Of a stretch of 64,000 nucleotides of DNA, positions 1 through 64,000 are shown in pieces. How positions within the stretch are numbered: position 1 is the stretch's first letter; every line of letters begins with the position of its first letter. This DNA comes from an uncultured virus (IMG/VR IMGVR_UViG_3300001255_000001) (Duplodnaviria; Heunggongvirae; Uroviricota; Caudoviricetes), in IMG/VR virus record IMGVR_UViG_3300001255_000001, positions 1 through 64,000 of that record; one strand, given 5' to 3'. Under the pieces are notes generated by a model. The model had not been told where the DNA came from, did not search any database, and was given only the letters and a program-made list of their open reading frames with translations. Made by a program: the position numbers and the translations under genes.

Positions 1-686
1 CTAACCTTGTCACAAAAAATGGAAAGCAAGCCGCAATTGCGAACACGTTCGGGCTCCCTGCAGGAAAGAATTATTCATGCCCTGGTGCCACTAGTATTTG
101 TGAGAGTGTTTGCTACGCAGGAAAACTCGAAAAGGTATTCCCAAGCGTTAAAGTAAATCTATTGCATAACTGGGAATTACTAAAAGACGCAGACGGTGAA
201 ACTATGGTGCGTCTACTTAATGAAATGATAATTGACTTCAAGGCTGATTGTGTAAAGAAAGACGCACCTATGCTATTCCGTATCCACTGGGACGGAGACT
301 TCTTCAATGATACTTATGCATATGCATGGAAAATAGTTATTGATAAGCATGAGGATGTTCAATTCTGGGTTTATACTCGTGTAAAGTCTGCGGCGCTTAT
401 TCTTAAGGATGTATCTAATCTATCGCTATACTATTCAACGGATGATGATAATAAAGAAATCGCATTCGACTTAAAAACTAATTCAAAAATCCGCCTTGCT
501 TATCTTGGTAAGACATTCGCTGCAACCGAAGACACAATGAAAGAATTGACTGGTAAGCCTGGTGCTAAGTGTCCTGAGAATATGAAGAGTATTCCACTTA
601 TCTCTAGCAATGGGTCCGCCTGCGTATCTTGTGGTCTATGCGTATATGGTAAAGCGGATATTAGATTTTCTGCGAGTAAAAAATAA
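1..686 (+). CDS. Gp88-like Cys-rich (radical-SAM-like) phage protein, 5' truncated by window edge
   Basis: Frame is open from base 3: FGLPAG..SCPGATSICESVCYAG, FRIHWDGDFF, FWVYTR and C-terminal CP..CVSCGLC motifs, as in the GP88 family. Confidence 0.7.
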   Translation, partial: NLVTKNGKQAAIANTFGLPAGKNYSCPGATSICESVCYAGKLEKVFPSVKVNLLHNWELLKDADGETMVRLLNEMIIDFKADCVKKDAPMLFRIHWDGDFFNDTYAYAWKIVIDKHEDVQFWVYTRVKSAALILKDVSNLSLYYSTDDDNKEIAFDLKTNSKIRLAYLGKTFAATEDTMKELTGKPGAKCPENMKSIPLISSNGSACVSCGLCVYGKADIRFSASKK

Positions 687-781
687 TGTATGAGGTTATT
701 GGTATGATTGGCGGATCTATGGTAATTCTTATATCGCTCCTGCCAATTTTATTAGCTGCATATGTAATATCTAAATTGTAA
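686..781 (+). CDS. 31-aa single-TM membrane peptide
   Basis: ATG overlaps the upstream TAA; MYEVIGMIGGSMVILISLLPILLAAYVISKL (own translation). Confidence 0.55.
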   Translation: MYEVIGMIGGSMVILISLLPILLAAYVISKL

Positions 782-824
782 CAGCGTGTCGGCTTGACAA
801 TGTCAAGCTGGCCCGCAATGTTGC

Positions 825-869
825 GGGGTTATCCACAGGTTTAAGGGGCTTATCCACAAGCCCCTGGAA
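825..869. promoter_or_regulatory. Tripartite motif GGG-N12-TTTAAG-N18-CTGGAA, copy 1, with two DnaA boxes (829-837, 850-858)
   Basis: Read directly; TTATCCACA occurs twice. Confidence 0.85.
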
Positions 870-872
870 TTA

Positions 873-888
873 TGTGAGATTTATCACA
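873..888. promoter_or_regulatory. CRP/GlxR-type box
   Basis: Perfect TGTGA-N6-TCACA. Confidence 0.7.
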
Positions 889-915
889 AGGCTCATGCGT
901 AAATAGATTAGGTAA

Positions 916-937
916 TGTCAGTGGGCTATGTTATAAT
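916..937 (+). promoter_or_regulatory. TGTCAG-N10-TATAAT promoter (further copies start at 1484, 1741, 2677, 3935, 4115, 6123, 7820)
   Basis: Eight copies with an identical 10-nt spacer, each upstream of an ATG. Confidence 0.85.
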
Positions 938-965
938 TCTCTTATCCAACAACGAAAGGCAATAA

Positions 966-1169
966 ATGAAAATAGAACACAACCTAAAGTTTGTAACTGA
1001 GTTTGCAGACGGACACCCAATAACTGCACGGGTAATGGCACTTGATGAGTCAATGCGTACTGAAATGCTTGAAGGTATGCTAAAGGATTTAGTAGGCTCT
1101 CGCTTGCAACCAATTCTTGATGAAATAAATGCCAATGGCTCATACGCAATTCTAAAGGTTGCTGAATAA
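966..1169 (+). CDS. hypothetical early protein
   Basis: ORF with promoter and CAACGAAAGG leader. Confidence 0.8.
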   Translation: MKIEHNLKFVTEFADGHPITARVMALDESMRTEMLEGMLKDLVGSRLQPILDEINANGSYAILKVAE

Positions 1170-1438
1170 TGGGAAGTGTAACAGCACTAGGTATTCAGGA
1201 CAGTGTGTTAGATTTAGAAACACAATTAGCCTATCACTTACAGGGTAATCACTATCCACCCGTTCCACTATCTATGGTACCAGTATGTATTCAGGCAATA
1301 GATTTTGCTTATGATGAAATGTGGGATGAAACTATTGAAATGCCTGATGGTATTTCTTATAAGGGTGAAACATGTGCGCCAGTATGGGCGATCATCGAGG
1401 CTCACCACTTACACTTTTGGCTACCTGAAAGTGACTAA
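1169..1438 (+). CDS. hypothetical early protein
   Basis: Coupled ORF; HLQGNHYPPVP and AHHLHFWL motifs. Confidence 0.8.
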   Translation: MGSVTALGIQDSVLDLETQLAYHLQGNHYPPVPLSMVPVCIQAIDFAYDEMWDETIEMPDGISYKGETCAPVWAIIEAHHLHFWLPESD

Positions 1439-1533
1439 GGTCACACAATAACTTTCTCAAATAATGAGATGGGGGTTGATAAATGTCAGCCCCCAATGCT
1501 ACAATACTACCCTACAAAGAAAAGAGGCAATAA

Positions 1534-1716
1534 ATGACAATACAAGATAAGTTGTATCAGGTTGGAGATTTATTCACTACCCTAAAGTCAAAAAAGACGG
1601 GCGTGATTAAAGAAATCCACCCACAAGCATCTGGCTCGGTGCGTGTGCTACTAGAAATGCCAACAAAGGAAACTCGCTGGACAACAGTATCAGCAAGCAC
1701 CCTAGCAGGTAATTAG
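1534..1716 (+). CDS. hypothetical small beta-rich (SH3-like) protein
   Basis: Own promoter and RBS; YQVGD...TGVIKEI pattern. Confidence 0.75.
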   Translation: MTIQDKLYQVGDLFTTLKSKKTGVIKEIHPQASGSVRVLLEMPTKETRWTTVSASTLAGN

Positions 1717-1801
1717 CATAGGGCAGGGGGGTCGCAGAAATGTCAGACCCTCCTGCTATACTACTCTAACAAACAACCAACCAACGAAAGAGAGAAAATA
1801 A

Positions 1802-2224
1802 ATGGCACGACAGAAAGCAATTAGCGTAAAGATAGCAACACCAAAGGTAATCAAGGCACTAGAAACTCGCTTGACAAAGTTAAATGCCGATTACGCATCA
1901 CAAGAAGCCAACGAAGCAAAGCACGAAAAGGCTTTAGAAAAGTGGCGCAAAGAAGTAGGAAAGTTCGCTATGGCTAATTTTGCTAAGGCAGAAAACTTCC
2001 GCACAAACTATCGCTCATGGAATAAGACACTTAATGTTGATTTCGATTTAACAGTTAATGAGTCAGACTTTCCTAAAGAGCCTGAGAAGGACTACGAAGT
2101 TCTCCACCGCCACTCATACAATGAGATGAAAGAGGAATTGGAAAACGCAATTCGTATTCTAAAGATGACAGATGAGGAAACAGTAAGCACAAGCACTTAC
2201 AATGCTATTGCTCGTTATCTCTAA
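1802..2224 (+). CDS. hypothetical early protein (coiled-coil)
   Basis: Own promoter and CCAACGAAAG leader. Confidence 0.85.
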   Translation: MARQKAISVKIATPKVIKALETRLTKLNADYASQEANEAKHEKALEKWRKEVGKFAMANFAKAENFRTNYRSWNKTLNVDFDLTVNESDFPKEPEKDYEVLHRHSYNEMKEELENAIRILKMTDEETVSTSTYNAIARYL

Positions 2225-2233
2225 ATAATCCAA

Positions 2234-2260
2234 CGACCTGAGTATGTCGCCAAACTGCTC
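2234..2260 (+). ncRNA. H-type pseudoknot RNA element, copy 1
   Basis: CGAC/GTCG stem; loop CTGAGTAT can pair with downstream TGCTC. Confidence 0.7.
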
Positions 2261-2295
2261 TCCCTTTTGGGACAACTACTAACAAAGGTAATACA

Positions 2296-2523
2296 ATGCG
2301 GTTCAAGATAGAAATGTATGACGAAGTAAAACAAAACGACTTAACAATTTATTCTGATGAAGGCTATGACAATGAAAGCCTAAAGGAATTAGTTTTCTCA
2401 AACTTAAAAAGATTTGACGGAAATGTTAAGGCTTTTGTTTATGATCAAAAAAATAAAAAGAAAACATCAGCAGCGTTCTTTCCAATGGAAACAGTAAACT
2501 ATGTAAAGTCCTTATCTAAGTGA
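2296..2523 (+). CDS. hypothetical protein
   Basis: ORF with AAAGGT RBS. Confidence 0.75.
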   Translation: MRFKIEMYDEVKQNDLTIYSDEGYDNESLKELVFSNLKRFDGNVKAFVYDQKNKKKTSAAFFPMETVNYVKSLSK

Positions 2524-2528
2524 AAGGT

Positions 2529-2548
2529 GGGGCAGCTAATTCTGCCCC
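2529..2548 (+). terminator. GC-rich hairpin after stop codon
   Basis: GGGGCAG-N6-CTGCCCC; no T-run. Confidence 0.5.
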
Positions 2549-2575
2549 GCCCAAGCTTGGCCCGCAATAATGTGC

Positions 2576-2638
2576 GGGGTTTTCCACAGGTTTAAGAGGG
2601 CCTGTGGATAACGCCTGGAATTTGTGAGATTACTCACA
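2576..2638. promoter_or_regulatory. Tripartite motif copy 2 with DnaA boxes (2580-2588, 2603-2611 reversed), followed by a perfect CRP-type box (2623-2638)
   Basis: TTTTCCACA, TGTGGATAA and TGTGA-GATTAC-TCACA read directly. Confidence 0.85.
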
Positions 2639-2728
2639 TGGATCAATTCGGACATATTGTAACTAATCATAGACAATGTCAGTGGGGTCTGTTATACTTA
2701 CAACTAACTAAACGAAAGGTAAAAATAT

Positions 2729-3736
2729 ATGGCTCACAATCTCGAAACCGAAAACGGCGAAGTTGCTTTTGCATTGCGTGGCGCACCTGCATGGCATAAT
2801 CTTGCTAATCGTATCTTCACACAAGATGAAGATGTTACTACTCAAATGATGTTAGATGAGGCAAAACTATCTAACTGGAATGTTCGTCTATCTCCATTGA
2901 CCGACCACATCTCAGATACATGGAATGATGTATCTAATGCTCAATTAGTTATTCGTGACAACCCATTCAATAGCGGAACTGATGTTCTTGCTACTGTTGG
3001 TAAGCGTTACAAGCCTGTGCAAAATGAAGAATTGTTTGCATTCGCAGATGCAATTCATGATGCCAATGCTGATTGCCGTTGGGAATCTGCTGGCTCACTT
3101 CGTAGCGGTAAGGTTGTTTTTGGTACTGTGGATATTCCTCGCACAATGGTGCTTGACCCACAAGGTGCAAATGATGAAACCAAGTTGTATCTAATTGTTT
3201 GGACATCACATGACGGGTCTGTTGCGGTTCAGGCTGCAGTTACCCCTGTTCGTGTAGTTTGCCAAAACACATTGAATCTTGCAATGCGTAATGCTAAGCA
3301 ATCTTTCAAGATTCGTCACACGCAATCTGTTGAAGGTCGCATTCAAGTAGCCCGCGAAACTCTTGGGCTTGCTCTTGGATACTTTGATGAATTTGAGAAA
3401 GAGGCTCAGGCTCTTTATTCTCAATCAATTACTGATGCTGAATTCTCAAAGTTAATTCAGACAATTTATCCTAAGCCAGATAAAGATTCTGCTAAGGTTG
3501 CGCTAACTAAGTGGGAGAATAAGGTTGTCCTTCTTGACAATCTTTATCATAACTCACCAACTAACGCTAACATCAAGGGAACTAAGTGGGGTGCGTTCAA
3601 TGCACTAACTGAACGCCTTGACTATTATCGTTCAGGTCGCGGAAATTCTGAAACACTTATGGCTGGTGCATCAGGGTTTGACCCAATTCTTACCGCAGAA
3701 AAAAATAAAATTAAGAAATTAATTTCTGCGTTTTAA
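2729..3736 (+). CDS. DUF932 / phage-plasmid-like protein
   Basis: PAWH, YKPVQNEELF, ESAGSL, SHDGS, TPVRVVCQNTL, RHT and GTKWGAFNALTE motifs. Confidence 0.9.
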   Translation: MAHNLETENGEVAFALRGAPAWHNLANRIFTQDEDVTTQMMLDEAKLSNWNVRLSPLTDHISDTWNDVSNAQLVIRDNPFNSGTDVLATVGKRYKPVQNEELFAFADAIHDANADCRWESAGSLRSGKVVFGTVDIPRTMVLDPQGANDETKLYLIVWTSHDGSVAVQAAVTPVRVVCQNTLNLAMRNAKQSFKIRHTQSVEGRIQVARETLGLALGYFDEFEKEAQALYSQSITDAEFSKLIQTIYPKPDKDSAKVALTKWENKVVLLDNLYHNSPTNANIKGTKWGAFNALTERLDYYRSGRGNSETLMAGASGFDPILTAEKNKIKKLISAF

Positions 3737-3743
3737 TAAATAA

Positions 3744-3771
3744 ATTCCTGAGCATGAATAAAAACTGCTCA
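3744..3771 (+). ncRNA. H-type pseudoknot RNA element, copy 2
   Basis: ATTC/GAAT stem; loop CTGAGCAT can pair with TGCTCA. Confidence 0.7.
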
Positions 3772-3783
3772 CAATTTTTTCTA

Positions 3784-3857
3784 GGTCCATTAGCTCAGTT
3801 GGTTAGAGCGCTACCCTGTCACGGTAGAGGTCGACGGTTCAAGTCCGTTATGGATCG
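3784..3857 (+). tRNA. tRNA-Asp(GTC)
   Basis: Cloverleaf; anticodon arm CTACC-CTGTCAC-GGTAG; GGTTCAAGTCC T arm. Confidence 0.95.
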
Positions 3858-3877
3858 CAAATCGCCCGCAATATTTA

Positions 3878-3922
3878 GGGACAAAAAAGTGTGTTAAGTG
3901 TCACATAAAAAAATCCCTGGAA
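3878..3922. promoter_or_regulatory. Tripartite motif copy 3, overlapping a 1-mismatch CRP-type box (3890-3905)
   Basis: GGG-N12-GTTAAG-N18-CTGGAA. Confidence 0.8.
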
Positions 3923-3963
3923 TCTATAGACAAATGTCAGTGGGACCCTGTATAATTCTCTAC

Positions 3964-4581
3964 ATGACCAACGAACTAGTATCAAGCGTATATACATTTG
4001 TCTGTGACCCAGATGAATGCGATTCTTTAATTCAATTAACATCATCTGATGGATTTGGTTTTCCTTCAGGTGTGACAGAACTCACATGCCCTTGCGGACG
4101 TAAGACCACCTTATTGTCAGTCGAGCATGCTACAATTACACCAACAACAACGGAAGAGGTAAAAATGGAAACAACTACAGACAATCACTACATGACACGA
4201 GAATTCCTTGAGTCACAGTTAGTAGATAACAAAGCCCGCATTACACAGTTAGAAGAGCACATCCAGCGTATAACTCAGCGTGATTATGCAACTGCAGGAA
4301 CTCTAAGCAAATTGCGTGATGACATGAAGGTATTCACACTCGAAGGCCTTGATGACGAATCTCTTACAGAATTTCAAGCAGAAGAAATTGCTGGCATCTG
4401 TGGATTTGAACTAACAAATGAGTTTGAACTAGAAGTAACAGTTCTATATTCAATTACAGTTAATGCTCGTGATGAAGAGAGTGCACATAATCTAATTCAT
4501 GATATTGATTTTGACACCGTGTCTTATGACTCAGACGGTATTAGTTGGCTATCATCATCTGTAGATAGAATTGAGAACTAA
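3964..4581 (+). CDS. hypothetical protein with N-terminal Cys (Zn-ribbon-like) segment; leaderless start at 3964, in-frame internal start at 4165
   Basis: ATG 7 nt after TATAAT; a second promoter and RBS lie inside the ORF. Confidence 0.75.
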   Translation: MTNELVSSVYTFVCDPDECDSLIQLTSSDGFGFPSGVTELTCPCGRKTTLLSVEHATITPTTTEEVKMETTTDNHYMTREFLESQLVDNKARITQLEEHIQRITQRDYATAGTLSKLRDDMKVFTLEGLDDESLTEFQAEEIAGICGFELTNEFELEVTVLYSITVNARDEESAHNLIHDIDFDTVSYDSDGISWLSSSVDRIEN

Positions 4582-4901
4582 TGTTAAAAGAAGGAGAAAA
4601 CATTGTTTACCTTAAATTAAGAATTCAAAATGAAATAAAAGATTTAAGTTTAAATCATCCTGAATTATTAGAAGAGTATAAGCAAGATGCAATTAAATCT
4701 ATTTTTAATTCAGCTATCCTTAAAGAAACTTTGTCCGTTAAAGAGTTTAGGGATTTAGTGTCAACAGTACGACCTGATTTTTATGAGGGGTATACGATTG
4801 AAGATGCAGAAGCGGAATGGGAATCTATAAAAACAGGCATGATTATTGTTTCTCTTTTTGTTGTGATAGTTGGCGCTCTTATACTTAAGTGGGTGTTCTA
4901 A
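4581..4901 (+). CDS. hypothetical protein with C-terminal TM helix
   Basis: Coupled ORF; hydrophobic C-terminus. Confidence 0.7.
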   Translation: MLKEGENIVYLKLRIQNEIKDLSLNHPELLEEYKQDAIKSIFNSAILKETLSVKEFRDLVSTVRPDFYEGYTIEDAEAEWESIKTGMIIVSLFVVIVGALILKWVF

Positions 4902-5104
4902 TGTACTTTGAACTTACCGCTCCATCTCGTGTAGCCTTTGCGAGGGCCATTTGGGATGCAGAAATAACTGGACTAGACCCTGAAGCAATGAGTGCATTGA
5001 CATTCAACATAGGAACTGGTAGTATTGAGAAAGTAAGTAGGATTCGTGATAAGTATAACTTAATTGAATCTTATGTAAGCGACAGTAAAACTACAGGATA
5101 CTAG
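4901..5104 (+). CDS. hypothetical protein
   Basis: TAATG-coupled ORF. Confidence 0.7.
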   Translation: MYFELTAPSRVAFARAIWDAEITGLDPEAMSALTFNIGTGSIEKVSRIRDKYNLIESYVSDSKTTGY

Positions 5105-5112
5105 GAGATAAA

Positions 5113-5259
5113 ATGTCAGACTATAAAGATGGTTTTGAAGATGGGTACAAGTTTGCCCGTGAAGAAATTATAGAAAAACTATCAGAGATTGATATCGCAG
5201 ATATTGATACATGGATTCTTGATCGTCTATCTGACATGATAGAAGGCGGAACGCTATGA
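5113..5259 (+). CDS. 48-aa acidic protein
   Basis: AGGAG RBS; MSDYKDGFEDGYKFAREEII... (own translation). Confidence 0.7.
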   Translation: MSDYKDGFEDGYKFAREEIIEKLSEIDIADIDTWILDRLSDMIEGGTL

Positions 5260-5453
5260 ACGAATGGGTTGGGTGCGATAAGTGTAACTCAGTAGTACCT
5301 GCAATGTATTTAATTAAAATGGTTAGCGGAGAGCTTTCTTTCTGTGGACACCACTTTAATAAGTTCAAGCCTAGTCTTGACAAAATCGCTTACGAAGTGA
5401 TAGAATTAAACAAAAAGGAAGAAGTACCTCAACTAGTAGAAATGGCGGAATAA
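5256..5453 (+). CDS. small Zn-binding protein
   Basis: CDKC...FCGHH. Confidence 0.7.
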   Translation: MNEWVGCDKCNSVVPAMYLIKMVSGELSFCGHHFNKFKPSLDKIAYEVIELNKKEEVPQLVEMAE

Positions 5454-5454
5454 A

Positions 5455-5856
5455 ATGGGAGATAGAGCAAACTTCGGATTTAAACAATCCAATGGAGAAA
5501 CAATTGTGCTATACGGACACTGGGCTGGACATGGAATGTTAGAGCGCTTAGCAGATGCTGTTGAAGCAGCACGTTCTAGGTGGGGAGATGAATCATATGC
5601 TACCCGCATTGCGGTTTCGCATTTAGTTGGAGAACAATGGCAAGATACAACTGGATGGGGATTATCTGTTAATAACATCCTAGACAACGAGCACAAGATT
5701 CCTGTGATTGACTGGAATACACAAACGTTTTCACTGCACGAAGAGGCGCCTTGGTCCGAGTCGACAGAATATAAGGTCCGTGGAATGCAAGACGAGCCCA
5801 TATTCAAAATGACATTGGATTCATTTATTAATAAGTACTCAAGGGTTAATGCATAA
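5455..5856 (+). CDS. hypothetical phage protein
   Basis: MGDRANF..LYGHWAG..RWGDESYATRI. Confidence 0.8.
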   Translation: MGDRANFGFKQSNGETIVLYGHWAGHGMLERLADAVEAARSRWGDESYATRIAVSHLVGEQWQDTTGWGLSVNNILDNEHKIPVIDWNTQTFSLHEEAPWSESTEYKVRGMQDEPIFKMTLDSFINKYSRVNA

Positions 5857-5868
5857 TTAATCTAAGGG

Positions 5869-5992
5869 TGCCCCTATAGTCATTAATGGCCAGGGGTTAA
5901 ATAAAGCAGAGTTCTTTTACTTTCGTTGGTGAACCTCTAGCAGCCTATGTAAAACCCCAGTTATGGAATAAGCCCCTACAGCTGGGGTTTTT
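5869..5992 (+). ncRNA. candidate three-hairpin small RNA with loop antisense to early-gene leaders
   Basis: Hairpins at 5871-5896 and 5906-5941 (loop TTTTACTTTCGTTGGT); terminator at 5951-5992. Confidence 0.55.
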
Positions 5993-6013
5993 GCATGGCC
6001 CGCAAAAGACTAA

Positions 6014-6077
6014 GGGTAATATATTTCTTTTACGGTGTCAATATGAAATCGCCTGGAATTTTGTGATCTTGACCACA
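6014..6077. promoter_or_regulatory. Tripartite motif copy 4 plus 1-mismatch CRP-type box (6062-6077)
   Basis: GGG-N12-TTTACG-N18-CTGGAA; TGTGA-N6-CCACA. Confidence 0.8.
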
Positions 6078-6171
6078 TGCATACAAAATGTGGTGTGAAA
6101 CACACCCAAATAGTATTCCATTTGTCAGTGGTCCAATGTATAATTATCACATATCAACGAAAGGATATAAA

Positions 6172-6906
6172 ATGCCAAATTGGGTATTTAATGGATTAAC
6201 AATTGAAGGTAATCCTGAGCAAGTAAAATCTTTAATCAAGCAGATGAATAAGCCATTTGTTTATTCTATTACTGCATTAGGTGATTTATCATATGATGTC
6301 AAGCAGACTAAGTATATTAATCCTATCTTTGCTTTTCATAATATCTATAACTATAGAGATGCTGGTATTACTGATGAGGTATATCATGGACAGCCTCCTC
6401 GTTCCACCGATTTTTCTCAGGCAATGAAGTTTGAAACCAATGACTGGTACAACTTTAATGTGCGTGAGTGGGGAACCAAGTGGGATGTTGCTGTAGCAGA
6501 GGATAATAAGTATCCTGATACAACTATTGAAGAAGCAGAAAATGGCGAGAACTATGTAGTTCATTACAATTTTAATACTGCATGGTCACGACCTCTTGGC
6601 GCTATTGAAAAACTATCTGCACAATACCCAACACTACTCTTTACTTTATCATATGAGGAAGAGACAGGTTGGGGTGGAGAAATGGAATTCCTCCGTGGTG
6701 AAGTTATCTCAGAATCAGAATACGATAATATGTGCCGTGATTGTGATGCAACTGACCAAATGGAATACTGCGAGAATGACTGCGGTGAAATCTGTAGCAA
6801 CTGCAACTGGCTTGGCGAGGCAGACCTAGAGGCTGTCGCAATTTGTCAGACCCATAAGATATACTTAGACACTAAAGTACCCGAATATAGAAAGGCGGAA
6901 GCATAA
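6172..6906 (+). CDS. DUF1281/YubB ferredoxin-like domain protein with Cys-rich C-terminus
   Basis: MPNW..N.L.I.G, DWYNF...WGTKWD, FNTAWS.P and YEE motifs; start moved to the RBS-preceded ATG. Confidence 0.8.
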   Translation: MPNWVFNGLTIEGNPEQVKSLIKQMNKPFVYSITALGDLSYDVKQTKYINPIFAFHNIYNYRDAGITDEVYHGQPPRSTDFSQAMKFETNDWYNFNVREWGTKWDVAVAEDNKYPDTTIEEAENGENYVVHYNFNTAWSRPLGAIEKLSAQYPTLLFTLSYEEETGWGGEMEFLRGEVISESEYDNMCRDCDATDQMEYCENDCGEICSNCNWLGEADLEAVAICQTHKIYLDTKVPEYRKAEA

Positions 6907-7118
6907 TGGAAGCATTTACAGATACAGTAGGAGAACATATCCTTGGAGCAATTCAAGTAGATATTGAGCAACATCTCTTTGAACAATGGAACAGCAAAAA
7001 TTTAGATGAGGGTAGCGATTATGCTGAATATATGTTCATGCAATTTGCTCCTGATAGCCTAAAGCAATCATACAATGAGTATTATGGCTATATTGAGGGA
7101 GATGAGTTTCTATTATGA
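6906..7118 (+). CDS. small acidic protein
   Basis: Coupled ORF. Confidence 0.75.
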   Translation: MEAFTDTVGEHILGAIQVDIEQHLFEQWNSKNLDEGSDYAEYMFMQFAPDSLKQSYNEYYGYIEGDEFLL

Positions 7119-7261
7119 TTACATCACAAGAACTACTTGACTATATGTATGATGACAACTTAAGTCATTTTGACGACAGAGACACATCAGATGATTGTGA
7201 TTGTTATATTCACATAACACTTAATACTATGCTTAAATACATGGAGGCAATAGAATGTTAG
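7115..7261 (+). CDS. 48-aa acidic protein
   Basis: ATGA overlap; MITSQELLDYMYDDNLSHFDDRDTSDDCDC... (own translation). Confidence 0.65.
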   Translation: MITSQELLDYMYDDNLSHFDDRDTSDDCDCYIHITLNTMLKYMEAIEC

Positions 7262-7431
7262 GATATACTAAAACAGATATAGATGAAATGGGGAATGCTA
7301 TGCATGACGCCAAGCTTTTCTATATTCTTAAATCAGATATCGTTCGTGTTGATGAAGATCCAATTGTGGACGGGCTACTAAAAGCACAAGACTTTCTACA
7401 GGGCTTATGGGCAGAAGGGTACTTTGACTAA
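7255..7431 (+). CDS. 58-aa hypothetical protein
   Basis: GGAGG RBS; MLGYTKTDIDEM...LQGLWAEGYFD (own translation). Confidence 0.7.
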   Translation: MLGYTKTDIDEMGNAMHDAKLFYILKSDIVRVDEDPIVDGLLKAQDFLQGLWAEGYFD

Positions 7432-7667
7432 TGAAGTTTGGCGATGCTATGGTTCTTGCTCTACTTATTCAAATCCCGTTGATTCCCGTGGTTGCTTTTG
7501 TTGATTGGATTAATGCCCCTGATAAACCAGATAAAGTAGTTTGTTATTATCAGGGAGGGTTTGGACATTTTGATGACCCAACTGTACACAAATACACAAC
7601 AATTGGAAACTGTTCAATAACTCATAAACAAAGATACTTTCTGAAAAAGGAGATAATTAATGACTAA
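7431..7667 (+). CDS. small membrane-anchored protein
   Basis: Coupled ORF; N-terminal hydrophobic helix. Confidence 0.65.
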   Translation: MKFGDAMVLALLIQIPLIPVVAFVDWINAPDKPDKVVCYYQGGFGHFDDPTVHKYTTIGNCSITHKQRYFLKKEIIND

Positions 7668-7869
7668 GTCATCTTATTTCCTGGAGTATATGAAGTTACA
7701 TCTAATTAGTCTTAATCAAGATTGGGAAGATTCTAAAAATAGCGTACCTTTAAATGAAGATGAATATGACCCTTCAGATGATTACTATGTAGGAGCAACT
7801 GAGGCTGTTGAACATTTATTGTCAGTGGCTACTGATATAATGAATTCTTCTAACGAAAGGTATGAATAA
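7660..7869 (+). CDS. small acidic protein
   Basis: AAGGAG RBS. Confidence 0.7.
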   Translation: MTKSSYFLEYMKLHLISLNQDWEDSKNSVPLNEDEYDPSDDYYVGATEAVEHLLSVATDIMNSSNERYE

Positions 7870-8072
7870 TGAATATAACATCTAGAGAAGTTACTTATCG
7901 TTCCGCCGTTGAACAAATCTTTTTTGAGGACGGGACAGAATTGGTAATCACAGTCGGTGCTCCTGCCGAAGGCGGAGGAGATATCGATATTAAATATGAT
8001 TGGGTAGAAGGAAAGCCTGATTGGGCAAACAACTTAAATGAATCAACACTAGTGAACTATGAGGTAATCTAA
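7869..8072 (+). CDS. hypothetical protein
   Basis: Promoter at 7820 and AACGAAAGG leader. Confidence 0.7.
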   Translation: MNITSREVTYRSAVEQIFFEDGTELVITVGAPAEGGGDIDIKYDWVEGKPDWANNLNESTLVNYEVI

Positions 8073-8344
8073 TGAATGCAGAAGACATTGGGCTCCCACC
8101 TCATTTGCAACGCATGGTCAATGCAGGTGTTAGTGGATTAGATATAATGCACGGAGAACTAAAGAATCTAATGTTAATTGCTGAGCAAGACCTAGCAAGC
8201 GCATTAGAACAGGAGGAATTGTCTGAAGAGGCAATGGATTCCATGGTCCGCACAGAATGTGAAGGGCGCCTAGACATGCTAGTAGAACTATATAATCTAA
8301 CATACCAACTATCATTTGCGATTGGAGCACGGGATGAAGCCTGA
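8072..8344 (+). CDS. acidic hypothetical protein
   Basis: GAGGT RBS; coupled ORF. Confidence 0.75.
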   Translation: MNAEDIGLPPHLQRMVNAGVSGLDIMHGELKNLMLIAEQDLASALEQEELSEEAMDSMVRTECEGRLDMLVELYNLTYQLSFAIGARDEA

Positions 8345-8648
8345 CGATAAAGATAAACTAAACAAATGTTTAGAGATTCTAGACAGCACTGACTTAGGTC
8401 TATCATTAGTTTGGTTGTGGACATGGTCGACAATTGACAATATCTTAAATGATGACAACTACAAGGCCAAGGTAACCAAGGACCAGATGTGGGACCACCT
8501 CTGCGAGGCTGTGGAGGCTGGCCAAGGGTTCTCTTTGGAGTGGGGAGCAGAACAACATCAAGAAGAAGTTTTAGACTGGATGTTAAACAGGGACTACATC
8601 GTAGACCCCGAAGATGAAGATGAGGAGGACGAAGATGAAGATGAGTGA
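8334..8648 (+). CDS. acidic hypothetical protein with poly-D/E tail
   Basis: Ends ...DPEDEDEEDEDEDE. Confidence 0.75.
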   Translation: MKPDDKDKLNKCLEILDSTDLGLSLVWLWTWSTIDNILNDDNYKAKVTKDQMWDHLCEAVEAGQGFSLEWGAEQHQEEVLDWMLNRDYIVDPEDEDEEDEDEDE

Positions 8649-8775
8649 TGACTATATTAATGATCAATTAAACAAGGCTCAACAATTGCTATGGGGTGGC
8701 AGCGAAACTGAAAACATCGAAGCCCATAACATTATATCTAAACTAATTAAAGACAGAATAGAACAAGTTTCATAA
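8641..8775 (+). CDS. 44-aa hypothetical protein
   Basis: MSDDYINDQLNKAQQLLWGGSETENIEAHNII... (own translation). Confidence 0.6.
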   Translation: MSDDYINDQLNKAQQLLWGGSETENIEAHNIISKLIKDRIEQVS

Positions 8776-8820
8776 GGGCAGAAAAAATGGTTTACGGCGA
8801 CTATTTACAATTCCGTGGAA
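8776..8820. promoter_or_regulatory. Tripartite motif copy 5, overlapping a TTTACA-N17-TATAAT promoter
   Basis: GGG-N12-TTTACG-N18-GTGGAA. Confidence 0.75.
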
Positions 8821-8866
8821 AGTTGCTATAATTAACAAAACAACTATCTCTTGAAAGGGGATTAAA

Positions 8867-9016
8867 ATGACAACAAAGCGTGAATATCTAAAGCAGCAGG
8901 GCATTACAGTTGGTGTGCGTGGGCGCTTCTCAGGAGCAGCCAAGGTAGCTCTAGCTGAGGCGGAGGCCAAGGGCGTTAAGTTTACTGCAGAGGCACCTGT
9001 CAAAAAGGCGAAGTAG
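8867..9016 (+). CDS. Lsr2-like DNA-binding domain-only protein (49 aa)
   Basis: GAAAGGGG RBS; KREYLKQQGITVGVRGRFS resembles the Lsr2 C-terminal RGR motif; not in the ORF track. Confidence 0.7.
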   Translation: MTTKREYLKQQGITVGVRGRFSGAAKVALAEAEAKGVKFTAEAPVKKAK

Positions 9017-9025
9017 TTCTGGGAC

Positions 9026-9068
9026 GGGAGTCAGGGCTTCGTTGGTCCTTGACTCCCTCCTTTATTTT
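9026..9068 (+). terminator. hairpin/terminator with loop CTTCGTTGGT
   Basis: GGGAGTCAGGG/CCTTGACTCCC stem followed by a T-rich tract. Confidence 0.7.
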
Positions 9069-9102
9069 TGGTACAATCAATAGTTAAAGAACAGGGGCGG
9101 AC

Positions 9103-9378
9103 ATGGCAAAGACATCATCAATCGAAACAAAGGCGGCAGAAAAAGTACTGGAGGCTATGGATAGTCATTGGTTTAATCCAACTATCATGGCACGGGAATT
9201 AGTCAATGGTTGTGGCTATTATACTCAATCTAAGGTAATGGAACTAGTAGTAGAAATTATCAAACAAACGGCGGGACAGTTTGATAATGCGTGGGAAGAA
9301 GGGGTTACATCAGAAGCCCTATTCATGGCAGATAGACTAAATGACTACATTGCTAACTTTGAACCAATAGAGGCATAG
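9103..9378 (+). CDS. hypothetical protein, last + strand gene
   Basis: ORF with upstream TGGTACAAT. Confidence 0.75.
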   Translation: MAKTSSIETKAAEKVLEAMDSHWFNPTIMARELVNGCGYYTQSKVMELVVEIIKQTAGQFDNAWEEGVTSEALFMADRLNDYIANFEPIEA

Positions 9379-9442
9379 CCAACATATAGATCAAGACCGA
9401 AAGGATATATTTATCTAAGTATTACTCTTGATCATATAGCCC

Positions 9443-9485
9443 AAGATATCCATAGGATCTACACAGGTCCTGTGGATATCTTTTT
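9443..9485 (+). terminator. strong intrinsic terminator ending the early block
   Basis: 18-bp stem AAGATATCCATAGGATCT/AGGTCCTGTGGATATCTT plus T-run. Confidence 0.8.
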
Positions 9486-9499
9486 ATGTATGGGCATGT

Positions 9500-9712
9500 G
9501 GGCAAAATTATCCGTTTACGACCAAGCTTAAAAAATCGCTGGAATATTTGGCAGAATATAATAAAATGAATATAATATCTATTAAAACATATAATGAATT
9601 AGGCATAATATAGCCAGAATCTGTCAGAATTTATATCAAAATTTTATATAAAATATGTTGACAATGTGGGCCAAATATGCCTTTTACGACGCTATTGACA
9701 AATTCGCTGGAA
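9500..9712. promoter_or_regulatory. Tripartite motif copies 6 (9500-9544) and 7 (9668-9712) in the AT-rich gap
   Basis: GGG-N12-TTTACG-N18-CTGGAA twice. Confidence 0.8.
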
Positions 9713-9975
9713 TATGCGCTATGTCTCATATAAGTCCATATGGCCCTATTGACATTACGACCATCATTATGATAAGCTCAATTACATAGTAATGTTTATC
9801 TTAGTATAACTATAGTATATGGATCTGAATCTATAGTATATATTCTCCACTATACTCCACTTTACTCCACATTAGAAGCCTTCTAGAGGCTCATACAAGG
9901 GAGATAAAGGGGAGGGGGATATAGGAGTTAGAGACCATATTGCTATATTTTCTAGAGCTTTATCCTTGGTCTATA

Positions 9976-10332
9976 TTACTTGCTATGGACTAATTGACAT
10001 TCCTTGCATACATGATCTACAAATATCTTAGTTGACAAGGATGTATGTTCTATCTTAGTCTTGGGATTAGTTCTCTTGAATATATCTCTTAATAGTTCTA
10101 TTGGTGAAGTTCTTACTTCTTCTGGTAGCCCGCCGTGTTTGTGAAGAATTTTCAATAGGATGCCTGCGATGAATATGTCATCGCTAAATGCCATCCAGGG
10201 AAATAGTATATCAAATGGGTCAATTGGGACAGATAGGTACATAACGCACAAAACGGCTATGATCTTTATATGTCTAGGACATCTGTCAAATTGAGCTTTA
10301 TATGGCTTAAATACCTCATTAAGGTTCTTCAT
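9976..10332 (-). CDS. DUF1232/YkvA-like membrane protein
   Basis: YLSVPIDPFD..P....DDI pattern. Confidence 0.6.
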   Translation of the reverse strand: MKNLNEVFKPYKAQFDRCPRHIKIIAVLCVMYLSVPIDPFDILFPWMAFSDDIFIAGILLKILHKHGGLPEEVRTSPIELLRDIFKRTNPKTKIEHTSLSTKIFVDHVCKECQLVHSK

Positions 10333-10862
10333 TGCCAGAAGCCAACTACTATGTATTTAGTTCCTGAAATGATTGGATCAGCAGAATGAGAGAACTCTGC
10401 ATTGGAAGGAAATACAAATAGGCTGCTAGCTTCTGGTTTAGTAGGTGTACCTATCTTAGTAAATGTTATGGTTCCACCTTCGTAATCATCATTTATGTAT
10501 AGAACAATTGATATCTGTCTTGGGAACTCATCTGTCTGGTCTGTATGCTCTTTAAAGTATTGGCCCTTTTCGTACCTAACTACATGGTATCCTTCAAGCT
10601 TGGATATAGGGATGTTATGGTCTAAAGAGTACTGTCTAACAATTGGATCTACCTTTTCTCTCAAAAGGGCAGTAAATTCGTCATCTATTCTGCCAACGTG
10701 GGCATGTCTAATGTCTTTAGAGACTACGCCTTCGCCATATGTTTTTACTCTAGATTCAGCAACTAATGCATCAGTCCATGTATCTTCTGGTATGTGTTTC
10801 AATGCATATTCAAGGTTAATCTCTGGTATATGTGTGATTGATATCATGTCTTTAACATTCAC
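10329..10862 (-). CDS. 2OG-Fe(II) oxygenase (P4H-like)
   Basis: HTD...LYINDDYEGG..F...FPS...H...GTKY. Confidence 0.9.
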   Translation of the reverse strand: MNVKDMISITHIPEINLEYALKHIPEDTWTDALVAESRVKTYGEGVVSKDIRHAHVGRIDDEFTALLREKVDPIVRQYSLDHNIPISKLEGYHVVRYEKGQYFKEHTDQTDEFPRQISIVLYINDDYEGGTITFTKIGTPTKPEASSLFVFPSNAEFSHSADPIISGTKYIVVGFWQ

Positions 10863-11033
10863 AATAATGCCTATCTAAGTCAGGTACTGACTTTATGGTC
10901 TCTCCCGCCGCGAATTCACTTTCTAGGCGGTCAATATACTGCTATATATCTTCTTTATCTATATCTTCAGTTAGATCTAAGTCTTTAATATCGCCAAGAT
11001 CTATGTATGCTTCAAGGTTGTCTAGTATGCCCA

Positions 11034-11246
11034 TTATTTAAGGAACGTACCTTTCCATATAGACTTCTCTACCTGACCTGCTTCAGATAGATCCTCCGCC
11101 TTTTCAATAGGCACACAATTAGGTACCTGCTTGCCGTTTTTATCTTTCATGCCTCTTTGGGTGTAGCCCCTCCAGCATGCCTTTTCAATGTTATCCCACT
11201 TGTCTTCGTCTTCGTTATCTGATAAGTAATCCATTGTATTGTCCAT
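11034..11246 (-). CDS. small protein with CWxGY...VPNCVP motif
   Basis: Motif recurrent in large-phage proteins; leaderless -10 upstream. Confidence 0.7.
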   Translation of the reverse strand: MDNTMDYLSDNEDEDKWDNIEKACWRGYTQRGMKDKNGKQVPNCVPIEKAEDLSEAGQVEKSIWKGTFLK

Positions 11247-11327
11247 GTTATCATTATAGCATTTGTTGTCACATAGTGACTAGATGCTCTCTACCGCCGC
11301 ACTTTTTCGCACTAAATGGGGCCTATA

Positions 11328-11966
11328 TTAATTTAAATATGTAATGTCTGTAGATATTCTAGTGCCACTAATAACAGGATTCACATAATGCCAGCGTTGT
11401 GAATCAAATATAGCTACATGGCCAGCTGAAGGCTTTATAACTATGTCATTATTCTTTTGTAAGCTAGGGTCTTTATGAATAGAATCTTTATCTACAAAAA
11501 CAAGATCGTCCTTTTCTACAAAACCAAGCTCTCCGCCTTCAAAGTCCGAAGAAAGGTACAGCACAATACTTACTGCGGGGACTATCGTTTCTCCATCAGA
11601 ATCCCATGAATCAGAATGATATCCAATAAAAGCTCCAACATCGTATGTCTTAATCCAATATACTGGTATAGATATTGTATACTTTCCCATATCTAAACCA
11701 AAATGATTGGTGTAAATTTCCATTGCTCTTATCATTACTGGATGAATTTTTTTAAATGCTTCTTTGGATATTTTTATTTTTTCGGCATCTTCTTGTCTGG
11801 GACTCCATTCATTACCATCAATTACAGTATGTGCACCTAAACGACTGGTACCTTTCTCTAATAATTCTGATTTAGAAAGATTTAAAAGCTCATCTATATC
11901 TTCTTGAGAAATGCAATTGCTTAGATAAAGTCCGTAGTCTTTTATTTCCTGCACTATATTGAACAT
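11328..11966 (-). CDS. 2OG-Fe(II) oxygenase
   Basis: HSD...LYLSSDFEGGEL...WHYV..VISGTR. Confidence 0.9.
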   Translation of the reverse strand: MFNIVQEIKDYGLYLSNCISQEDIDELLNLSKSELLEKGTSRLGAHTVIDGNEWSPRQEDAEKIKISKEAFKKIHPVMIRAMEIYTNHFGLDMGKYTISIPVYWIKTYDVGAFIGYHSDSWDSDGETIVPAVSIVLYLSSDFEGGELGFVEKDDLVFVDKDSIHKDPSLQKNNDIVIKPSAGHVAIFDSQRWHYVNPVISGTRISTDITYLN

Positions 11967-11980
11967 AGTACTATTATACA

Positions 11981-12217
11981 CTATAACGGTATTTCATTTA
12001 CTGGCTCTTTGGACCAATGTATATATGATCTAATATAGACTACAGCATAAGCAAGGGCTGCAAATATAAAGCCGTACTGCTCAGTAGTAAGAGCATACAC
12101 TATCCAAAGAAACTCATTGAACAATAATAGTAGCCAACCCCAAATAGCTTTTCTACCCACAAAAAATATTCCAGTTACACCAATTGCTGCTAGTATCCAT
12201 GACCAGTATTGCATCAT
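11981..12217 (-). CDS. PnuC-like small membrane protein
   Basis: Three TM helices; WGWLL..N..LWIVYA pattern. Confidence 0.55.
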   Translation of the reverse strand: MMQYWSWILAAIGVTGIFFVGRKAIWGWLLLLFNEFLWIVYALTTEQYGFIFAALAYAVVYIRSYIHWSKEPVNEIPL

Positions 12218-12492
12218 TTTGTTACCCCCTCATCTGCTTCTCTTAGCCATTGATCTTCCCATAGACCTATAAGAGACTTGTTGCCAATGTCATCAAAATA
12301 GTAACGTCTTGCGTTACTATTATATGTCCAACCATACCACATGTCGCCTTCCATCCAGCTCAATGAGCCTGTATTCATTGAATCTGGATCGTTCATAATG
12401 CTATCTATATGATCATACATATGCACCTCATCAAAAATAGCATCTCTTAAAGGAGACCACCAAAATAATTTATTTACTAACCAATTAATCAT
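12214..12492 (-). CDS. hypothetical protein
   Basis: Coupled ORF. Confidence 0.7.
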   Translation of the reverse strand: MINWLVNKLFWWSPLRDAIFDEVHMYDHIDSIMNDPDSMNTGSLSWMEGDMWYGWTYNSNARRYYFDDIGNKSLIGLWEDQWLREADEGVTK

Positions 12493-12703
12493 TTGTCCAC
12501 TTTAGCTGCAATATCTGTTCAGACATTTCTGGGTAAGATATAGCAAGCCTTTCTAATTCTTTATTGTATCTTCTCTTGCTTCCGTAAGACTTGGCTCTTT
12601 CAAGGCGTACGAGTACCTTTGTGGCTTCTTTTGGCATAGACACTTTGCTGGGCCTTACTTTACAAGTGCTAAGCATTGCTGATTCTCTAGCTGACTTTGT
12701 CAT
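12485..12703 (-). CDS. basic hypothetical protein
   Basis: ORF; start placed at MTKSARES after AAGGA. Confidence 0.6.
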   Translation of the reverse strand: MTKSARESAMLSTCKVRPSKVSMPKEATKVLVRLERAKSYGSKRRYNKELERLAISYPEMSEQILQLKWTND

Positions 12704-12796
12704 CGTTGTCCTTTTCCCACGTAAGCTTGCCATCTTTGTATACTGGCCAATACCCTAATGACCGCCAGTCCATCTTCATAATCTTAGGCTCTTTCA

Positions 12797-12940
12797 TTAT
12801 AAAGAATTTCTAATCTGGTCTGCAATAAATGCCTGTTTTCTTTCAAATGCACTTATCTTAGGCTTAGATGCTAGCCTCTTCAGATTCTTTTTTTGACGCT
12901 TCATTTTAGACTGAGAGGCTGGTACATTATTTTTTTTCAT
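12797..12940 (-). CDS. 47-aa basic protein, leaderless
   Basis: TTGACA-N17-TATAAT-N6-ATG; MKKNNVPASQSKMKRQKK... (own translation). Confidence 0.65.
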   Translation of the reverse strand: MKKNNVPASQSKMKRQKKNLKRLASKPKISAFERKQAFIADQIRNSL

Positions 12941-12986
12941 ATATTTATTATACTATTTACAGGAATAGGTGTCAATACGTTTAAGA

Positions 12987-13532
12987 TTAATTTATAAACT
13001 TTACTGCAAAAGATAGTGCTGCTCTTGGCATCAATGGCACAATCTCATGCATAAGGCCAGCTGGTACAAATATTACGTCTCCTGGCTCTAAAACAAATTC
13101 TTTTTCTAAATCATCTACTAGTATGCACCACTTAGCACTACCAACTGCTTGAACATAAAAAATTAAACAGTTATCGCTATGACGAGAAGTAGTTTTTTGA
13201 GAGTCTGCAAAATTCATTAAACTCATTGTAACAAAAGGCTCTAGATTTAAAGTTTTTAAAAAATTAATTATTTCTGGGAGCCCTTTGTAAGGATATTTGT
13301 TTGAATGATCTATACCTATGGTTAGCTTGTCATAAAATCTAACATGGTTTACTCTTTCAAAGTTTAGTAGTGGGGGCTCTTTTGTGTAAGAATCATCTTT
13401 AATGGCGCTATTAATATTATTAATAAAGTCAGACCAATCAGGCAACACAGATACTTGTTTTTTTGCATAAAGAGGTGTTTTATCTTCAAAAGCTTTCTTT
13501 ATCTGACTACTGGTAATTAACTTTTTTTTCAT
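12987..13532 (-). CDS. JmjC/cupin-family oxygenase
   Basis: HSD...FYVQAVGSAKW...LEPGDVIFVPAGLMHE. Confidence 0.85.
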   Translation of the reverse strand: MKKKLITSSQIKKAFEDKTPLYAKKQVSVLPDWSDFINNINSAIKDDSYTKEPPLLNFERVNHVRFYDKLTIGIDHSNKYPYKGLPEIINFLKTLNLEPFVTMSLMNFADSQKTTSRHSDNCLIFYVQAVGSAKWCILVDDLEKEFVLEPGDVIFVPAGLMHEIVPLMPRAALSFAVKFIN

Positions 13533-13540
13533 AATTAATT

Positions 13541-13999
13541 CTACTTAAGAATTTGGCTAATAAATCCATCTATTTGTTCTGGGGTTGTTCCTGGACCCAT
13601 TGATCTAAACTGATCATCAATTAAAAATTTAGTAAAGTTCCACGGGACTTCATCAAAATCAGATTGTGATACTAAATATTTAAATAGTGGGTGAGCATTA
13701 TCTCCATTTACCTCAACTTTTGTTGACATAAGGAAGTCTACCCCATAGTTTGTTTGGCAAAATTCTTTGATCTCTGCATCGGTCCCAGGCTCTTGCTCTC
13801 CAAATTGATTACATGGGAAGCCAATTACTACCAAGCCCTTATCTGCATATTTCTTGTGAAGTGCCTGCAAACCTTCATATTGTGTAGTGAAACCACAACG
13901 GCTTGCTACATTTACAAGGAGCAACAGCTTGCCTTTAAATTGTCCTAAATCTACTTCGTTACCATTGTTATCTGTAAAGCTATAATCAAATGCTGACAT
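13541..13999 (-). CDS. glutathione peroxidase family protein (Cys type)
   Basis: NVASRCGFT, GFPCNQFGEQEPG and WNFTKFL motifs. Confidence 0.95.
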   Translation of the reverse strand: MSAFDYSFTDNNGNEVDLGQFKGKLLLLVNVASRCGFTTQYEGLQALHKKYADKGLVVIGFPCNQFGEQEPGTDAEIKEFCQTNYGVDFLMSTKVEVNGDNAHPLFKYLVSQSDFDEVPWNFTKFLIDDQFRSMGPGTTPEQIDGFISQILK

Positions 14000-14065
14000 G
14001 TTAGTCCTTTCAAGTAAAAGCAGGATCGCTTTATATAACAATAATACTATTATAGGGTGTATTTG

Positions 14066-14290
14066 TCAAGAGGAGTAGCGTTCTTCGTCTAATATTATTT
14101 CATAATATAGCATGTCTGGCAGATCGTGTCCCGCCTTCAAATGATCCTCTATATGTATGAATAAATGTTCATCATCTTTTATTACTTCAGATTTGGCTTC
14201 ATCTGATAGCCAGCATGCCGCACAACATATATATCCATCTACATGAGAATAGATATAGATATCGCTATCCCAGAACCTGCTGTAAGCCAC
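14066..14290 (-). CDS. hypothetical protein
   Basis: MAYSRF..SDIYIY...CCAAC. Confidence 0.7.
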   Translation of the reverse strand: MAYSRFWDSDIYIYSHVDGYICCAACWLSDEAKSEVIKDDEHLFIHIEDHLKAGHDLPDMLYYEIILDEERYSS

Positions 14291-14546
14291 AACTATCCCA
14301 TATACTTTAAATGAAAATGTTTTTCACAAACGTCTATAACTTTGCCAGTTTTAGGCTCTGGCTCTGAATACTTGCTTTCTGATGGACAATAAAAGCATGG
14401 CGGAATATTTGTGTTCATATGTATATTATACCAGATTTACTTCAATCATATTTAGACACCTGTCGCACACATCATAAGTTTTGCCAGTAAATGGGCAAGC
14501 ACCTGCCCTCTTAAGCTTGTGTCCAACAATTTTACAATAAACTGAT

Positions 14547-15092
14547 TTAAACACTGTGTTTCTCCAACAACATGTCTATAACATTATTTAAGTCTAGTAC
14601 GCTATAATCATTATCAATAATGTGATTAAAGTTATAGTTATCTAAATCTAATTCGGAAGAGTGATCTGTTACTGGGCCTACCCCATACCTATTTATTCTC
14701 CACACTTGGCCGCCTACTGCTTTTATAGCATCTGCTTCGTTTTTAAATCTTACATCACTTATAACAACTTTATCTTCTGTCATGCTTTTTAATGCAAGTT
14801 CCACCCAAAAATTAATACCAAACATGTCTCTTCCTACTTCTGTTCCGAATACTTGTAGCAGCCTGCGTATCTCTGGGTGAGAGTCTTTAGCTTGGTCTAA
14901 GCCATAGGTATCTACCAAATCTTTGTATCTAAAATTACCTATTTTATCTGAATGAACTATTGGATTAAGTTTATACATAGCATCTTTCATTGGAGCTGCA
15001 AATGAGTACCTAGTGAATCCATATTTGTTTACTAAATGGTCCGCAGCAGTATCTTTACCAGACCTTGCATATCCAGATAAACCAATTATCAT
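14547..15092 (-). CDS. deoxynucleoside monophosphate kinase
   Basis: GLSGYARSGKDT, RRLLQVFGTE and DVRFKNE motifs. Confidence 0.9.
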   Translation of the reverse strand: MIIGLSGYARSGKDTAADHLVNKYGFTRYSFAAPMKDAMYKLNPIVHSDKIGNFRYKDLVDTYGLDQAKDSHPEIRRLLQVFGTEVGRDMFGINFWVELALKSMTEDKVVISDVRFKNEADAIKAVGGQVWRINRYGVGPVTDHSSELDLDNYNFNHIIDNDYSVLDLNNVIDMLLEKHSV

Positions 15093-15646
15093 TTATCACC
15101 ACTTCCCGCCTTAAAAACAAACTTTTGAATAACTATTCTTTCTCCACTAATATAATTTAATACTTCGTGATTAGATTCAGAAGGAAATAGAATTAGTGTT
15201 CCATTTTTTGGCTTTAAAAGAAAATTTGAATCTGGAAACTCTAGGTTACCACCCTCACACTCGTGTGCCAGATAAAATATTGCTGTCAAGAATGGCTGAG
15301 AGTGATCCTCATCTGACAAAGAAACATCAGCTATATGGTCGTTATGTAGTGGCATACCTCTGTCTGGAACAGTCCAACCAATTAAAATCCAATCTGAAAA
15401 AGAATATTTCTCATTTGGGTCTAATCCATATTCCTTAATGTACTCTTCTAGACATGGGCCAAAATCTATATCTAGCTGATTATTAGACGGCATAGATTTA
15501 TCCATAACCATTCTATATCCAGTATGGTGTTCAATCAAAGAATCTTTTCTTTTTTCATACTCTTGCATAATATCTTTTTTAAGAGCAGGAAGATCTTTAG
15601 ATATGTTTTCCCACACTAAAATTCTATCAGAGCGATCAACTATCAT
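15089..15646 (-). CDS. 2OG-Fe(II) oxygenase
   Basis: HND...FYL...EGGNLEF...FPS..NHEV...GER. Confidence 0.85.
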   Translation of the reverse strand: MIVDRSDRILVWENISKDLPALKKDIMQEYEKRKDSLIEHHTGYRMVMDKSMPSNNQLDIDFGPCLEEYIKEYGLDPNEKYSFSDWILIGWTVPDRGMPLHNDHIADVSLSDEDHSQPFLTAIFYLAHECEGGNLEFPDSNFLLKPKNGTLILFPSESNHEVLNYISGERIVIQKFVFKAGSGDK

Positions 15647-16113
15647 CTTTTAACACCATCCCATGTTCCTATTTTGGTAGTAGGTATACCGTTTTCTTCC
15701 CACAATCTAATTATACTAGGGTTGTCATCTACAGCATGCTTTACTTCCCAGTACTCATTTATGTGCCCAAGTATATCTTTTTTAACTTCATAATCTTCTC
15801 TATGATCATCATCTTTTCTCATAAACAATGCATCATGAGGAACATTATGCATCTTAAGCCACTTAGAAGTTAAGCCCCTATATTTTTCTTTTCTGGCGGT
15901 AACTATAATTATATCTAGACTATCGCATACTTCCCACACCATATCAACTACATCTTTGTGGGGTATACAATTTATAGAAGCTTTATGAAAATCATCAAAA
16001 TTTCTTTTAAAGGAATCGCTAGACCTATCCTGATTTAATATATGATGAAGTATTGGATCTACATCAACTAATGTGCCATCTACATCAAATATCCAAGCTG
16101 GTCTTTTTATCAT
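15643..16113 (-). CDS. HAD phosphatase (PNKP phosphatase-like)
   Basis: FDVDGTL, VTAR, LFMR...D.R.D..VK and VDD motifs. Confidence 0.9.
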   Translation of the reverse strand: MIKRPAWIFDVDGTLVDVDPILHHILNQDRSSDSFKRNFDDFHKASINCIPHKDVVDMVWEVCDSLDIIIVTARKEKYRGLTSKWLKMHNVPHDALFMRKDDDHREDYEVKKDILGHINEYWEVKHAVDDNPSIIRLWEENGIPTTKIGTWDGVKR

Positions 16114-16622
16114 GCTGAAAGTATCTTTGCCAATGCATTTATTGTTGCTGCAATTCTTCCGATATCACGCAACTGCTCTACACTATAGCCTTCTTCTTTT
16201 AATGTTTCATAATGTGCTTTAACACAAAAGTGACACTTACCAACAATAGATGAAGCTAATGAATAAGCTTCAAACTTACCTTTTGTAGTCCCGCCATGAG
16301 AAGTAATAGCATTCATTCTTAATTGAGCTGGTAACCCCTTTAAGTTTACGTCATCAGCCATTTCAATAAATGGATACCAAACGTTATTCTGTGCCATGAT
16401 GGCACCAGCAGTAAGGGCAGCATTTTTTTCAACTTCATCTTTTGCATTAGCAGTAATAAAGGCAAGCAGTTTACCGTTGCCTGTTGCAAATGCTGCTGCT
16501 ATTGAAATATACGTAGCATGCTCTGCATCTATAGATGATCTATTGATTACAGCATCAAGATTTAACTTAATGTCTTTAGCATATTCTGGAAGAGAATCCT
16601 TAAGCTGGTCCACCCATGTCAT
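16110..16622 (-). CDS. ahpD: alkyl hydroperoxidase AhpD
   Basis: LPEYAKDIKLNL, MAQNNVWY and CHFCVKAH motifs; directly downstream of ahpC. Confidence 0.92.
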   Translation of the reverse strand: MTWVDQLKDSLPEYAKDIKLNLDAVINRSSIDAEHATYISIAAAFATGNGKLLAFITANAKDEVEKNAALTAGAIMAQNNVWYPFIEMADDVNLKGLPAQLRMNAITSHGGTTKGKFEAYSLASSIVGKCHFCVKAHYETLKEEGYSVEQLRDIGRIAATINALAKILSA

Positions 16623-17158
16623 TATAGAGTTTCTCCGCCCAAAGATCTGTTACAGGCACATAGCTCCCCTGTTTGAAGTGCATCTAGTACACGAAGAGTT
16701 TCATCTGGGTTTCTTCCTACATCTAAGTTGTTTACAGTAACATGCTGAATTGTATTGTCTGGGTCAACAATAAATGTGGCACGGTATGTAACTCCAGATG
16801 GGTGATGTACGCCAAGATCGTTTGCTAACTGGTGGCCTGTATCTGCAAATGACCAAGAGTTAGTTTTGCGTAAATCATCATGTGCGTTACGCCATGCAAT
16901 CTTACAAAATTCATTATCTACTGAACCAGTCATAAGAATAGCATCTCTATCATTAAAATCATTTACTAATGCATCGTATGCAACAATTTCTGTTGGACAT
17001 ACAAATGTAAAATCCTTTGGATAAAAAGCAATGATCTTCCACTTTCCAGGGAAAGAGTCTTGATTTAATACTTCAAAAGAACTATCTTCATAGCTCAGGG
17101 CTCCTGGCTTTACACCAGTAACTGCAAAATTTCCTAACTTATCTCCTACTGTTTTCAT
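16622..17158 (-). CDS. ahpC: peroxiredoxin AhpC
   Basis: FYPKDFTFVCPTE, GRNPDE and ELCACN motifs. Confidence 0.95.
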   Translation of the reverse strand: MKTVGDKLGNFAVTGVKPGALSYEDSSFEVLNQDSFPGKWKIIAFYPKDFTFVCPTEIVAYDALVNDFNDRDAILMTGSVDNEFCKIAWRNAHDDLRKTNSWSFADTGHQLANDLGVHHPSGVTYRATFIVDPDNTIQHVTVNNLDVGRNPDETLRVLDALQTGELCACNRSLGGETL

Positions 17159-17188
17159 TTTTCTCCTATATAGTTTATCTTACACGTG

Positions 17189-17261
17189 TGTCCCCAGATG
17201 GGCTCGAACCATCGACCCGCAGATTAAAAGTCTGCTGCTCTACCAGCTGAGCTATAGGAAC
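17189..17261 (-). tRNA. tRNA-Lys(TTT)
   Basis: Cloverleaf; GCAGA-CTTTTAA-TCTGC. Confidence 0.93.
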
Positions 17262-17262
17262 G

Positions 17263-17335
17263 CTGCCCCACCTGGTCTCGATCCAGGGACACCCGAATTA
17301 ACAGTTCGGTGCTCTACCAGCTGAGCTATGGGGCA
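17263..17335 (-). tRNA. tRNA-Asn(GTT)
   Basis: Cloverleaf; CCGAA-CTGTTAA-TTCGG; atypical T loop ATCGAGA. Confidence 0.88.
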
Positions 17336-17378
17336 CAACTGACTTAAGTATATAATTTATTTCAAAGGGAGTCAATAG

Positions 17379-17624
17379 TTACTTAATGTGATCGATAGAT
17401 TGTTTTGCTTTTGTTTTAATCCATTGACCTATTCTTCCTCTATTAACTTTTTCTATTAAAATTGGGGCAAAGCTTTCATTTTTAATTTCTGAGCCAATAT
17501 ACTCTTCGCCTGTTTCAAGGTCTAATACCTTATACTTTCCTGGCGCTTTGGTGTGTATAATTAGATCAACCGCCTCATCAAGTTCAGAGACGGTTGATCC
17601 ATTTAGTAATTTTCTAATTTTTAT
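17379..17624 (-). CDS. hypothetical protein with non-canonical (ATA/ATT) start
   Basis: Open frame IKIRKLLNGS...HTKAPGKYKVLDLETGEEYIG; no ATG/GTG/TTG start before the upstream TAG. Confidence 0.5.
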   Translation of the reverse strand: MKIRKLLNGSTVSELDEAVDLIIHTKAPGKYKVLDLETGEEYIGSEIKNESFAPILIEKVNRGRIGQWIKTKAKQSIDHIK

Positions 17625-17653
17625 AATCCAGGCCTTAAATAAAATCTAATTGT

Positions 17654-17842
17654 TTAGATCTTTTTTCTGCCTATTTTTTTAGGCGGTCTTTGTGCAGTAT
17701 TTATCTCACGACGAATACCATGTTTATTTGTATCAATCTTTAATCCTTGTCTAGGATTTTTTCTTGTAGCCTCTCGGCTTGTTACTGCACCAGCTGCTGC
17801 ACCGTTAGGTGGAGGAGCCATTCCTGTTCCATCCATTGACAT
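17654..17842 (-). CDS. small Pro/basic protein
   Basis: Coupled ORF. Confidence 0.7.
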   Translation of the reverse strand: MSMDGTGMAPPPNGAAAGAVTSREATRKNPRQGLKIDTNKHGIRREINTAQRPPKKIGRKKI

Positions 17843-18006
17843 TAATTCATGTCCATTTCTGTTTTTGAAACTCCAAGAGTATTTTCGGAGTCTGTGCCAA
17901 ACATAACTGGTGAAGGTAGTTGGCCTGGGCCAACGTCATACACGTTTTGGTTTGGCATCTCTACGCCCATAAATGCTTCTGAGCTGCATCCACACATAGC
18001 GCACAT
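17842..18006 (-). CDS. 54-aa protein with N-terminal MCAMCGC
   Basis: Own translation; coupled to neighbours. Confidence 0.65.
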   Translation of the reverse strand: MCAMCGCSSEAFMGVEMPNQNVYDVGPGQLPSPVMFGTDSENTLGVSKTEMDMN

Positions 18007-18009
18007 AGA

Positions 18010-18168
18010 TTACTTACCGTTGTTTCCTACGCCAGAACCGTCTTGTGTTGACTTATCTGATGCTGGAAAAGCTGAAGCTGGTGCCTCTGTGTAGTTTTCT
18101 GTTGGCCAAGGTGAAGTACCTGCTGGCTTTACTTCGTTAAATCCTGTTAAATTCAATCCATCTGTCAT
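18010..18168 (-). CDS. 52-aa low-complexity protein
   Basis: Strong AGGAG RBS; MTDGLNLTGFNEVKPAGTSPWP... (own translation). Confidence 0.7.
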   Translation of the reverse strand: MTDGLNLTGFNEVKPAGTSPWPTENYTEAPASAFPASDKSTQDGSGVGNNGK

Positions 18169-18365
18169 TTTATTACTCCTATAGGTTATTTATTTGAGCG
18201 GGACTAGTAATCCACTCATATGACTATTATAGCATTTAGTTGATTAGGACTTGTACTGCTTATGCCAGCAGTCATCACAAATATCTATTATCATGCCTTC
18301 TGGCTTAGATGATAGTCTAGTTGCTTTATTACCGCAGTCTTTTATCTCACAATGCCCACTAAACA

Positions 18366-18506
18366 CTACTTAGATCCTTTTGCCTTTTGTCCTCTATATC
18401 CAGTTTTCTTTATATTCATAGATCCTGGCTTTTTCTGCCCACTAGCATATGTTCCTGCTTGTCTTTGAGCTAAAGCTCTTTGCATTTTATCTAAATGTTT
18501 TCCCAT
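18366..18506 (-). CDS. 46-aa basic protein
   Basis: MGKHLDKMQRALAQRQ...KKPGSMN (own translation); TAATG coupling. Confidence 0.6.
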   Translation of the reverse strand: MGKHLDKMQRALAQRQAGTYASGQKKPGSMNIKKTGYRGQKAKGSK

Positions 18507-18706
18507 TATTTTACCTTATTCCCAAATTTTGCCCAAAGTCTTTCATGAATAAAATATCCAGCTGCCTCAAAAGCTATGTATAGGAATGCTCCGATAGTAG
18601 CATATTCCCATTCCCCAGTAAATAAAAATATTAAGCCTGCAAGTACAACTAAATGAAATACTTCCCAGCTAATAGTTTTTAAAGATGTTCTTTTATTTGA
18701 CTCCAT
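18506..18706 (-). CDS. DUF2061 membrane protein
   Basis: ESNKRTSLKTISW...YFIHERLW. Confidence 0.85.
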   Translation of the reverse strand: MESNKRTSLKTISWEVFHLVVLAGLIFLFTGEWEYATIGAFLYIAFEAAGYFIHERLWAKFGNKVK

Positions 18707-19490
18707 TTTGTTCCCCTATCATTTCTTTTATTAAATAATGTATCGATGAAACATTATTATCTTCTGGATGAGTACTAATTAATAAATCAGTTGCACCCAA
18801 ATCTTTTAGATCATTTATCTGTTTTTTAACTATATCCTTGCTTCCGCATATTGTCCATTGATCGGATCCAGGATTTTTTTGGATCATCTCTTTTATTTCT
18901 GACTCTGATTCATTTATAATTATTCTAAAAGATAACATTTGCTTTTTATTTTTTATAAAATTAGTATCGTTGTAGGAATTCTTATGCATGTTTATCATGG
19001 CCAAGTGAGTTGCATTGTATTTGTCTGCCATAAGCTTAGTCTCATTAGAATGACCGCCCATTACTATTTCTGAAACGGTATCCCCAGACAACTCAATAAA
19101 CTTTGCAAGCCAGTCGTCCGTATACTTTAATCTTTTTTCTGGAGTATTGAGTTGATCGCTTACCCATATTAAGTCCTCAACTGATGTTTCGTCTTTATGA
19201 AGATCCCCTGAGACTATATTTAGCATCAGTCTGTTTGGAGAGATTGAATAAAAAGCTTTGCACATCATTGCACAGTATTCTGGGCTAATTGCATATGTTC
19301 TTATAGCTGGCATGTATTTAAATTTATGATTTACATCTAATGCTCTAGCTGCTTTAATCCAATTGTCATCTATCTTTGAGTGATAAACCAATAATATTGA
19401 TTCGTAACCAAACTCATCGACAATACCAGAAATTGTTTTTAGGTGAGATATACTTGTATCTTCGCCTCTTTCCATCCAATGAAATCTCAT
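18693..19490 (-). CDS. luciferase-like (LLM) flavin monooxygenase, SsuD-like
   Basis: GYESILL, KYMPAIR...SP and NRLMLNIVSG motifs. Confidence 0.8.
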   Translation of the reverse strand: MRFHWMERGEDTSISHLKTISGIVDEFGYESILLVYHSKIDDNWIKAARALDVNHKFKYMPAIRTYAISPEYCAMMCKAFYSISPNRLMLNIVSGDLHKDETSVEDLIWVSDQLNTPEKRLKYTDDWLAKFIELSGDTVSEIVMGGHSNETKLMADKYNATHLAMINMHKNSYNDTNFIKNKKQMLSFRIIINESESEIKEMIQKNPGSDQWTICGSKDIVKKQINDLKDLGATDLLISTHPEDNNVSSIHYLIKEMIGEQNGVK

Positions 19491-19516
19491 ATTCCCATTC
19501 TATCATTTATAAGATA

Positions 19517-19546
19517 AGGGGGCAAGACCAATAGATCCTGCCCCCT
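19517..19546 (-). terminator. hairpin terminator
   Basis: GGGGGCAGGATC/GGTCTTGCCCCC stem on the - strand after the stop codon. Confidence 0.7.
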
Positions 19547-19558
19547 GTTACTAATTAA

Positions 19559-20686
19559 TTACTTAACTAAAGTAACTTTAGCCTTTGGATTCTTTGCATT
19601 CCATTGGCGAGCCAACTTGTTGAAAGCATCCTTAAGTGACTTAATTGCTGCAGCATTATCTGCAGTAAGCTTAGCAATCTGAGCATCCTTTGCAACAAGT
19701 GCTGCATCTGACACTACCTTTGCATCTGCGAGTGCCTTAGCAGAAGCAGCCTTCTCTGCTGCTAGAGCAGCATCTGAAGCAACCTTTGCAGCAGCAGCAT
19801 CTGCAGCAGCCTTTACAACTGCAGCATCTGAAATTGCCTTAGCGGCCAGTGCAGCATCCTTTGCGGCCTTCTCAGCAGCAAGCTCTGATACTAGATCACG
19901 AACCGCAATCTCTGCGAATGGTGCAAGTGTTGGAGCAGTCAAACCTACTACTGCACCTGCAACTGCATCTCCTGCAGTTGTTGGAGCAAACGTAATAAGT
20001 GAGCGTGTTCCAGTTGTTGGAAGAGTAGCCTTAAAGGTTGCTGTTCCAAAATCTGTAAGCGTAGCACCAGTTGTTACTGTTGCTGTGTCTAGTACTGCTG
20101 TTGCAGCAAAGACTGTTGCTGTAATTGACTTACCAGACACCTTGTTACCAAATGCGTCTGTTGCAGTTACAACGATATCCTGCTTAGTTCCTGCTGCACC
20201 TGCTGAAGGTGCTGAAACTGTTAGGTTATTGATCTTGCCAGCAGTACCCTGTACATAGTATGTAAGAGTTGTTCCACCATTGTTAATTACAACGGTTCCA
20301 ATTGCTGTTGTCTTTGTGTAGACAAAGAATGTTGCAGTTGTTCCAGTACCTGTTGCAATTGTCAAAGATGATGATCCTGACGATGCTCCGACTGGTGCTG
20401 CTGATGTGTGTAGTGCTGATACGATTGTTGCGTTAGTTGCTACTGCAGAAACTGATGTTCCTGCCGCTACTGTTGCCACAAAGCGTAATGCATCTGCTGC
20501 ATCGATTGTATTGTCTGCTGGGACTGGTAATGTGGCAGGGGTAGCAATTACACCATTAGTTGTGTTTGCTGTTCCATCTAGCGTTACCGCTACTGTCATT
20601 ACTGTAGCATTTGCAGGTGCTACGGCGACCATGCCCAAAGTCATGGCTGCAACCATGGCTAGTGCGATTTTCTTAAATGACTTCAT
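19559..20686 (-). CDS. secreted Ala/Thr-rich surface protein (beta-sandwich-like body, coiled-coil C-terminus)
   Basis: Sec signal peptide ending PANA; Ala-rich helical tail; AAGGAG RBS. Confidence 0.75.
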   Translation of the reverse strand: MKSFKKIALAMVAAMTLGMVAVAPANATVMTVAVTLDGTANTTNGVIATPATLPVPADNTIDAADALRFVATVAAGTSVSAVATNATIVSALHTSAAPVGASSGSSSLTIATGTGTTATFFVYTKTTAIGTVVINNGGTTLTYYVQGTAGKINNLTVSAPSAGAAGTKQDIVVTATDAFGNKVSGKSITATVFAATAVLDTATVTTGATLTDFGTATFKATLPTTGTRSLITFAPTTAGDAVAGAVVGLTAPTLAPFAEIAVRDLVSELAAEKAAKDAALAAKAISDAAVVKAAADAAAAKVASDAALAAEKAASAKALADAKVVSDAALVAKDAQIAKLTADNAAAIKSLKDAFNKLARQWNAKNPKAKVTLVK

Positions 20687-20734
20687 TTAATTTATTCTCC
20701 TTATTTCTTCTGACTCTTATTTGATATCAGAAAT

Positions 20735-20905
20735 CTAGTGTAATTCATGTACTTTTACATGAAACGAGCAGGGATCCCCGCCCTCTTCCCATTCTTGCAT
20801 TTCTTCGTCTGACATTGGTGGACCATCGTGTGTGTCACAAAACACATCAGATATCCATCCTCTATCATAACCATTTTTTAGCCATATCTCAAACTCTAAA
20901 TCCAT
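20735..20905 (-). CDS. 56-aa hypothetical protein
   Basis: GYDRGWISDVFCDTHDG...GGDPC (own translation). Confidence 0.65.
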   Translation of the reverse strand: MDLEFEIWLKNGYDRGWISDVFCDTHDGPPMSDEEMQEWEEGGDPCSFHVKVHELH

Positions 20906-21198
20906 TCGGAAATCTCCTCAATAAATTTATGTTTTGGCATAGCTCCCTTAGTTCTCTTTACCTCTTTACCGTCTTTAAAAACAATAACAGTAGGCAAAGA
21001 AATGACATTGTATTTATCTGCACTGAATGTATTTTCATCTGCATCTATCTTTCCTATCCACACATTGTATTCTGATGCTACTTCATCAAGTATGGGAGAA
21101 AATCTTTTGCATGGACTACACCATTCAGCCCAAAAATCTACAAGGACAACATGATGAGATCCAATAACTTCATCGAAATTACTGTCAGTTACAATCAT
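20896..21198 (-). CDS. trxA: thioredoxin
   Basis: VDFWAEWCSPCK. Confidence 0.92.
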   Translation of the reverse strand: MIVTDSNFDEVIGSHHVVLVDFWAEWCSPCKRFSPILDEVASEYNVWIGKIDADENTFSADKYNVISLPTVIVFKDGKEVKRTKGAMPKHKFIEEISEWI

Positions 21199-21404
21199 TA
21201 CTTATCCTTTAGCGCCTCTGCTGCTTCATTGAAGCGTATCATAAAATTTTGGATTACCCAAAATGTTGTTTCACCAGCATTCTTGGCCATGGCCTCAGAC
21301 GCCTCTGGTGTTATATCTTCTTGTGCCAAACCATTATACCATTTCTGATACAGTTCTTGGCCAAGATCCTTAATTATTCCGTCCAGCACTGTGATTTCAG
21401 CCAT
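21198..21404 (-). CDS. hypothetical protein
   Basis: ORF from MAEITVLD. Confidence 0.65.
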   Translation of the reverse strand: MAEITVLDGIIKDLGQELYQKWYNGLAQEDITPEASEAMAKNAGETTFWVIQNFMIRFNEAAEALKDK

Positions 21405-22569
21405 TAAGTTTTGCCATCCAAGCTGCTTTAGTTGCTGCAAGCTTATCTTGGGCTAACTTTAAATCAATTGCATACTGCTTTTCTGCTTCTGCAATACCAG
21501 CATCAACCTCTAGCTTTAACGCTGCTGCTCGTGCAGCCTTTGCATCTGCTAGTGCCTTTGCATCTGCTAGTGCCTTTGCATCTGCTAGTGCCTTTGCATC
21601 TGCTAGTGCCTTTGCTGCTGCTTCTGCTGATACAGAATTTGTAGGGCTAGCACTTACTGAATTAGAAAAAGTGATTAGTTTTTTGAATGTTCCTTGTCTT
21701 CCAACTGTATTAACTGAGTTAGCCTTCATTATATTAATTAGATTACTGCCAGATTGACCAGAAGTTGACATAATGCTTAGATATGTTGCTGCAGCAACTT
21801 GAGTTGCAGATGAAGTTCCAGCAATATTTTTAGAAATATTTCCTGGCCCAACCGCTGAAAGATTTCCAAGCGCAAAGAAATCAAGTCGTGCTGAATCATT
21901 ATTACTGTATGATGCGATTTCACCAATTTGATCCACGGCACCGACAGAAACTACTTCTTCAATGCACGATGGCCAATCAATTCGTGAATAGTCGCGGTTA
22001 TTTCCTACCGCAGAAAAAACTGGGATGGACATAGAGTTTAACTGCTGAACTGCAGAAATTGTTCTTGGGAATGTTGGACAATATTGTGTGCCAGATTTAC
22101 CAAGCAGACCGCTGCTGCCCTGTGAAAGAGAAACAGCCTTAACATTATACTTAACTGCATTGTCTCTTAGCCAAAAAAGTGCTGCAGAAATTGTTGATTC
22201 ACCAGTTGGCTTTCTTAGTCCAGCAGGTGTATTTCCAATAATCTTAATAAACAAAATCTTAATGTTAGGGTTAGACTGCACAGCAGTAGTTGCCATAAAT
22301 GTTCCGTGATCAAAACCATTCTTGGTAATTAATGCATTTGGCATTGATGCTGATCCTGGGCCCTCTTGAAAATTCGTTCCATTTGGGCATAGTGACCACT
22401 CAAGGATGCAAACCTCTCCGACAATTTTGCCTTGCAGAGAAGGAACTGATGTGTCAATTGCTGTGTCTAGAATAGCTAGAACTGGTGCGTCTGTACCAGA
22501 TGCCTGTGAAATTGCAACAGGTGATAGAAGTGATAAAGTAAGTACCGCCGTGATTAGTTTATTTTTCAT
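21397..22569 (-). CDS. secreted S8 subtilisin-like protease
   Basis: Signal peptide; ILDTA, HGT and GTSSA catalytic triad motifs. Confidence 0.88.
   Translation of the reverse strand: MKNKLITAVLTLSLLSPVAISQASGTDAPVLAILDTAIDTSVPSLQGKIVGEVCILEWSLCPNGTNFQEGPGSASMPNALITKNGFDHGTFMATTAVQSNPNIKILFIKIIGNTPAGLRKPTGESTISAALFWLRDNAVKYNVKAVSLSQGSSGLLGKSGTQYCPTFPRTISAVQQLNSMSIPVFSAVGNNRDYSRIDWPSCIEEVVSVGAVDQIGEIASYSNNDSARLDFFALGNLSAVGPGNISKNIAGTSSATQVAAATYLSIMSTSGQSGSNLINIMKANSVNTVGRQGTFKKLITFSNSVSASPTNSVSAEAAAKALADAKALADAKALADAKALADAKAARAAALKLEVDAGIAEAEKQYAIDLKLAQDKLAATKAAWMAKLNG
21536..21615. repeat. 18-bp coding tandem repeat (AKALAD x4)
   Basis: GCCTTTGCATCTGCTAGT repeated four times. Confidence 0.9.
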
Positions 22570-22738
22570 ATCTTAAGTATACTAAATAAGATAGGGTTGT
22601 CAAGGCTTTTGCTTATACCATTTCCCAGAGTCCAAATTATTTGTTGTTTTGCCCTCGATAATATCATTAACTAAAAGTATTAGAATATCAGTAAGTGCAC
22701 TAAGGTCTTCAACCCTAGACTCAAGCTGCTTAATCTTT

Positions 22739-23110
22739 TTAGAGTTCCTCAATGTTGCTCCTATCTATTGGTGTCGGGGCTGTTGCAAGGCTCCCGCAGC
22801 TTAGGCATTCCATGTCTAAGAAATAGCTTGCTATCTCATATTCTGAGAATACAACTTTTACTAGCCAAACTTCAGATCCACACAGACAAACATGTGTTGG
22901 AGTTCCCCTTAGATCCATGGCCTTATTATAGTCTACTGGAGGAATGTATCTGGGATCACTCTCTGCTATCACCCTTATCATATCCTGAACGGCTTCTTCA
23001 TACTTATCAATATAGTAAACTCCAACCTTAAACCTTTTAAAAAAAAGAACAAGGAAAAATGAGGTTAGTATTAATGCAATTGATATGGATACTGCTAGGG
23101 CTATTCTCAT
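22739..23110 (-). CDS. membrane-anchored Zn-ribbon protein
   Basis: N-terminal TM; PTHVCLCG...CLSCGS. Confidence 0.7.
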   Translation of the reverse strand: MRIALAVSISIALILTSFFLVLFFKRFKVGVYYIDKYEEAVQDMIRVIAESDPRYIPPVDYNKAMDLRGTPTHVCLCGSEVWLVKVVFSEYEIASYFLDMECLSCGSLATAPTPIDRSNIEEL

Positions 23111-23124
23111 ATCTAAATTATACC

Positions 23125-23682
23125 TTAAACTTGAATATATGTATAGGGGGCTGAAACGCTCATATTAAATGCTGTTGCTGCTTCTAATGCTAATTTTAAT
23201 CTTAGCTTAGGATTTTTTTGATTTTTAGTTGCATACAAAGCTCCAAGTGCTATCTGACCACCGCTTCCTTCTGCCATATAATTAACTATATTTTCTCCTA
23301 CATGAAAATCTTCATCTATTGTAAATATTCTTCCTTCAACGCCTACTATAAAAATTCCGCCACTGTCTTCTTCAGAAGAAGATCCTATGCTACCGTACCC
23401 GTGATCTTTAAACGCAACCTTTACTGAATCTATAAACTTGGTTCTCATAAACTTATCTAAACCAGAGTTTGTTTTAGTTGGCGTATATTTTGGTGGGGTC
23501 CACATGTATTGCAGAATTTGTCCCATTCTAAATGAATCTGTAAACGCAATTCCATACTGACCAACTTTAAAACATTTTGGTTCTTTTCTTGCAAGGATCC
23601 ATCCAGTTTTATCGTCTGAAGCTGCATGGTCGGAACCCATGTAAACGCTTCCATTTTGGGCTATAGCAACTATACATGTCAT
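23125..23682 (-). CDS. HslV/proteasome-beta-like Ntn hydrolase
   Basis: N-terminal MTCIVAI, GSD, AEGSGG..ALGAL. Confidence 0.8.
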   Translation of the reverse strand: MTCIVAIAQNGSVYMGSDHAASDDKTGWILARKEPKCFKVGQYGIAFTDSFRMGQILQYMWTPPKYTPTKTNSGLDKFMRTKFIDSVKVAFKDHGYGSIGSSSEEDSGGIFIVGVEGRIFTIDEDFHVGENIVNYMAEGSGGQIALGALYATKNQKNPKLRLKLALEAATAFNMSVSAPYTYIQV

Positions 23683-23714
23683 GATTTCAGTATACTATTT
23701 TAAAAATTATTTGT

Positions 23715-24032
23715 CTATTCGTGCTCTAAATTCATATCAATATGCATATCCATGTGGTCTATCATTGATAATGATCTATCTAGGTCAGCCTTAACAGATA
23801 TTAATTCTTGCAATGCTTCGTAATATTTCTGCTTCCATTCATCTAAATCTTTTTCTAATTTATATAGCTTTATTTGAAGATCTTTTAGCTCTAAAAGAAG
23901 TCCATCATGCATTTTTTCAGCCTGTCTTATTTGCTCCTTTTTCTTTTCTTTTTTATAGTTAAAGAGCACACCAACTAAACCGCTGGAAACAGAGGCAATT
24001 ATTGTTATAATTATTTGAGTAGTAGTAAACAT
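23715..24032 (-). CDS. TM plus coiled-coil protein
   Basis: N-terminal TM; heptad pattern. Confidence 0.7.
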   Translation of the reverse strand: MFTTTQIIITIIASVSSGLVGVLFNYKKEKKKEQIRQAEKMHDGLLLELKDLQIKLYKLEKDLDEWKQKYYEALQELISVKADLDRSLSMIDHMDMHIDMNLEHE

Positions 24033-24053
24033 TATTACATAATTATACCGTAA

Positions 24054-24290
24054 TTATACTAATAATTCAGAAGCCTTTATATCTTCTCCGTGATATCTTT
24101 TCTTTGAAATATAGTCTTTTACTGTGTCGTGTCCGTATTGTCTTCCAGTAAGGATAACAACCCATCTTGGCTCAAGCTTGTTTAAAATACATGTTTCACA
24201 TAACAAAAGATTTATTGGTAAAAGGGTAGACCTTTTTAGTGAAAGGCTAGCCTTAGTCTTATTACAAGAATAACATAAAACTTTTTCCAT
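24054..24290 (-). CDS. Zn-binding hypothetical protein
   Basis: CYSC...CETC. Confidence 0.7.
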   Translation of the reverse strand: MEKVLCYSCNKTKASLSLKRSTLLPINLLLCETCILNKLEPRWVVILTGRQYGHDTVKDYISKKRYHGEDIKASELLV

Positions 24291-24517
24291 TAGTTCTCTC
24301 CATAATTATTAATTATAATTTCATCTGAAATGATAAAATCGCTATTGTCAAATGGCTCTACGACTTCCTCGAAGCCGTCATGATACCTTATTGTAGACAT
24401 AAATGCACCCTCAGACACTATTACGCCATACTTTTGTTCTGGGATGATGAATACTTTTGTTGCAAGTTCATCTCGTTCTTCCACCTGGCTTTCCCTCCAA
24501 CTCGACTCGTACCCCAT
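24290..24517 (-). CDS. hypothetical protein
   Basis: ORF; start uncertain. Confidence 0.6.
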   Translation of the reverse strand: MGYESSWRESQVEERDELATKVFIIPEQKYGVIVSEGAFMSTIRYHDGFEEVVEPFDNSDFIISDEIIINNYGEN

Positions 24518-24791
24518 ATGATTCTAGGATCCTTTTAACCATTTCGATATAATCTATAACTCTCATTCTCATACTGCCATCGTACTGTGAAAAATTGTTT
24601 TCATATAACCTTATTGCTAAAAATTCAGGATACTTTATTATATCCATCTGTAAGTCGTGTGCAGGGCTTTTAAGCTCTCTCACTTTTTGTGCCATTTCCT
24701 TTGTATAAAAAACTGGTTTATTTGCTTCTCCAGTCCATTCATTAATACCATATTTAAAATGATCTTTATCTTTATTTATAAAGTTGGCCAT
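24468..24791 (-). CDS. hypothetical protein
   Basis: ORF downstream of whiB. Confidence 0.7.
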   Translation of the reverse strand: MANFINKDKDHFKYGINEWTGEANKPVFYTKEMAQKVRELKSPAHDLQMDIIKYPEFLAIRLYENNFSQYDGSMRMRVIDYIEMVKRILESYGVRVELEGKPGGRTR

Positions 24792-25103
24792 TTAAACACC
24801 ATGTTTTTTCTTTAATGTTCTTACCACTTCTTTCGTTTTGTGAGAATTTTTTGATTTATCTGGGCTTCCAGCACTTAGATAAACTCCTCCCCAAACTCCG
24901 TAGTTGTCTGACTCAGTTCCATAGCTATAACACATTGCTATTACTGGACAAGAAATGCATGCCTGATCTATACTTTTTGCTACGTTTACATCCGATTCAT
25001 ACAACTCAAAAAATAAATTAGTATCCATGCCTAAGCACAGAGCAAGGTCTTTCCATTCAAAATTATCTTCGTCTATACCTAGACTATTTAAAAAATTTGA
25101 CAT
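24792..25103 (-). CDS. whiB: WhiB family transcription factor
   Basis: WKDLALC...FF...CISCPV...C...YGVWGG. Confidence 0.92.
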   Translation of the reverse strand: MSNFLNSLGIDEDNFEWKDLALCLGMDTNLFFELYESDVNVAKSIDQACISCPVIAMCYSYGTESDNYGVWGGVYLSAGSPDKSKNSHKTKEVVRTLKKKHGV

Positions 25104-25314
25104 ATTTTAATGGCACTTTCCAAACTCCGTCTTTATTGACTGAAAATTTTTCTGCCACTCCCCAGCTATTTTTAAACATACCTTTAGAGCTTGTAAAACC
25201 AGAACTATCTTTTTGCCAAACAACTAAAGAATAGTTGTCCCAAAATGCAGATATGTTTTTATGCTTATTTTTTTTGATTAGAACTTCTACCCCAAGCTCT
25301 GTTAAGTTTAGCAA
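25084..25314 (-). CDS. hypothetical protein
   Basis: ORF overlapping the whiB start. Confidence 0.65.
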   Translation of the reverse strand: MLNLTELGVEVLIKKNKHKNISAFWDNYSLVVWQKDSSGFTSSKGMFKNSWGVAEKFSVNKDGVWKVPLKYVKFFK

Positions 25315-25330
25315 TATACTTCCTGTTCAG

Positions 25331-25414
25331 TACCCATAGTCGGATTTGAACCGACACTCCAGTGTTGGAGGCAAATTTTAAGTCTGCTGCGTCTGCCGAT
25401 TCCGCCATACGGGC
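25331..25414 (-). tRNA. tRNA-Leu(TAA)
   Basis: Type II cloverleaf with variable arm; loop CTTAAAA. Confidence 0.9.
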
Positions 25415-25600
25415 ATGGTGCTAATACTATTATACTAGCACAATTCGGACATGTCAACTACTTTTAGCTATTTTTATTATTTTTACACTTTTTATTTCAT
25501 CGTCTACATTGAATATATCTGAAATATAATCTTTGGCATCTGCCTCTGAAAAGGCATCAACGCTAGCCAATACCTCTATTTTAACGATGTAGGTATTCAC

Positions 25601-26230
25601 CTATTTAGAAACCTTGTAGCCTTTTTTAGTCAAAAGGTCTATCGCTTCTTTTACTTTAGGGTCTATTTTTGCGGGTATCTTTTGTGAAGTATCTTTTGAT
25701 GCCGACGCTTTTTTTGCTGGAGTGGCTGAAGCACCAAACTTTGGTCTTCCAAATCCAACAATAGATATTAGAACTCCAGCTTTATTTTTCTTATATGCAC
25801 GAAGCTGCTTGCATACTTCTCCGCCATTTCTTTGGCTTCCAGACTTTTTTGAAGATGTGTTTCCTTCTATACACCAAACAGTTCCATCCTCATTGTCTTT
25901 AACAACAATACCTACGTGAGAAATTCTATCGACGCCATCTGAAGGGAAATCAAAATACGCTATATCTCCTGGCTCTGGATCTGCAACATCTACATCAATC
26001 CAAGCACCAGCTTTCTTAAATGCTGCTGCACCTCCTGGTGTGTAAACAGTATTAGGAATCTTTACGCCAGATTCTGACCCGCACCAGTTTACGAAACTTC
26101 CGCACCATGGTTGGAAGTTTGCTTTCATAAAAGCACCGTATTTAGTTTCGTTGTCTTTAGGACCTTCAATAGTTCCTATCTCTGCTGTAGCAACTTCTAT
26201 TAGACGAGCTGCTGTACCTTGTTCTGCCAT
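25601..26230 (-). CDS. CHAP-domain endolysin
   Basis: QPWCGSFVNW, SHVGIV and IEGNT motifs. Confidence 0.88.
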   Translation of the reverse strand: MAEQGTAARLIEVATAEIGTIEGPKDNETKYGAFMKANFQPWCGSFVNWCGSESGVKIPNTVYTPGGAAAFKKAGAWIDVDVADPEPGDIAYFDFPSDGVDRISHVGIVVKDNEDGTVWCIEGNTSSKKSGSQRNGGEVCKQLRAYKKNKAGVLISIVGFGRPKFGASATPAKKASASKDTSQKIPAKIDPKVKEAIDLLTKKGYKVSK

Positions 26231-26640
26231 TAGTCTTTATCCCAATCTAGATCAACTGGTTGCTCTTCTGGCATTGCGCCATCTGGCTTTGCTGCCAAAC
26301 GAGCTGCTGTTGCATCAATTTCTGCTTCTAATTTTTTATCCGCTTGCGTATTCTTTGCGTCTACCTCTTTGTTTGCTATCTGTGCTGCCATAATGTCTTT
26401 AGCGCCTGAGTTACCAATCAAAATTCCAGCAAGCGTTCCTGTAATAAATGTTGCAATGCTACCTAAAACATTAAAGAACATTTTGTCATTTTCTGATTGA
26501 GCTCCAATAGGCTGTGTTACGAACAACAATCCATATATGATTCCAAGCGCTGTCATAAATAGAATGCTTCCAAGTGTTATTCCTAGAATAAACTTTAAAC
26601 GAGCATCTAGATCTGCAGGCGTTAGCTTTTGTTTAGCCAT
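26230..26640 (-). CDS. two-TM membrane protein (holin candidate)
   Basis: Two hydrophobic helices; coupled to the endolysin. Confidence 0.65.
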   Translation of the reverse strand: MAKQKLTPADLDARLKFILGITLGSILFMTALGIIYGLLFVTQPIGAQSENDKMFFNVLGSIATFITGTLAGILIGNSGAKDIMAAQIANKEVDAKNTQADKKLEAEIDATAARLAAKPDGAMPEEQPVDLDWDKD

Positions 26641-26848
26641 TTGTTATTTCCTGTTCTGGTGTGGTAGGTGTAATCTCTATTACATCTTTTGTACAAGTTT
26701 GTGAAGCTTCACATTCTGGAGGATTACATTCTGCAATTTCCCAATTTTTAGGATCTTGGCATGGGTAGCGATATCTGTTTAAAGAATCACATCCAGTTAA
26801 TGATACCATTAATAGGCCAGCCAAAGCAATAGAAACTATTTTCCTCAT
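26633..26848 (-). CDS. Cys-rich lipoprotein
   Basis: MRKIVSIALAGLLMVSLTGC lipobox; leaderless -10. Confidence 0.75.
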   Translation of the reverse strand: MRKIVSIALAGLLMVSLTGCDSLNRYRYPCQDPKNWEIAECNPPECEASQTCTKDVIEITPTTPEQEITNG

Positions 26849-26865
26849 AGTATAATTATACACTA

Positions 26866-27060
26866 TTAGTCCTCTTTTCGTAGTGGTATGGTTAGAAGCC
26901 ATATTGCTGTGGCAATCAAAGTGGCGACTCCAACTACCTGCTGAGCTGATCCAGTTAGGGTTAGCCAAGCAATAAAGAATCCTAATAGGGTGAATATTTG
27001 GGCTATACTTTCCTTGATTACTTCCCATATATATTTAAATAGGGCCTTGATTATTTTCAT
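26866..27060 (-). CDS. small two-TM protein
   Basis: GGAGG RBS; hydrophobic. Confidence 0.7.
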   Translation of the reverse strand: MKIIKALFKYIWEVIKESIAQIFTLLGFFIAWLTLTGSAQQVVGVATLIATAIWLLTIPLRKED

Positions 27061-29168
27061 TATATCCTCCTAGTCATTGCAGCTGCAATAATATTTGATG
27101 CGATAATTACTGGTATTACAACTTCCTGCGCTTTTTCTCTTTGGTCATCTGTCATATCTTTACCCCATTCTGAAGGTTTTAAAATTTTTTCAAAATCTAT
27201 ATCCAATATAGCCCCTATTGGATCCGCCAAAAATGCTTCTGTTTGAACCTCTGTTGTTGCATCTGCTAAAGTATACGGCATATTCGCATCTCCTGCTGAC
27301 GCTGCTCTATCTTCAAATTCTACAAATGCCGTGGCCAATTCTGGATTGCTTTTCATTGCTTCAGCAATTGCTGATACATCTGAAGATTTAATTCCAAGGT
27401 TTTCTGCAACCTCAGATTTTGCTTCTTTTGTTAAAGCAGTTAATGTTTGGCTAATTGCAGAAACTTGTTCAGGACTTAGTATAACTAATTTATTATCTTT
27501 ACTTGTTAAATTAGCTATGACCCCAGAAAGATCTTCTGATGTTCCAGTTCCCTTTTCAGGAATAAGCGCTGCTAATTCTTCATCTTTAATTTCAACATTG
27601 TCTGTGGGCTCGTCTGTTGGTTCATCTGTTGGTTCAGATGTAGGCTCGTCTGTAGGCTCTGGTGTTGGTTTATCTGTTGGTTCAGATGTAGGCTCGTCTG
27701 TGGGCTCGTCTGTTGGTTCAGATGTGGGTTCAGATGTAGGCTCGTCTGTAGGCTCTGGTGTTGGTTCATCTGTTGGTTCAGATGTAGGCTCGTCTGTAGG
27801 CTCTGGTGTTGGTTCATCTGTTGGTTCAGATGTAGGCTCGTCTGTAGGCTCTGGTGTTGGTTCTGGTGTTGGCTGATTTGCTGCAGCGTTTGCTGCTGCT
27901 TGTGCAATTGCGGCGTTTAATTCTCTTTCAGATTGTTCAAAATAATAGTTCCATGCATCTTCAATAGCAGAATTTAAATCAATTATAGATTGATCATATG
28001 TGTTTATTCTATTATTTTTTAATTCTAAAGCAGATGTTAGGTTTTGTTGTGCAATTGTTAGGTTTTGGCTTGCTGTTGTAAGGCTTGATGTGAGATTTTG
28101 CAAGGCTTGAACTTCTTGATTATAAACATTTAGTTTGTCATTATATACTGCTAATTTATTATTATAGTTTGTTTGTGCTATAGCTTGTCCTGCAACAGCA
28201 TCATTGTAAGCATTTATCTGTGCTTGAGTTGGTACTGATCCAGAAGAAAATGTATTAAGATTACAGCTAAAATTTTGTCCCCAGACTCTTGGATTTCCAG
28301 CATAATCACATCCTGCTCCAGTCCATCCACCAGGTATAGCCCAGCCAAGATGATAGGAACCTGGTCCTCCACCGTTATACCACCATATTTCTACATCTAA
28401 AGTTTTGTCTTCACTAACATCATATACGGGAGAGTAATCGCTCCAAGTTGTCCCTTGCTCTACCCAGTTATCAACAGCAAGTTGCCCGTCAACATACATT
28501 CTAAAACCATCATCTGTATATCCTGCAAAGTAGGTTTGTGTAAACCATGAAGGGACTGTTATCTGTCCAGTAAATTTAACTATAAGGTTTTCATATCTAT
28601 TTCCGCACACTGGAAGACTCATATGGCTTGAGTTCCAGGTGCCAGAACAAAGAACAGATCCTGGGGTAGCAACATTGCCCTGCCTAACAAGAGTATAAAC
28701 AGTGTATGCCAAACCTGTTCCTCCAGCACTCTGCATACTTGATTGAGTAGTTTGAACATTAATATTGGCTATGCTGAGTGCATCTTGAGCATCATTCTTT
28801 TCTTCAAGAGCGTTGTCTTTATGTTCAAGGGCCAAGGCTACTGTGACTGTCTGGCCATCTACATTTGACTGAGCAAGGTTTTTAGCTTCCAGTGCTGCGG
28901 ATTCTGCATTTACTGCATCTTCGTGGGCATCATAGGAATCATCTCTAAGCTCCAAAGCATTTGTGGCATATGTAAATTTATTTTCTGCTATGTCTATAAG
29001 ATCTATAAAATCATCTTGATAAACTAAATTAGATACCTTACTATTAAGCTCTTCTATTTCTTGAGCGGCTAGGCTAAGTGGATCATCTCCGTGGGCAGGA
29101 GTAAGAAATACCCATCCAAACATTAAAATGGTGGCTAATGATAATCTCCATGCTTTAGTCCTAGTCAA
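27060..29168 (-). CDS. exported PA14-domain protein with coiled coils and P/T/E/D repeats
   Basis: Signal peptide; TDDGFRMYVDG..VDNW and WYNGGG PA14 motifs. Confidence 0.82.
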   Translation of the reverse strand: MTRTKAWRLSLATILMFGWVFLTPAHGDDPLSLAAQEIEELNSKVSNLVYQDDFIDLIDIAENKFTYATNALELRDDSYDAHEDAVNAESAALEAKNLAQSNVDGQTVTVALALEHKDNALEEKNDAQDALSIANINVQTTQSSMQSAGGTGLAYTVYTLVRQGNVATPGSVLCSGTWNSSHMSLPVCGNRYENLIVKFTGQITVPSWFTQTYFAGYTDDGFRMYVDGQLAVDNWVEQGTTWSDYSPVYDVSEDKTLDVEIWWYNGGGPGSYHLGWAIPGGWTGAGCDYAGNPRVWGQNFSCNLNTFSSGSVPTQAQINAYNDAVAGQAIAQTNYNNKLAVYNDKLNVYNQEVQALQNLTSSLTTASQNLTIAQQNLTSALELKNNRINTYDQSIIDLNSAIEDAWNYYFEQSERELNAAIAQAAANAAANQPTPEPTPEPTDEPTSEPTDEPTPEPTDEPTSEPTDEPTPEPTDEPTSEPTSEPTDEPTDEPTSEPTDKPTPEPTDEPTSEPTDEPTDEPTDNVEIKDEELAALIPEKGTGTSEDLSGVIANLTSKDNKLVILSPEQVSAISQTLTALTKEAKSEVAENLGIKSSDVSAIAEAMKSNPELATAFVEFEDRAASAGDANMPYTLADATTEVQTEAFLADPIGAILDIDFEKILKPSEWGKDMTDDQREKAQEVVIPVIIASNIIAAAMTRRI
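27601..27875. repeat. 12-bp-unit coding repeat (EPTD/EPTS/EPTP linker)
   Basis: Tandem GGCTCGTCTGTA/GGTTCAGATGTA variants. Confidence 0.9.
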
Positions 29169-29219
29169 TTATAACTCCTACATAACAAATTTTGTTACAT
29201 AGTAATTATACCACTTTAA

Positions 29220-29408
29220 CTATTTAGGATTGTCGGTTTTATAAAACCCGTTTCCCTTAAATTGTATGCCAAAAGAGCTGAAGTGTCTTGTCATTATGGA
29301 CTCACATTCAGCGCATGTGTATCCTGGATCATCTTCTGAAATTGAACGGGTTACTGAAAGTATTGCATGTGCATCATCGTAAGAACATTTATATTCATAT
29401 ACTGGCAT
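29220..29408 (-). CDS. FmdB-family zinc ribbon protein
   Basis: MPVYEYKC...CAEC...FKGNGFYKTD. Confidence 0.88.
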   Translation of the reverse strand: MPVYEYKCSYDDAHAILSVTRSISEDDPGYTCAECESIMTRHFSSFGIQFKGNGFYKTDNPK

Positions 29409-29620
29409 TACTTTCTACCCCACTTAACTTTATTCCACCCACGCTCATGAAAATAATAAAGAATAGTTTTTGTAAATACCTCAAAGCTTGCGATTGCACC
29501 TGCTGTAACTGGCTCTTTGGTTATGGCCCATGATATAACAAATGTGTCTGCTGTGCCTATGACACGCCATGTAATTGCTTTTAATGCTGATCTTTGTTTA
29601 GTTACATTCATGATGGCCAC
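29408..29620 (-). CDS. DUF2061 membrane protein
   Basis: RSALKAITWRVIGT.DT...LYYFHERGW. Confidence 0.88.
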   Translation of the reverse strand: MAIMNVTKQRSALKAITWRVIGTADTFVISWAITKEPVTAGAIASFEVFTKTILYYFHERGWNKVKWGRK

Positions 29621-29656
29621 TCAATGTTGTTTGGCTTAGCTATGAAGCTCCAAACT

Positions 29657-30412
29657 TTAGATACCCATCTCTTTACGTTTTTGTGTAGCCGAGATCGCTT
29701 CAATTTCATCTCCCAACTTTACTTGCTCAATCTTGTATCCCACATCTCTTCCATATACAATGTTAGTAATATTAGGCATCTTGATAACCATTGCTTTGTC
29801 CATTACTGGATCTTTAGCAATATACTCTTTAACCTGATTAAAATCAAGCGGATCTTTTTCGCTGGTCTTATATGTATTTCTAACACCTAGCATTACTTGA
29901 TACGTTCTATTTCCCGCCTCTTCATACAGGGCATGATGTCCTTCATGCCATGGCTGGTAGCGACCAAGCATCAATGTAGTTGGCTGTCTCCAATCGTGCA
30001 ATTGAAAATCGACACAGGCTATTCTAGCTGCAACATCATATTCTGTCATGTCATCAAACATTAAATCTGGATTTGCTGGTGTTTCCCACATTGCGGTTGT
30101 ATCTGGGAAGTCTCTGACTGGTTTTCTGTTCATCCAAACAACTTTGTCTGGGTTTCCAAAAGATGCTCTTGTTTCTGCTGTTGGGTTAACAAAATCTACA
30201 ACAACATGATAACCTTGATTTGAAAGTAGCCTTGATAGTGCTCCCATTCTGCGAGCCTGTTCCAGTCTGTCTTCTGGGCTAAACCCTAGATCTTTATTTA
30301 GTTCTGCTCTTACTGCGTCTGCATTTAAATGAACAGCGTTTATTCTATCTGCCAGCTCTTTTGCAAATGTAGTCTTGCCAGCTCCTGGTAGCCCTATAAC
30401 TTGTATAATCAT
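29657..30412 (-). CDS. APS-kinase-like P-loop domain fused to HxGH nucleotidyltransferase
   Basis: GLPGAGKTT and DLGFSPEDR; LGRYQPWHEGH. Confidence 0.85.
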   Translation of the reverse strand: MIIQVIGLPGAGKTTFAKELADRINAVHLNADAVRAELNKDLGFSPEDRLEQARRMGALSRLLSNQGYHVVVDFVNPTAETRASFGNPDKVVWMNRKPVRDFPDTTAMWETPANPDLMFDDMTEYDVAARIACVDFQLHDWRQPTTLMLGRYQPWHEGHHALYEEAGNRTYQVMLGVRNTYKTSEKDPLDFNQVKEYIAKDPVMDKAMVIKMPNITNIVYGRDVGYKIEQVKLGDEIEAISATQKRKEMGI

Positions 30413-30431
30413 TTTTATCCTTAATGTTTGG

Positions 30432-30459
30432 TGAGCAGTTTTAACACATGCTCAGGTGT
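30432..30459 (-). ncRNA. H-type pseudoknot RNA element, copy 3
   Basis: On the - strand: ACAC/GTGT stem, loop CTGAGCAT, then TAAAAC-TGCTCA. Confidence 0.7.
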
Positions 30460-30473
30460 AGGCGATCACCTGA

Positions 30474-30890
30474 TTATTTAATTTTTAGAATTTTTGGTTG
30501 TTTTTCTTTTGGTAGGTTTCGAACAACACGAATATTTAACATGCCATCCTTTAGCTCTACACTAGAAACTTCCATGTATTCACTTAGTTCAAATATTCGT
30601 GTGAACTTACGTGCAGCAATTCCCTTATGGACAACTTCTGCGTCTGTTACTTCTGTAATTTCACCTGTAATCCAAAGACTGCCGTCTTCGATTGATACAG
30701 TTAAATCTTCTCTTGTGAATCCAGCAACTGCCAGCGTTAACTGATAGTTGTCTTCGTCTAGCTTTAGCAAATCGTACGGCGGGAATGCAGTATTATTTAC
30801 CTTACTAAGACTATTGAAACGCTCCAACTCTCTGTTGAAGCCAATAAAAAATGGATCCTTAAATAGATCCATAGCAAATTGTGTTACCAT
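30474..30890 (-). CDS. Hsp20 small heat-shock protein
   Basis: FPPYD, LAVAGF, HKGIAARKF and LKDGML motifs. Confidence 0.95.
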   Translation of the reverse strand: MVTQFAMDLFKDPFFIGFNRELERFNSLSKVNNTAFPPYDLLKLDEDNYQLTLAVAGFTREDLTVSIEDGSLWITGEITEVTDAEVVHKGIAARKFTRIFELSEYMEVSSVELKDGMLNIRVVRNLPKEKQPKILKIK

Positions 30891-30977
30891 TTTATTCTCC
30901 TTTTAAGCAAGTAATTTAGTCGCCCCCATTTGGCAGGCGACTAAATAATTATACCATTTACTTGGATAGTTATGCAA

Positions 30978-31385
30978 CTATTTTTTTGATTTGGCCCTTT
31001 GTTTTGCTAAAGCGCTAAAATCTTTTACCTTTGTTTCTCCCATATAGCCCCAAGCGTATCCGTCGTCTATCATTTTTTGATTGATAGACACATCAGATCC
31101 ATCTAGGAATACCCAGCCTAAAATTCGACCATATTTTTCTGAAGAGTCCATCTTTTCTGTTTTTATTACAACAGTCTTTGCTGCTTCAATTGCGCTTTTT
31201 AAATATGCCTTAGACTCAAGCCCTAATGATTTTTCAAGCTTATCTGATGTTCTGCTTTCTGGCGTATCAATACCAGCCAATCGAACTCTAGAACTAAATG
31301 AAATATCAAACCCAAGATCTATATCGACATCTATAGTGTCTCCATCAACAATTTTGCTAACCTTTTTTACATAATATTCAAACAT
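30978..31385 (-). CDS. thermonuclease (SNase-like)
   Basis: VDGDT, RVRLAGIDTPE and KYGRILG motifs. Confidence 0.9.
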   Translation of the reverse strand: MFEYYVKKVSKIVDGDTIDVDIDLGFDISFSSRVRLAGIDTPESRTSDKLEKSLGLESKAYLKSAIEAAKTVVIKTEKMDSSEKYGRILGWVFLDGSDVSINQKMIDDGYAWGYMGETKVKDFSALAKQRAKSKK

Positions 31386-31388
31386 GAT

Positions 31389-32000
31389 TTACTCCGCAGG
31401 GTTTTCATATAAATATGCAGAGGTTACAAATCTTTCCCCTGAGATAAGAGTTTTAACGCCATGCTCTGACATGCTAGGGAATACTAATACTGAGCCTGCC
31501 TCTGGTTTCACAATTAAATCTAAATCAGGAAATTCTAATTCCCCGCCCTCAAAGTCTTCATTGAACCATAAAAGTGCTGTGAAAGAAGGAACAATACCAA
31601 CTCCGCCATCTCCATGCGGAAGCATGAAAGAGCCCTCTGTGTATTTTCTTACAACTATATTTTTTTGGTCTATCCAAGTACGTTCTGGCATTTCATTGAC
31701 ATCTATATTATTTTCAACTGGTGATGCAATATTTAAAGAAAGTCTTTCTTTATTTTTCCCAACATAATCTTCAAATACATTTTTAAATATATCCATCAAA
31801 TCAGAATAATTATTTGTATCTGGCCAAACAATTACAGCAGATCCTTTAATTCCACTATGGCCTTCTGTGCCATCTGGATTTAAGCCATTTGTATATTCGA
31901 ACCAATTAGCCTGGCCTTGTATCCTTTTTAACAAAGCATTAATGTTTGGATTTACATTTTTATAATACCAAATATCTTCTGTCAACTTAACGTGGTTCAT
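31389..32000 (-). CDS. 2OG-Fe(II) oxygenase
   Basis: HGD...WFNEDFEGGELEF...FPS..EHGV...GER. Confidence 0.9.
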   Translation of the reverse strand: MNHVKLTEDIWYYKNVNPNINALLKRIQGQANWFEYTNGLNPDGTEGHSGIKGSAVIVWPDTNNYSDLMDIFKNVFEDYVGKNKERLSLNIASPVENNIDVNEMPERTWIDQKNIVVRKYTEGSFMLPHGDGGVGIVPSFTALLWFNEDFEGGELEFPDLDLIVKPEAGSVLVFPSMSEHGVKTLISGERFVTSAYLYENPAE

Positions 32001-32098
32001 TTTTTCTCCCTTAAAATAATTAAACAAAATTTTACATCTACCCAATTAAGGGACGGATAGTCCTATTATACTATAACATTAGGCTATCTTATATTAAG

Positions 32099-32171
32099 TG
32101 CCCTTGGAAGGAATCGAACCTCCGACACGCAGGGTAGAAACCTGCTGCTCTATCCCCTGAGCTACAAAGGC
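32099..32171 (-). tRNA. tRNA-Arg(TCT)
   Basis: Cloverleaf; GCAGG-TTTCTAC-CCTGC. Confidence 0.92.
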
Positions 32172-32175
32172 ATCG

Positions 32176-32249
32176 TGTGCCAGGTAGGACTTGAACCTAC
32201 GATTACCGAATTATGAGTTCGGGGCTTTAACCAACTAAGCTACTGGCAC
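32176..32249 (-). tRNA. tRNA with CAT anticodon (elongator Met or Ile2)
   Basis: Cloverleaf; CCGAA-CTCATAA-TTCGG; paired 1:72. Confidence 0.9.
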
Positions 32250-32269
32250 CTAAGCTTAATTGTACTATA

Positions 32270-32506
32270 TTAGTTCTGGGTGTCAATAGACGACTCTACT
32301 ATACTCTGAACGTATTCTGAGAAGTGTTTGCGTACACTTCCAGCTGGCCTAGAGCCATAAGAATCCCATATCCTCTTGTACTCAATAACATTATAGTATG
32401 TTGTTGGACACATAATGATATTATTATACTCTTTCATTTTTGTGGGCAAGGGAACATGCTTTGTACAGCATTTACATTCTTTTGCTTTTTCTTGATACTC
32501 GCTCAT
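32270..32506 (-). CDS. hypothetical protein
   Basis: Coupled to the terminase gene. Confidence 0.7.
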   Translation of the reverse strand: MSEYQEKAKECKCCTKHVPLPTKMKEYNNIIMCPTTYYNVIEYKRIWDSYGSRPAGSVRKHFSEYVQSIVESSIDTQN

Positions 32507-34308
32507 ATTATCTCCATGCTTTCTATAGATCTAGCTAAACTTTCAGGCATTCTAGGTGCACGAATCATATTCTGAACATACTCTACTTCGCCATCGTTGC
32601 CGTTTGCAAAGTCGTTATCGTAGCTCATTGATTCATAGTCGTGTATTTTTATCTCTTCATCTCTTTTTATTCTGCTTCTGCTTATAGAGTTATAAACTGC
32701 TCCGCATACAGCGTCCGCTAAGTCTTTGGATCCTTTTCTCGGGTGGTCAACTTTATCTCTCATAATTCTTAGCTGAAGCAATTCATCAATTAAGAGCGGT
32801 ATATGTGGTCCAGATAGCCTTTCTTCTAGAACAACCATTGCCATATCATCATAATGTTTTTTTGCAACTGAAAGAATTTCTGTATTAATTCCATATGTTT
32901 TTAACTGCTGCATCATATCATGAGAGTTCCATCTATCAAAGGTGCAAACCTTTATATTGAATCCTCTAGTTTTTAAAGAAAGTATATAGTCTTTTACTTC
33001 TGTAAAGTCTACAGACTTATCTGGAGTAGGTGTCCAAAATCTAACCGCATCTATTTCTACAATTGGTGCTGGCTGGTTGTAGGTATCTGTTACTTTTATA
33101 TCAACCCATTTATTTACGTGACCCATGGCAACTGCACAGTGGTCATGCTTTTGAGCTAAATCCACATGTATAAAATAATCTTTTCCTTCTTCTGGCTTAA
33201 ACCATTCTTCTAATCTTCCAAAAGAATCTACTGCTAGGTGAGCTTTATTAAACGCCTTCTCTATCTTGTCTCTTGATTTGAAAAATGCGTCAACTGCGTC
33301 AGTTGGCATACATGCAAATCTTCCTAGTGCGTCTTGTGGATTTTTGTGAAAAGCAACAGTAAAATCTGTTATCTTTTTTGTAGGATTTACTTCCCAAGTA
33401 GGCCTTTTTAAAGCAAAAACTCTTGGGTAAACATAAGAAACAATATGGTCTTCTTCCCATGAAACCTCAAATTCGTTTCCTGCTGTTCCGTTTGGAAGAT
33501 CCTGGTCTAGCTTTAGTATCTCTGTTCTAATAATTGTTTCTTTTTCTGCAATAACTGATTGATAAAACTTTTGTATTGGATCGTTTTTAAATCTTGGAAA
33601 TGACAGCAGGATAACCTTTCCAAAGTCTGGGAAGCGTGAGTCTACTGAAGCACGATACATATCATATATAGCATCTGCTGTTTTAGCCTGATCGTGGCCG
33701 CTTGTATTTTCTGTTGCGAAGCCTGATATCTCATCAAGTATTACTACAAGAACATTGTACCCCTCCCATGCCTCTCTTTCGGAGTGACCAGAGTGTACAG
33801 TAATTGATTTATCAAATTTAATTTCTGACGCTTTATCTGTATACTTGCCAGCAAACCACGGAGAAACTTCAATTCTCATCTTAAAGCCTTTAAAGAAAAC
33901 ATTATTTGCTTGCTGTGAGTTTATAGCAATGTTTAGGATATCAATTGCATCTCTAGGTGGCTTTCCATAATAAGCTGCTGGATCCTTTAAGCATAAAAGT
34001 AAGTAAACTATATATGCAACTGCAATAGTTGATGAGTAGTCTTTACCAGACCCTTTGCCTAACTGTGCAATAACTTCAACACAGGTTTGTTTAAACATTT
34101 TCTTGCCGAGCTCTTCCCCATATAATTTTATTAGAGTAGACTCTTTGTAAATCTGAGAGCTTCGCTCTATTAATGTATATTGATTTTCTGAAAGTGGTGG
34201 AAGACCTAGGTAGTCTGGGCTAGTTACAAATGTCTGTAGGTCTACTGGGCGCTCTTCAAACTCTTCACCATCTAAAATTTCTATAAAATCTGAAAAATCA
34301 AGTGGCAT
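32503..34308 (-). CDS. terL: terminase large subunit
   Basis: Walker A GKGSGKD, Walker B VILDE, nuclease HVDLA and HPRKGSKDLADA. Confidence 0.92.
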   Translation of the reverse strand: MPLDFSDFIEILDGEEFEERPVDLQTFVTSPDYLGLPPLSENQYTLIERSSQIYKESTLIKLYGEELGKKMFKQTCVEVIAQLGKGSGKDYSSTIAVAYIVYLLLCLKDPAAYYGKPPRDAIDILNIAINSQQANNVFFKGFKMRIEVSPWFAGKYTDKASEIKFDKSITVHSGHSEREAWEGYNVLVVILDEISGFATENTSGHDQAKTADAIYDMYRASVDSRFPDFGKVILLSFPRFKNDPIQKFYQSVIAEKETIIRTEILKLDQDLPNGTAGNEFEVSWEEDHIVSYVYPRVFALKRPTWEVNPTKKITDFTVAFHKNPQDALGRFACMPTDAVDAFFKSRDKIEKAFNKAHLAVDSFGRLEEWFKPEEGKDYFIHVDLAQKHDHCAVAMGHVNKWVDIKVTDTYNQPAPIVEIDAVRFWTPTPDKSVDFTEVKDYILSLKTRGFNIKVCTFDRWNSHDMMQQLKTYGINTEILSVAKKHYDDMAMVVLEERLSGPHIPLLIDELLQLRIMRDKVDHPRKGSKDLADAVCGAVYNSISRSRIKRDEEIKIHDYESMSYDNDFANGNDGEVEYVQNMIRAPRMPESLARSIESMEII

Positions 34309-34897
34309 AGTTAAACCCTTTTGGAACTTTTATTTTTTTAAAAATTTTATTTGAATGAAAATATCTTATATCGCTTTTTAATTCTTTGACTTCATGAAAG
34401 CATATATCTTCGGCGCTATGTATAATCAAATCTCCTTTTTTTGGGCTGTAGGATACTCCTTGATTGATATAGCTAATCTCTGCGCCATCGAAATCATTAA
34501 AGTACAATACAATACCAGCAACGGTATCTTCAGCTAAATCAAATTCTTCTAGATCTTTTGCAATCTTGCTTGCTTCTCTTGCAGGCAAAGAGTCATGGTT
34601 ATCGGAGTGCGGGGCCCCTCTGTATCCTTTTCTCATTACAGATACACCACGATCTGAGCCGAGGTAGTATCCATCTTCAAGCAAGCTGATTACCCTGTTG
34701 TCTACCTCAATAATTTTTTCTAGCCAAACAACAGACCTTTCGTAGAATGTTATTGTTTCATTTTTATTAGTCCACCAATTATCTTCTGATATACTTTCTG
34801 ACTCTAACACTATTTGATTACAGTCATCATCAGATACAAAACCATGAAAAACATATGAGTCTTTACATAACTCCACGAAGCCACTCTTATCAAACAT
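34298..34897 (-). CDS. 2OG-Fe(II) oxygenase between the terminase subunits
   Basis: HSD...LYFNDFDG...HEV...R. Confidence 0.82.
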   Translation of the reverse strand: MFDKSGFVELCKDSYVFHGFVSDDDCNQIVLESESISEDNWWTNKNETITFYERSVVWLEKIIEVDNRVISLLEDGYYLGSDRGVSVMRKGYRGAPHSDNHDSLPAREASKIAKDLEEFDLAEDTVAGIVLYFNDFDGAEISYINQGVSYSPKKGDLIIHSAEDICFHEVKELKSDIRYFHSNKIFKKIKVPKGFNYAT

Positions 34898-35429
34898 CTG
34901 AAGTTTTTTCTAAAATTATAATTGGCTCTACAATACCAGTTATTTGAGAAAGCCTTTTTGCTACTTCTATTTTACAATGGTTGCAGCTTGAAGTAACTTC
35001 TTTTAATATGCCAACAAGCATCTCTTGCTTTCTTTCTGTTTCCAATATCTGAGATGCCATTTCATTATTTTCAAGTACGCCGACTGACTGAAGCATAGCA
35101 ATTCTTTTTGTCTCTATGTCTGCAATAAGCTTAAGTGTTCCAGACTTAACGTTTAGTTGCCCTTGTGTATCTGCATCCTCAACCGTTTTCCATGCTTCTT
35201 TAATTAACATATCATAATGTTGATCTGCTCCCAGCAAAGCCTCTCTGGCCCTGTCCCTAACATTTGTATCATTATGGACAATAGACTTCCACTCATCTAT
35301 ATGCTCAAGAACTTCTTTACGGGTAAGCCCAGTAATAGATGCTATTTGGGTGGCAGAATTACCCTTTAATAGCTCAGAAACGACTCTGTTCATTTTGTCG
35401 AATTGTACTGCTGGCTCTATTTCGCTCAT
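34890..35429 (-). CDS. putative terminase small subunit (HTH + helical)
   Basis: N-terminal HTH (SATQIASITGLTRKEV); position upstream of terL. Confidence 0.6.
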   Translation of the reverse strand: MSEIEPAVQFDKMNRVVSELLKGNSATQIASITGLTRKEVLEHIDEWKSIVHNDTNVRDRAREALLGADQHYDMLIKEAWKTVEDADTQGQLNVKSGTLKLIADIETKRIAMLQSVGVLENNEMASQILETERKQEMLVGILKEVTSSCNHCKIEVAKRLSQITGIVEPIIILEKTSDV

Positions 35430-35464
35430 AAAATAATTATACTTCTAGTCAACTAAAAAGTCAA

Positions 35465-35611
35465 TTAGCGTTTGATCTTTAGTTTAAATTTATCTATATA
35501 TCTCTGTATAGTCATGTGTGACACAGAGCACTCTGTGGCTATTTCGACTATTGTTTTTTTCTGTACAACGTATCTATTGTATAGCCAGTCTTTATTTTGG
35601 TATAATTTCAT
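35465..35611 (-). CDS. 48-aa HTH DNA-binding protein
   Basis: YQNKDWLYNRY..QKKTIVEIATECSVSHMTIQRY (own translation). Confidence 0.75.
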   Translation of the reverse strand: MKLYQNKDWLYNRYVVQKKTIVEIATECSVSHMTIQRYIDKFKLKIKR

Positions 35612-36174
35612 CTTTTTGTTAGCACCTGATTTGAATAATGTGCAATACCAAATGCATCTGCAACATCAAAATCATCTAATAAAATTGAATATTTTTTATT
35701 AAAGTAGTCTGCAGTTCTTTGCTTTCTCATATTCCTTAGCTGATTCTTGTACCAAGAGTCTGCGTAGCCTGGATTTTTTATTCTTATCCCAGCCTTTTCT
35801 TCTTTTGTAGGATTTTTATTTCCTATATAAGACTGCCAGGCACTTGGAGATATTGTTATAACTTCAGCACCAGTAGACATTAGCTCTGCAATAACAACAC
35901 CATATACATATGAAAGCTTAATAACAGCATCCGCTGATCTAACAAGAACTGCACCCTCTACTACGATATAGTCTGCCTTGAGCTCATCAAGCATGGCTGA
36001 AGTCTTTACCTTGGCATCATATATCTTTTGATATATGTCGTTGCCAACAATATTAAATTTTCCCCACTTTAGTGGTATGTCGTTTTCCATTAGGCAGAAG
36101 GCTACGGAGTTTGTAGACGCATCTATGCCTAATACCCTATTAGCTTTTGTTTTTACAAGGCTAGCCAATGTCAT
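35608..36174 (-). CDS. RuvC-like Holliday junction resolvase
   Basis: VLGIDAS, VVE and DVADAFGIA motifs. Confidence 0.85.
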   Translation of the reverse strand: MTLASLVKTKANRVLGIDASTNSVAFCLMENDIPLKWGKFNIVGNDIYQKIYDAKVKTSAMLDELKADYIVVEGAVLVRSADAVIKLSYVYGVVIAELMSTGAEVITISPSAWQSYIGNKNPTKEEKAGIRIKNPGYADSWYKNQLRNMRKQRTADYFNKKYSILLDDFDVADAFGIAHYSNQVLTKR

Positions 36175-36439
36175 CTATGATGCCCATCAAATCTTTTTTA
36201 AACTTTGAGTCCTTAGACTTTATACATTTGGCACAGTAAGGCTGGTCATTGTATCTACTTAAAAAACCACTGCAGCCCTTGCATTTTCTGGGCGCACCAT
36301 TTTTAATTGCTTTTTTTTCGTAATACTTTTCCATTATTCTTTTATTAGTTGACACTCTACAGCATTCATCTGAACAGTATTTTTGGTTATGAGTTTTTGC
36401 AATAAATTCTTTTTTACATTCTGAATTTAAACACACCAT
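36161..36439 (-). CDS. Cys-rich hypothetical protein
   Basis: C..C..F....NQKYCSDEC; second Cys cluster. Confidence 0.7.
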   Translation of the reverse strand: MVCLNSECKKEFIAKTHNQKYCSDECCRVSTNKRIMEKYYEKKAIKNGAPRKCKGCSGFLSRYNDQPYCAKCIKSKDSKFKKDLMGIIDDIG

Positions 36440-37227
36440 TACTTTACTACCTTCATTAGATCTATTGTTATGTCCCCAGGGTCTGATCCCTTTGCCCAGC
36501 ATTCCTTTTTAACAGGACAATATGTGCAAGGTAGCTTGTACTTAGTTGCGCCTTCTGGTCTAGTAGGAAGAGATCCGTTTTGGAAATTATCCCAGACATC
36601 TCTCATCCACTGAAAAGCATCCTCAATAATCTTTTTGTTTTTATCGTTCATAGAAATTGGTATTATTAATACCTCTTGGGTATTCTTATTTTCATACAAG
36701 AAGAAGCCTTCTTTGGCATTCTTCAGCTTCATATATGTAAGTAGCTGCAGCATATGGTTGGGGGAAGACTTCATCTCTGCTTGTCTTGTATCCCACACCT
36801 CTTGTTTAGCTGTTTTAATTTCACCTATAACGGTCTCACCATCATACTCCATAATCAAGTCTATAAATCCACGGATCGGAGGATACTCGTTAATTATTTC
36901 TTCTTCTTCTGCCCGCCATTCAGGCATAGTCTTAATTAAATTCTGTAATCTTTCATGTGCTTGCGTTCCCTGTGCCATGTTGGCCACAGCAACTGCGTCA
37001 TTATCATCAATAAAAACTGCACCAGTAAATGCCATGTACCAATATCTTGGACAGGTGCCATGGCCATATCCTAATGAGCTTGGACTAAAAGATTTCTTTG
37101 TGGTATCCCCATCTGGACGTTTAGTATTTCTGTATGACTCGTCAAGAAGTTGTGCAAATTTTTCTGGGTCAAAGAAGTTGCCGATATGCTTTTTAAATTT
37201 TAAATTCTTTACAATATCTCTAGCCAT
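36439..37227 (-). CDS. Cas4-like PD-(D/E)XK exonuclease
   Basis: CPR.W, GFID, EIKT, QLLTY and C-terminal CTYCPVKKEC. Confidence 0.85.
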   Translation of the reverse strand: MARDIVKNLKFKKHIGNFFDPEKFAQLLDESYRNTKRPDGDTTKKSFSPSSLGYGHGTCPRYWYMAFTGAVFIDDNDAVAVANMAQGTQAHERLQNLIKTMPEWRAEEEEIINEYPPIRGFIDLIMEYDGETVIGEIKTAKQEVWDTRQAEMKSSPNHMLQLLTYMKLKNAKEGFFLYENKNTQEVLIIPISMNDKNKKIIEDAFQWMRDVWDNFQNGSLPTRPEGATKYKLPCTYCPVKKECWAKGSDPGDITIDLMKVVK

Positions 37228-37563
37228 TTATGAATTGTACCTAACGACATACTTAAGTGCATCTACAAGTTTGTCTATGGACTCCTTTAATGAATAGTAA
37301 ATATTCTTTTTATTATTGTTAGCTGTGCCAGCTTTATCTTTAGCAATAGTTGAATAAACGGAAGCAAGCACAGCAAATTTAGTTGACATTGCTTGCAGCT
37401 CCATAATTAAATGTGGTGCTTTTGCAGATGGTACATCTGGATTCATCAATAGCTTTACTACTATAGCAAGGGCTTTATCTAGATGATCATCTTGCATAAA
37501 ATCATGCAAGTCATTAAACTCAGTTATATCACTTATAAGCTGCAACGTATTTTTATCTTCCAC
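37228..37563 (-). CDS. hypothetical helical protein
   Basis: GTG start; lies in the recombination operon. Confidence 0.7.
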   Translation of the reverse strand: MEDKNTLQLISDITEFNDLHDFMQDDHLDKALAIVVKLLMNPDVPSAKAPHLIMELQAMSTKFAVLASVYSTIAKDKAGTANNNKKNIYYSLKESIDKLVDALKYVVRYNS

Positions 37564-37609
37564 TTTATCCAACCATTCTTTATTATTAAAACCCAGCCCA
37601 GTGCTGATA

Positions 37610-38299
37610 TTACTCGTTCTCATACTTTACGTGTAAATTTATGCTATCTACTTCGTGCTTGCCAATGCTCTCGCCCCTATGGTTTATTGCTTTTTTATAC
37701 ATTCTGGGTCTTATTCCTTGAGAGTTTAAATCCTTTAGGTATTCCATGTACTCTGTGCTATCTTGAATACTCTCAAATGGCCAAACTACATTTTTAATAT
37801 TAATGACAGAATCCTGTATAGATGCAAGTGATATCGGGAGTATGCAAGCTATATTTGTTCCAGCTGGCACAAAATATTCTTTATCTGGCGTGTCAAGCTT
37901 CCAAACAACAGAAAATGTTCCAGTAAATACAGAGGTAGAAAGTATTGTGCTTAGAACCTCTGCACCTTCTATTTTTTCATTTGGCACAGTCATTGTTACT
38001 ATGCTTGTGTTCTCATCTGTTTTTAAAATAAGATTTGTTACAAAGCTTACTGTGCCCTCTCCTCTGCCAACCCATATGCTTTCTTCACCTATAATCCCTC
38101 TTGCCCCATCTTCTCTTGATCCATCCCAAATAAAAGATATGTCGTGATCAAAATATATTCCATACCCTAAAGTATTTGCCATGCCGATTGGGTGGCAGTT
38201 ATATGTATAAGAATGCATCCAATCTCTTTTGATTGGAAGTGGTCTTATTTTTGCCGTTGGCTTTAATGGATTGTCTATGTAAGCATCTATGTTATGCAT
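37610..38299 (-). CDS. DUF6065-like protein
   Basis: RDWM...YNCHP..MAN..GY pattern. Confidence 0.6.
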   Translation of the reverse strand: MHNIDAYIDNPLKPTAKIRPLPIKRDWMHSYTYNCHPIGMANTLGYGIYFDHDISFIWDGSREDGARGIIGEESIWVGRGEGTVSFVTNLILKTDENTSIVTMTVPNEKIEGAEVLSTILSTSVFTGTFSVVWKLDTPDKEYFVPAGTNIACILPISLASIQDSVINIKNVVWPFESIQDSTEYMEYLKDLNSQGIRPRMYKKAINHRGESIGKHEVDSINLHVKYENE

Positions 38300-38597
38300 T
38301 ATTGTCCTCCCAGAATCTAATGAGCTCTTCTAAAACTGCCCACTCTATTATACCAAGCCTTACTTTACTTTCTGATCCTATAATTATTTTTAGTGCTGGG
38401 TGCATGTCTCTATTTACCTTAAAGGTATCAGTGCATATTTTTGCCCAAACATCTTTGTTTAAAGTAAATGTAGAGCCAGCCTCTTTATAATCAACAAGGA
38501 ATTGCTTCCATTGAGCATCACCTTTCTGATAGTCCCCTCTTCCACTGTTCTTTTGAGCCTTTGCTCCATCTCTTTTTACTTCAGATCTTTCTGACAT
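38292..38597 (-). CDS. small PD-(D/E)XK resolvase-like protein
   Basis: NSGRG..KGDA....LVDYKE. Confidence 0.7.
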   Translation of the reverse strand: MSERSEVKRDGAKAQKNSGRGDYQKGDAQWKQFLVDYKEAGSTFTLNKDVWAKICTDTFKVNRDMHPALKIIIGSESKVRLGIIEWAVLEELIRFWEDNNA

Positions 38598-38598
38598 A

Positions 38599-39444
38599 TT
38601 ATTCCTTTACTTCTATTACATTAGATGGTATAGAAAGCTTTATAGTCTGCAAGTCTTTTTCAACATAAGATTCTTCTGTAGTAACATTAAGAAGGTGGTC
38701 CGACAACTCATACTTTTTTGTCCATTCAACTTCACCAGAAACCTCAGAGTCAATAAATGCTCTTAGGAAGTATCTATCCGATTTACTAAATGGCTTTACC
38801 CCATGATAAAATGGCTCAGTTGAAGGCATAATTACTGCGTCGCCAGGCATTGGCTTATACATATATGTATTGTTTGAAATTGAATCGTAAACACATATCT
38901 CTCCGCCATCATATTCATCGTTTAAATAAAAGTTAACTGTTGCAACGTGCCTATTTATTTTGGTTTCTCCAGGAACTGGAAGTTCATCTACATGATACTC
39001 CATTATCAGACCAGAAGGATTAACCTTGCCTTGAGCTTTTACATCATATCTAAAAAAATCAATCCAGTATTTTTTATTAACATCTTTAAGTAAGCCCCAG
39101 TCTTTTATAAATGATGGCCAAATACCATTTTTTTCATCGAAATCACTTAAATAGTCTTCTCTTATAAATTTCATGCACCTGTTAATCTCAAGGATGTACT
39201 CTTTTTCTTTGTTAAGAAATACATCTGTTCCAGGGTCTATGCTTTCCAACAATGCGAAGTCTGCATCTCTTCTGTAACCTTGGCCGTACCAATCTCTCCA
39301 GTTATTAAAAAATGAAGGGTCTCTGTTTTCTTTAAGCAGATCTATTATTTCTTTGCTGTGTTTAAATATGTTTTTATATATAACAATTTGTGGAGCCACA
39401 ATTATTTTTTTTACATCTTGAAATTCTAAATTCATTTTAACCAA
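38599..39444 (-). CDS. 2OG-Fe(II) oxygenase
   Basis: HVD...FYLNDEYDGGEI...YHGV...DRY. Confidence 0.88.
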   Translation of the reverse strand: MVKMNLEFQDVKKIIVAPQIVIYKNIFKHSKEIIDLLKENRDPSFFNNWRDWYGQGYRRDADFALLESIDPGTDVFLNKEKEYILEINRCMKFIREDYLSDFDEKNGIWPSFIKDWGLLKDVNKKYWIDFFRYDVKAQGKVNPSGLIMEYHVDELPVPGETKINRHVATVNFYLNDEYDGGEICVYDSISNNTYMYKPMPGDAVIMPSTEPFYHGVKPFSKSDRYFLRAFIDSEVSGEVEWTKKYELSDHLLNVTTEESYVEKDLQTIKLSIPSNVIEVKE

Positions 39445-39625
39445 CCTTTACTTCGTTAAGGTGTCCATCTGGACACTCCCAAGCAAGCACCATAGACTCT
39501 GAATCCCAAAACGACTCTTCAGAATTTTTATCGCATTTGAAACATGGCTTAGAGCCAACTATTACCTCTAAATTATTTTTTTTAGGCTGCTCTGGCTTAT
39601 TAAAAAATTCATTAAGATTTGGCAT
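39437..39625 (-). CDS. small Zn-ribbon protein
   Basis: CFKC...WECPDGH. Confidence 0.65.
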   Translation of the reverse strand: MPNLNEFFNKPEQPKKNNLEVIVGSKPCFKCDKNSEESFWDSESMVLAWECPDGHLNEVKVG

Positions 39626-40616
39626 TTATTTCCTGAATAAGCTTTCCAGATACTTCTGGATTTTCTCTAAGGTATGCAACTGCTTTTGCTCTACCCTGGA
39701 ATCTCTCACCATTAATTGTATACCATGCTCCGCCCTTTTCTATTAGGCCATACATCTCTGCAACATCTAAAGTTTCTCCTATGCGATCAACGCCTAGGTT
39801 CTCTCCTTGGTAATAGAAGTCGTATTGTCCTGAAAGATTAGGGGGGCCGAGCTTGTTGTAATCAATAATCCAATTGACTGGCCTGCCAACTCTTTGTTCA
39901 ATGATTTTGTCACCAACCGCAACACCAGCTTTAATAGCATTAGCTTCAGCTTCCGAAGACCATAACTTAATGACTGTGGAAGAGAAGAACTTAACTGCCA
40001 TTCCTCCTGTCGGAATGTGGGAGGCATGCATAGATCCAAATTGATTTCTTTGCTGTGAGATGAGAACCAGTAATGTATTTTTGTTTGCATAGTTTAACAT
40101 TTTGACTGCATGAGTCATATCCTTTGCTTCTGCACCGATTTGCTTAGTGTCTTGCAAATCTTTCATTTCATTTCCGTCTTTTTCAAAATATATTCCAGGA
40201 AGTAAGGCTGAGATAGAATCTACAACAATAACATCCACTCCTGCTTCCATTAATTTAACGCCAACGTCTACCATATCATTAACAGTCTTAGCCTGAGAAT
40301 AAATAAGAGAAGATGAATCTACTCCAAGCTGCTCTGCCCACTTCTGATCATAAGATGCTTCTGCATCAATCCAGGCACACGTCTTTCCTTCTTGTTGAGC
40401 CAATGCTATCATTTGTAGACAGAATGAAGATTTACCAGCAGACTTGTTTCCCCATACAAGGACCTGTCTACCGTACCCAAGACCACCTTTTAGTGCTACG
40501 TTTAGACCGATGCTTGGTGTCAATTGCTTGTGTACTTTTACATTTTGAGCCGATTGAACTCTTGCACGGGTCTTTGGGTCTAGCTTTGCCATTATATCTT
40601 CTAATGAAATAGTCAT
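39612..40616 (-). CDS. recA: RecA/UvsX recombinase
   Basis: GNKSAGKS, WIDAE, VVDSI, TGG..KF and GAWY motifs. Confidence 0.95.
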   Translation of the reverse strand: MTISLEDIMAKLDPKTRARVQSAQNVKVHKQLTPSIGLNVALKGGLGYGRQVLVWGNKSAGKSSFCLQMIALAQQEGKTCAWIDAEASYDQKWAEQLGVDSSSLIYSQAKTVNDMVDVGVKLMEAGVDVIVVDSISALLPGIYFEKDGNEMKDLQDTKQIGAEAKDMTHAVKMLNYANKNTLLVLISQQRNQFGSMHASHIPTGGMAVKFFSSTVIKLWSSEAEANAIKAGVAVGDKIIEQRVGRPVNWIIDYNKLGPPNLSGQYDFYYQGENLGVDRIGETLDVAEMYGLIEKGGAWYTINGERFQGRAKAVAYLRENPEVSGKLIQEINAKS

Positions 40617-40673
40617 ATTTAATCTTTCTTCTCTCTAATAGTATAGCATTAAAATAAAGCTTTGTGAATCCTT

Positions 40674-40871
40674 TTAATCTTTTATTTTTAACTTAAATGT
40701 GAATGATTGACTTGTTTCGTCATAATCAACTTGCAATTCTTTGTCTTCATTTTCTGCGTTTACTACTGTCATTATTGGTATAGATATCTCCCCTAATGTT
40801 TCTAGGGCAGCAACTAAAATTCTTGAAACATTTAGCTGTGCAAATACATCTTCAATTTTTGCTTCTGTCAT
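40674..40871 (-). CDS. hypothetical protein
   Basis: Coupled to dnaE. Confidence 0.7.
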   Translation of the reverse strand: MTEAKIEDVFAQLNVSRILVAALETLGEISIPIMTVVNAENEDKELQVDYDETSQSFTFKLKIKD

Positions 40872-43800
40872 TTTATTTCCTTTACGTTTAATGTTCCATC
40901 ATCTAGTTTTGATAGAACCACCTTACATTTCATACCCTCACGCATTTTTGCTAAAGTCATCTTGTACATTGTTGGAAATGCAATTGCTCTAGTTAAAACT
41001 TTGTTCCTGTCAGAAAGAACTATGTGGCTCATTGTTTTCCCAGCCTTTGTTGTGTATGGGGTAAAATTAACTACAATATATTCATCTTCTTCTAGGTCAT
41101 ATTCTTTTCTATATAAATAGTCTACAAACATATCGTTAGACGACGGGTCAATTTCTGACACCTTAATGTATCTAGCAATTCTATTATCTCCAACTAAAAT
41201 AAAATACATCTGGCCAACTTCAATTTGAGTTTGTTCATTGTGAAATAGACCAATAGATCCAGTCTCATCGACAATCTCTACTCGTGCCCATCCAGTACCA
41301 CGCTTGATACCCTTTACCATTCCAAACATAACAAATGAACCAAGGTCGTCAAACTCTTCAATCGGCCTAGCCTGAGCCTTTACTCTTGGTGGGATCCCCT
41401 CTAAGTTAAATGTAGGTATGCCCAGATACTCATAGTAGTTATCTTTTTCATTTCCGTTTCTTAAGTTATCTTTAAATGCTGCTGCTCCAATTGCATTTAG
41501 TGAACTTATTGCTCTGCTATTTATACCACTGCCTTTAGCAGAAGCAATTGAAATAAAGTGTTCATAGCTCTTATAAGGCCTATGATCAATAATCTTATTT
41601 GAAATATTATCTGATATAAATTTAACTTCAGAAAGCCCAAAGCGTATAGCGTTGTCTTGAAGAGAAAAATAAAGCTCTGATTCATTGATGTGCGGCAATA
41701 AAACTTTTAATCCAAGTCTCTTCGACTCAATTAAATATTCCGTCCTAGCATCTTTATCGTTTTCGTTTTTAAGAATCGAAAACATAAACTCAAGTGGGTA
41801 ATAAAACTTAAGCCAAGCAGTATAATAACTAAGCATAGAGTAAGCAACAGCATGGGAACGGTTAAAAGAATAACCAGCATGCGCTTCAAAATCGTGCCAT
41901 AGCGCTTCTGCTTTTTTCTTAGTAATGTGTTCTGAAGCCCCAGTAACAAACCTATCTTTGAACTGGTCAAATTCTTTTGCATCTTTTTTCTTTCCAATAA
42001 TCTTGCGGACCTTATCAGCCTCTGCCCAAGTCATTCCACCCAAGTGTACGCATGCCTGCATAACTTGCTCTTGATATATAATAACACCATAAGTGTTCTC
42101 GGTAAATGGCTTCATGATTGTGTGCATATAATCTACAGCTTCATTGCCTTGCTTACGCTTGATATAGGCAGCCCCTACGGTATTCATGGCACCTGGCCTT
42201 ACTAGTGCATTAGATGCAACTAGATCTTCAAACTTGTCTGTTCCCATCTTAATAAGAAGGTTAGTGTATGGTGTTGCTTCAGCTTGGAATACTCCCTTAG
42301 TAAAGCCTTCGCTAAGCATCTTGTAAACTTCTGGATCATCAAGAGTTAAATCAGACAGCACTATATCCTTGCCAGTTCTAGATTTTATTGATTTAAGTGT
42401 ATCTGAAATAACGGATAGAGTTTTTAGTCCCAACGCATCTAGCTTGATGAGACCAATATCCGCAACAGTATCCATATCATAGGCAACTACAGGAATTCTT
42501 CCTGAAACTTTATCCTGTGCATCTTCTCTTGATTCAACGGGAGCAAACTTTCTAAGGTCATCTTTAGCTACAACAACTCCAGCTGCATGCACTCCAACAG
42601 ATCTAATTCTTCCACGCAATCTATCTGCAAGCCAAACAACTTCTGGGTACTTGGCTCTAAACTCTTTTGTGTTTGGTGAAGAAACAAAGTCTTCAAAGGT
42701 GTCAATTGATTTCATTGCACGATTAACTTCTTGCAGTGGAACCATAAAAATTCGTGCTGCATCTCGGATTACACCTTTATCTTTAAAATAAGTGTAAGTT
42801 GAAATAGAAGCAACGTGTTTAAATTTTTTCTTAAGGTATTCCTTTACCTCTTTACGACGACGATCTTCAAAGTCTGTATCGATATCTGGAAAGTCATTAC
42901 GCTCTGGATTAATAAATCTAAAAAACAAAAGGTCATATTTAATTGGATCTACATCAGTTATTCCTAATGCGTAACAAACTAAAGATCCTGCGGCAGAGCC
43001 ACGGCCTGGACCCACACGGATATCGTTTGTTTTAGCCCAATCAATCATGTCTGCAATCACTAAAAAATACGATGCAAAACTCTTAGATGCAATAACCGAA
43101 AGCTCTTCTTCTACTCTATCGATATATGCCTGATTATTTGAGAATCCAAGCTTATCTATTCCAGAATATGCCATCTCACGAAGCTTGTCGTCTGCATCTG
43201 TTTTTGGAACTGGAAGCAGATCAAGTCCTTGATGGAAGTCGTAGTCTTCAATCTTATCTGCAATCTCCATTGTGTTTTCATATATGTCTGTGCGAGAAAT
43301 TCCAGCAGCATTAAAGTCTGCTTCAATCTCTTCTCTAGACTGAATGAAAAGGTTGTAATCCTGAAAAGAAATTCTGCGGTCTGGATATAGATAATTAAAT
43401 CTTTCCATCATGTCTTTAATGTTACGAGACATTTCAAAGTCTGATTCCTTATCAATCTTTGGAGATGTAGAAAGGATAAGTAGCGCTTCTTCTAACACCC
43501 TATCTTCTTCTTTAGCAAAGTGGGCATCTCCTGTTGCCACCGCCTTAATTTTTAATTCATCTGCCAACTCTAAGAGCTTGGCGTTTATTTCTGGCGGGTT
43601 GTGAGATTGAACCTCAATATAAAAATCTTCATTAAAAGTTTGTTTAAAATCTTTGAGTACAAGTTTTGCTTCTGAGAATTCTCCACGCTCAATAGCTTTG
43701 CTAATAAGGCCGTTGAGGCATCCAGACAAAACGATAACACCTTCAGCATATTCTTTTAAAACCTCTCTGTCGATACGTGGCTTGTGATAAAATCCCTCAT

Positions 43801-44137
43801 TCCAAGCAAGCTCCTGAAGAATATTAATATTCTCCAACCCCTTTTTATTTTTCGCTAGCAAAATAATATGGTTATAGGCTTGGATAGATTTATCTGTTTT
43901 TGAAGATCTATCAAACCTATCGGTTGGAGAAATGTACGCCTCAACACCAAGAATCGGCTTAATGCCAATTTCCTTTGCGGCAATCTGCATATCTCTGTGT
44001 GACGAGAGAGTACCATGGTCTGTGATTGCAATCGCAGTCTGCCCAGCATCTAACGCTGCTTGACATAATTCTTTAGGTGAATTTAGTCCATCCATTAATG
44101 AATAATAGGAGTGAACATGTAGGTGTGTAAAACTCAT
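40868..44137 (-). CDS. dnaE: DNA polymerase III alpha subunit
   Basis: PHP HLHVHSYYS/TDHG; GRGSAAGS, PDIDTDF and YSFNRSHA motifs. Confidence 0.97.
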   Translation of the reverse strand: MSFTHLHVHSYYSLMDGLNSPKELCQAALDAGQTAIAITDHGTLSSHRDMQIAAKEIGIKPILGVEAYISPTDRFDRSSKTDKSIQAYNHIILLAKNKKGLENINILQELAWNEGFYHKPRIDREVLKEYAEGVIVLSGCLNGLISKAIERGEFSEAKLVLKDFKQTFNEDFYIEVQSHNPPEINAKLLELADELKIKAVATGDAHFAKEEDRVLEEALLILSTSPKIDKESDFEMSRNIKDMMERFNYLYPDRRISFQDYNLFIQSREEIEADFNAAGISRTDIYENTMEIADKIEDYDFHQGLDLLPVPKTDADDKLREMAYSGIDKLGFSNNQAYIDRVEEELSVIASKSFASYFLVIADMIDWAKTNDIRVGPGRGSAAGSLVCYALGITDVDPIKYDLLFFRFINPERNDFPDIDTDFEDRRRKEVKEYLKKKFKHVASISTYTYFKDKGVIRDAARIFMVPLQEVNRAMKSIDTFEDFVSSPNTKEFRAKYPEVVWLADRLRGRIRSVGVHAAGVVVAKDDLRKFAPVESREDAQDKVSGRIPVVAYDMDTVADIGLIKLDALGLKTLSVISDTLKSIKSRTGKDIVLSDLTLDDPEVYKMLSEGFTKGVFQAEATPYTNLLIKMGTDKFEDLVASNALVRPGAMNTVGAAYIKRKQGNEAVDYMHTIMKPFTENTYGVIIYQEQVMQACVHLGGMTWAEADKVRKIIGKKKDAKEFDQFKDRFVTGASEHITKKKAEALWHDFEAHAGYSFNRSHAVAYSMLSYYTAWLKFYYPLEFMFSILKNENDKDARTEYLIESKRLGLKVLLPHINESELYFSLQDNAIRFGLSEVKFISDNISNKIIDHRPYKSYEHFISIASAKGSGINSRAISSLNAIGAAAFKDNLRNGNEKDNYYEYLGIPTFNLEGIPPRVKAQARPIEEFDDLGSFVMFGMVKGIKRGTGWARVEIVDETGSIGLFHNEQTQIEVGQMYFILVGDNRIARYIKVSEIDPSSNDMFVDYLYRKEYDLEEDEYIVVNFTPYTTKAGKTMSHIVLSDRNKVLTRAIAFPTMYKMTLAKMREGMKCKVVLSKLDDGTLNVKEIK

Positions 44138-44343
44138 TAGTATCCGCCACAACATTCATTTCTAGTATGATAAAGTCTAATCTTTGTCAATGTTTTTTTA
44201 TTTGGTGCGTAAAGATCTTCTTTGCAACAACCACATTTCATATGCCATTCTTTAGCAAAGAAATCGTAGACAGCGCCTACATAATTTTTGTACTTGTTAT
44301 ATACAAAAGTTTCAAACGGGTCTGGTATTTCGTAAGAAATCAT
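44137..44343 (-). CDS. hypothetical protein
   Basis: Coupled ORF. Confidence 0.7.
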   Translation of the reverse strand: MISYEIPDPFETFVYNKYKNYVGAVYDFFAKEWHMKCGCCKEDLYAPNKKTLTKIRLYHTRNECCGGY

Positions 44344-44365
44344 ATTGCTATTTTACTAAATAATG

Positions 44366-44391
44366 CAGGGGCAGTCAATAGACTGCCCCTG
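44366..44391 (-). terminator. hairpin terminator
   Basis: Perfect 11-bp stem CAGGGGCAGTC/GACTGCCCCTG after the SSB stop. Confidence 0.75.
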
Positions 44392-44402
44392 ACAATAAAT
44401 AG

Positions 44403-45080
44403 TTACCAGACTAGGCTGCTGTCTGAGTCTGAAGAAGACGAAGACTCTTGACTTCCGCCTTCTCCGTTAAAGAACGCTTCTTGCTCTGTGTATGGCAGGT
44501 CACGGATTGCAGTTGTTTCTAAATCGTACAACTCAAGTGCTGATGAGTCGAATGGTGTTTCATCCTTAGCTAAAGGAATGATTGTGTAGCTTGTGTCTGT
44601 CTTAGTTCCAGTACGCTTAATGCGCCACATAAGATTTGTAATTGAGCCCATTTCTCCAGCATACTCAATTAGGGTTGGAGTAATAGTCTTTCCACTTGAA
44701 CCCTGAGAAAGAATAGCTACGTAAGGCTCTTCTTTCCCGTCATCAATTAAGACATTCATGTAAAGTCTTGAACGACCCTTCCAGCCCGCCTTATAATCTT
44801 TGCGGTGTTGTTCGCAACCGTAGCATTTGCCTTGATCTTCCATTGAGCAAAGTGCCTTGCGCTTGTAATCTTTAGGGTTAGTGTGCTCTACGGCAATAAA
44901 TCCCAAACCTTTTGACTCGTCATATGTAGGTGAGTCTGGGTCAAGCTCTTGCAAGAAACGAACCTTTACGCTCTCTGCATCTTCTAGCTTTGCCCAACGT
45001 GCTTTTGTTCCATCGCTTTCGCTATACGAAGGCTTATCCATTACTTGATTTAATCCTTTTAGTCCTTTTACAATACCCAC
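44403..45080 (-). CDS. single-stranded DNA-binding protein (gp32-like)
   Basis: KVRFL, H..C..CYGC Zn ligands, RTG..TDTSY and acidic tail; replication context. Confidence 0.75.
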   Translation of the reverse strand: MGIVKGLKGLNQVMDKPSYSESDGTKARWAKLEDAESVKVRFLQELDPDSPTYDESKGLGFIAVEHTNPKDYKRKALCSMEDQGKCYGCEQHRKDYKAGWKGRSRLYMNVLIDDGKEEPYVAILSQGSSGKTITPTLIEYAGEMGSITNLMWRIKRTGTKTDTSYTIIPLAKDETPFDSSALELYDLETTAIRDLPYTEQEAFFNGEGGSQESSSSSDSDSSLVW

Positions 45081-45135
45081 CTGTATCCTCTTTTCTTATA
45101 GTTGATGGTATAGATCCATCTGTCTGTTTAGTATA

Positions 45136-46131
45136 TCATATCCAAGAACGATATTCAATATCTGATACTGAATTTTTTACGCATGCTTTTATTTCTTCTT
45201 CAGTTAAATCACCAGCATCTTTGGCTTTATTTGGATAAATTTCTTTATACCCAAATGAGGCCCAAGAAATATCTTTATTCCGTAACTTAGATGATATAGA
45301 CCTGCCTAGTTCTCTTCCAGCCTCATCTGCATCTGTCATTATAATTATCTTGTTAAAGTATCTATTCAATAAAGACTGCTGTTCATTTGAGAGAAATCCT
45401 CCTAGCGTAGCAACAACGTTAGGAAATCCAGCCTGATGAATTCTTATTGCATCAAAATTAGATTCACATACTATTACCTGCTGGCCAATTTTTTTAGCCC
45501 TATGAATATTAAAAAGTGTTTTGCTCTTTGGCAAGTTGGTACTATTTTTAAAAGTCTTTCCCTCAATAGATCTTCCAACTATACCAATAGGGATTGCATC
45601 TGGGCTATGAACAGGAGTGACTACCATATTCATTGATGAAGAATATCCAAGATTAAAATGTTTCATAGAGTCTATGTTAATTCCTCTAGACTCAAGGTAG
45701 CTTCTAGCAATAGCACTGGATCCGAGATCTGAGTGAAGTCTATCTAGTGTCTCTTGAGAAAATTCTTGAAACACTGGCTTGTCAGAAAGTATATCTTCCA
45801 TCATCTCGTCAAAATTATTAAGTGCTTCTGTTTCTTTATTTGCAATTAACCTTAGTGATTGAAAATCATTCTTGTGCATGGTTCTCTTAATTAATTCAAT
45901 TAGTGTTCCAGTTTCTCCGCATGCTGGATTAAAGCAAATAAATGCACCAGATGTTTGACTTACGCTAAAGCTAGATGTATGTCTGTTGGAATGAAATGGG
46001 CAGTAGCATAGGAAGTCATTACCTGTCTCACCAACAATGTTCAATCCAATTTCTTTTAGGATTGATTTGATATGACTTGGGGCATATTCCGTGGTATCAA
46101 TTTGCTTTGAGTTATACCCTCTGATTGCCAT
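45136..46131 (-). CDS. dnaG: DNA primase
   Basis: CPFH Zn finger; GR; TOPRIM CES.FD and DADEAG. Confidence 0.92.
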   Translation of the reverse strand: MAIRGYNSKQIDTTEYAPSHIKSILKEIGLNIVGETGNDFLCYCPFHSNRHTSSFSVSQTSGAFICFNPACGETGTLIELIKRTMHKNDFQSLRLIANKETEALNNFDEMMEDILSDKPVFQEFSQETLDRLHSDLGSSAIARSYLESRGINIDSMKHFNLGYSSSMNMVVTPVHSPDAIPIGIVGRSIEGKTFKNSTNLPKSKTLFNIHRAKKIGQQVIVCESNFDAIRIHQAGFPNVVATLGGFLSNEQQSLLNRYFNKIIIMTDADEAGRELGRSISSKLRNKDISWASFGYKEIYPNKAKDAGDLTEEEIKACVKNSVSDIEYRSWI

Positions 46132-46358
46132 GCCTTCCTCTTTCCTACATATACGCCATGGAGTGTCATTAGGAACTTCCATGTTTCACCAGTAAATTCA
46201 ATTGAAAATGCTGGGTCTATATCTAAAACTCTTACGTAACCTTTGCCACGCATGTCCTGTATAAGAAGATTTTCATATTGTGGTTTTAGACTTATGAGCT
46301 GTGCGTTGTCATAAAACTCAACTTCAATCTGAAATCTTTTAATTCTTTTGTGCGTCAT
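46056..46358 (-). CDS. hypothetical protein
   Basis: ORF between helicase and primase. Confidence 0.65.
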   Translation of the reverse strand: MTHKRIKRFQIEVEFYDNAQLISLKPQYENLLIQDMRGKGYVRVLDIDPAFSIEFTGETWKFLMTLHGVYVGKRKAWQSEGITQSKLIPRNMPQVISNQS

Positions 46359-47586
46359 TTTCAAACGGGTTTTCGTAAATCTCCTTAACGATACCTCTAT
46401 TGATATCCCAGTCTAAGAATACTCCAAAGTCGTGGCCGTGTCTATTCTTTCTAGATACAACCTCGATCATATCCGTGCCCTTGTACTTATGAATAGCCAT
46501 AGCCATATCAGCATCGTATTCAATTGCTTTTGACCATGCCACTTGACTCATCATTGGCGGATTATCCTGATCTGTAATATCATCTGCAGTTGCAGCAGTA
46601 ATATCAATAATAGGAATATTATTTCTGACCGCCAAGTTTTTAAACTCACGAGAGATATTCATATTACGCTCAGTAGGAGCTTTTGAATTATTATTGTCTG
46701 TAAACAACTGGTGATAATCTAAGATAACAATGTCTGGCTTATGCTGATCAATCTTTGCCTGAATAGCATTGGGAGTTACATTACCAGAGCCTTCATTAGA
46801 AACTAGAATAAACTTGTTCTTGTCCGCAAACTTTTTGCCAGACCAACTTCTGAAATCATCAATGTTAATATCTCCCTTTGCAAAGTCACTGGCTTTAAAT
46901 AAACCAGACCCAAGCATAGTATAAATTCTGTCACGCATATTTTCTGGTGTCATTTCAAGAGAGACAATCATGGGCTTAAATCCCTGCTCCCAGGCCTTAC
47001 AGGCTAGGTAAGAGGTGAACCATGTCTTACCCTTTCCTGGCCAGCCAATAGCGACTATAAGGTGCCCTGGAGCCATTCCAGTGGGGTATGCAAGGTCGAT
47101 TGACTGAAAGCCAGTCTTAATCCCTGGAGATCCCCCCATCTCGGCTGTACGGACCTTCAGGGCCTCTAAATGCTTAATTGCGTTATCAGCATCTGTCACA
47201 TCTAAGTCACGGACATTATTAGTATATTTATTTAAGCTAGCAAGCTGTGACTGCAATTCGTTAATAACTCTGGAAGCAACATCTTCTTTTAGCATTGATC
47301 CACCACGAATTAAAATGCTCTTTAGCTTGCTAGATAAAAATTCATTCTTAAGATTATCTAAATAGTAGGCAGTCTCAGCTGTTACATTTAGGTCTGGCTC
47401 GAAGTCTTTGAACTTCTCTTGCAGTATTCCTACTTCTGGAATACCCTTAAATTTGCTGTAATATGACTTTAAGCCTTCCCAAACATCTCCGTGTGAAGTA
47501 AATAGCTCATCTACATTTTCAGCCATAACAACGCTGATGTCTTTATTCTTACAGATAGCAGAAATTAATGTTGCTTCGGTATTCAT
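46339..47586 (-). CDS. dnaB: DnaB-like replicative helicase
   Basis: GWPGKGKT, SLEM, LDYHQL, IEYDAD and KNRHG motifs. Confidence 0.93.
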   Translation of the reverse strand: MNTEATLISAICKNKDISVVMAENVDELFTSHGDVWEGLKSYYSKFKGIPEVGILQEKFKDFEPDLNVTAETAYYLDNLKNEFLSSKLKSILIRGGSMLKEDVASRVINELQSQLASLNKYTNNVRDLDVTDADNAIKHLEALKVRTAEMGGSPGIKTGFQSIDLAYPTGMAPGHLIVAIGWPGKGKTWFTSYLACKAWEQGFKPMIVSLEMTPENMRDRIYTMLGSGLFKASDFAKGDINIDDFRSWSGKKFADKNKFILVSNEGSGNVTPNAIQAKIDQHKPDIVILDYHQLFTDNNNSKAPTERNMNISREFKNLAVRNNIPIIDITAATADDITDQDNPPMMSQVAWSKAIEYDADMAMAIHKYKGTDMIEVVSRKNRHGHDFGVFLDWDINRGIVKEIYENPFENDAQKN

Positions 47587-47903
47587 AGTCCGCCTTCCTC
47601 CACCATCTTCTTGGTATTCTCTCTCAATAAACGACGTGTCTCGATATCTTTTTGCAATTCAATTCTGGTTTGTTCCATTTTGTCAAAGTTATAATAGAAG
47701 AACTGCAATGGGTGACCAAACTTTTCTAAAGAAAAATAATAGTTCATTAGATCAATTGCCTTATCCATTCCAACGCTATCTATGACATCTTGCATGGCCC
47801 ACTTTTCTCTAAACTTATTTATGGTTGCAGGCTTCTTATACTTTTCAGTGTAAAGGTTTTGGTAAAGACTCATCAAAACATATGGCTCTTTATTATTTGC
47901 CAT
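47583..47903 (-). CDS. hypothetical protein
   Basis: Coupled upstream of the helicase. Confidence 0.7.
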   Translation of the reverse strand: MANNKEPYVLMSLYQNLYTEKYKKPATINKFREKWAMQDVIDSVGMDKAIDLMNYYFSLEKFGHPLQFFYYNFDKMEQTRIELQKDIETRRLLRENTKKMVEEGGL

Positions 47904-48096
47904 TCTTAAGCTCTTCTTCTACCTCAGCAGTTTTTTGAATTAACTTTCCCTCAACAAATGCGTAAACTCTTTCTGTGGCAGCATCGACTGTCTCTCCCTG
48001 CCTAACATCATCTTCAACCCCTACGCCAATTTTAATGCTCTCGTAGTTACCTAGATTTCTGGTAAAAGAAAGATCCACCTTGACCCTTGTTGTCAT
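47893..48096 (-). CDS. hypothetical phage protein
   Basis: TRNLGNYESIKI motif. Confidence 0.75.
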   Translation of the reverse strand: MTTRVKVDLSFTRNLGNYESIKIGVGVEDDVRQGETVDAATERVYAFVEGKLIQKTAEVEEELKNGK

Positions 48097-48203
48097 TTGT
48101 TGTGCTCCTTAATATGTCTATTCAATGTAAAGTGTGCAAAACCAGATCTTACCTCTATGTCTTTTTTACATATAGGACAAAAAATAGTTCTGTTGCTTGC
48201 CAT
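48093..48203 (-). CDS. 36-aa C2H2-type zinc finger
   Basis: CPICKK...LNRHIKEH; coupled on both sides (own translation). Confidence 0.65.
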   Translation of the reverse strand: MASNRTIFCPICKKDIEVRSGFAHFTLNRHIKEHNK

Positions 48204-48685
48204 TAATCCGCCTTCCAAACTGGTACGAACCCGCTATCTGTCTTAGTATACAATACAAAGCTGTGTTTGAGAAGAGCCAATAATTCTGCCTTTGATGGCA
48301 TATTATTAGAATGACCAGAGTCTAAAATATATTGATGTAAATCTAATATATCTTCTTCGCTAAACATATACTTAGACCAGCCTTCTTTAGAAAGGCTTCC
48401 TATTGGATATATTTTTTGAGGTGTCTTAATCTTTTCCTCTAATATATAATCCTGTATTGTCACTCTGTGCTTATTCAACATCTCTGCAACTTGTACAACG
48501 CTGTATGCGTTGCCCATATGCTTATTGACTTCTGAGTAAGGATACAGAACCCGTTTTGCATCTGGATAGCACCAAGCAATTACTTGGTCTTTGGCTCTTG
48601 ATGAGCTAATGACCTTATGTATTTTCCCGTTTAAGAAGAAATACCGTATCGCTTTAATTGATCTTCCTCTATCTTTTCCAGCCAT
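48203..48685 (-). CDS. HTH (MerR/excisionase-like) DNA-binding protein
   Basis: YSVVQVAEMLNKHRVTI...FSEEDI. Confidence 0.75.
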   Translation of the reverse strand: MAGKDRGRSIKAIRYFFLNGKIHKVISSSRAKDQVIAWCYPDAKRVLYPYSEVNKHMGNAYSVVQVAEMLNKHRVTIQDYILEEKIKTPQKIYPIGSLSKEGWSKYMFSEEDILDLHQYILDSGHSNNMPSKAELLALLKHSFVLYTKTDSGFVPVWKAD

Positions 48686-48819
48686 TTGCCCAACTTGTTT
48701 GTATTTTTATTCATCATCCAGCGCTTGCCGCACATGATGCAAAACAATTCCATATGTAGCTTCTGAGAAAAAACTCTATCTATAAATACTCTTCCGTTAC
48801 ATTTATTACATGTTATCAT
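48631..48819 (-). CDS. Zn-ribbon protein
   Basis: CNKCNGRVFIDR...CIMCG. Confidence 0.7.
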   Translation of the reverse strand: MITCNKCNGRVFIDRVFSQKLHMELFCIMCGKRWMMNKNTNKLGKWLEKIEEDQLKRYGISS

Positions 48820-49616
48820 ACTTGAAATAACTTTCCATCCACAACGCATGAGTAATCTGGTGAAACATGTATCATTTGAATATGAGGATAATCATTAACA
48901 ATATGTGCGATGGCAAATCCTTTTTGCCAATCGTGATGTTGAGTGTACTTCATTCCTGGACCCTTTTCATCACACATGTGACCAATTTCATATCCACGAA
49001 GAGTTTCTCCCTCTCCATTATTTCTAAGCTCATAAGTTACCATATGGGAAGCAATTCTATGAGAGTGCCCACGAATCAAAGATACCTGCATATCTTCCAT
49101 GTCTTTTCTAGCGGATCCAGTTGCTGCAATTGAAAGACCATGATGAACGTGAATATCTCCGAAGCGGCGTTTAGGAAGCTCGTCATAATAAATATATTCA
49201 TATCCAAGTGAGTCTAGAGACCACAGAGCCTCTGGAGTTACTTCATTAATATAATCTGGAAGCTTAGCATCAACATAATTAAAGATACGTATATCGTGAT
49301 TGCCTAAAGCAGAAAATAGCTGGGCGTTAGGAAGCATCTCTCTTGTCTTAGCATAAAAATCTCTAGCGCCTTTTGCCTCATGTCTCATCATCGGCACGAT
49401 TAAATCTCTACTATCATTCTTGTGAAGTTGCATAAACTCTGCTGAGCGGCCTTCTGTATACTTGCTATAACATGCTTGATCATCTGTATCACCAAGGTAG
49501 TCAACGACATCTGGCTTAAACCATTTCATTACCTTAAACCAAAGCTCGATCATCTTGTCATCTTGATAAGGGAATTGCTGGTCCGAAGATAGCATCCACT
49601 TTAAATCGTTTGTCAT
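48816..49616 (-). CDS. calcineurin-like metallophosphoesterase
   Basis: SDQQ, GDTDD, GNHD, HHG and GHSH motifs. Confidence 0.88.
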   Translation of the reverse strand: MTNDLKWMLSSDQQFPYQDDKMIELWFKVMKWFKPDVVDYLGDTDDQACYSKYTEGRSAEFMQLHKNDSRDLIVPMMRHEAKGARDFYAKTREMLPNAQLFSALGNHDIRIFNYVDAKLPDYINEVTPEALWSLDSLGYEYIYYDELPKRRFGDIHVHHGLSIAATGSARKDMEDMQVSLIRGHSHRIASHMVTYELRNNGEGETLRGYEIGHMCDEKGPGMKYTQHHDWQKGFAIAHIVNDYPHIQMIHVSPDYSCVVDGKLFQV

Positions 49617-49702
49617 TATTTACCCTAATGTTAGTAGGCCATGAATATTCATGGCCTTAGCGCTACATCAAATTGTAGCATTATGTGTTATATTGTCAAT
49701 AC

Positions 49703-50176
49703 TTATTCTATGAGTGATGGGTTACCGCCACCACCAGATCTTTGATAGCCTTGAGTTTGTGGTGCATCTACGGCAATCCATTGAACATAAACTTTTCCAT
49801 TTCTTGTTGCGCCTACTGGCATCATTCTTACAGTAAACTCTGTTGCGCTTGCTGATGTTACAACTGGCATATATTTATGTGTTAAAAAGTTTTCCCCGCT
49901 TGGCTGCCACACTGTACATGTTATGTTAGGTCTTGCAGAAAAAGTCTTTTTAAAAGGAATTGTGAGTTCTCCAGTGCCTGCTGTATTACAAGGAACTGAG
50001 GGTCTACCAGAATCAATTACTTGGCTTGCTCCAGGGGCTCCAGGGGCTCCAGGGGTTCCAGTAGTGCTACCTGCCATAGCATTAATTAGATTAATGTTTT
50101 CGGCCATAGCTTGAAGTAACTCTGATGTAATTGGATCACCAGGGTTAACATTCATATTTTTTAATTTTTCTGCCAT
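49703..50176 (-). CDS. tail-associated protein with H-type lectin/gp53-like C-terminus
   Basis: IPFKKTFSARP.I...SATEF...VQWIA pattern; end of tail module. Confidence 0.6.
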   Translation of the reverse strand: MAEKLKNMNVNPGDPITSELLQAMAENINLINAMAGSTTGTPGAPGAPGASQVIDSGRPSVPCNTAGTGELTIPFKKTFSARPNITCTVWQPSGENFLTHKYMPVVTSASATEFTVRMMPVGATRNGKVYVQWIAVDAPQTQGYQRSGGGGNPSLIE

Positions 50177-50177
50177 T

Positions 50178-50324
50178 TTACTTCTCCTCTGACTCCTCAG
50201 TCATTTGTTCTTTTTGAAGCTGTGTTATTTCTGCACGAAGAATTGCAATATGCGTCTCATATTGTGAGACTAGGTCCCCAATTCTTTGCTGTAGTGCTGC
50301 TATTACCAATTCTGCTTTATCCAT
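50178..50324 (-). CDS. 48-aa coiled-coil protein
   Basis: AAGGAG RBS; LVIAALQQRIGDLVSQYE... (own translation). Confidence 0.7.
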   Translation of the reverse strand: MDKAELVIAALQQRIGDLVSQYETHIAILRAEITQLQKEQMTEESEEK

Positions 50325-50355
50325 TATATCTCCTTGATAGATTTACAGTATACCA

Positions 50356-50559
50356 TTATGGTGTATTTGTGTCTAGCCCGTGAAGCTGTATATATGACTC
50401 GGTTGTCATGTCTTCCATTGTTACTCCAGGGTGTCTTGTAAAGCTTTCAATTAGGCTAGCACCGCAATCTGGACATGTGCCATAAGCATTATTGGCATCA
50501 ATTCTTTCTGCATACATTTCTTTATCATCTATACAGATTACGCAAAAAAACTTAATCAT
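50356..50559 (-). CDS. small Zn-binding protein
   Basis: CVIC...CPDCG. Confidence 0.6.
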   Translation of the reverse strand: MIKFFCVICIDDKEMYAERIDANNAYGTCPDCGASLIESFTRHPGVTMEDMTTESYIQLHGLDTNTP

Positions 50560-53324
50560 CTTGACTCCAATTCAAGAACTTTAGACTGAAGAGACACTAT
50601 TTCTTGCTTCATTTCTTTAACTAACGGTATTAATAAAGCTGATATAAACCACGGATCTTTTAAGGATGTGGGTTGGCCATTTAAATTTCTTTGAACAAAA
50701 TATCCAAGTCCAGCATCTTCTAGGTCCTCCACAATAAAACCAAACATCTGTGTTCCCTTAATAAGGTCATCAACTTCATCAGAATCAGTTTTATAGTTAT
50801 AAAATGCTGGAGAAATATCTAGCACTCTATCATAGTATCTCTTTGGTGTATATGCTATGTTTTCTTTGAATCTTCTTGATGAGCTGTCAATAGTTCCGTT
50901 TCTAATCCATCTAACATCTCTTGCTCTTAAATCGTTAGTAATTTCTGCAGCATATACTAAATTTCTGCTTGTATCTACAGCAATTCTGTTTACGTCATCC
51001 TTAGTGTTAACTCTAAATGATGCATTGGCTGACCCGTATGGGTTTCCAATTCTCATTCCGTAGTCCCCGCTAGTTCCTCCAAGATCAATTGATCCAATCA
51101 AAACCTTGTTACCAAAAATAAGTCTTGGGTTTACGTCTAGCTTTGCAGTAAAATCTGTACCACCTGTTAGTGTAAAGCCACCAATAACTCCAGACGTTGC
51201 AGTTACTGCTCCAGTAAATGATCCTGTTGCTGCACTAAGCGTTCCAGCAAATGTCGCGGTTCCATCTGATAAAATTGAGAATGTTGGTACGCTGTTCTTG
51301 TATCCAAAAAGTCCAGTGCCAGTAAATTTTAATCCGCTATTTGCGGAACCACTAAATATTTCAAGTCCAGTTGCGTTTGCTGTAATTTTATTATCTACTG
51401 CGTTTTGAACTATCAATGAAGATGCATTTAATTTAGTTCCCAGATCAGTTGTTTTTGCAAATGTCGTATCTCTTCTAGATGTCCAAGAGGATCCTGTCCA
51501 TGTTTTTAATTCATTTCCGCTTGCTGTAGATGTATCTATCCATATGTCTCCAACTCTATTAGCAGTAGGTGCGGTAGTTCCAACAAAAGTTGTGTTCTTT
51601 GTAGCTAAACCAGTAGATATAGTTCCAACGCTATTAGATAATGTTGTGACGCTTGTGTTCAATGTTGAAACAGTGCCTTCTGCTGTAGTAAGCCTTGTAT
51701 TTATTCCAGTTGTTGTTGCGGTGGTTGCATATCCGTCTACAGTTGTATTCGATCCAAGCACAGCACCAGCTGCATATAGCGTTCCATCTACTCCTACTCT
51801 AAACTTAGCATTTGCATCTGGAGTGTTGTTTCCTGCCCACATAACAAAACTTCCAGAAGATTTCAGATAAACACTTTGAGCTGCTGTTGATCCAACTTGA
51901 ATTTGTCCAGCACTATCTAGTATTATGTTATTTTTAGATAAGGTTGTATTTGTTATATTCCAGCTACCTATGCTTCCTGCATTTGCTGTAATTGTTCCGT
52001 TTGCTGCAGACAAAGTCACTGAGTTGGTGCCATTTGCAACTTTAAGACCAGTTGAGTTTAGTGCAAATCCGTTGCCAGTTAGATTACCAGTGGCTGTATC
52101 AATTGTTCCGCTATATATTGCTGAGCCTTTCCCTCCACTTGGATTAGACATAAATATGTTTCCGCTAAATGTTCCGCCTTTTGCATTAATATCTCCATCT
52201 ATAGTTAGCTTAGCCCCGTCCCACAAAAGATAATTTGAAGTTGGTCCACCAACTTTAAATAAAGCAGATTGGTTAGAGTCTATGTGCCAGTAGTTACTTG
52301 CATTAAATAATAGTCCTCGTTTGCCAGTTTCTATTCCATATCCAAATTTAAAGGCAGTTGAATCTGCATCGCCAGCATTTGCTTTTGCTCTAAAAAATCC
52401 ACTGACATCTACTGTGCTTGCAATATAAGGGGTTCCACCAACAGTAACATTTGTTCCAGCAACATAGCTAGACGATGTGTTGTTGTATTCATCATATGTT
52501 GCAACTGCTATTTCATAAACCAAACCTGCACCTAATCCCGCAAGCCTGTATGAAGTTCCAGTTCCAGGAGAGTCCGCATATGAGTAGCTTGACTCTGGAG
52601 TAGTTATTGGCCTAAATCTTATTCTATATCCACGGATTCCACCTCCAGTAACTGCTGGCCATGATATGTTTGCGTATCCGTTAAATCCTACAATTCCTGT
52701 GGTGTCTAGTCCGCCAGATGTGTTTACAGAATCAACGTTTCCTGGACCAGTTACATCTACTACAATTGGGTCAGTTGCTTTAAATGGACCAGAGATAACG
52801 CTTTTTTTTCGATAGTCTTGATCTCTAGTATCTACACGTATCCATCTATTATTTGTATCAGATACTAATATTGTTGCAGAGTTACCATTTCCATTCCAAA
52901 CTAAATATTCTTCTCCTGCAAATGCTCCAGTTAAGCTTTCGTATATTTGTATATCAATTAGCCATTTATTTTCAGGTAATGATTTATCAATTAGATCCCA
53001 CTTAACTCCATAAGATAATAGTCCAGGTGTTACAACTAAATTTGTGACTGGTCTAGTTAAATCAGGTGTCGCCAAAGTAAAAGTAAAGTTTGGAGAACTT
53101 GGTCCAACTATTGTCTCTGAAGTGTTATCTGGATCTTCATACAAGTACGCAAAGGCCATCTTATAGACCGCACCTTGGACAACATTGAATCCTGATTTTT
53201 GTACTGTGAATGAGCCTGGAGTTTTTTTATTTGCATTTGCTGCTGCATCCGCATCTGATCTCTCTTGGTCTGCTGGTATAGTCTCTCCGCCGCCATCATG
53301 AGCCTGAATCCATCTGAATGACAT
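50556..53324 (-). CDS. tail fibre/spike with FN3 domains and C-terminal S74-type chaperone
   Basis: FN3 pattern (ISW..V...GYRIR...YEIAVATYD); G/T-rich repeats; SSRRFKENI...GFIVED + coiled coil. Confidence 0.82.
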   Translation of the reverse strand: MSFRWIQAHDGGGETIPADQERSDADAAANANKKTPGSFTVQKSGFNVVQGAVYKMAFAYLYEDPDNTSETIVGPSSPNFTFTLATPDLTRPVTNLVVTPGLLSYGVKWDLIDKSLPENKWLIDIQIYESLTGAFAGEEYLVWNGNGNSATILVSDTNNRWIRVDTRDQDYRKKSVISGPFKATDPIVVDVTGPGNVDSVNTSGGLDTTGIVGFNGYANISWPAVTGGGIRGYRIRFRPITTPESSYSYADSPGTGTSYRLAGLGAGLVYEIAVATYDEYNNTSSSYVAGTNVTVGGTPYIASTVDVSGFFRAKANAGDADSTAFKFGYGIETGKRGLLFNASNYWHIDSNQSALFKVGGPTSNYLLWDGAKLTIDGDINAKGGTFSGNIFMSNPSGGKGSAIYSGTIDTATGNLTGNGFALNSTGLKVANGTNSVTLSAANGTITANAGSIGSWNITNTTLSKNNIILDSAGQIQVGSTAAQSVYLKSSGSFVMWAGNNTPDANAKFRVGVDGTLYAAGAVLGSNTTVDGYATTATTTGINTRLTTAEGTVSTLNTSVTTLSNSVGTISTGLATKNTTFVGTTAPTANRVGDIWIDTSTASGNELKTWTGSSWTSRRDTTFAKTTDLGTKLNASSLIVQNAVDNKITANATGLEIFSGSANSGLKFTGTGLFGYKNSVPTFSILSDGTATFAGTLSAATGSFTGAVTATSGVIGGFTLTGGTDFTAKLDVNPRLIFGNKVLIGSIDLGGTSGDYGMRIGNPYGSANASFRVNTKDDVNRIAVDTSRNLVYAAEITNDLRARDVRWIRNGTIDSSSRRFKENIAYTPKRYYDRVLDISPAFYNYKTDSDEVDDLIKGTQMFGFIVEDLEDAGLGYFVQRNLNGQPTSLKDPWFISALLIPLVKEMKQEIVSLQSKVLELESR

Positions 53325-54211
53325 TATAGAAACCCTAAATTGATTTTATATTCTATGTCCATCTCTACTCCCAAAACCTTTACTATTGGGCTAGAAAGAA
53401 CTGATCTGCTTATAAGTCCATACTGCGGATTATATCTATCGTCATCATTAAGTCTTAGTCCATCTAAAAGCACTGTCGTAGAGACAGAAGTTTTGGCTTT
53501 TGCTCCAACCTCAATCTTTATTATGTTAGCAAAGTCTGTTGTTCCAGCTGAAGTAAATGCTGAGTTAAAAAGATTTGACAACTTAGTGGTTAATACCTTA
53601 TGCCCAATAGACGTGGCTCCAGCAAATCTAACCTCTTTGTAATTAGAGGCGGAGCTATAAAATCTTGCGTAAACATAATCTAAGTTTAAATCAGATTGGT
53701 AAAATGCAAAACTTATGCTGTCATCTACACCGTATCCAGAAATATCAAATATAGTATCTAGGCTATACGATTTAGACCCACCGCTAACAGCAGATACGGT
53801 AAAAAATGAAGATCCTATTTTTGGAGTTGGAATTGAAACTGTTGTTGGTGGGTTACCAGCACTGTCAAGCCAAGAAGATGCATTCTCAAATGAAGATATA
53901 TATTTTGAAGAGTAGTCTGTGTTTTGAGCAAAGGCTGTAGGAAAGATTCCAATTTCTGAAATAATGCCTTCTGTATCTGTTGGTAAAGTAGACTTATACA
54001 CTACAGCATAAGTTGTTTGGCCAGTAGAGGTATTTGTCTGTATGTCTATGCTTCCTAAACTTACTCCAGTTCTATAAAATTCAAATTCCAAGTCTGTGTC
54101 GTTTACGGTTGCTGGTGTTGAGCCTATGCCTATTGCAATATCTTTTTGATTAAAGTTAAGGCCATTTGCTAAGTAAGAAGTAATAAATCTTTTACCAAAT
54201 TTTGTTATCAT
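53324..54211 (-). CDS. minor tail protein
   Basis: MITKFGK...IAIGIG..P....DTDL.FE..R; tail module context. Confidence 0.7.
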   Translation of the reverse strand: MITKFGKRFITSYLANGLNFNQKDIAIGIGSTPATVNDTDLEFEFYRTGVSLGSIDIQTNTSTGQTTYAVVYKSTLPTDTEGIISEIGIFPTAFAQNTDYSSKYISSFENASSWLDSAGNPPTTVSIPTPKIGSSFFTVSAVSGGSKSYSLDTIFDISGYGVDDSISFAFYQSDLNLDYVYARFYSSASNYKEVRFAGATSIGHKVLTTKLSNLFNSAFTSAGTTDFANIIKIEVGAKAKTSVSTTVLLDGLRLNDDDRYNPQYGLISRSVLSSPIVKVLGVEMDIEYKINLGFL

Positions 54212-54588
54212 ATTATAATAGCCCCTTTTACAATATCTCCTACGCTGTTTTTTACTTCAAAGGTGACTCTGAGAAACCTATTGTTGTTTGAGTCATAGTA
54301 TATTTCTGGGTCAGTAATTATTGATCCAGAAGAATATCGTTTGCCTGTTTTACCTATAAGAGTAATGTCTTCTAGATTTGGAGCCAGAACTGGTTCTGGC
54401 GGTGGCTCTGGAGGTCCATCAGAACCTTCTTCTGGAACATAAGTCTTATCTACCTGGTTTGTATATAGATTTACAAGATCGTATTGATCTGTTTTTAATA
54501 TACCAATTAGGGGTGAGTCTAGTGGTAGCTGGACTTTGATTCCACCAGCTATTTGAGATTTTCCTATTTTAGGATTTTTTCTAACCAT
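54208..54588 (-). CDS. tail-module hypothetical protein
   Basis: Position in the tail module. Confidence 0.65.
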   Translation of the reverse strand: MVRKNPKIGKSQIAGGIKVQLPLDSPLIGILKTDQYDLVNLYTNQVDKTYVPEEGSDGPPEPPPEPVLAPNLEDITLIGKTGKRYSSGSIITDPEIYYDSNNNRFLRVTFEVKNSVGDIVKGAIII

Positions 54589-54608
54589 ATAAAGATTCTA
54601 CCATTTCA

Positions 54609-57600
54609 TTAAACATAAATCGACCTGCATGTTATTCTTGTAGATGGGTCAGAGCTATAGGCCTGCTCTATGTCCAAAACTATATACTTACCTGCCGTTT
54701 TGCCTGTATCCTCTGTAGAATATACTAAGTTATTAGGATAAGATATTTCGACAATATCTCCTATTTCAAGTATTGGGTTGGGGAAAATATCAAGGGTCAG
54801 AACAATCTGTTGCTTTGACCACTGGGTTCTCATCCATTCAGATAATTTTTTTGCCTCTTCTTCTCTTTGTATCCATGTAGACTCAAAGGCTACTTGCTCA
54901 TCATTTTTAGTTGAAGAAAAGTCTGGGTCTATGTACTCAAATGGATCCAGTGTTGTTATTGTTTCTCCGACAACAATAAAGCTTTTTTCTCCTCCGTCTG
55001 CTATATCAACAAATGCTCCTGTGTTATTTAATATGTAGGCATCTATTCCAAACGAGGTTGCATCGTGCCCTATAAGTGTAACGTTTGGATTTAAAATTAT
55101 TTGAGGATATTTAACAAGACCTGGCCTTGTTGAATATTTAGTCGATATTTTTTTTATCTCTCTTGCCACTGGCCCAAATTCTTTTATCCATGGGGCTTTA
55201 TAGGAAGATTCGGCACCAGAAAAAACAAAATCTCCAAATAAGTTCTGCAAAGAGTTTGATGCTGAAATATATGAGCCATAGTTATCGTACGAGTTAGAAG
55301 AGTTAAATTCATTTTTAGTTAAAGAAGAGCAGTATGCATAGTCAAAGGCTGCCTCTCCTTCAATTCCAATAAGTGAGATCTTTGAGTTTATTGCTATAGG
55401 GGATTCATCAGTTGCCGTAATGAGTTGATTATTAAATTTAATTTTAAATATTTTTTTACCAGTTGTGGCCTTAGACACCTTAACGTCTATTCTATAAAAT
55501 CTTCCTCCAGAAACTCCAGTAATTGAATTGTCTTCAGCTGTTTGTGTGTCTGTTACTTTTGATTCTTTACCGTCTACAAGTTTCCAAAGTTGCACATCTC
55601 TGTATCCCAATCCTTTGGTTGCAACGTTCTGTGAAGTTGAAATTTTTAATATGTAGCCATTTAAATTACTAGCGTCCAGCCCTATGCCTAGTGCAGCAGA
55701 TACCGCTTGCTCTCCAGTTACTCTTCCAAAAGAATTTCTTGCAAGCTTGAAAAACAATGCTGTTCCTACTGAAAAATATTCTTCTGTAGACATGTTAACG
55801 GTATCTGGAGTAATTGATGCACAATAATATTCTTTAGATGCTGGGGGGACAACAATGTGAAGTAGTGATCTTGACACTTCTACTTCTTTTACTATTGGGC
55901 CCTCTGATTGCTTTTCCTTCTGCTTTAATGTAAATACTGATTGATCTGCAACATTTGTTTTTGCAGAAAGATTTAACCTAGATCCAAACCATTCATTTTT
56001 TAACTTATCAATCTCTACTTTGTGCTCTTCTCCAACACCAACTCCCTTACCAGTAGCATTGAATGAATTTCTTTCTTTGATTCTATATCTTAGAGTTGAT
56101 TTAAAAGAACCCAGTACGCTTTCTCCCAACCACTTTGCTATATCTGAATCAGAAGTTATCCATTTATACTTGATTGTATTTGGCGCAGAAATTGGTTCAT
56201 ACTGAAATTCAATTGCATCGTATTTAATTATTTCATTATTTATTAAAAAATATCCAGACTTATTATAAAAAGATGTGTCGGCCAAAGAACTGTACACGCT
56301 TATTGGTGCAAGTGATACCACTCCTAATGGGGTGTCTTCTGTAACAGGTGGTGTTGCTAATAAAGTATTCTGTAAGGCGGCTGCACCAATTGCAGAAGGT
56401 GGAGAGACATAAAGGTTGTCTGAAGAACCAGAGTAGTTTGTACTTATTATTGGTGAGTAAATTACTTTAACTGCTTTAACTGAAGGCACAGTTTCTTTAT
56501 TCATAGAAATTATATTAGGCAGATTTAATAATTTTTTTTCGCTTCTAAACTTAAAACTAGCTTCTCTTGTTTTATCAAATAGGTAGTCTCTGGGATAGAA
56601 CTGAAGTATGTCGTTGTTATCAAATGTAGCTATCATTTGAGTGTCTCTGCATAAATCCTGTATATGTTCCCAGACTGTCTTTGTGTCTTCTGTATACCAA
56701 AATAAAGGGACTATGGTAGCTGTATCGGCTAAGTCTGTGCTATCTTTATTATATGTATTAAAATTATATGAATTAAATCCTATGCCGTCTAATAGCCTTC
56801 TAATAATAGCTTGTGATGGAGCATTTTGAATTACAATATCTGGAGCTAATATTTCTTGTAAAAATTTAGCTCCGTCTAGGCCTTGTATATCAATATCTCC
56901 AAACTCAGATAACATGAAGGAGTCCATATAAAATACTCCCTGAAAAATCATGTCTGATCCTATTTTATTAAATGGCATTATCTTAACGTTTTTATACAAA
57001 TTAATATTGTTTTTATTAAATGCCAAAGTTTTATCATACTCTACTCCCTTTTTATCAAATCCCTCCAGGGATAATGACAAAGCATTTGCTGTTACTGATC
57101 CTACTGGAACAATTCCAGATGAGTCGTCGGAAGACATTTTTGAAGCCTGAAAAGAAATTACTCTGTCAGAAACATCCTGTATGTATCTTGCTCCTATTTC
57201 AATAACTCCTAGGTATGAGTTTGCCTTGCTAATTGTGTTTACTGTTACAGTAATGTTCTTAATATCTACTGGAACTGATGGCGTTGTAAATTTTGTAGTT
57301 GACCATGAAGATGGGCTTGACCATAGTCCTCCGTTATAATAAAGTTGAAATACTCCTGTATCACTACTCGATACAACTGTATTTGTAAATATAGTGGCTT
57401 CTACATCCTGATGGTTTTTTATTTTAATTGACCAACTGACTGGCTTTGAGTATGAAGTCTCAAATTTAACAACTATAGTATTTGCTACAGCTGTTTTTAC
57501 TACTGGATACTCTACAGTAATATTACAGTTAGGTAGAGAAAGGTTTTCTGCTGGGCCAGCCAAAAAGTATTTATACTGATTCTTTGCACTAGCAAAATAA

Positions 57601-57941
57601 AGTCTGGAAGGTAGCTCCTTTGAAACATTATATTTTGGTATGGCAACTGGTACCATTTTGTTTAATAAAAAATAGCCTATGCCTGCAGAAGAAGGTCTTC
57701 TTGGATCTATTATATTTGTTAGCGGAAATAGTTTTTTATATGGGTAATATTCTTTTCCAGAAGTAGTAGTTTGTTTTATTTTAAGATCGCCTTCTGGATT
57801 TTCATCGGTTCCATTTGGCCCTCTTACTTTAGCACCTAAAATCAAATCGTTCATATTATATTCTAGCCAGCATCCGCCCGACATTGAATAGGATACAGAC
57901 TGATTAATTAAATTTAAGGTTGATGGGCTTACGGTTTGCAT
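54609..57941 (-). CDS. large minor tail / hub protein
   Basis: Follows the distal-tail gene; C-terminal NPILEIGDIV hub motif. Confidence 0.8.
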   Translation of the reverse strand: MQTVSPSTLNLINQSVSYSMSGGCWLEYNMNDLILGAKVRGPNGTDENPEGDLKIKQTTTSGKEYYPYKKLFPLTNIIDPRRPSSAGIGYFLLNKMVPVAIPKYNVSKELPSRLYFASAKNQYKYFLAGPAENLSLPNCNITVEYPVVKTAVANTIVVKFETSYSKPVSWSIKIKNHQDVEATIFTNTVVSSSDTGVFQLYYNGGLWSSPSSWSTTKFTTPSVPVDIKNITVTVNTISKANSYLGVIEIGARYIQDVSDRVISFQASKMSSDDSSGIVPVGSVTANALSLSLEGFDKKGVEYDKTLAFNKNNINLYKNVKIMPFNKIGSDMIFQGVFYMDSFMLSEFGDIDIQGLDGAKFLQEILAPDIVIQNAPSQAIIRRLLDGIGFNSYNFNTYNKDSTDLADTATIVPLFWYTEDTKTVWEHIQDLCRDTQMIATFDNNDILQFYPRDYLFDKTREASFKFRSEKKLLNLPNIISMNKETVPSVKAVKVIYSPIISTNYSGSSDNLYVSPPSAIGAAALQNTLLATPPVTEDTPLGVVSLAPISVYSSLADTSFYNKSGYFLINNEIIKYDAIEFQYEPISAPNTIKYKWITSDSDIAKWLGESVLGSFKSTLRYRIKERNSFNATGKGVGVGEEHKVEIDKLKNEWFGSRLNLSAKTNVADQSVFTLKQKEKQSEGPIVKEVEVSRSLLHIVVPPASKEYYCASITPDTVNMSTEEYFSVGTALFFKLARNSFGRVTGEQAVSAALGIGLDASNLNGYILKISTSQNVATKGLGYRDVQLWKLVDGKESKVTDTQTAEDNSITGVSGGRFYRIDVKVSKATTGKKIFKIKFNNQLITATDESPIAINSKISLIGIEGEAAFDYAYCSSLTKNEFNSSNSYDNYGSYISASNSLQNLFGDFVFSGAESSYKAPWIKEFGPVAREIKKISTKYSTRPGLVKYPQIILNPNVTLIGHDATSFGIDAYILNNTGAFVDIADGGEKSFIVVGETITTLDPFEYIDPDFSSTKNDEQVAFESTWIQREEEAKKLSEWMRTQWSKQQIVLTLDIFPNPILEIGDIVEISYPNNLVYSTEDTGKTAGKYIVLDIEQAYSSDPSTRITCRSIYV

Positions 57942-58393
57942 TATACTTCTTCCAGTGCGATAGATAGGTCCCAAAATGCTTGTGCAGTGTCCGCCGCATT
58001 TTCTTTAACATTTCTTCTTACCATAGTTGCTGAGCATGAAGTAAATGAGGCAAGGAAAGTTTCTGTTCTTGTAGAATTATATGCAATTTTTACATTAAAT
58101 GTGCCTTGTCCATGAGCACTTAAATAAAAGTTTTTTATATCTTCTGCTCCCCAGTATCCATCTACGGTCATAGAGGTGTATGAAGGGACCATGCTCCAGG
58201 AGGTAGAGACTGTCTTCTTATCGGCTATAAACAGCTTTCTAAGGCTTCCATTGGCCATCCTAGAAGTCTTCTCGAACCTTTGTGTTTCTACTACTATGGG
58301 GCTTCTGTTATGTTCAGTTAATGAATGGAAAACGCCAGCAGCGTCTTGCACAAACAAAGCTGCTCCTGCTGGTAAAACTAAAGCCGTTGCCAT
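57941..58393 (-). CDS. distal-tail-like protein
   Basis: Immediately after the tape measure; RMANG.LR and terminal LEEV. Confidence 0.7.
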   Translation of the reverse strand: MATALVLPAGAALFVQDAAGVFHSLTEHNRSPIVVETQRFEKTSRMANGSLRKLFIADKKTVSTSWSMVPSYTSMTVDGYWGAEDIKNFYLSAHGQGTFNVKIAYNSTRTETFLASFTSCSATMVRRNVKENAADTAQAFWDLSIALEEV

Positions 58394-61300
58394 TATATAT
58401 TCTTCCCCTGTCCAACCATTTTAACATTAACCTTAGCCTTTTGTCCAATAACTGCTTCTGCTTTGCGAACAATTATATTGGATAGGGCCTCTACATCCAT
58501 TCCATCAGATGCGTATATGTTTTGGTTAACAGTATAAGATGCTCCAGATGAACCTTCCCCTCTTATGCCAAATGAAGGTCTATCAAAATTATATCTAGGC
58601 ATTGCCGCCTCTGGATTAAATGGATTCATTGTAGCAGGTATTATAGACTCATTTTTATGAATCAGAGCTAACATATCTTGTGGAACTACATTAATTCCAT
58701 CTTTAAATTTAGGAACATTTAGTTTTCCATTACTAATATATCCGCCTGTAGCAGCGGATGTTGAATTATGTATAGCTGGCCAGATTCCTTCTAGCAGTGG
58801 TTTAAAAGATTTTCCATATTTTTCATACTGCTCTATAAATCTTTCAAGAGTAGAAGGCAAAAATTCATCAAGAACTCCATGGGTTTTTATAAGTTCTGAT
58901 TTTGGCAATATATTTTTTAATAGCTTTATACGGTTTTCTGGGTCTAGCGTGGCAACAACGGCATGGAATGTGTCGGAATTTGTTAGCTTTCCGCCAGTAT
59001 GAACAATGGTGTCCATTAACCATTTTGGACCACCTTTGCCATTTACGGCAAATGCTTCGTTTAAATATTCTCCCTGGAATAATGATAGCCTGTCTATTAA
59101 CGCTTTGCTAAGCCTTGCTACGCCTGGGACCCTTTCTCCAGCTAGCATATCCCTTGCTTCTTCTCTTGACATTTTTAAAACATCAATAAAATATTTTTCT
59201 ACAGCCGCATAACCCTTTTTGTTTTGTGACCATAGAGAAGGAGCTCCGCCTCGCATGTCCCATACCTTTGACATGTCTTCTGGGACTCTAAATAAAGTTT
59301 TCCATAACGATCCGCCTTTTTCTGCATTTTTACCTACTGCATACTCTCTTGCCATTATTTTTTCTACAGTAGCAAATAAATCAAAATTAAATATGTTTCC
59401 GCTTAAAGAAACATTTTTAGAAGATGGAGTTAGTCTATTTAAAAGATCTTCTGGTAAGTTTCCTCCATGATAAAAATCTTGTTTAAAAAGTTCTTCTAAT
59501 GAAAGGTCTAGCCCTAGGCCTGTGTCGGCTGTAGTTTTGCTCATATTCATCTTTTTTGCTGATCTTAGTGCTTGAATACTTCCTACGGGGGTATATCTGT
59601 AAAGAAAATCAGATATCATTTTTGGTGAAAATTTTAAAAGTTTCTGTGAGATATTTTCTTTTGAGAACATTGAAGTTAATTTACCAACTCCATTTTTTAA
59701 TGGAGTCATGACTGGGTTTATAAATTTATTTTTCATTGCTGCTGCGGCCTCTCCCAATGCTTGCATGGGATGGAGTTTAGATGGAGGCAAGTTTGTAAAC
59801 CAATCATCATCATTTGCAGGCCCTGGTGGAGCACCTGATCCGCTTCGCCTTGGTGGAGGTGGCCTATTAACTATATCTTCAAAATAAGACTTTCCAGTTG
59901 TTGATGTATAGTCAAAAGCATTTTTAAACTTGCGAATTAGACCTTCTGGTTTAAGGCCTATTGCTTTATATAAATTATTTTGAAGTGGCTTTACTTTACC
60001 TAAAGTGTTCCAGGTGACTAATTTTAACAGATCCTTTCCAAGAGACGGTATTTTGCTAAGCGCTCTAATTAAAGGTGCGCCAAGTGAAGATGACTGTTTT
60101 GCTACATTTGCTGTCGGATTTGCAAGTGCCGATCTGGCAGACCCCATTCCAAGAAAGTTGAGTGGGAAAAGTATTGAACTTAGAGTATCTCCTGATTCAG
60201 CCTGTCCAGCCATTTTTCTTAATATTGATCCAGCACCAAGAGCGTCTGCTTTGTTGTTTGATGTCATGAAAGATGGAAGCATTCCTGCTGCTTCTTTTTG
60301 AGATTTTGTTAGCTCTGATACATATCTTTGGAACCAATTTTGTTTTTCTGGAAGATTTCTTCCGTGCCTATGCCCAACTGGTCCACCCTTGTGGAACAAC
60401 AGTGGGCCAAACCCATATGCACCGTTTCCAGAAAAGCCCATAGAGGCTCCAGATCCTGCTAAACGCATTGGATCTTTATCAATACCCATTCCTGGACCAC
60501 GATATTTACTTGGCTGCTCAGCCATCTGATGCCAGTAATCTGATTGTTGTGGTGTCTTTCCAGTAAATTTAAGTCCTGGAATTTCTGTTCCGCCCCAGAT
60601 GTCTTTACCCTTTGAAGGATTGTATCTTAGCTCTCCCCACCTTCCAGTGCGTGGATCTCCAGTTGGCTTTCCGTTGCTCCAGTAATCTGGAAGATCAGGA
60701 CGCCATGGGAAAAATGGAAGCTGCTGTTTTTGAGGCTTCTGTTTACCTACTGGGCCACCTTCTGCTCTTCTAAGGGCTTTGTGCAAAGAATCTACGGCGT
60801 CTGGTCCACCAGCTGCATCTACAGCCTTTGCACTAAATACATATTCTCCATCTGAAAGCATTGCTGGAATTGAATCTGATGTTGCGGTACCTGGACCAGA
60901 TACTTTTCCGCCTTCATGTAAAGCGGGGCCCTTTGGAGCTGGCCCAGTCCAAATTGGAGTTCCGCCAGTAGTATTTTGTCTATATCTTTGGCCATCAACT
61001 ATAAATGTTTCTCCTGGCTGAAGGTCAAGTCTCTTTCTAATAGCGTCACGAGCTTGTGCATTCAGAACTTGTACTTTTTTGCCATCATACTCTTTAGTTT
61101 CTTTGCTGTCAGAATAATCACCAGTTACCTTAATGTTTTCTCTTAGTGCAGGTTTTCCATTTATTCCCTTGACTGCATCAACAACATCTTTTAGAGTTGC
61201 TCCGTCACCTAATGCTTTTACAAGAGCCGTATTTACTCCTGTAGCAGCACCAGATTTTGCTAGAAGCTCTAATGCGTTTTCATATGGGGCAATTGGAACC

Positions 61301-64000
61301 TTTTCTGTAACCAACATGCTGCCATTATAATATGTTCTTTCTTTATACTTTGGCATCGCTGCGCCAGTAGCAGCTTGCATTGCAGCTACAAATCCAGCAG
61401 ACGCTTCTTTATTTTTCTTTGCGTAAGCCTCAACCGTTAATCCTGCTGCTGCAGCATTTCCATATAAAGCAGTCATAGAATCATTTACTTTTTTAATTGC
61501 TGCTTGTTGCTTATCGTATCTATCTTTTAACTTATCTAAACTTTCTGCAGCAATTGCTGCTGCGTCTCCAAGCTTTTCTTGCTTGTTTGAAATAGCATCG
61601 GCGGCGGCCTTTAAAGGCTTAATTGCGGCTTCGGCAGCGGTATCTATTGCCTTCATCTGGGCATCTGTTTGCTGCTGTGAAGTTAGTGACTCTAAATCAA
61701 TTCTTAGACTTTGTGCCTTTTCCGTATCTCCGACTGCCTCTGCATTTTGTATCTCAAGTCTAACCTTTTCAATTTGTCTTCCAAGGTTTGCGTCCTCTTG
61801 TGCGGCAGATAATGCTTTCTTTCTTGCCTCTGCAAGCTTATTTATAGCCTCTATTTGTTTATTAAGTGCTTTTAGTCTATCTCTATCAGATATTTGTTCT
61901 GCAACTGATTGTCCCTTAAGAGCTTTTGTATAATTCTTAATTTGCTTTTCTAGTTTATCAAGTGATGCGTACTGATCTTTTAATATTCCAACTCTGTTTT
62001 TTGCAACCACAGCATCAGATATTGCTGCAAACGAATCTGCAATAAGCTTTGTTTGAGCAGCATTTAATTGAGAAAGATCTCCATTAAATCCTTGGGCCTG
62101 TAATCTAATCTTTTGCCATACGCTTACTACAGTATCAGATCCATTAATCATCTTCTTTACTTCTGGATTTGCTTTTGCCATTTCATCAACTGTTTCTTGA
62201 GTAATGGCTGTGCGAGCCTCGCCAGACCTGTTAATTTTGTCTAGCATTATCTTTTCGGCTTCTGCGTATGTTAGAAGCTCTTTTTTACCACTTACATCTT
62301 TTGCTACTTCTCTTGCTCTCTTGGCCATCAAATCATTTATAGCAGTTTCAGTTGCAGTCAAAGCTGTGTTTAGTGACATAGCTCTTTCTTTGCTGCCCTG
62401 ATCTCTTGTGTCCGCTCCAAAACTTGTTACAGCAGAAACTGCAGCACTTTGTGGATCTGTAATATTTTTAAACTTTGCATTACCAATTGTTGCAGTAATT
62501 GATTGATCTTTTTTATTTGAAAGCTGAAGCATGGTGAAAACCTTTTTAGTTGCTTCATCTGCAGACATGCCAGCTGCAATTAAAGACTCTTTAATTCTAC
62601 GAACAGCATCTGGAACTTTTTCTGAAGGCTGTCTATCTAGAACTGCTATTTGCTCTGCAAATGTTTCTTTGACTTCCTTCTTAAGCTTTTTATACTCTGC
62701 AATTGTCATCTGGAATGGGGTTCCGCCATCCTTCATACTTTCATATACAAGCTTATTTGCAGCAGCTAGATCTTCTGAGTCCTGAATAGTATCTTTTATC
62801 TTTGACCCGAAATCAGTAAATCTAAGACCAGCTTTTTTAGCAGCCTCTGCGGTTAAACCAAAACTTTGTATGTTAAGTTCTTGTCCTCGTTTATAGTGTC
62901 CCCACATTTTGTATGCAGCATATCCTGCTGCAGCAACTGCAGCTAATGGCGCAACCAAGCCTGCTACTCCAGCGGCTGTTGCTGCAAGTCCTGCTTTTAC
63001 AGCTCCTGCTGCAACTGCTTTACCAGCCATTGATGTAACTAATTTTCCAGCGCCTTGCATAATAGCTGGACCAGCCATCGACCCAACCATTGAGCCCATC
63101 ATCATTCCATTTTGTCCACCAACAGCATTTCCTATTGCTCCACCTGCTGCCATTCCGCCGATTGTTCCAACTAGCATTCCGCCAGCGCCACTACCAAAAG
63201 GTCTATCTGGATCTGCTCCCATTCCCTTGCTCTTTAGGAATTGCAATGGGTGCATCATTGCTGCAGTTGTATATTTTGCATTTGTTGAAAATGCTGTGCC
63301 TGCTCGTTTTGCTTTGCTTACACCTGAATCTTCTCCGAACGCAGCTGGTCCATATGATTGCCCAACTCCAGCTGCGAGTGAGCCAGGAACACCATATGCT
63401 AATATTTGAGATCCGCCAGGGCTGTAAGTAGAAGTAAATCTTCTTACTGTCGAAGCAATTGAAGTTGAAGCTGCTGTAGATGTTGTTTTAATTGATGTTC
63501 CAAGTTTTTGAATACTTCCAGTTAATGCCATCATTGATGAATTAATTTCTGAGCCCATCATTCTGGCTCTAACAACTAATTTGTCGGATGAAATCTTTAG
63601 CCTACTAGCAATAGATCCTATTGCAGAATCTATAGCCTGGTTTGCTCTTTGAAGAGGCACTGATGGGACATAAGGCAATGATCCTTGAATAGTTGGAACG
63701 TTTGTTCTTACCCCTCCATTTCCAATTATTGTTGTTGTTCCAACAGATAGTGGGCCAGGCTTAGGTGGTGTTCCAACAACTGGCATTGGAGTTCTAGATG
63801 CAGCAAGGTTATTTAAATAGAGCTGTCCCATAGCTCTTTGGCTTGGGTCTCCTGATTTTAAAAGACGCTTTGCATGCTCTTTAGATGTAATCTGACTAAC
63901 ATCAGTAATCTTTTCACCATAAAAATCTTTACTTCGCTTAATTAATCCACCAAGTGCAAACTGTGGGATTATGTTGCCGCTTTGTAGCGGACTAAATATT
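58393..64000 (-). CDS. tape measure protein, 5' part beyond the window
   Basis: More than 1860 aa, Ala/Gly-rich helical; GPGTATSDSIPAMLSDGEYV motif; frame stays open to the window end. Confidence 0.9.
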   Translation of the reverse strand, partial: IFSPLQSGNIIPQFALGGLIKRSKDFYGEKITDVSQITSKEHAKRLLKSGDPSQRAMGQLYLNNLAASRTPMPVVGTPPKPGPLSVGTTTIIGNGGVRTNVPTIQGSLPYVPSVPLQRANQAIDSAIGSIASRLKISSDKLVVRARMMGSEINSSMMALTGSIQKLGTSIKTTSTAASTSIASTVRRFTSTYSPGGSQILAYGVPGSLAAGVGQSYGPAAFGEDSGVSKAKRAGTAFSTNAKYTTAAMMHPLQFLKSKGMGADPDRPFGSGAGGMLVGTIGGMAAGGAIGNAVGGQNGMMMGSMVGSMAGPAIMQGAGKLVTSMAGKAVAAGAVKAGLAATAAGVAGLVAPLAAVAAAGYAAYKMWGHYKRGQELNIQSFGLTAEAAKKAGLRFTDFGSKIKDTIQDSEDLAAANKLVYESMKDGGTPFQMTIAEYKKLKKEVKETFAEQIAVLDRQPSEKVPDAVRRIKESLIAAGMSADEATKKVFTMLQLSNKKDQSITATIGNAKFKNITDPQSAAVSAVTSFGADTRDQGSKERAMSLNTALTATETAINDLMAKRAREVAKDVSGKKELLTYAEAEKIMLDKINRSGEARTAITQETVDEMAKANPEVKKMINGSDTVVSVWQKIRLQAQGFNGDLSQLNAAQTKLIADSFAAISDAVVAKNRVGILKDQYASLDKLEKQIKNYTKALKGQSVAEQISDRDRLKALNKQIEAINKLAEARKKALSAAQEDANLGRQIEKVRLEIQNAEAVGDTEKAQSLRIDLESLTSQQQTDAQMKAIDTAAEAAIKPLKAAADAISNKQEKLGDAAAIAAESLDKLKDRYDKQQAAIKKVNDSMTALYGNAAAAGLTVEAYAKKNKEASAGFVAAMQAATGAAMPKYKERTYYNGSMLVTEKVPIAPYENALELLAKSGAATGVNTALVKALGDGATLKDVVDAVKGINGKPALRENIKVTGDYSDSKETKEYDGKKVQVLNAQARDAIRKRLDLQPGETFIVDGQRYRQNTTGGTPIWTGPAPKGPALHEGGKVSGPGTATSDSIPAMLSDGEYVFSAKAVDAAGGPDAVDSLHKALRRAEGGPVGKQKPQKQQLPFFPWRPDLPDYWSNGKPTGDPRTGRWGELRYNPSKGKDIWGGTEIPGLKFTGKTPQQSDYWHQMAEQPSKYRGPGMGIDKDPMRLAGSGASMGFSGNGAYGFGPLLFHKGGPVGHRHGRNLPEKQNWFQRYVSELTKSQKEAAGMLPSFMTSNNKADALGAGSILRKMAGQAESGDTLSSILFPLNFLGMGSARSALANPTANVAKQSSSLGAPLIRALSKIPSLGKDLLKLVTWNTLGKVKPLQNNLYKAIGLKPEGLIRKFKNAFDYTSTTGKSYFEDIVNRPPPPRRSGSGAPPGPANDDDWFTNLPPSKLHPMQALGEAAAAMKNKFINPVMTPLKNGVGKLTSMFSKENISQKLLKFSPKMISDFLYRYTPVGSIQALRSAKKMNMSKTTADTGLGLDLSLEELFKQDFYHGGNLPEDLLNRLTPSSKNVSLSGNIFNFDLFATVEKIMAREYAVGKNAEKGGSLWKTLFRVPEDMSKVWDMRGGAPSLWSQNKKGYAAVEKYFIDVLKMSREEARDMLAGERVPGVARLSKALIDRLSLFQGEYLNEAFAVNGKGGPKWLMDTIVHTGGKLTNSDTFHAVVATLDPENRIKLLKNILPKSELIKTHGVLDEFLPSTLERFIEQYEKYGKSFKPLLEGIWPAIHNSTSAATGGYISNGKLNVPKFKDGINVVPQDMLALIHKNESIIPATMNPFNPEAAMPRYNFDRPSFGIRGEGSSGASYTVNQNIYASDGMDVEALSNIIVRKAEAVIGQKAKVNVKMVGQGKNI

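Follow-up and report, generated by a model that had tools for sequence, protein, structure and literature searches.

In phages T7 and SPO1, oriented sites near the genome ends (phiOL/phiOR and the terminal-repeat promoter boxes, respectively) are linked to replication or repeat duplication, phiOL/phiOR being the precedent for end-located transcripts or open DNA in these processes. Long repeats with recurrent boxes ahead of their early promoters are known as well. In phages with 10–14 kb terminal repeats (T5, SPO1, and the Streptomyces BE phages), DNA entry, shut-off of the first genes, and regeneration of the repeat are poorly understood; the T5 stop signal has withstood decades of genetics (10.1101/866236). 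PeSLs of RB49 and phi1 consist of a sigma70 promoter and a stem-loop, are homologous over about 100 bp, and give rise to mini-circles (PMC2839356). Features of ECF-sigma promoters include a CG-initial −10 and a T-tract following the −35; those of sigmaShbA read CGTAAC-N16-CGATGA and the sigmaI −10 is CGWA (PMC12019637). In actinobacteria, the adaptor PafBC alters sigmaA specificity; its motif is tGTCgg-N10-tA-N3-T (PMC8635444).

We analyzed 64,000 nucleotides (the window) of an uncultured lake phage. An exact pattern search of the window identified seven copies of GGG-N12-KTTAMG-N18-STGGAA, all on the + strand with 0 mismatches and all intergenic (Table 1), precisely as a preliminary description of this DNA had listed them; copy 5 begins immediately 3′ of a stop codon. 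No additional copy was found in the window at one or two mismatches (shuffle means 0.03 and 0.43, largest 3). A weight matrix, trained on relatives with near-identical copies among them, scored the seven copies at 38–46 and nothing else in the 72,296-nt contig above 8, the best of 20 shuffles reaching 13.9. In this genome-wide search, one of the checks that had been proposed, the copies stand far above chance. GCCCGCAA, which had been noted ahead of the first four copies, indeed begins at 811, 2560, 3864, and 5998, but its placement is not rigid (14 or 16 nt ahead of GGG). Most spacers are unrelated (5–17 of 30 nt identical between copies), as had been claimed; copies 1 and 2 are alike (16), but copies 6 and 7 are equally so (17). 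The minus-strand reading TTCCAG-N18-CGTAAA was literal in copies 4, 6, and 7 only, since copies 1–3 have CTTAAA or CTTAAC in place of CGTAAA and copy 5 has TTCCAC. A + strand promoter reading of the element was rejected, as no conserved −10 lies at a fixed distance. An Rfam scan of the window returned tRNAs only, without a match to the element.

Table 1 Features of the window. DnaA-type boxes in the copies, and the CRP-like palindrome of copy 3, were assigned by likeness to the consensus sequences.
Feature	Position	Strand	Remarks
Part of long direct terminal repeat	1..9900	.	right limit approximate (about 9,700–9,925)
Copy 1	825..869	+	two DnaA-type boxes inside (829–837, 850–858); inverted CCCGCA half-site upstream from 811
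CRP-type palindrome	873..888	.	3 nt past copy 1
PafBC-type early promoter TGTCAG-N10-TATAAT	916..937	+	downstream of copy 1
Copy 2	2576..2620	+	inverted DnaA-type boxes 2580–2588 and 2603–2611 flanking middle box
CRP-type palindrome	2623..2638	.	2 nt past copy 2
PafBC-type promoter of DUF932 gene	2677..2698	+	downstream of copy 2
Copy 3	3878..3922	+	19 nt 3′ of tRNA-Asp; CRP-like palindrome 3890–3905 over middle box
PafBC-type promoter	3935..3956	+	downstream of copy 3
Copy 4	6014..6058	+	follows terminator-like hairpin with T run
CRP-type site	6062..6077	.	3 nt past copy 4
PafBC-type promoter	6123..6144	+	downstream of copy 4
Copy 5	8776..8820	+	overlaps + strand sigmaA-type promoter of Lsr2-like gene
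SigmaA-type promoter, Lsr2-like gene	−35 TTTACA 8804–8809, −10 TATAAT 8827–8832	+	
Copy 6	9500..9544	+	3′ of last early gene and long hairpin; no early gene downstream
Copy 7	9668..9712	+	nearest of the copies to inferred physical genome end
Three CTCCAC repeats, 10-nt period	9845..9870	+	near inferred end; at least 2 kept in 41/42 relatives
Second candidate reader, HTH protein	34890..35429	−	two genes upstream of large terminase
Candidate reader, 160-aa protein	48203..48685	−	predicted small beta-barrel (Tudor-like) domain and MerR-type HTH

The phage is related to the Streptomyces BE and BK phages, and its early block forms a long direct terminal repeat of about 13.7 kb: contig depth doubles over it and one end shares the motif of the mapped BE ends. 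The depth ratio was 1.8–2.1, as seen at the right limit in two runs and at the left limit in one; the left limit of the step was less clean in three other runs. In the near-identical relative L135, the repeat extends a further 3,846 nt beyond the left edge of the window. The end sequence TGTATG|ATACA was present in 66/68 lake loci and at the BE ends, the other end not being base-precise. The right repeat end of Samisti12 has 'TACG', which was set aside, as two other BE phages do not keep it. Mapping of the copies against the genome termini, a check suggested earlier, placed all of them inside the repeat, copy 7 closest to the inferred genome end. RNA contigs from two runs of one study, unstranded and sparse, cover early genes but not the elements.

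In 19/19 relative genomes, all 133 matches lay on one strand inside the early block (reversed-pattern control, 0), with CGTAAA in every case on the strand that carries the replication genes, hereafter the main strand. Rigidity applies to the 12-nt spacer only, which is fixed in the relatives. The second spacer, earlier taken as exactly 18 nt, is exact in this genome alone; in 80 related loci it was 17 nt (182 sites) or 18 nt (160 sites), with at most two sites at any other length. Both lengths occurred within a single locus in 61/80 loci, and a genome-specific spacer length was accordingly rejected. Tandem copies are only 35–57 nt apart. At orthologous places, the boxes were conserved at 0.87–0.93 versus 0.61–0.71 for the spacers, and no shared secondary structure or covariation was found among the copies; both results support the earlier proposal of a protein footprint over simple duplication. 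The element acts as a double-stranded DNA site, runs in one direction only, and is restricted to the long terminal repeat. In the lake genomes, no copy precedes main-strand genes. A late-promoter role in lake phages was rejected, as copies beyond the repeat were absent from the 72-kb contig, from about 92 of 115 kb of a complete relative, and, by exact pattern, from the 19 genomes. As an exception, 9/60 loci have a copy whose third box is a variant, located at a convergent junction 1.8–2.7 kb outside the repeat; many of the loci may stop short of that position.

Variation among the relatives bears on a recombination handle of the PeSL type that shuffles early gene cassettes, which had been offered as an alternative and which we regard as extremely improbable. 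The GP88 gene and its element form a unit that is present or absent and has moved in one relative, and one of ten listed assembly joints connects copies 1 and 2. However, the other nine joints lie away from elements, the copies have only 15 scattered bases in common, and most variation concerns single genes within units. Shuffling has little support because the order of the remaining units is conserved.

The two-box core TTYCRG-N16-18-CGTAAA recurs on the main strand of cultured Streptomyces phages, which lack the GGG box. Across 5/5 BE phages, 20 matches lie less than 800 bp from the left end and none elsewhere in 72 kb, the arrays being directed inward from that end. In BK phages, the core lies between sense genes: on the BK1 main strand, CGTAAA was intergenic in 13/22 and 10/16 cases (intergenic share 0.16 and 0.19), and on the other strand in 0/7 and 2/13 cases. 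One BK1 copy stops 7–8 nt before tRNA-Gln in both genomes. Since the core lies between sense genes in BK phages and at the left end in BE phages, element orientation tracks genome polarity rather than local transcription.

Several BK copies fold as GGGTTC-GTAAA-GRACCC hairpins directly 3′ of stop codons, as would suit an RNA signal on the main strand, a GUAAA-loop hairpin for an antiterminator or nuclease comparable to boxB. We consider this highly improbable: these stems of the BK copies have no counterpart with covariation in the 66 distinct lake copies (top excess 0.23 versus shuffled maxima up to 0.22), and copies 4–7 fold no better than shuffles.

The position of the copies lent weight to a site for entry, packaging, or replication machinery, another earlier suggestion, because the block is a terminal repeat and tandem copies adjoin the genome end or DnaA clusters. 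Instead of polymerase, the element might bind a phage protein of replication or maturation, such as an initiator or the small terminase, and act in replication start, repeat duplication, or the final packaging cut. This main rival to the reading preferred below is somewhat unlikely in our judgment, even with the confinement to the repeat and the left-end clustering in BE phages in its favor. Tandem copies lie about 120–550 nt from the sole DnaA cluster in the stretches examined of 4/4 Streptomyces phages, a box-3-like hexamer borders the left end in 4/5 BE phages, CTTACG begins 28 nt from the left end in 2/5, and an HTH candidate is encoded near DnaB. It leaves unexplained, however, the phasing with early promoters described below and the dispersed sense copies between BK genes; moreover, the left-end cluster is absent in four short-repeat relatives, and the best-conserved end bears its own, different motif. 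A role in DNA entry, either as inward promoters pulling the genome in as in T7 or as a DnaA-dependent stop like the T5 iss, appears very unlikely. The inward BE arrays resemble T7 early promoters (PMC6042481), and the long repeat, DnaA boxes, and gene-free region at one repeat boundary recall T5 (10.1101/866236). Against it stand the same four relatives without a left-end array and the absence of an A1/A2 label among 24 early proteins scanned, and the T5 DnaA model is itself in silico only.

Sites resembling those of host factors are nested in the element. In the 80 loci, 394/470 DnaA-type boxes fall inside element copies, which span 2% of the DNA, and 35/66 distinct copies contain a DnaA, CRP, GACAC, or −35 motif. 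The element follows an early unit at its 3′ end and lies ahead of the next early promoter. Nine early promoters fit the PafBC motif, each with A as the first variable g; these sites lie in 916–7841, with three other matches elsewhere in the contig. Distances from the element to the next + strand −10 showed 10.5-bp phasing (R 0.40, 52 values; R 0.65 with an empirical p of 0.002 for 15 clusters chosen by eye), but a second, smaller set of 13 values, although of the same helical phase, reached only p 0.13. A plain operator, on whose three boxes a phage repressor or DNA-shaping protein would silence or tune early promoters without antisense transcription, could account for this helical phase, for the nesting of host sites, for the single copy in each early unit, and for the overlap of one copy with a sigmaA promoter. 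We hold it to be unlikely: no early gene lies downstream of copies 6 and 7 or of the BE arrays, orientation is set by the genome and not the local promoter, and an asymmetric site with a ±1 spacer would be unusual.

The element is likely the docking site of a single protein machine under phage direction. This is probably RNA polymerase, which would fire backwards and switch off the early genes. Our tentative preference is a promoter-shaped site that RNA polymerase adapted by the phage would read, its use and that of the early promoters excluding each other. The main-strand promoter would comprise a −35-like TTYCAG, 17–18 nt, a −10-like CGTAAA, and CCC fixed 12 nt beyond. Two hexamers 16–18 nt apart were found; the second spacer of 17/18 nt in lake phages and 16–18 nt in Streptomyces phages matches −35/−10 spacing tolerance. 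The logo has a CG-initial −10-like box and a T-tract after the −35-like box. The single orientation of all 133 matches, the intergenic main-strand cores of BK1 phages, the nested host-factor sites, the helical phase, and the weak Tudor-fold likeness of a family-wide HTH protein also speak for a promoter. The geometry of the antisense promoter proposed earlier stood, by this spacing and the sense position before BK genes, whereas its sigma factor did not, none being found. Against a promoter, the invariant CCC 12 nt beyond the −10 is unusual, and transcription from two BillNye copies, which end 10 nt ahead of an ATG, would start so as to cut the ribosome site. The tandem spacing, the lake copies' absence before main-strand genes, and the missing GGG box in Streptomyces phages also speak against a promoter.

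Under the promoter reading, host RNA polymerase would recognize the site only once a phage factor alters its specificity. Early in infection, DnaA, a CRP-type protein, and sigmaA polymerase with PafBC may occupy the spacers and neighboring promoters and mask it. Later, a phage protein, for which the 160-aa protein is the best candidate, would load polymerase on the opposite strand, evict the host factors, and drive transcription against the upstream early unit as an early-off switch. Tandem copies near the genome end and DnaA clusters might provide the transcripts or opened DNA with which replication begins or the repeat is duplicated, and in BK phages the two-box core would serve as an ordinary sense promoter of right-arm genes.

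We searched for the reader of the element. Sigma region 2 (PF04542) was found in 0/5 genomes, and region-4 HTH (PF04545) gave sub-threshold matches in 4/5. None of the consensus sequences of ShbA, SigD, SigR, HrdB, and sigmaI, as given in PMC12019637, matched, and minus-strand start positions expected from the boxes had no purine bias. The pattern was at background level in the actinomycete-group genomes searched (0/7 and 4/201; controls, 7 and 2), and AhpC gave mostly proteobacterial matches, indicating no host. The gene for the 160-aa protein lies three genes upstream of DnaB and is conserved in cultured relatives. Its Tudor fold weakly resembles the domains by which UvrD and CarD bind polymerase (Z 4.2–4.7, a range that common folds reach); an alignment-based sequence search of the PDB gave no match, and Foldseek nothing at E 0.001. 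Its recognition helix is unchanged across the CTGGAA/CTGAAA switch. Covariation with the box-3 variant was rejected, as the two separating columns lie outside that helix and are no more than in control proteins; its tree has two box-3 label changes, the same as DnaB. The second candidate is probably the small terminase. The fullest form of the proposal, in which a Tudor/MerR-HTH adaptor turns host polymerase round on the terminal repeat, and one element class both evicts DnaA, CRP, and PafBC-driven transcription and primes replication or duplication of the 11–14 kb repeat at the arrays, is improbable as a whole; if true, it would define a promoter class of its own and offer, for the first time, a sequence-level entry point to the workings of such long repeats.

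The literature listings searched contain no description of the motif, and the BE1 announcement does not mention it. New here are the terminal-repeat mapping and the tested link of the element to cultured phages. The element is a precise, oriented target for long-repeat biology, and although the lake phage is uncultured, the core in plaque-forming Streptomyces phages with mapped ends makes experiments feasible. Host replication and cAMP-type sites nested in a phage site suggest that early expression of an abundant lake phage may be tied to host state.

Compared with T7 phiOL/phiOR and SPO1, the likeness, by description and not sequence, is in oriented sites near the ends and boxes before early promoters in a long repeat, whereas no phage RNA polymerase was seen among the lake phage genes scanned. 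The element resembles ECF-sigma promoters in its two boxes 16–18 nt apart, CG-initial −10, and T-tract, but the pair fits no consensus compared, CGTAAC being the ShbA −35 while its likeness here takes the −10 position (PMC12019637); the element also has a third fixed box and no cognate sigma was found. Like PeSLs, it is repeated between small early genes near hairpins and promoters (PMC2839356), but it lacks a sigma70 consensus and stem-loop over about 100 bp, shares just its scattered bases, and leaves unit order conserved. With the T5 injection-stop region it has in common a long direct terminal repeat in which DnaA boxes cluster, the gene-free repeat boundary, and a fixed DnaA-box arrangement kept while spacers vary (10.1101/866236); it differs as a three-box asymmetric site occurring about ten times along the lake repeat, with no A1/A2 label among the 24–25 early proteins of the window. 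Finally, the element boxes do not match the PafBC motif, but the neighboring + strand early promoters fit tGTCgg-N10-tA-N3-T, as in PafBC adaptation of sigmaA (PMC8635444).

A pattern search of the window returned seven exact matches to GGG-N12-KTTAMG-N18-STGGAA (GGG, middle, and third boxes), all on one strand and where the preliminary description had placed them. With one or two mismatches allowed, zero extra copies were obtained (shuffle means 0.03 and 0.43), and each two-box sub-pattern returned the same seven + strand places. A weight-matrix scan of the 72,296-nt contig gave zero further sites scoring >8. Strong hairpins precede copies 1, 2, 4, and 6; a fold common to the copies was sought and none was found, and Rfam gave zero families over the copies. 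That the element is an RNA hairpin is very improbable.

Across 80 related loci totaling 1.32 Mb, the middle and third boxes were separated by 17 nt at 182 sites or 18 nt at 160 sites, any other length occurred at no more than two sites each, and the opposite strand held 4 sites in total. The GGG-to-middle-box spacing peaked at 12. Of the two spacers described as fixed, the 12-nt one was thus kept as a peak in relatives, whereas the 18-nt one was not exact. A copy was present in 80/80 loci and both spacer lengths in 61/80, as counted with a matrix trained on these same loci. The extended consensus was TRNGGG-N12-(T/G/C)TTA(C/A)G-N17/18 ending in an A-tract and CC-CTG(G/A)AA-TTT; an inverted CCCRCA frequently preceded it. 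Among 19 long genomes, selected for holding a match or a relative, 133/133 matches lay on one strand and in one block (reversed-pattern control, 0), and CGTAAA was always on the replication-gene strand. Gene units of the early block kept a conserved order, and only the GP88 unit appeared or disappeared together with an element. One relative, L166, contained a weak exact three-box match inside coding sequence, and L178, L187, and L201 have an element copy in the same long unit; the L166 match might be a chance occurrence, or it might interrupt the longest interval between copies.

The window carries genes for DnaE, DnaB, primase, RecA, terminase, and the tail; its large terminase showed 58–64% identity to Streptomyces BE and BK phages among the matches listed. 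Lake or freshwater metagenomes accounted for 20/24 listed runs containing at least half of the sequence. Further genes of the window are given in the table, and the best cellular matches of its AhpC were mostly from Burkholderiales. Its DUF932 protein matched BE genes present twice per genome, within the BE terminal repeat. Contig depth was compared on single contigs without differing letters: one run gave 80 over 8,884–9,915 vs 40.7 past 10,184, and another gave 24.5 vs 12–13.4 across the right limit of the early block. In L135, a near-identical relative, one run showed depth rising from 52.6 to 99–110 near 3,520; the step was less clean in three further runs. TGTATG|ATACA was present in 66/68 loci extending that far; it forms the right end of both Mildred21 and Jay2Jay, that of Samisti12 carries it with one change, and the BillNye end matches it. 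BE phage ends have been mapped by read pile-ups (PMC5764925). The early block is therefore a long direct terminal repeat of approximately 13.7 kb, as given by the depth steps and the end motif shared with mapped BE ends. The other repeat end, placed approximately at 9,700–9,925 of the window, is no more than ~200 nt from copy 7. The shared end motif predicts one physical end in uncultured members. The Jay2Jay repeat was 11,438 bp from the repeat offset and end motif; the table of PMC5764925 gives 10,778 bp, identical to the figure for Paradiddles. BE terminal repeats are also confirmed by PMC7650747 and PMC8612146, in the available passages of which no motif is given.

Coordinates of the element and associated features
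Feature	Sequence	Position	Strand	Remark
Copies 1–7	window	825–9712	+	
tRNA-Asp	window	3784–3858	early	in terminal repeat, 19 nt upstream of copy 3; remaining five tRNAs on main strand
Weak three-box match	L166	near 14,440		inside a coding sequence, within the homolog of window 7869–8072
49-aa protein with RGR motif	window	8867–9016		
Three CTCCAC repeats, 10-nt period, then AAGCC..TAGAGGCT and GGGAGGGGGATA	window	9845–9925		conserved immediately before relatives diverge
AGCC..TAGAGGCTC, similar to preceding	L135	near 900–1000		convergent junction
At least five 2OG-Fe(II) oxygenase genes, JmjC, glutathione peroxidase, AhpC, AhpD-like gene	window	10329–39444		
End motif AAATGTTA..TTTT..TGTATG|ATACA	L135	3400–3470		3,846 nt left of window; common to lake, BE, and BK phages
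TGTATG|ATACA	L135	3,425		
GATAGTGCGCCCA	L135	~30 nt inside end motif		shared together with end motif
Different palindrome, ~TGTCCGGGCCCGGACA	Samisti12 (L129)	1000–10000		ahead of most BE early promoters

Cultured phages were scanned with a two-box matrix trained on lake copies only. Five BE phages gave 20 matches, each on the main strand (for the window, the - strand) and no farther than 800 bp from the left end; the opposite strand gave none in 72 kb, and the GGG box was absent at these sites. Four of the five BE left ends lie at the edge of a third-box-like hexamer, and in two of the five CTTACG begins 28 nt from the end, both being loose likenesses. The left-end array was absent from four short-repeat relatives. 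The left end of the Samisti12 genome begins GTCCGGG. In three BK phages (132 kb), 19 main-strand and 6 other-strand matches were found. Main-strand CGTAAA was intergenic in 13/22 and 10/16 BK cases, directly after stop codons and ahead of sense genes or tRNAs, often within a GC hairpin. In the right arms of Phredrick (L312) and Annadreamy (L313), AAGCTT lies 7–10 nt past many of these hairpins and a TA...T hexamer often follows too; in two BK cases, CGTAAA begins exactly at a tRNA 3' end. Relative to neighboring genes, the element has an antisense orientation in the lake and BE repeats and a sense orientation in BK phages; therefore, its orientation follows genome polarity.

The contig has three perfect DnaA-type boxes, all within copies 1 and 2, and 394/470 such boxes of the 80 loci were inside element copies, which are 2% of the DNA. 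Further copies contain a CRP-like palindrome, GACAC, or a -35, and 35/66 distinct copies contain one of these four (DnaA-type box included), assigned by their consensus motifs. A plain operator is an improbable reading of the element. In 4/4 Streptomyces phages, tandem copies lay ~120–550 nt from the sole DnaA cluster in the stretches examined. The next + strand promoters beside copies fit the PafBC motif, as given in the accessible part of PMC8635444. Distances from the third box to the -10 clustered at 6, 27, 37, 48, 72, 81, 101, 122, and 143 nt. Helical phasing at 10.5 bp gave R 0.40 over 52 slot-distance values; 15 distance clusters, picked by eye with rare values omitted, gave R 0.65 (empirical p 0.002), and a second distance set had the identical phase but a p of only 0.13. 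A site for a replication or maturation protein, which we rank second and consider unlikely, accounts for the end arrays and the DnaA link but leaves the phase and the dispersed BK copies unexplained. The 49-aa protein, whose gene is the first after copy 5 in relatives, matched the Lsr2-like family only in part and may be a free-standing DNA-binding domain that works as a counter-silencer.

We tentatively favor the reading of the element as a promoter-shaped site read by a phage-adapted polymerase. What was observed in its favor is tolerance in the spacing, polarity, the sense placement of BK copies, nesting, and phase. A phage adaptor would alter the polymerase, antisense transcripts would arise from the element, its use and that of the early promoters would be mutually exclusive, and the element might have a role in replication. 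The promoter reading is weakened by the missing sigma, the fixed downstream CCC, the lack of purine bias at the expected start position, the tight spacing of tandem copies, and lake genomes without copies ahead of main-strand genes. Five genomes gave no match to sigma region 2, and among 41 additional proteins of one complete relative none carried a sigma or polymerase label. In the actinomycete genomes searched, which may not be relatives of the actual host, the full pattern occurred at background frequency. A gene near DnaB encodes a 160-aa protein, relatives of which occur in phage records of Streptomyces (127) and Rhodococcus (9). Its predicted model (pLDDT 80.6) combined a MerR-type HTH (best Z 6.5) with a small beta-barrel that weakly resembles UvrD and CarD Tudor domains (Z 4.2–4.7), these scores being middling. 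Its recognition helix did not track the CTGGAA/CTGAAA switch. The protein is a candidate reader only; the small terminase, itself a probable assignment, is another candidate.

The element shares its geometry with ECF promoters and differs from their consensus in a defining feature, according to the available part of PMC12019637. Its position is shared with PeSLs, and it likewise lacks a defining feature of these, as far as the accessible text of PMC2839356 describes them; a PeSL-like handle is the least probable reading. It also falls short of boxB in a defining feature. T7 end promoters and SPO1 boxes serve as further systems for comparison. DNA entry of T7 (PMC6042481, in part) offers another comparison, and the setting is shared with the T5 iss region in the portion of 10.1101/866236 available; an entry signal is quite improbable. 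The literature listings searched gave no description of the element. The element is now testable in cultured phages, which is the main source of its interest. We group it with oriented sites that serve regulation or maturation within the long terminal repeats of phages.
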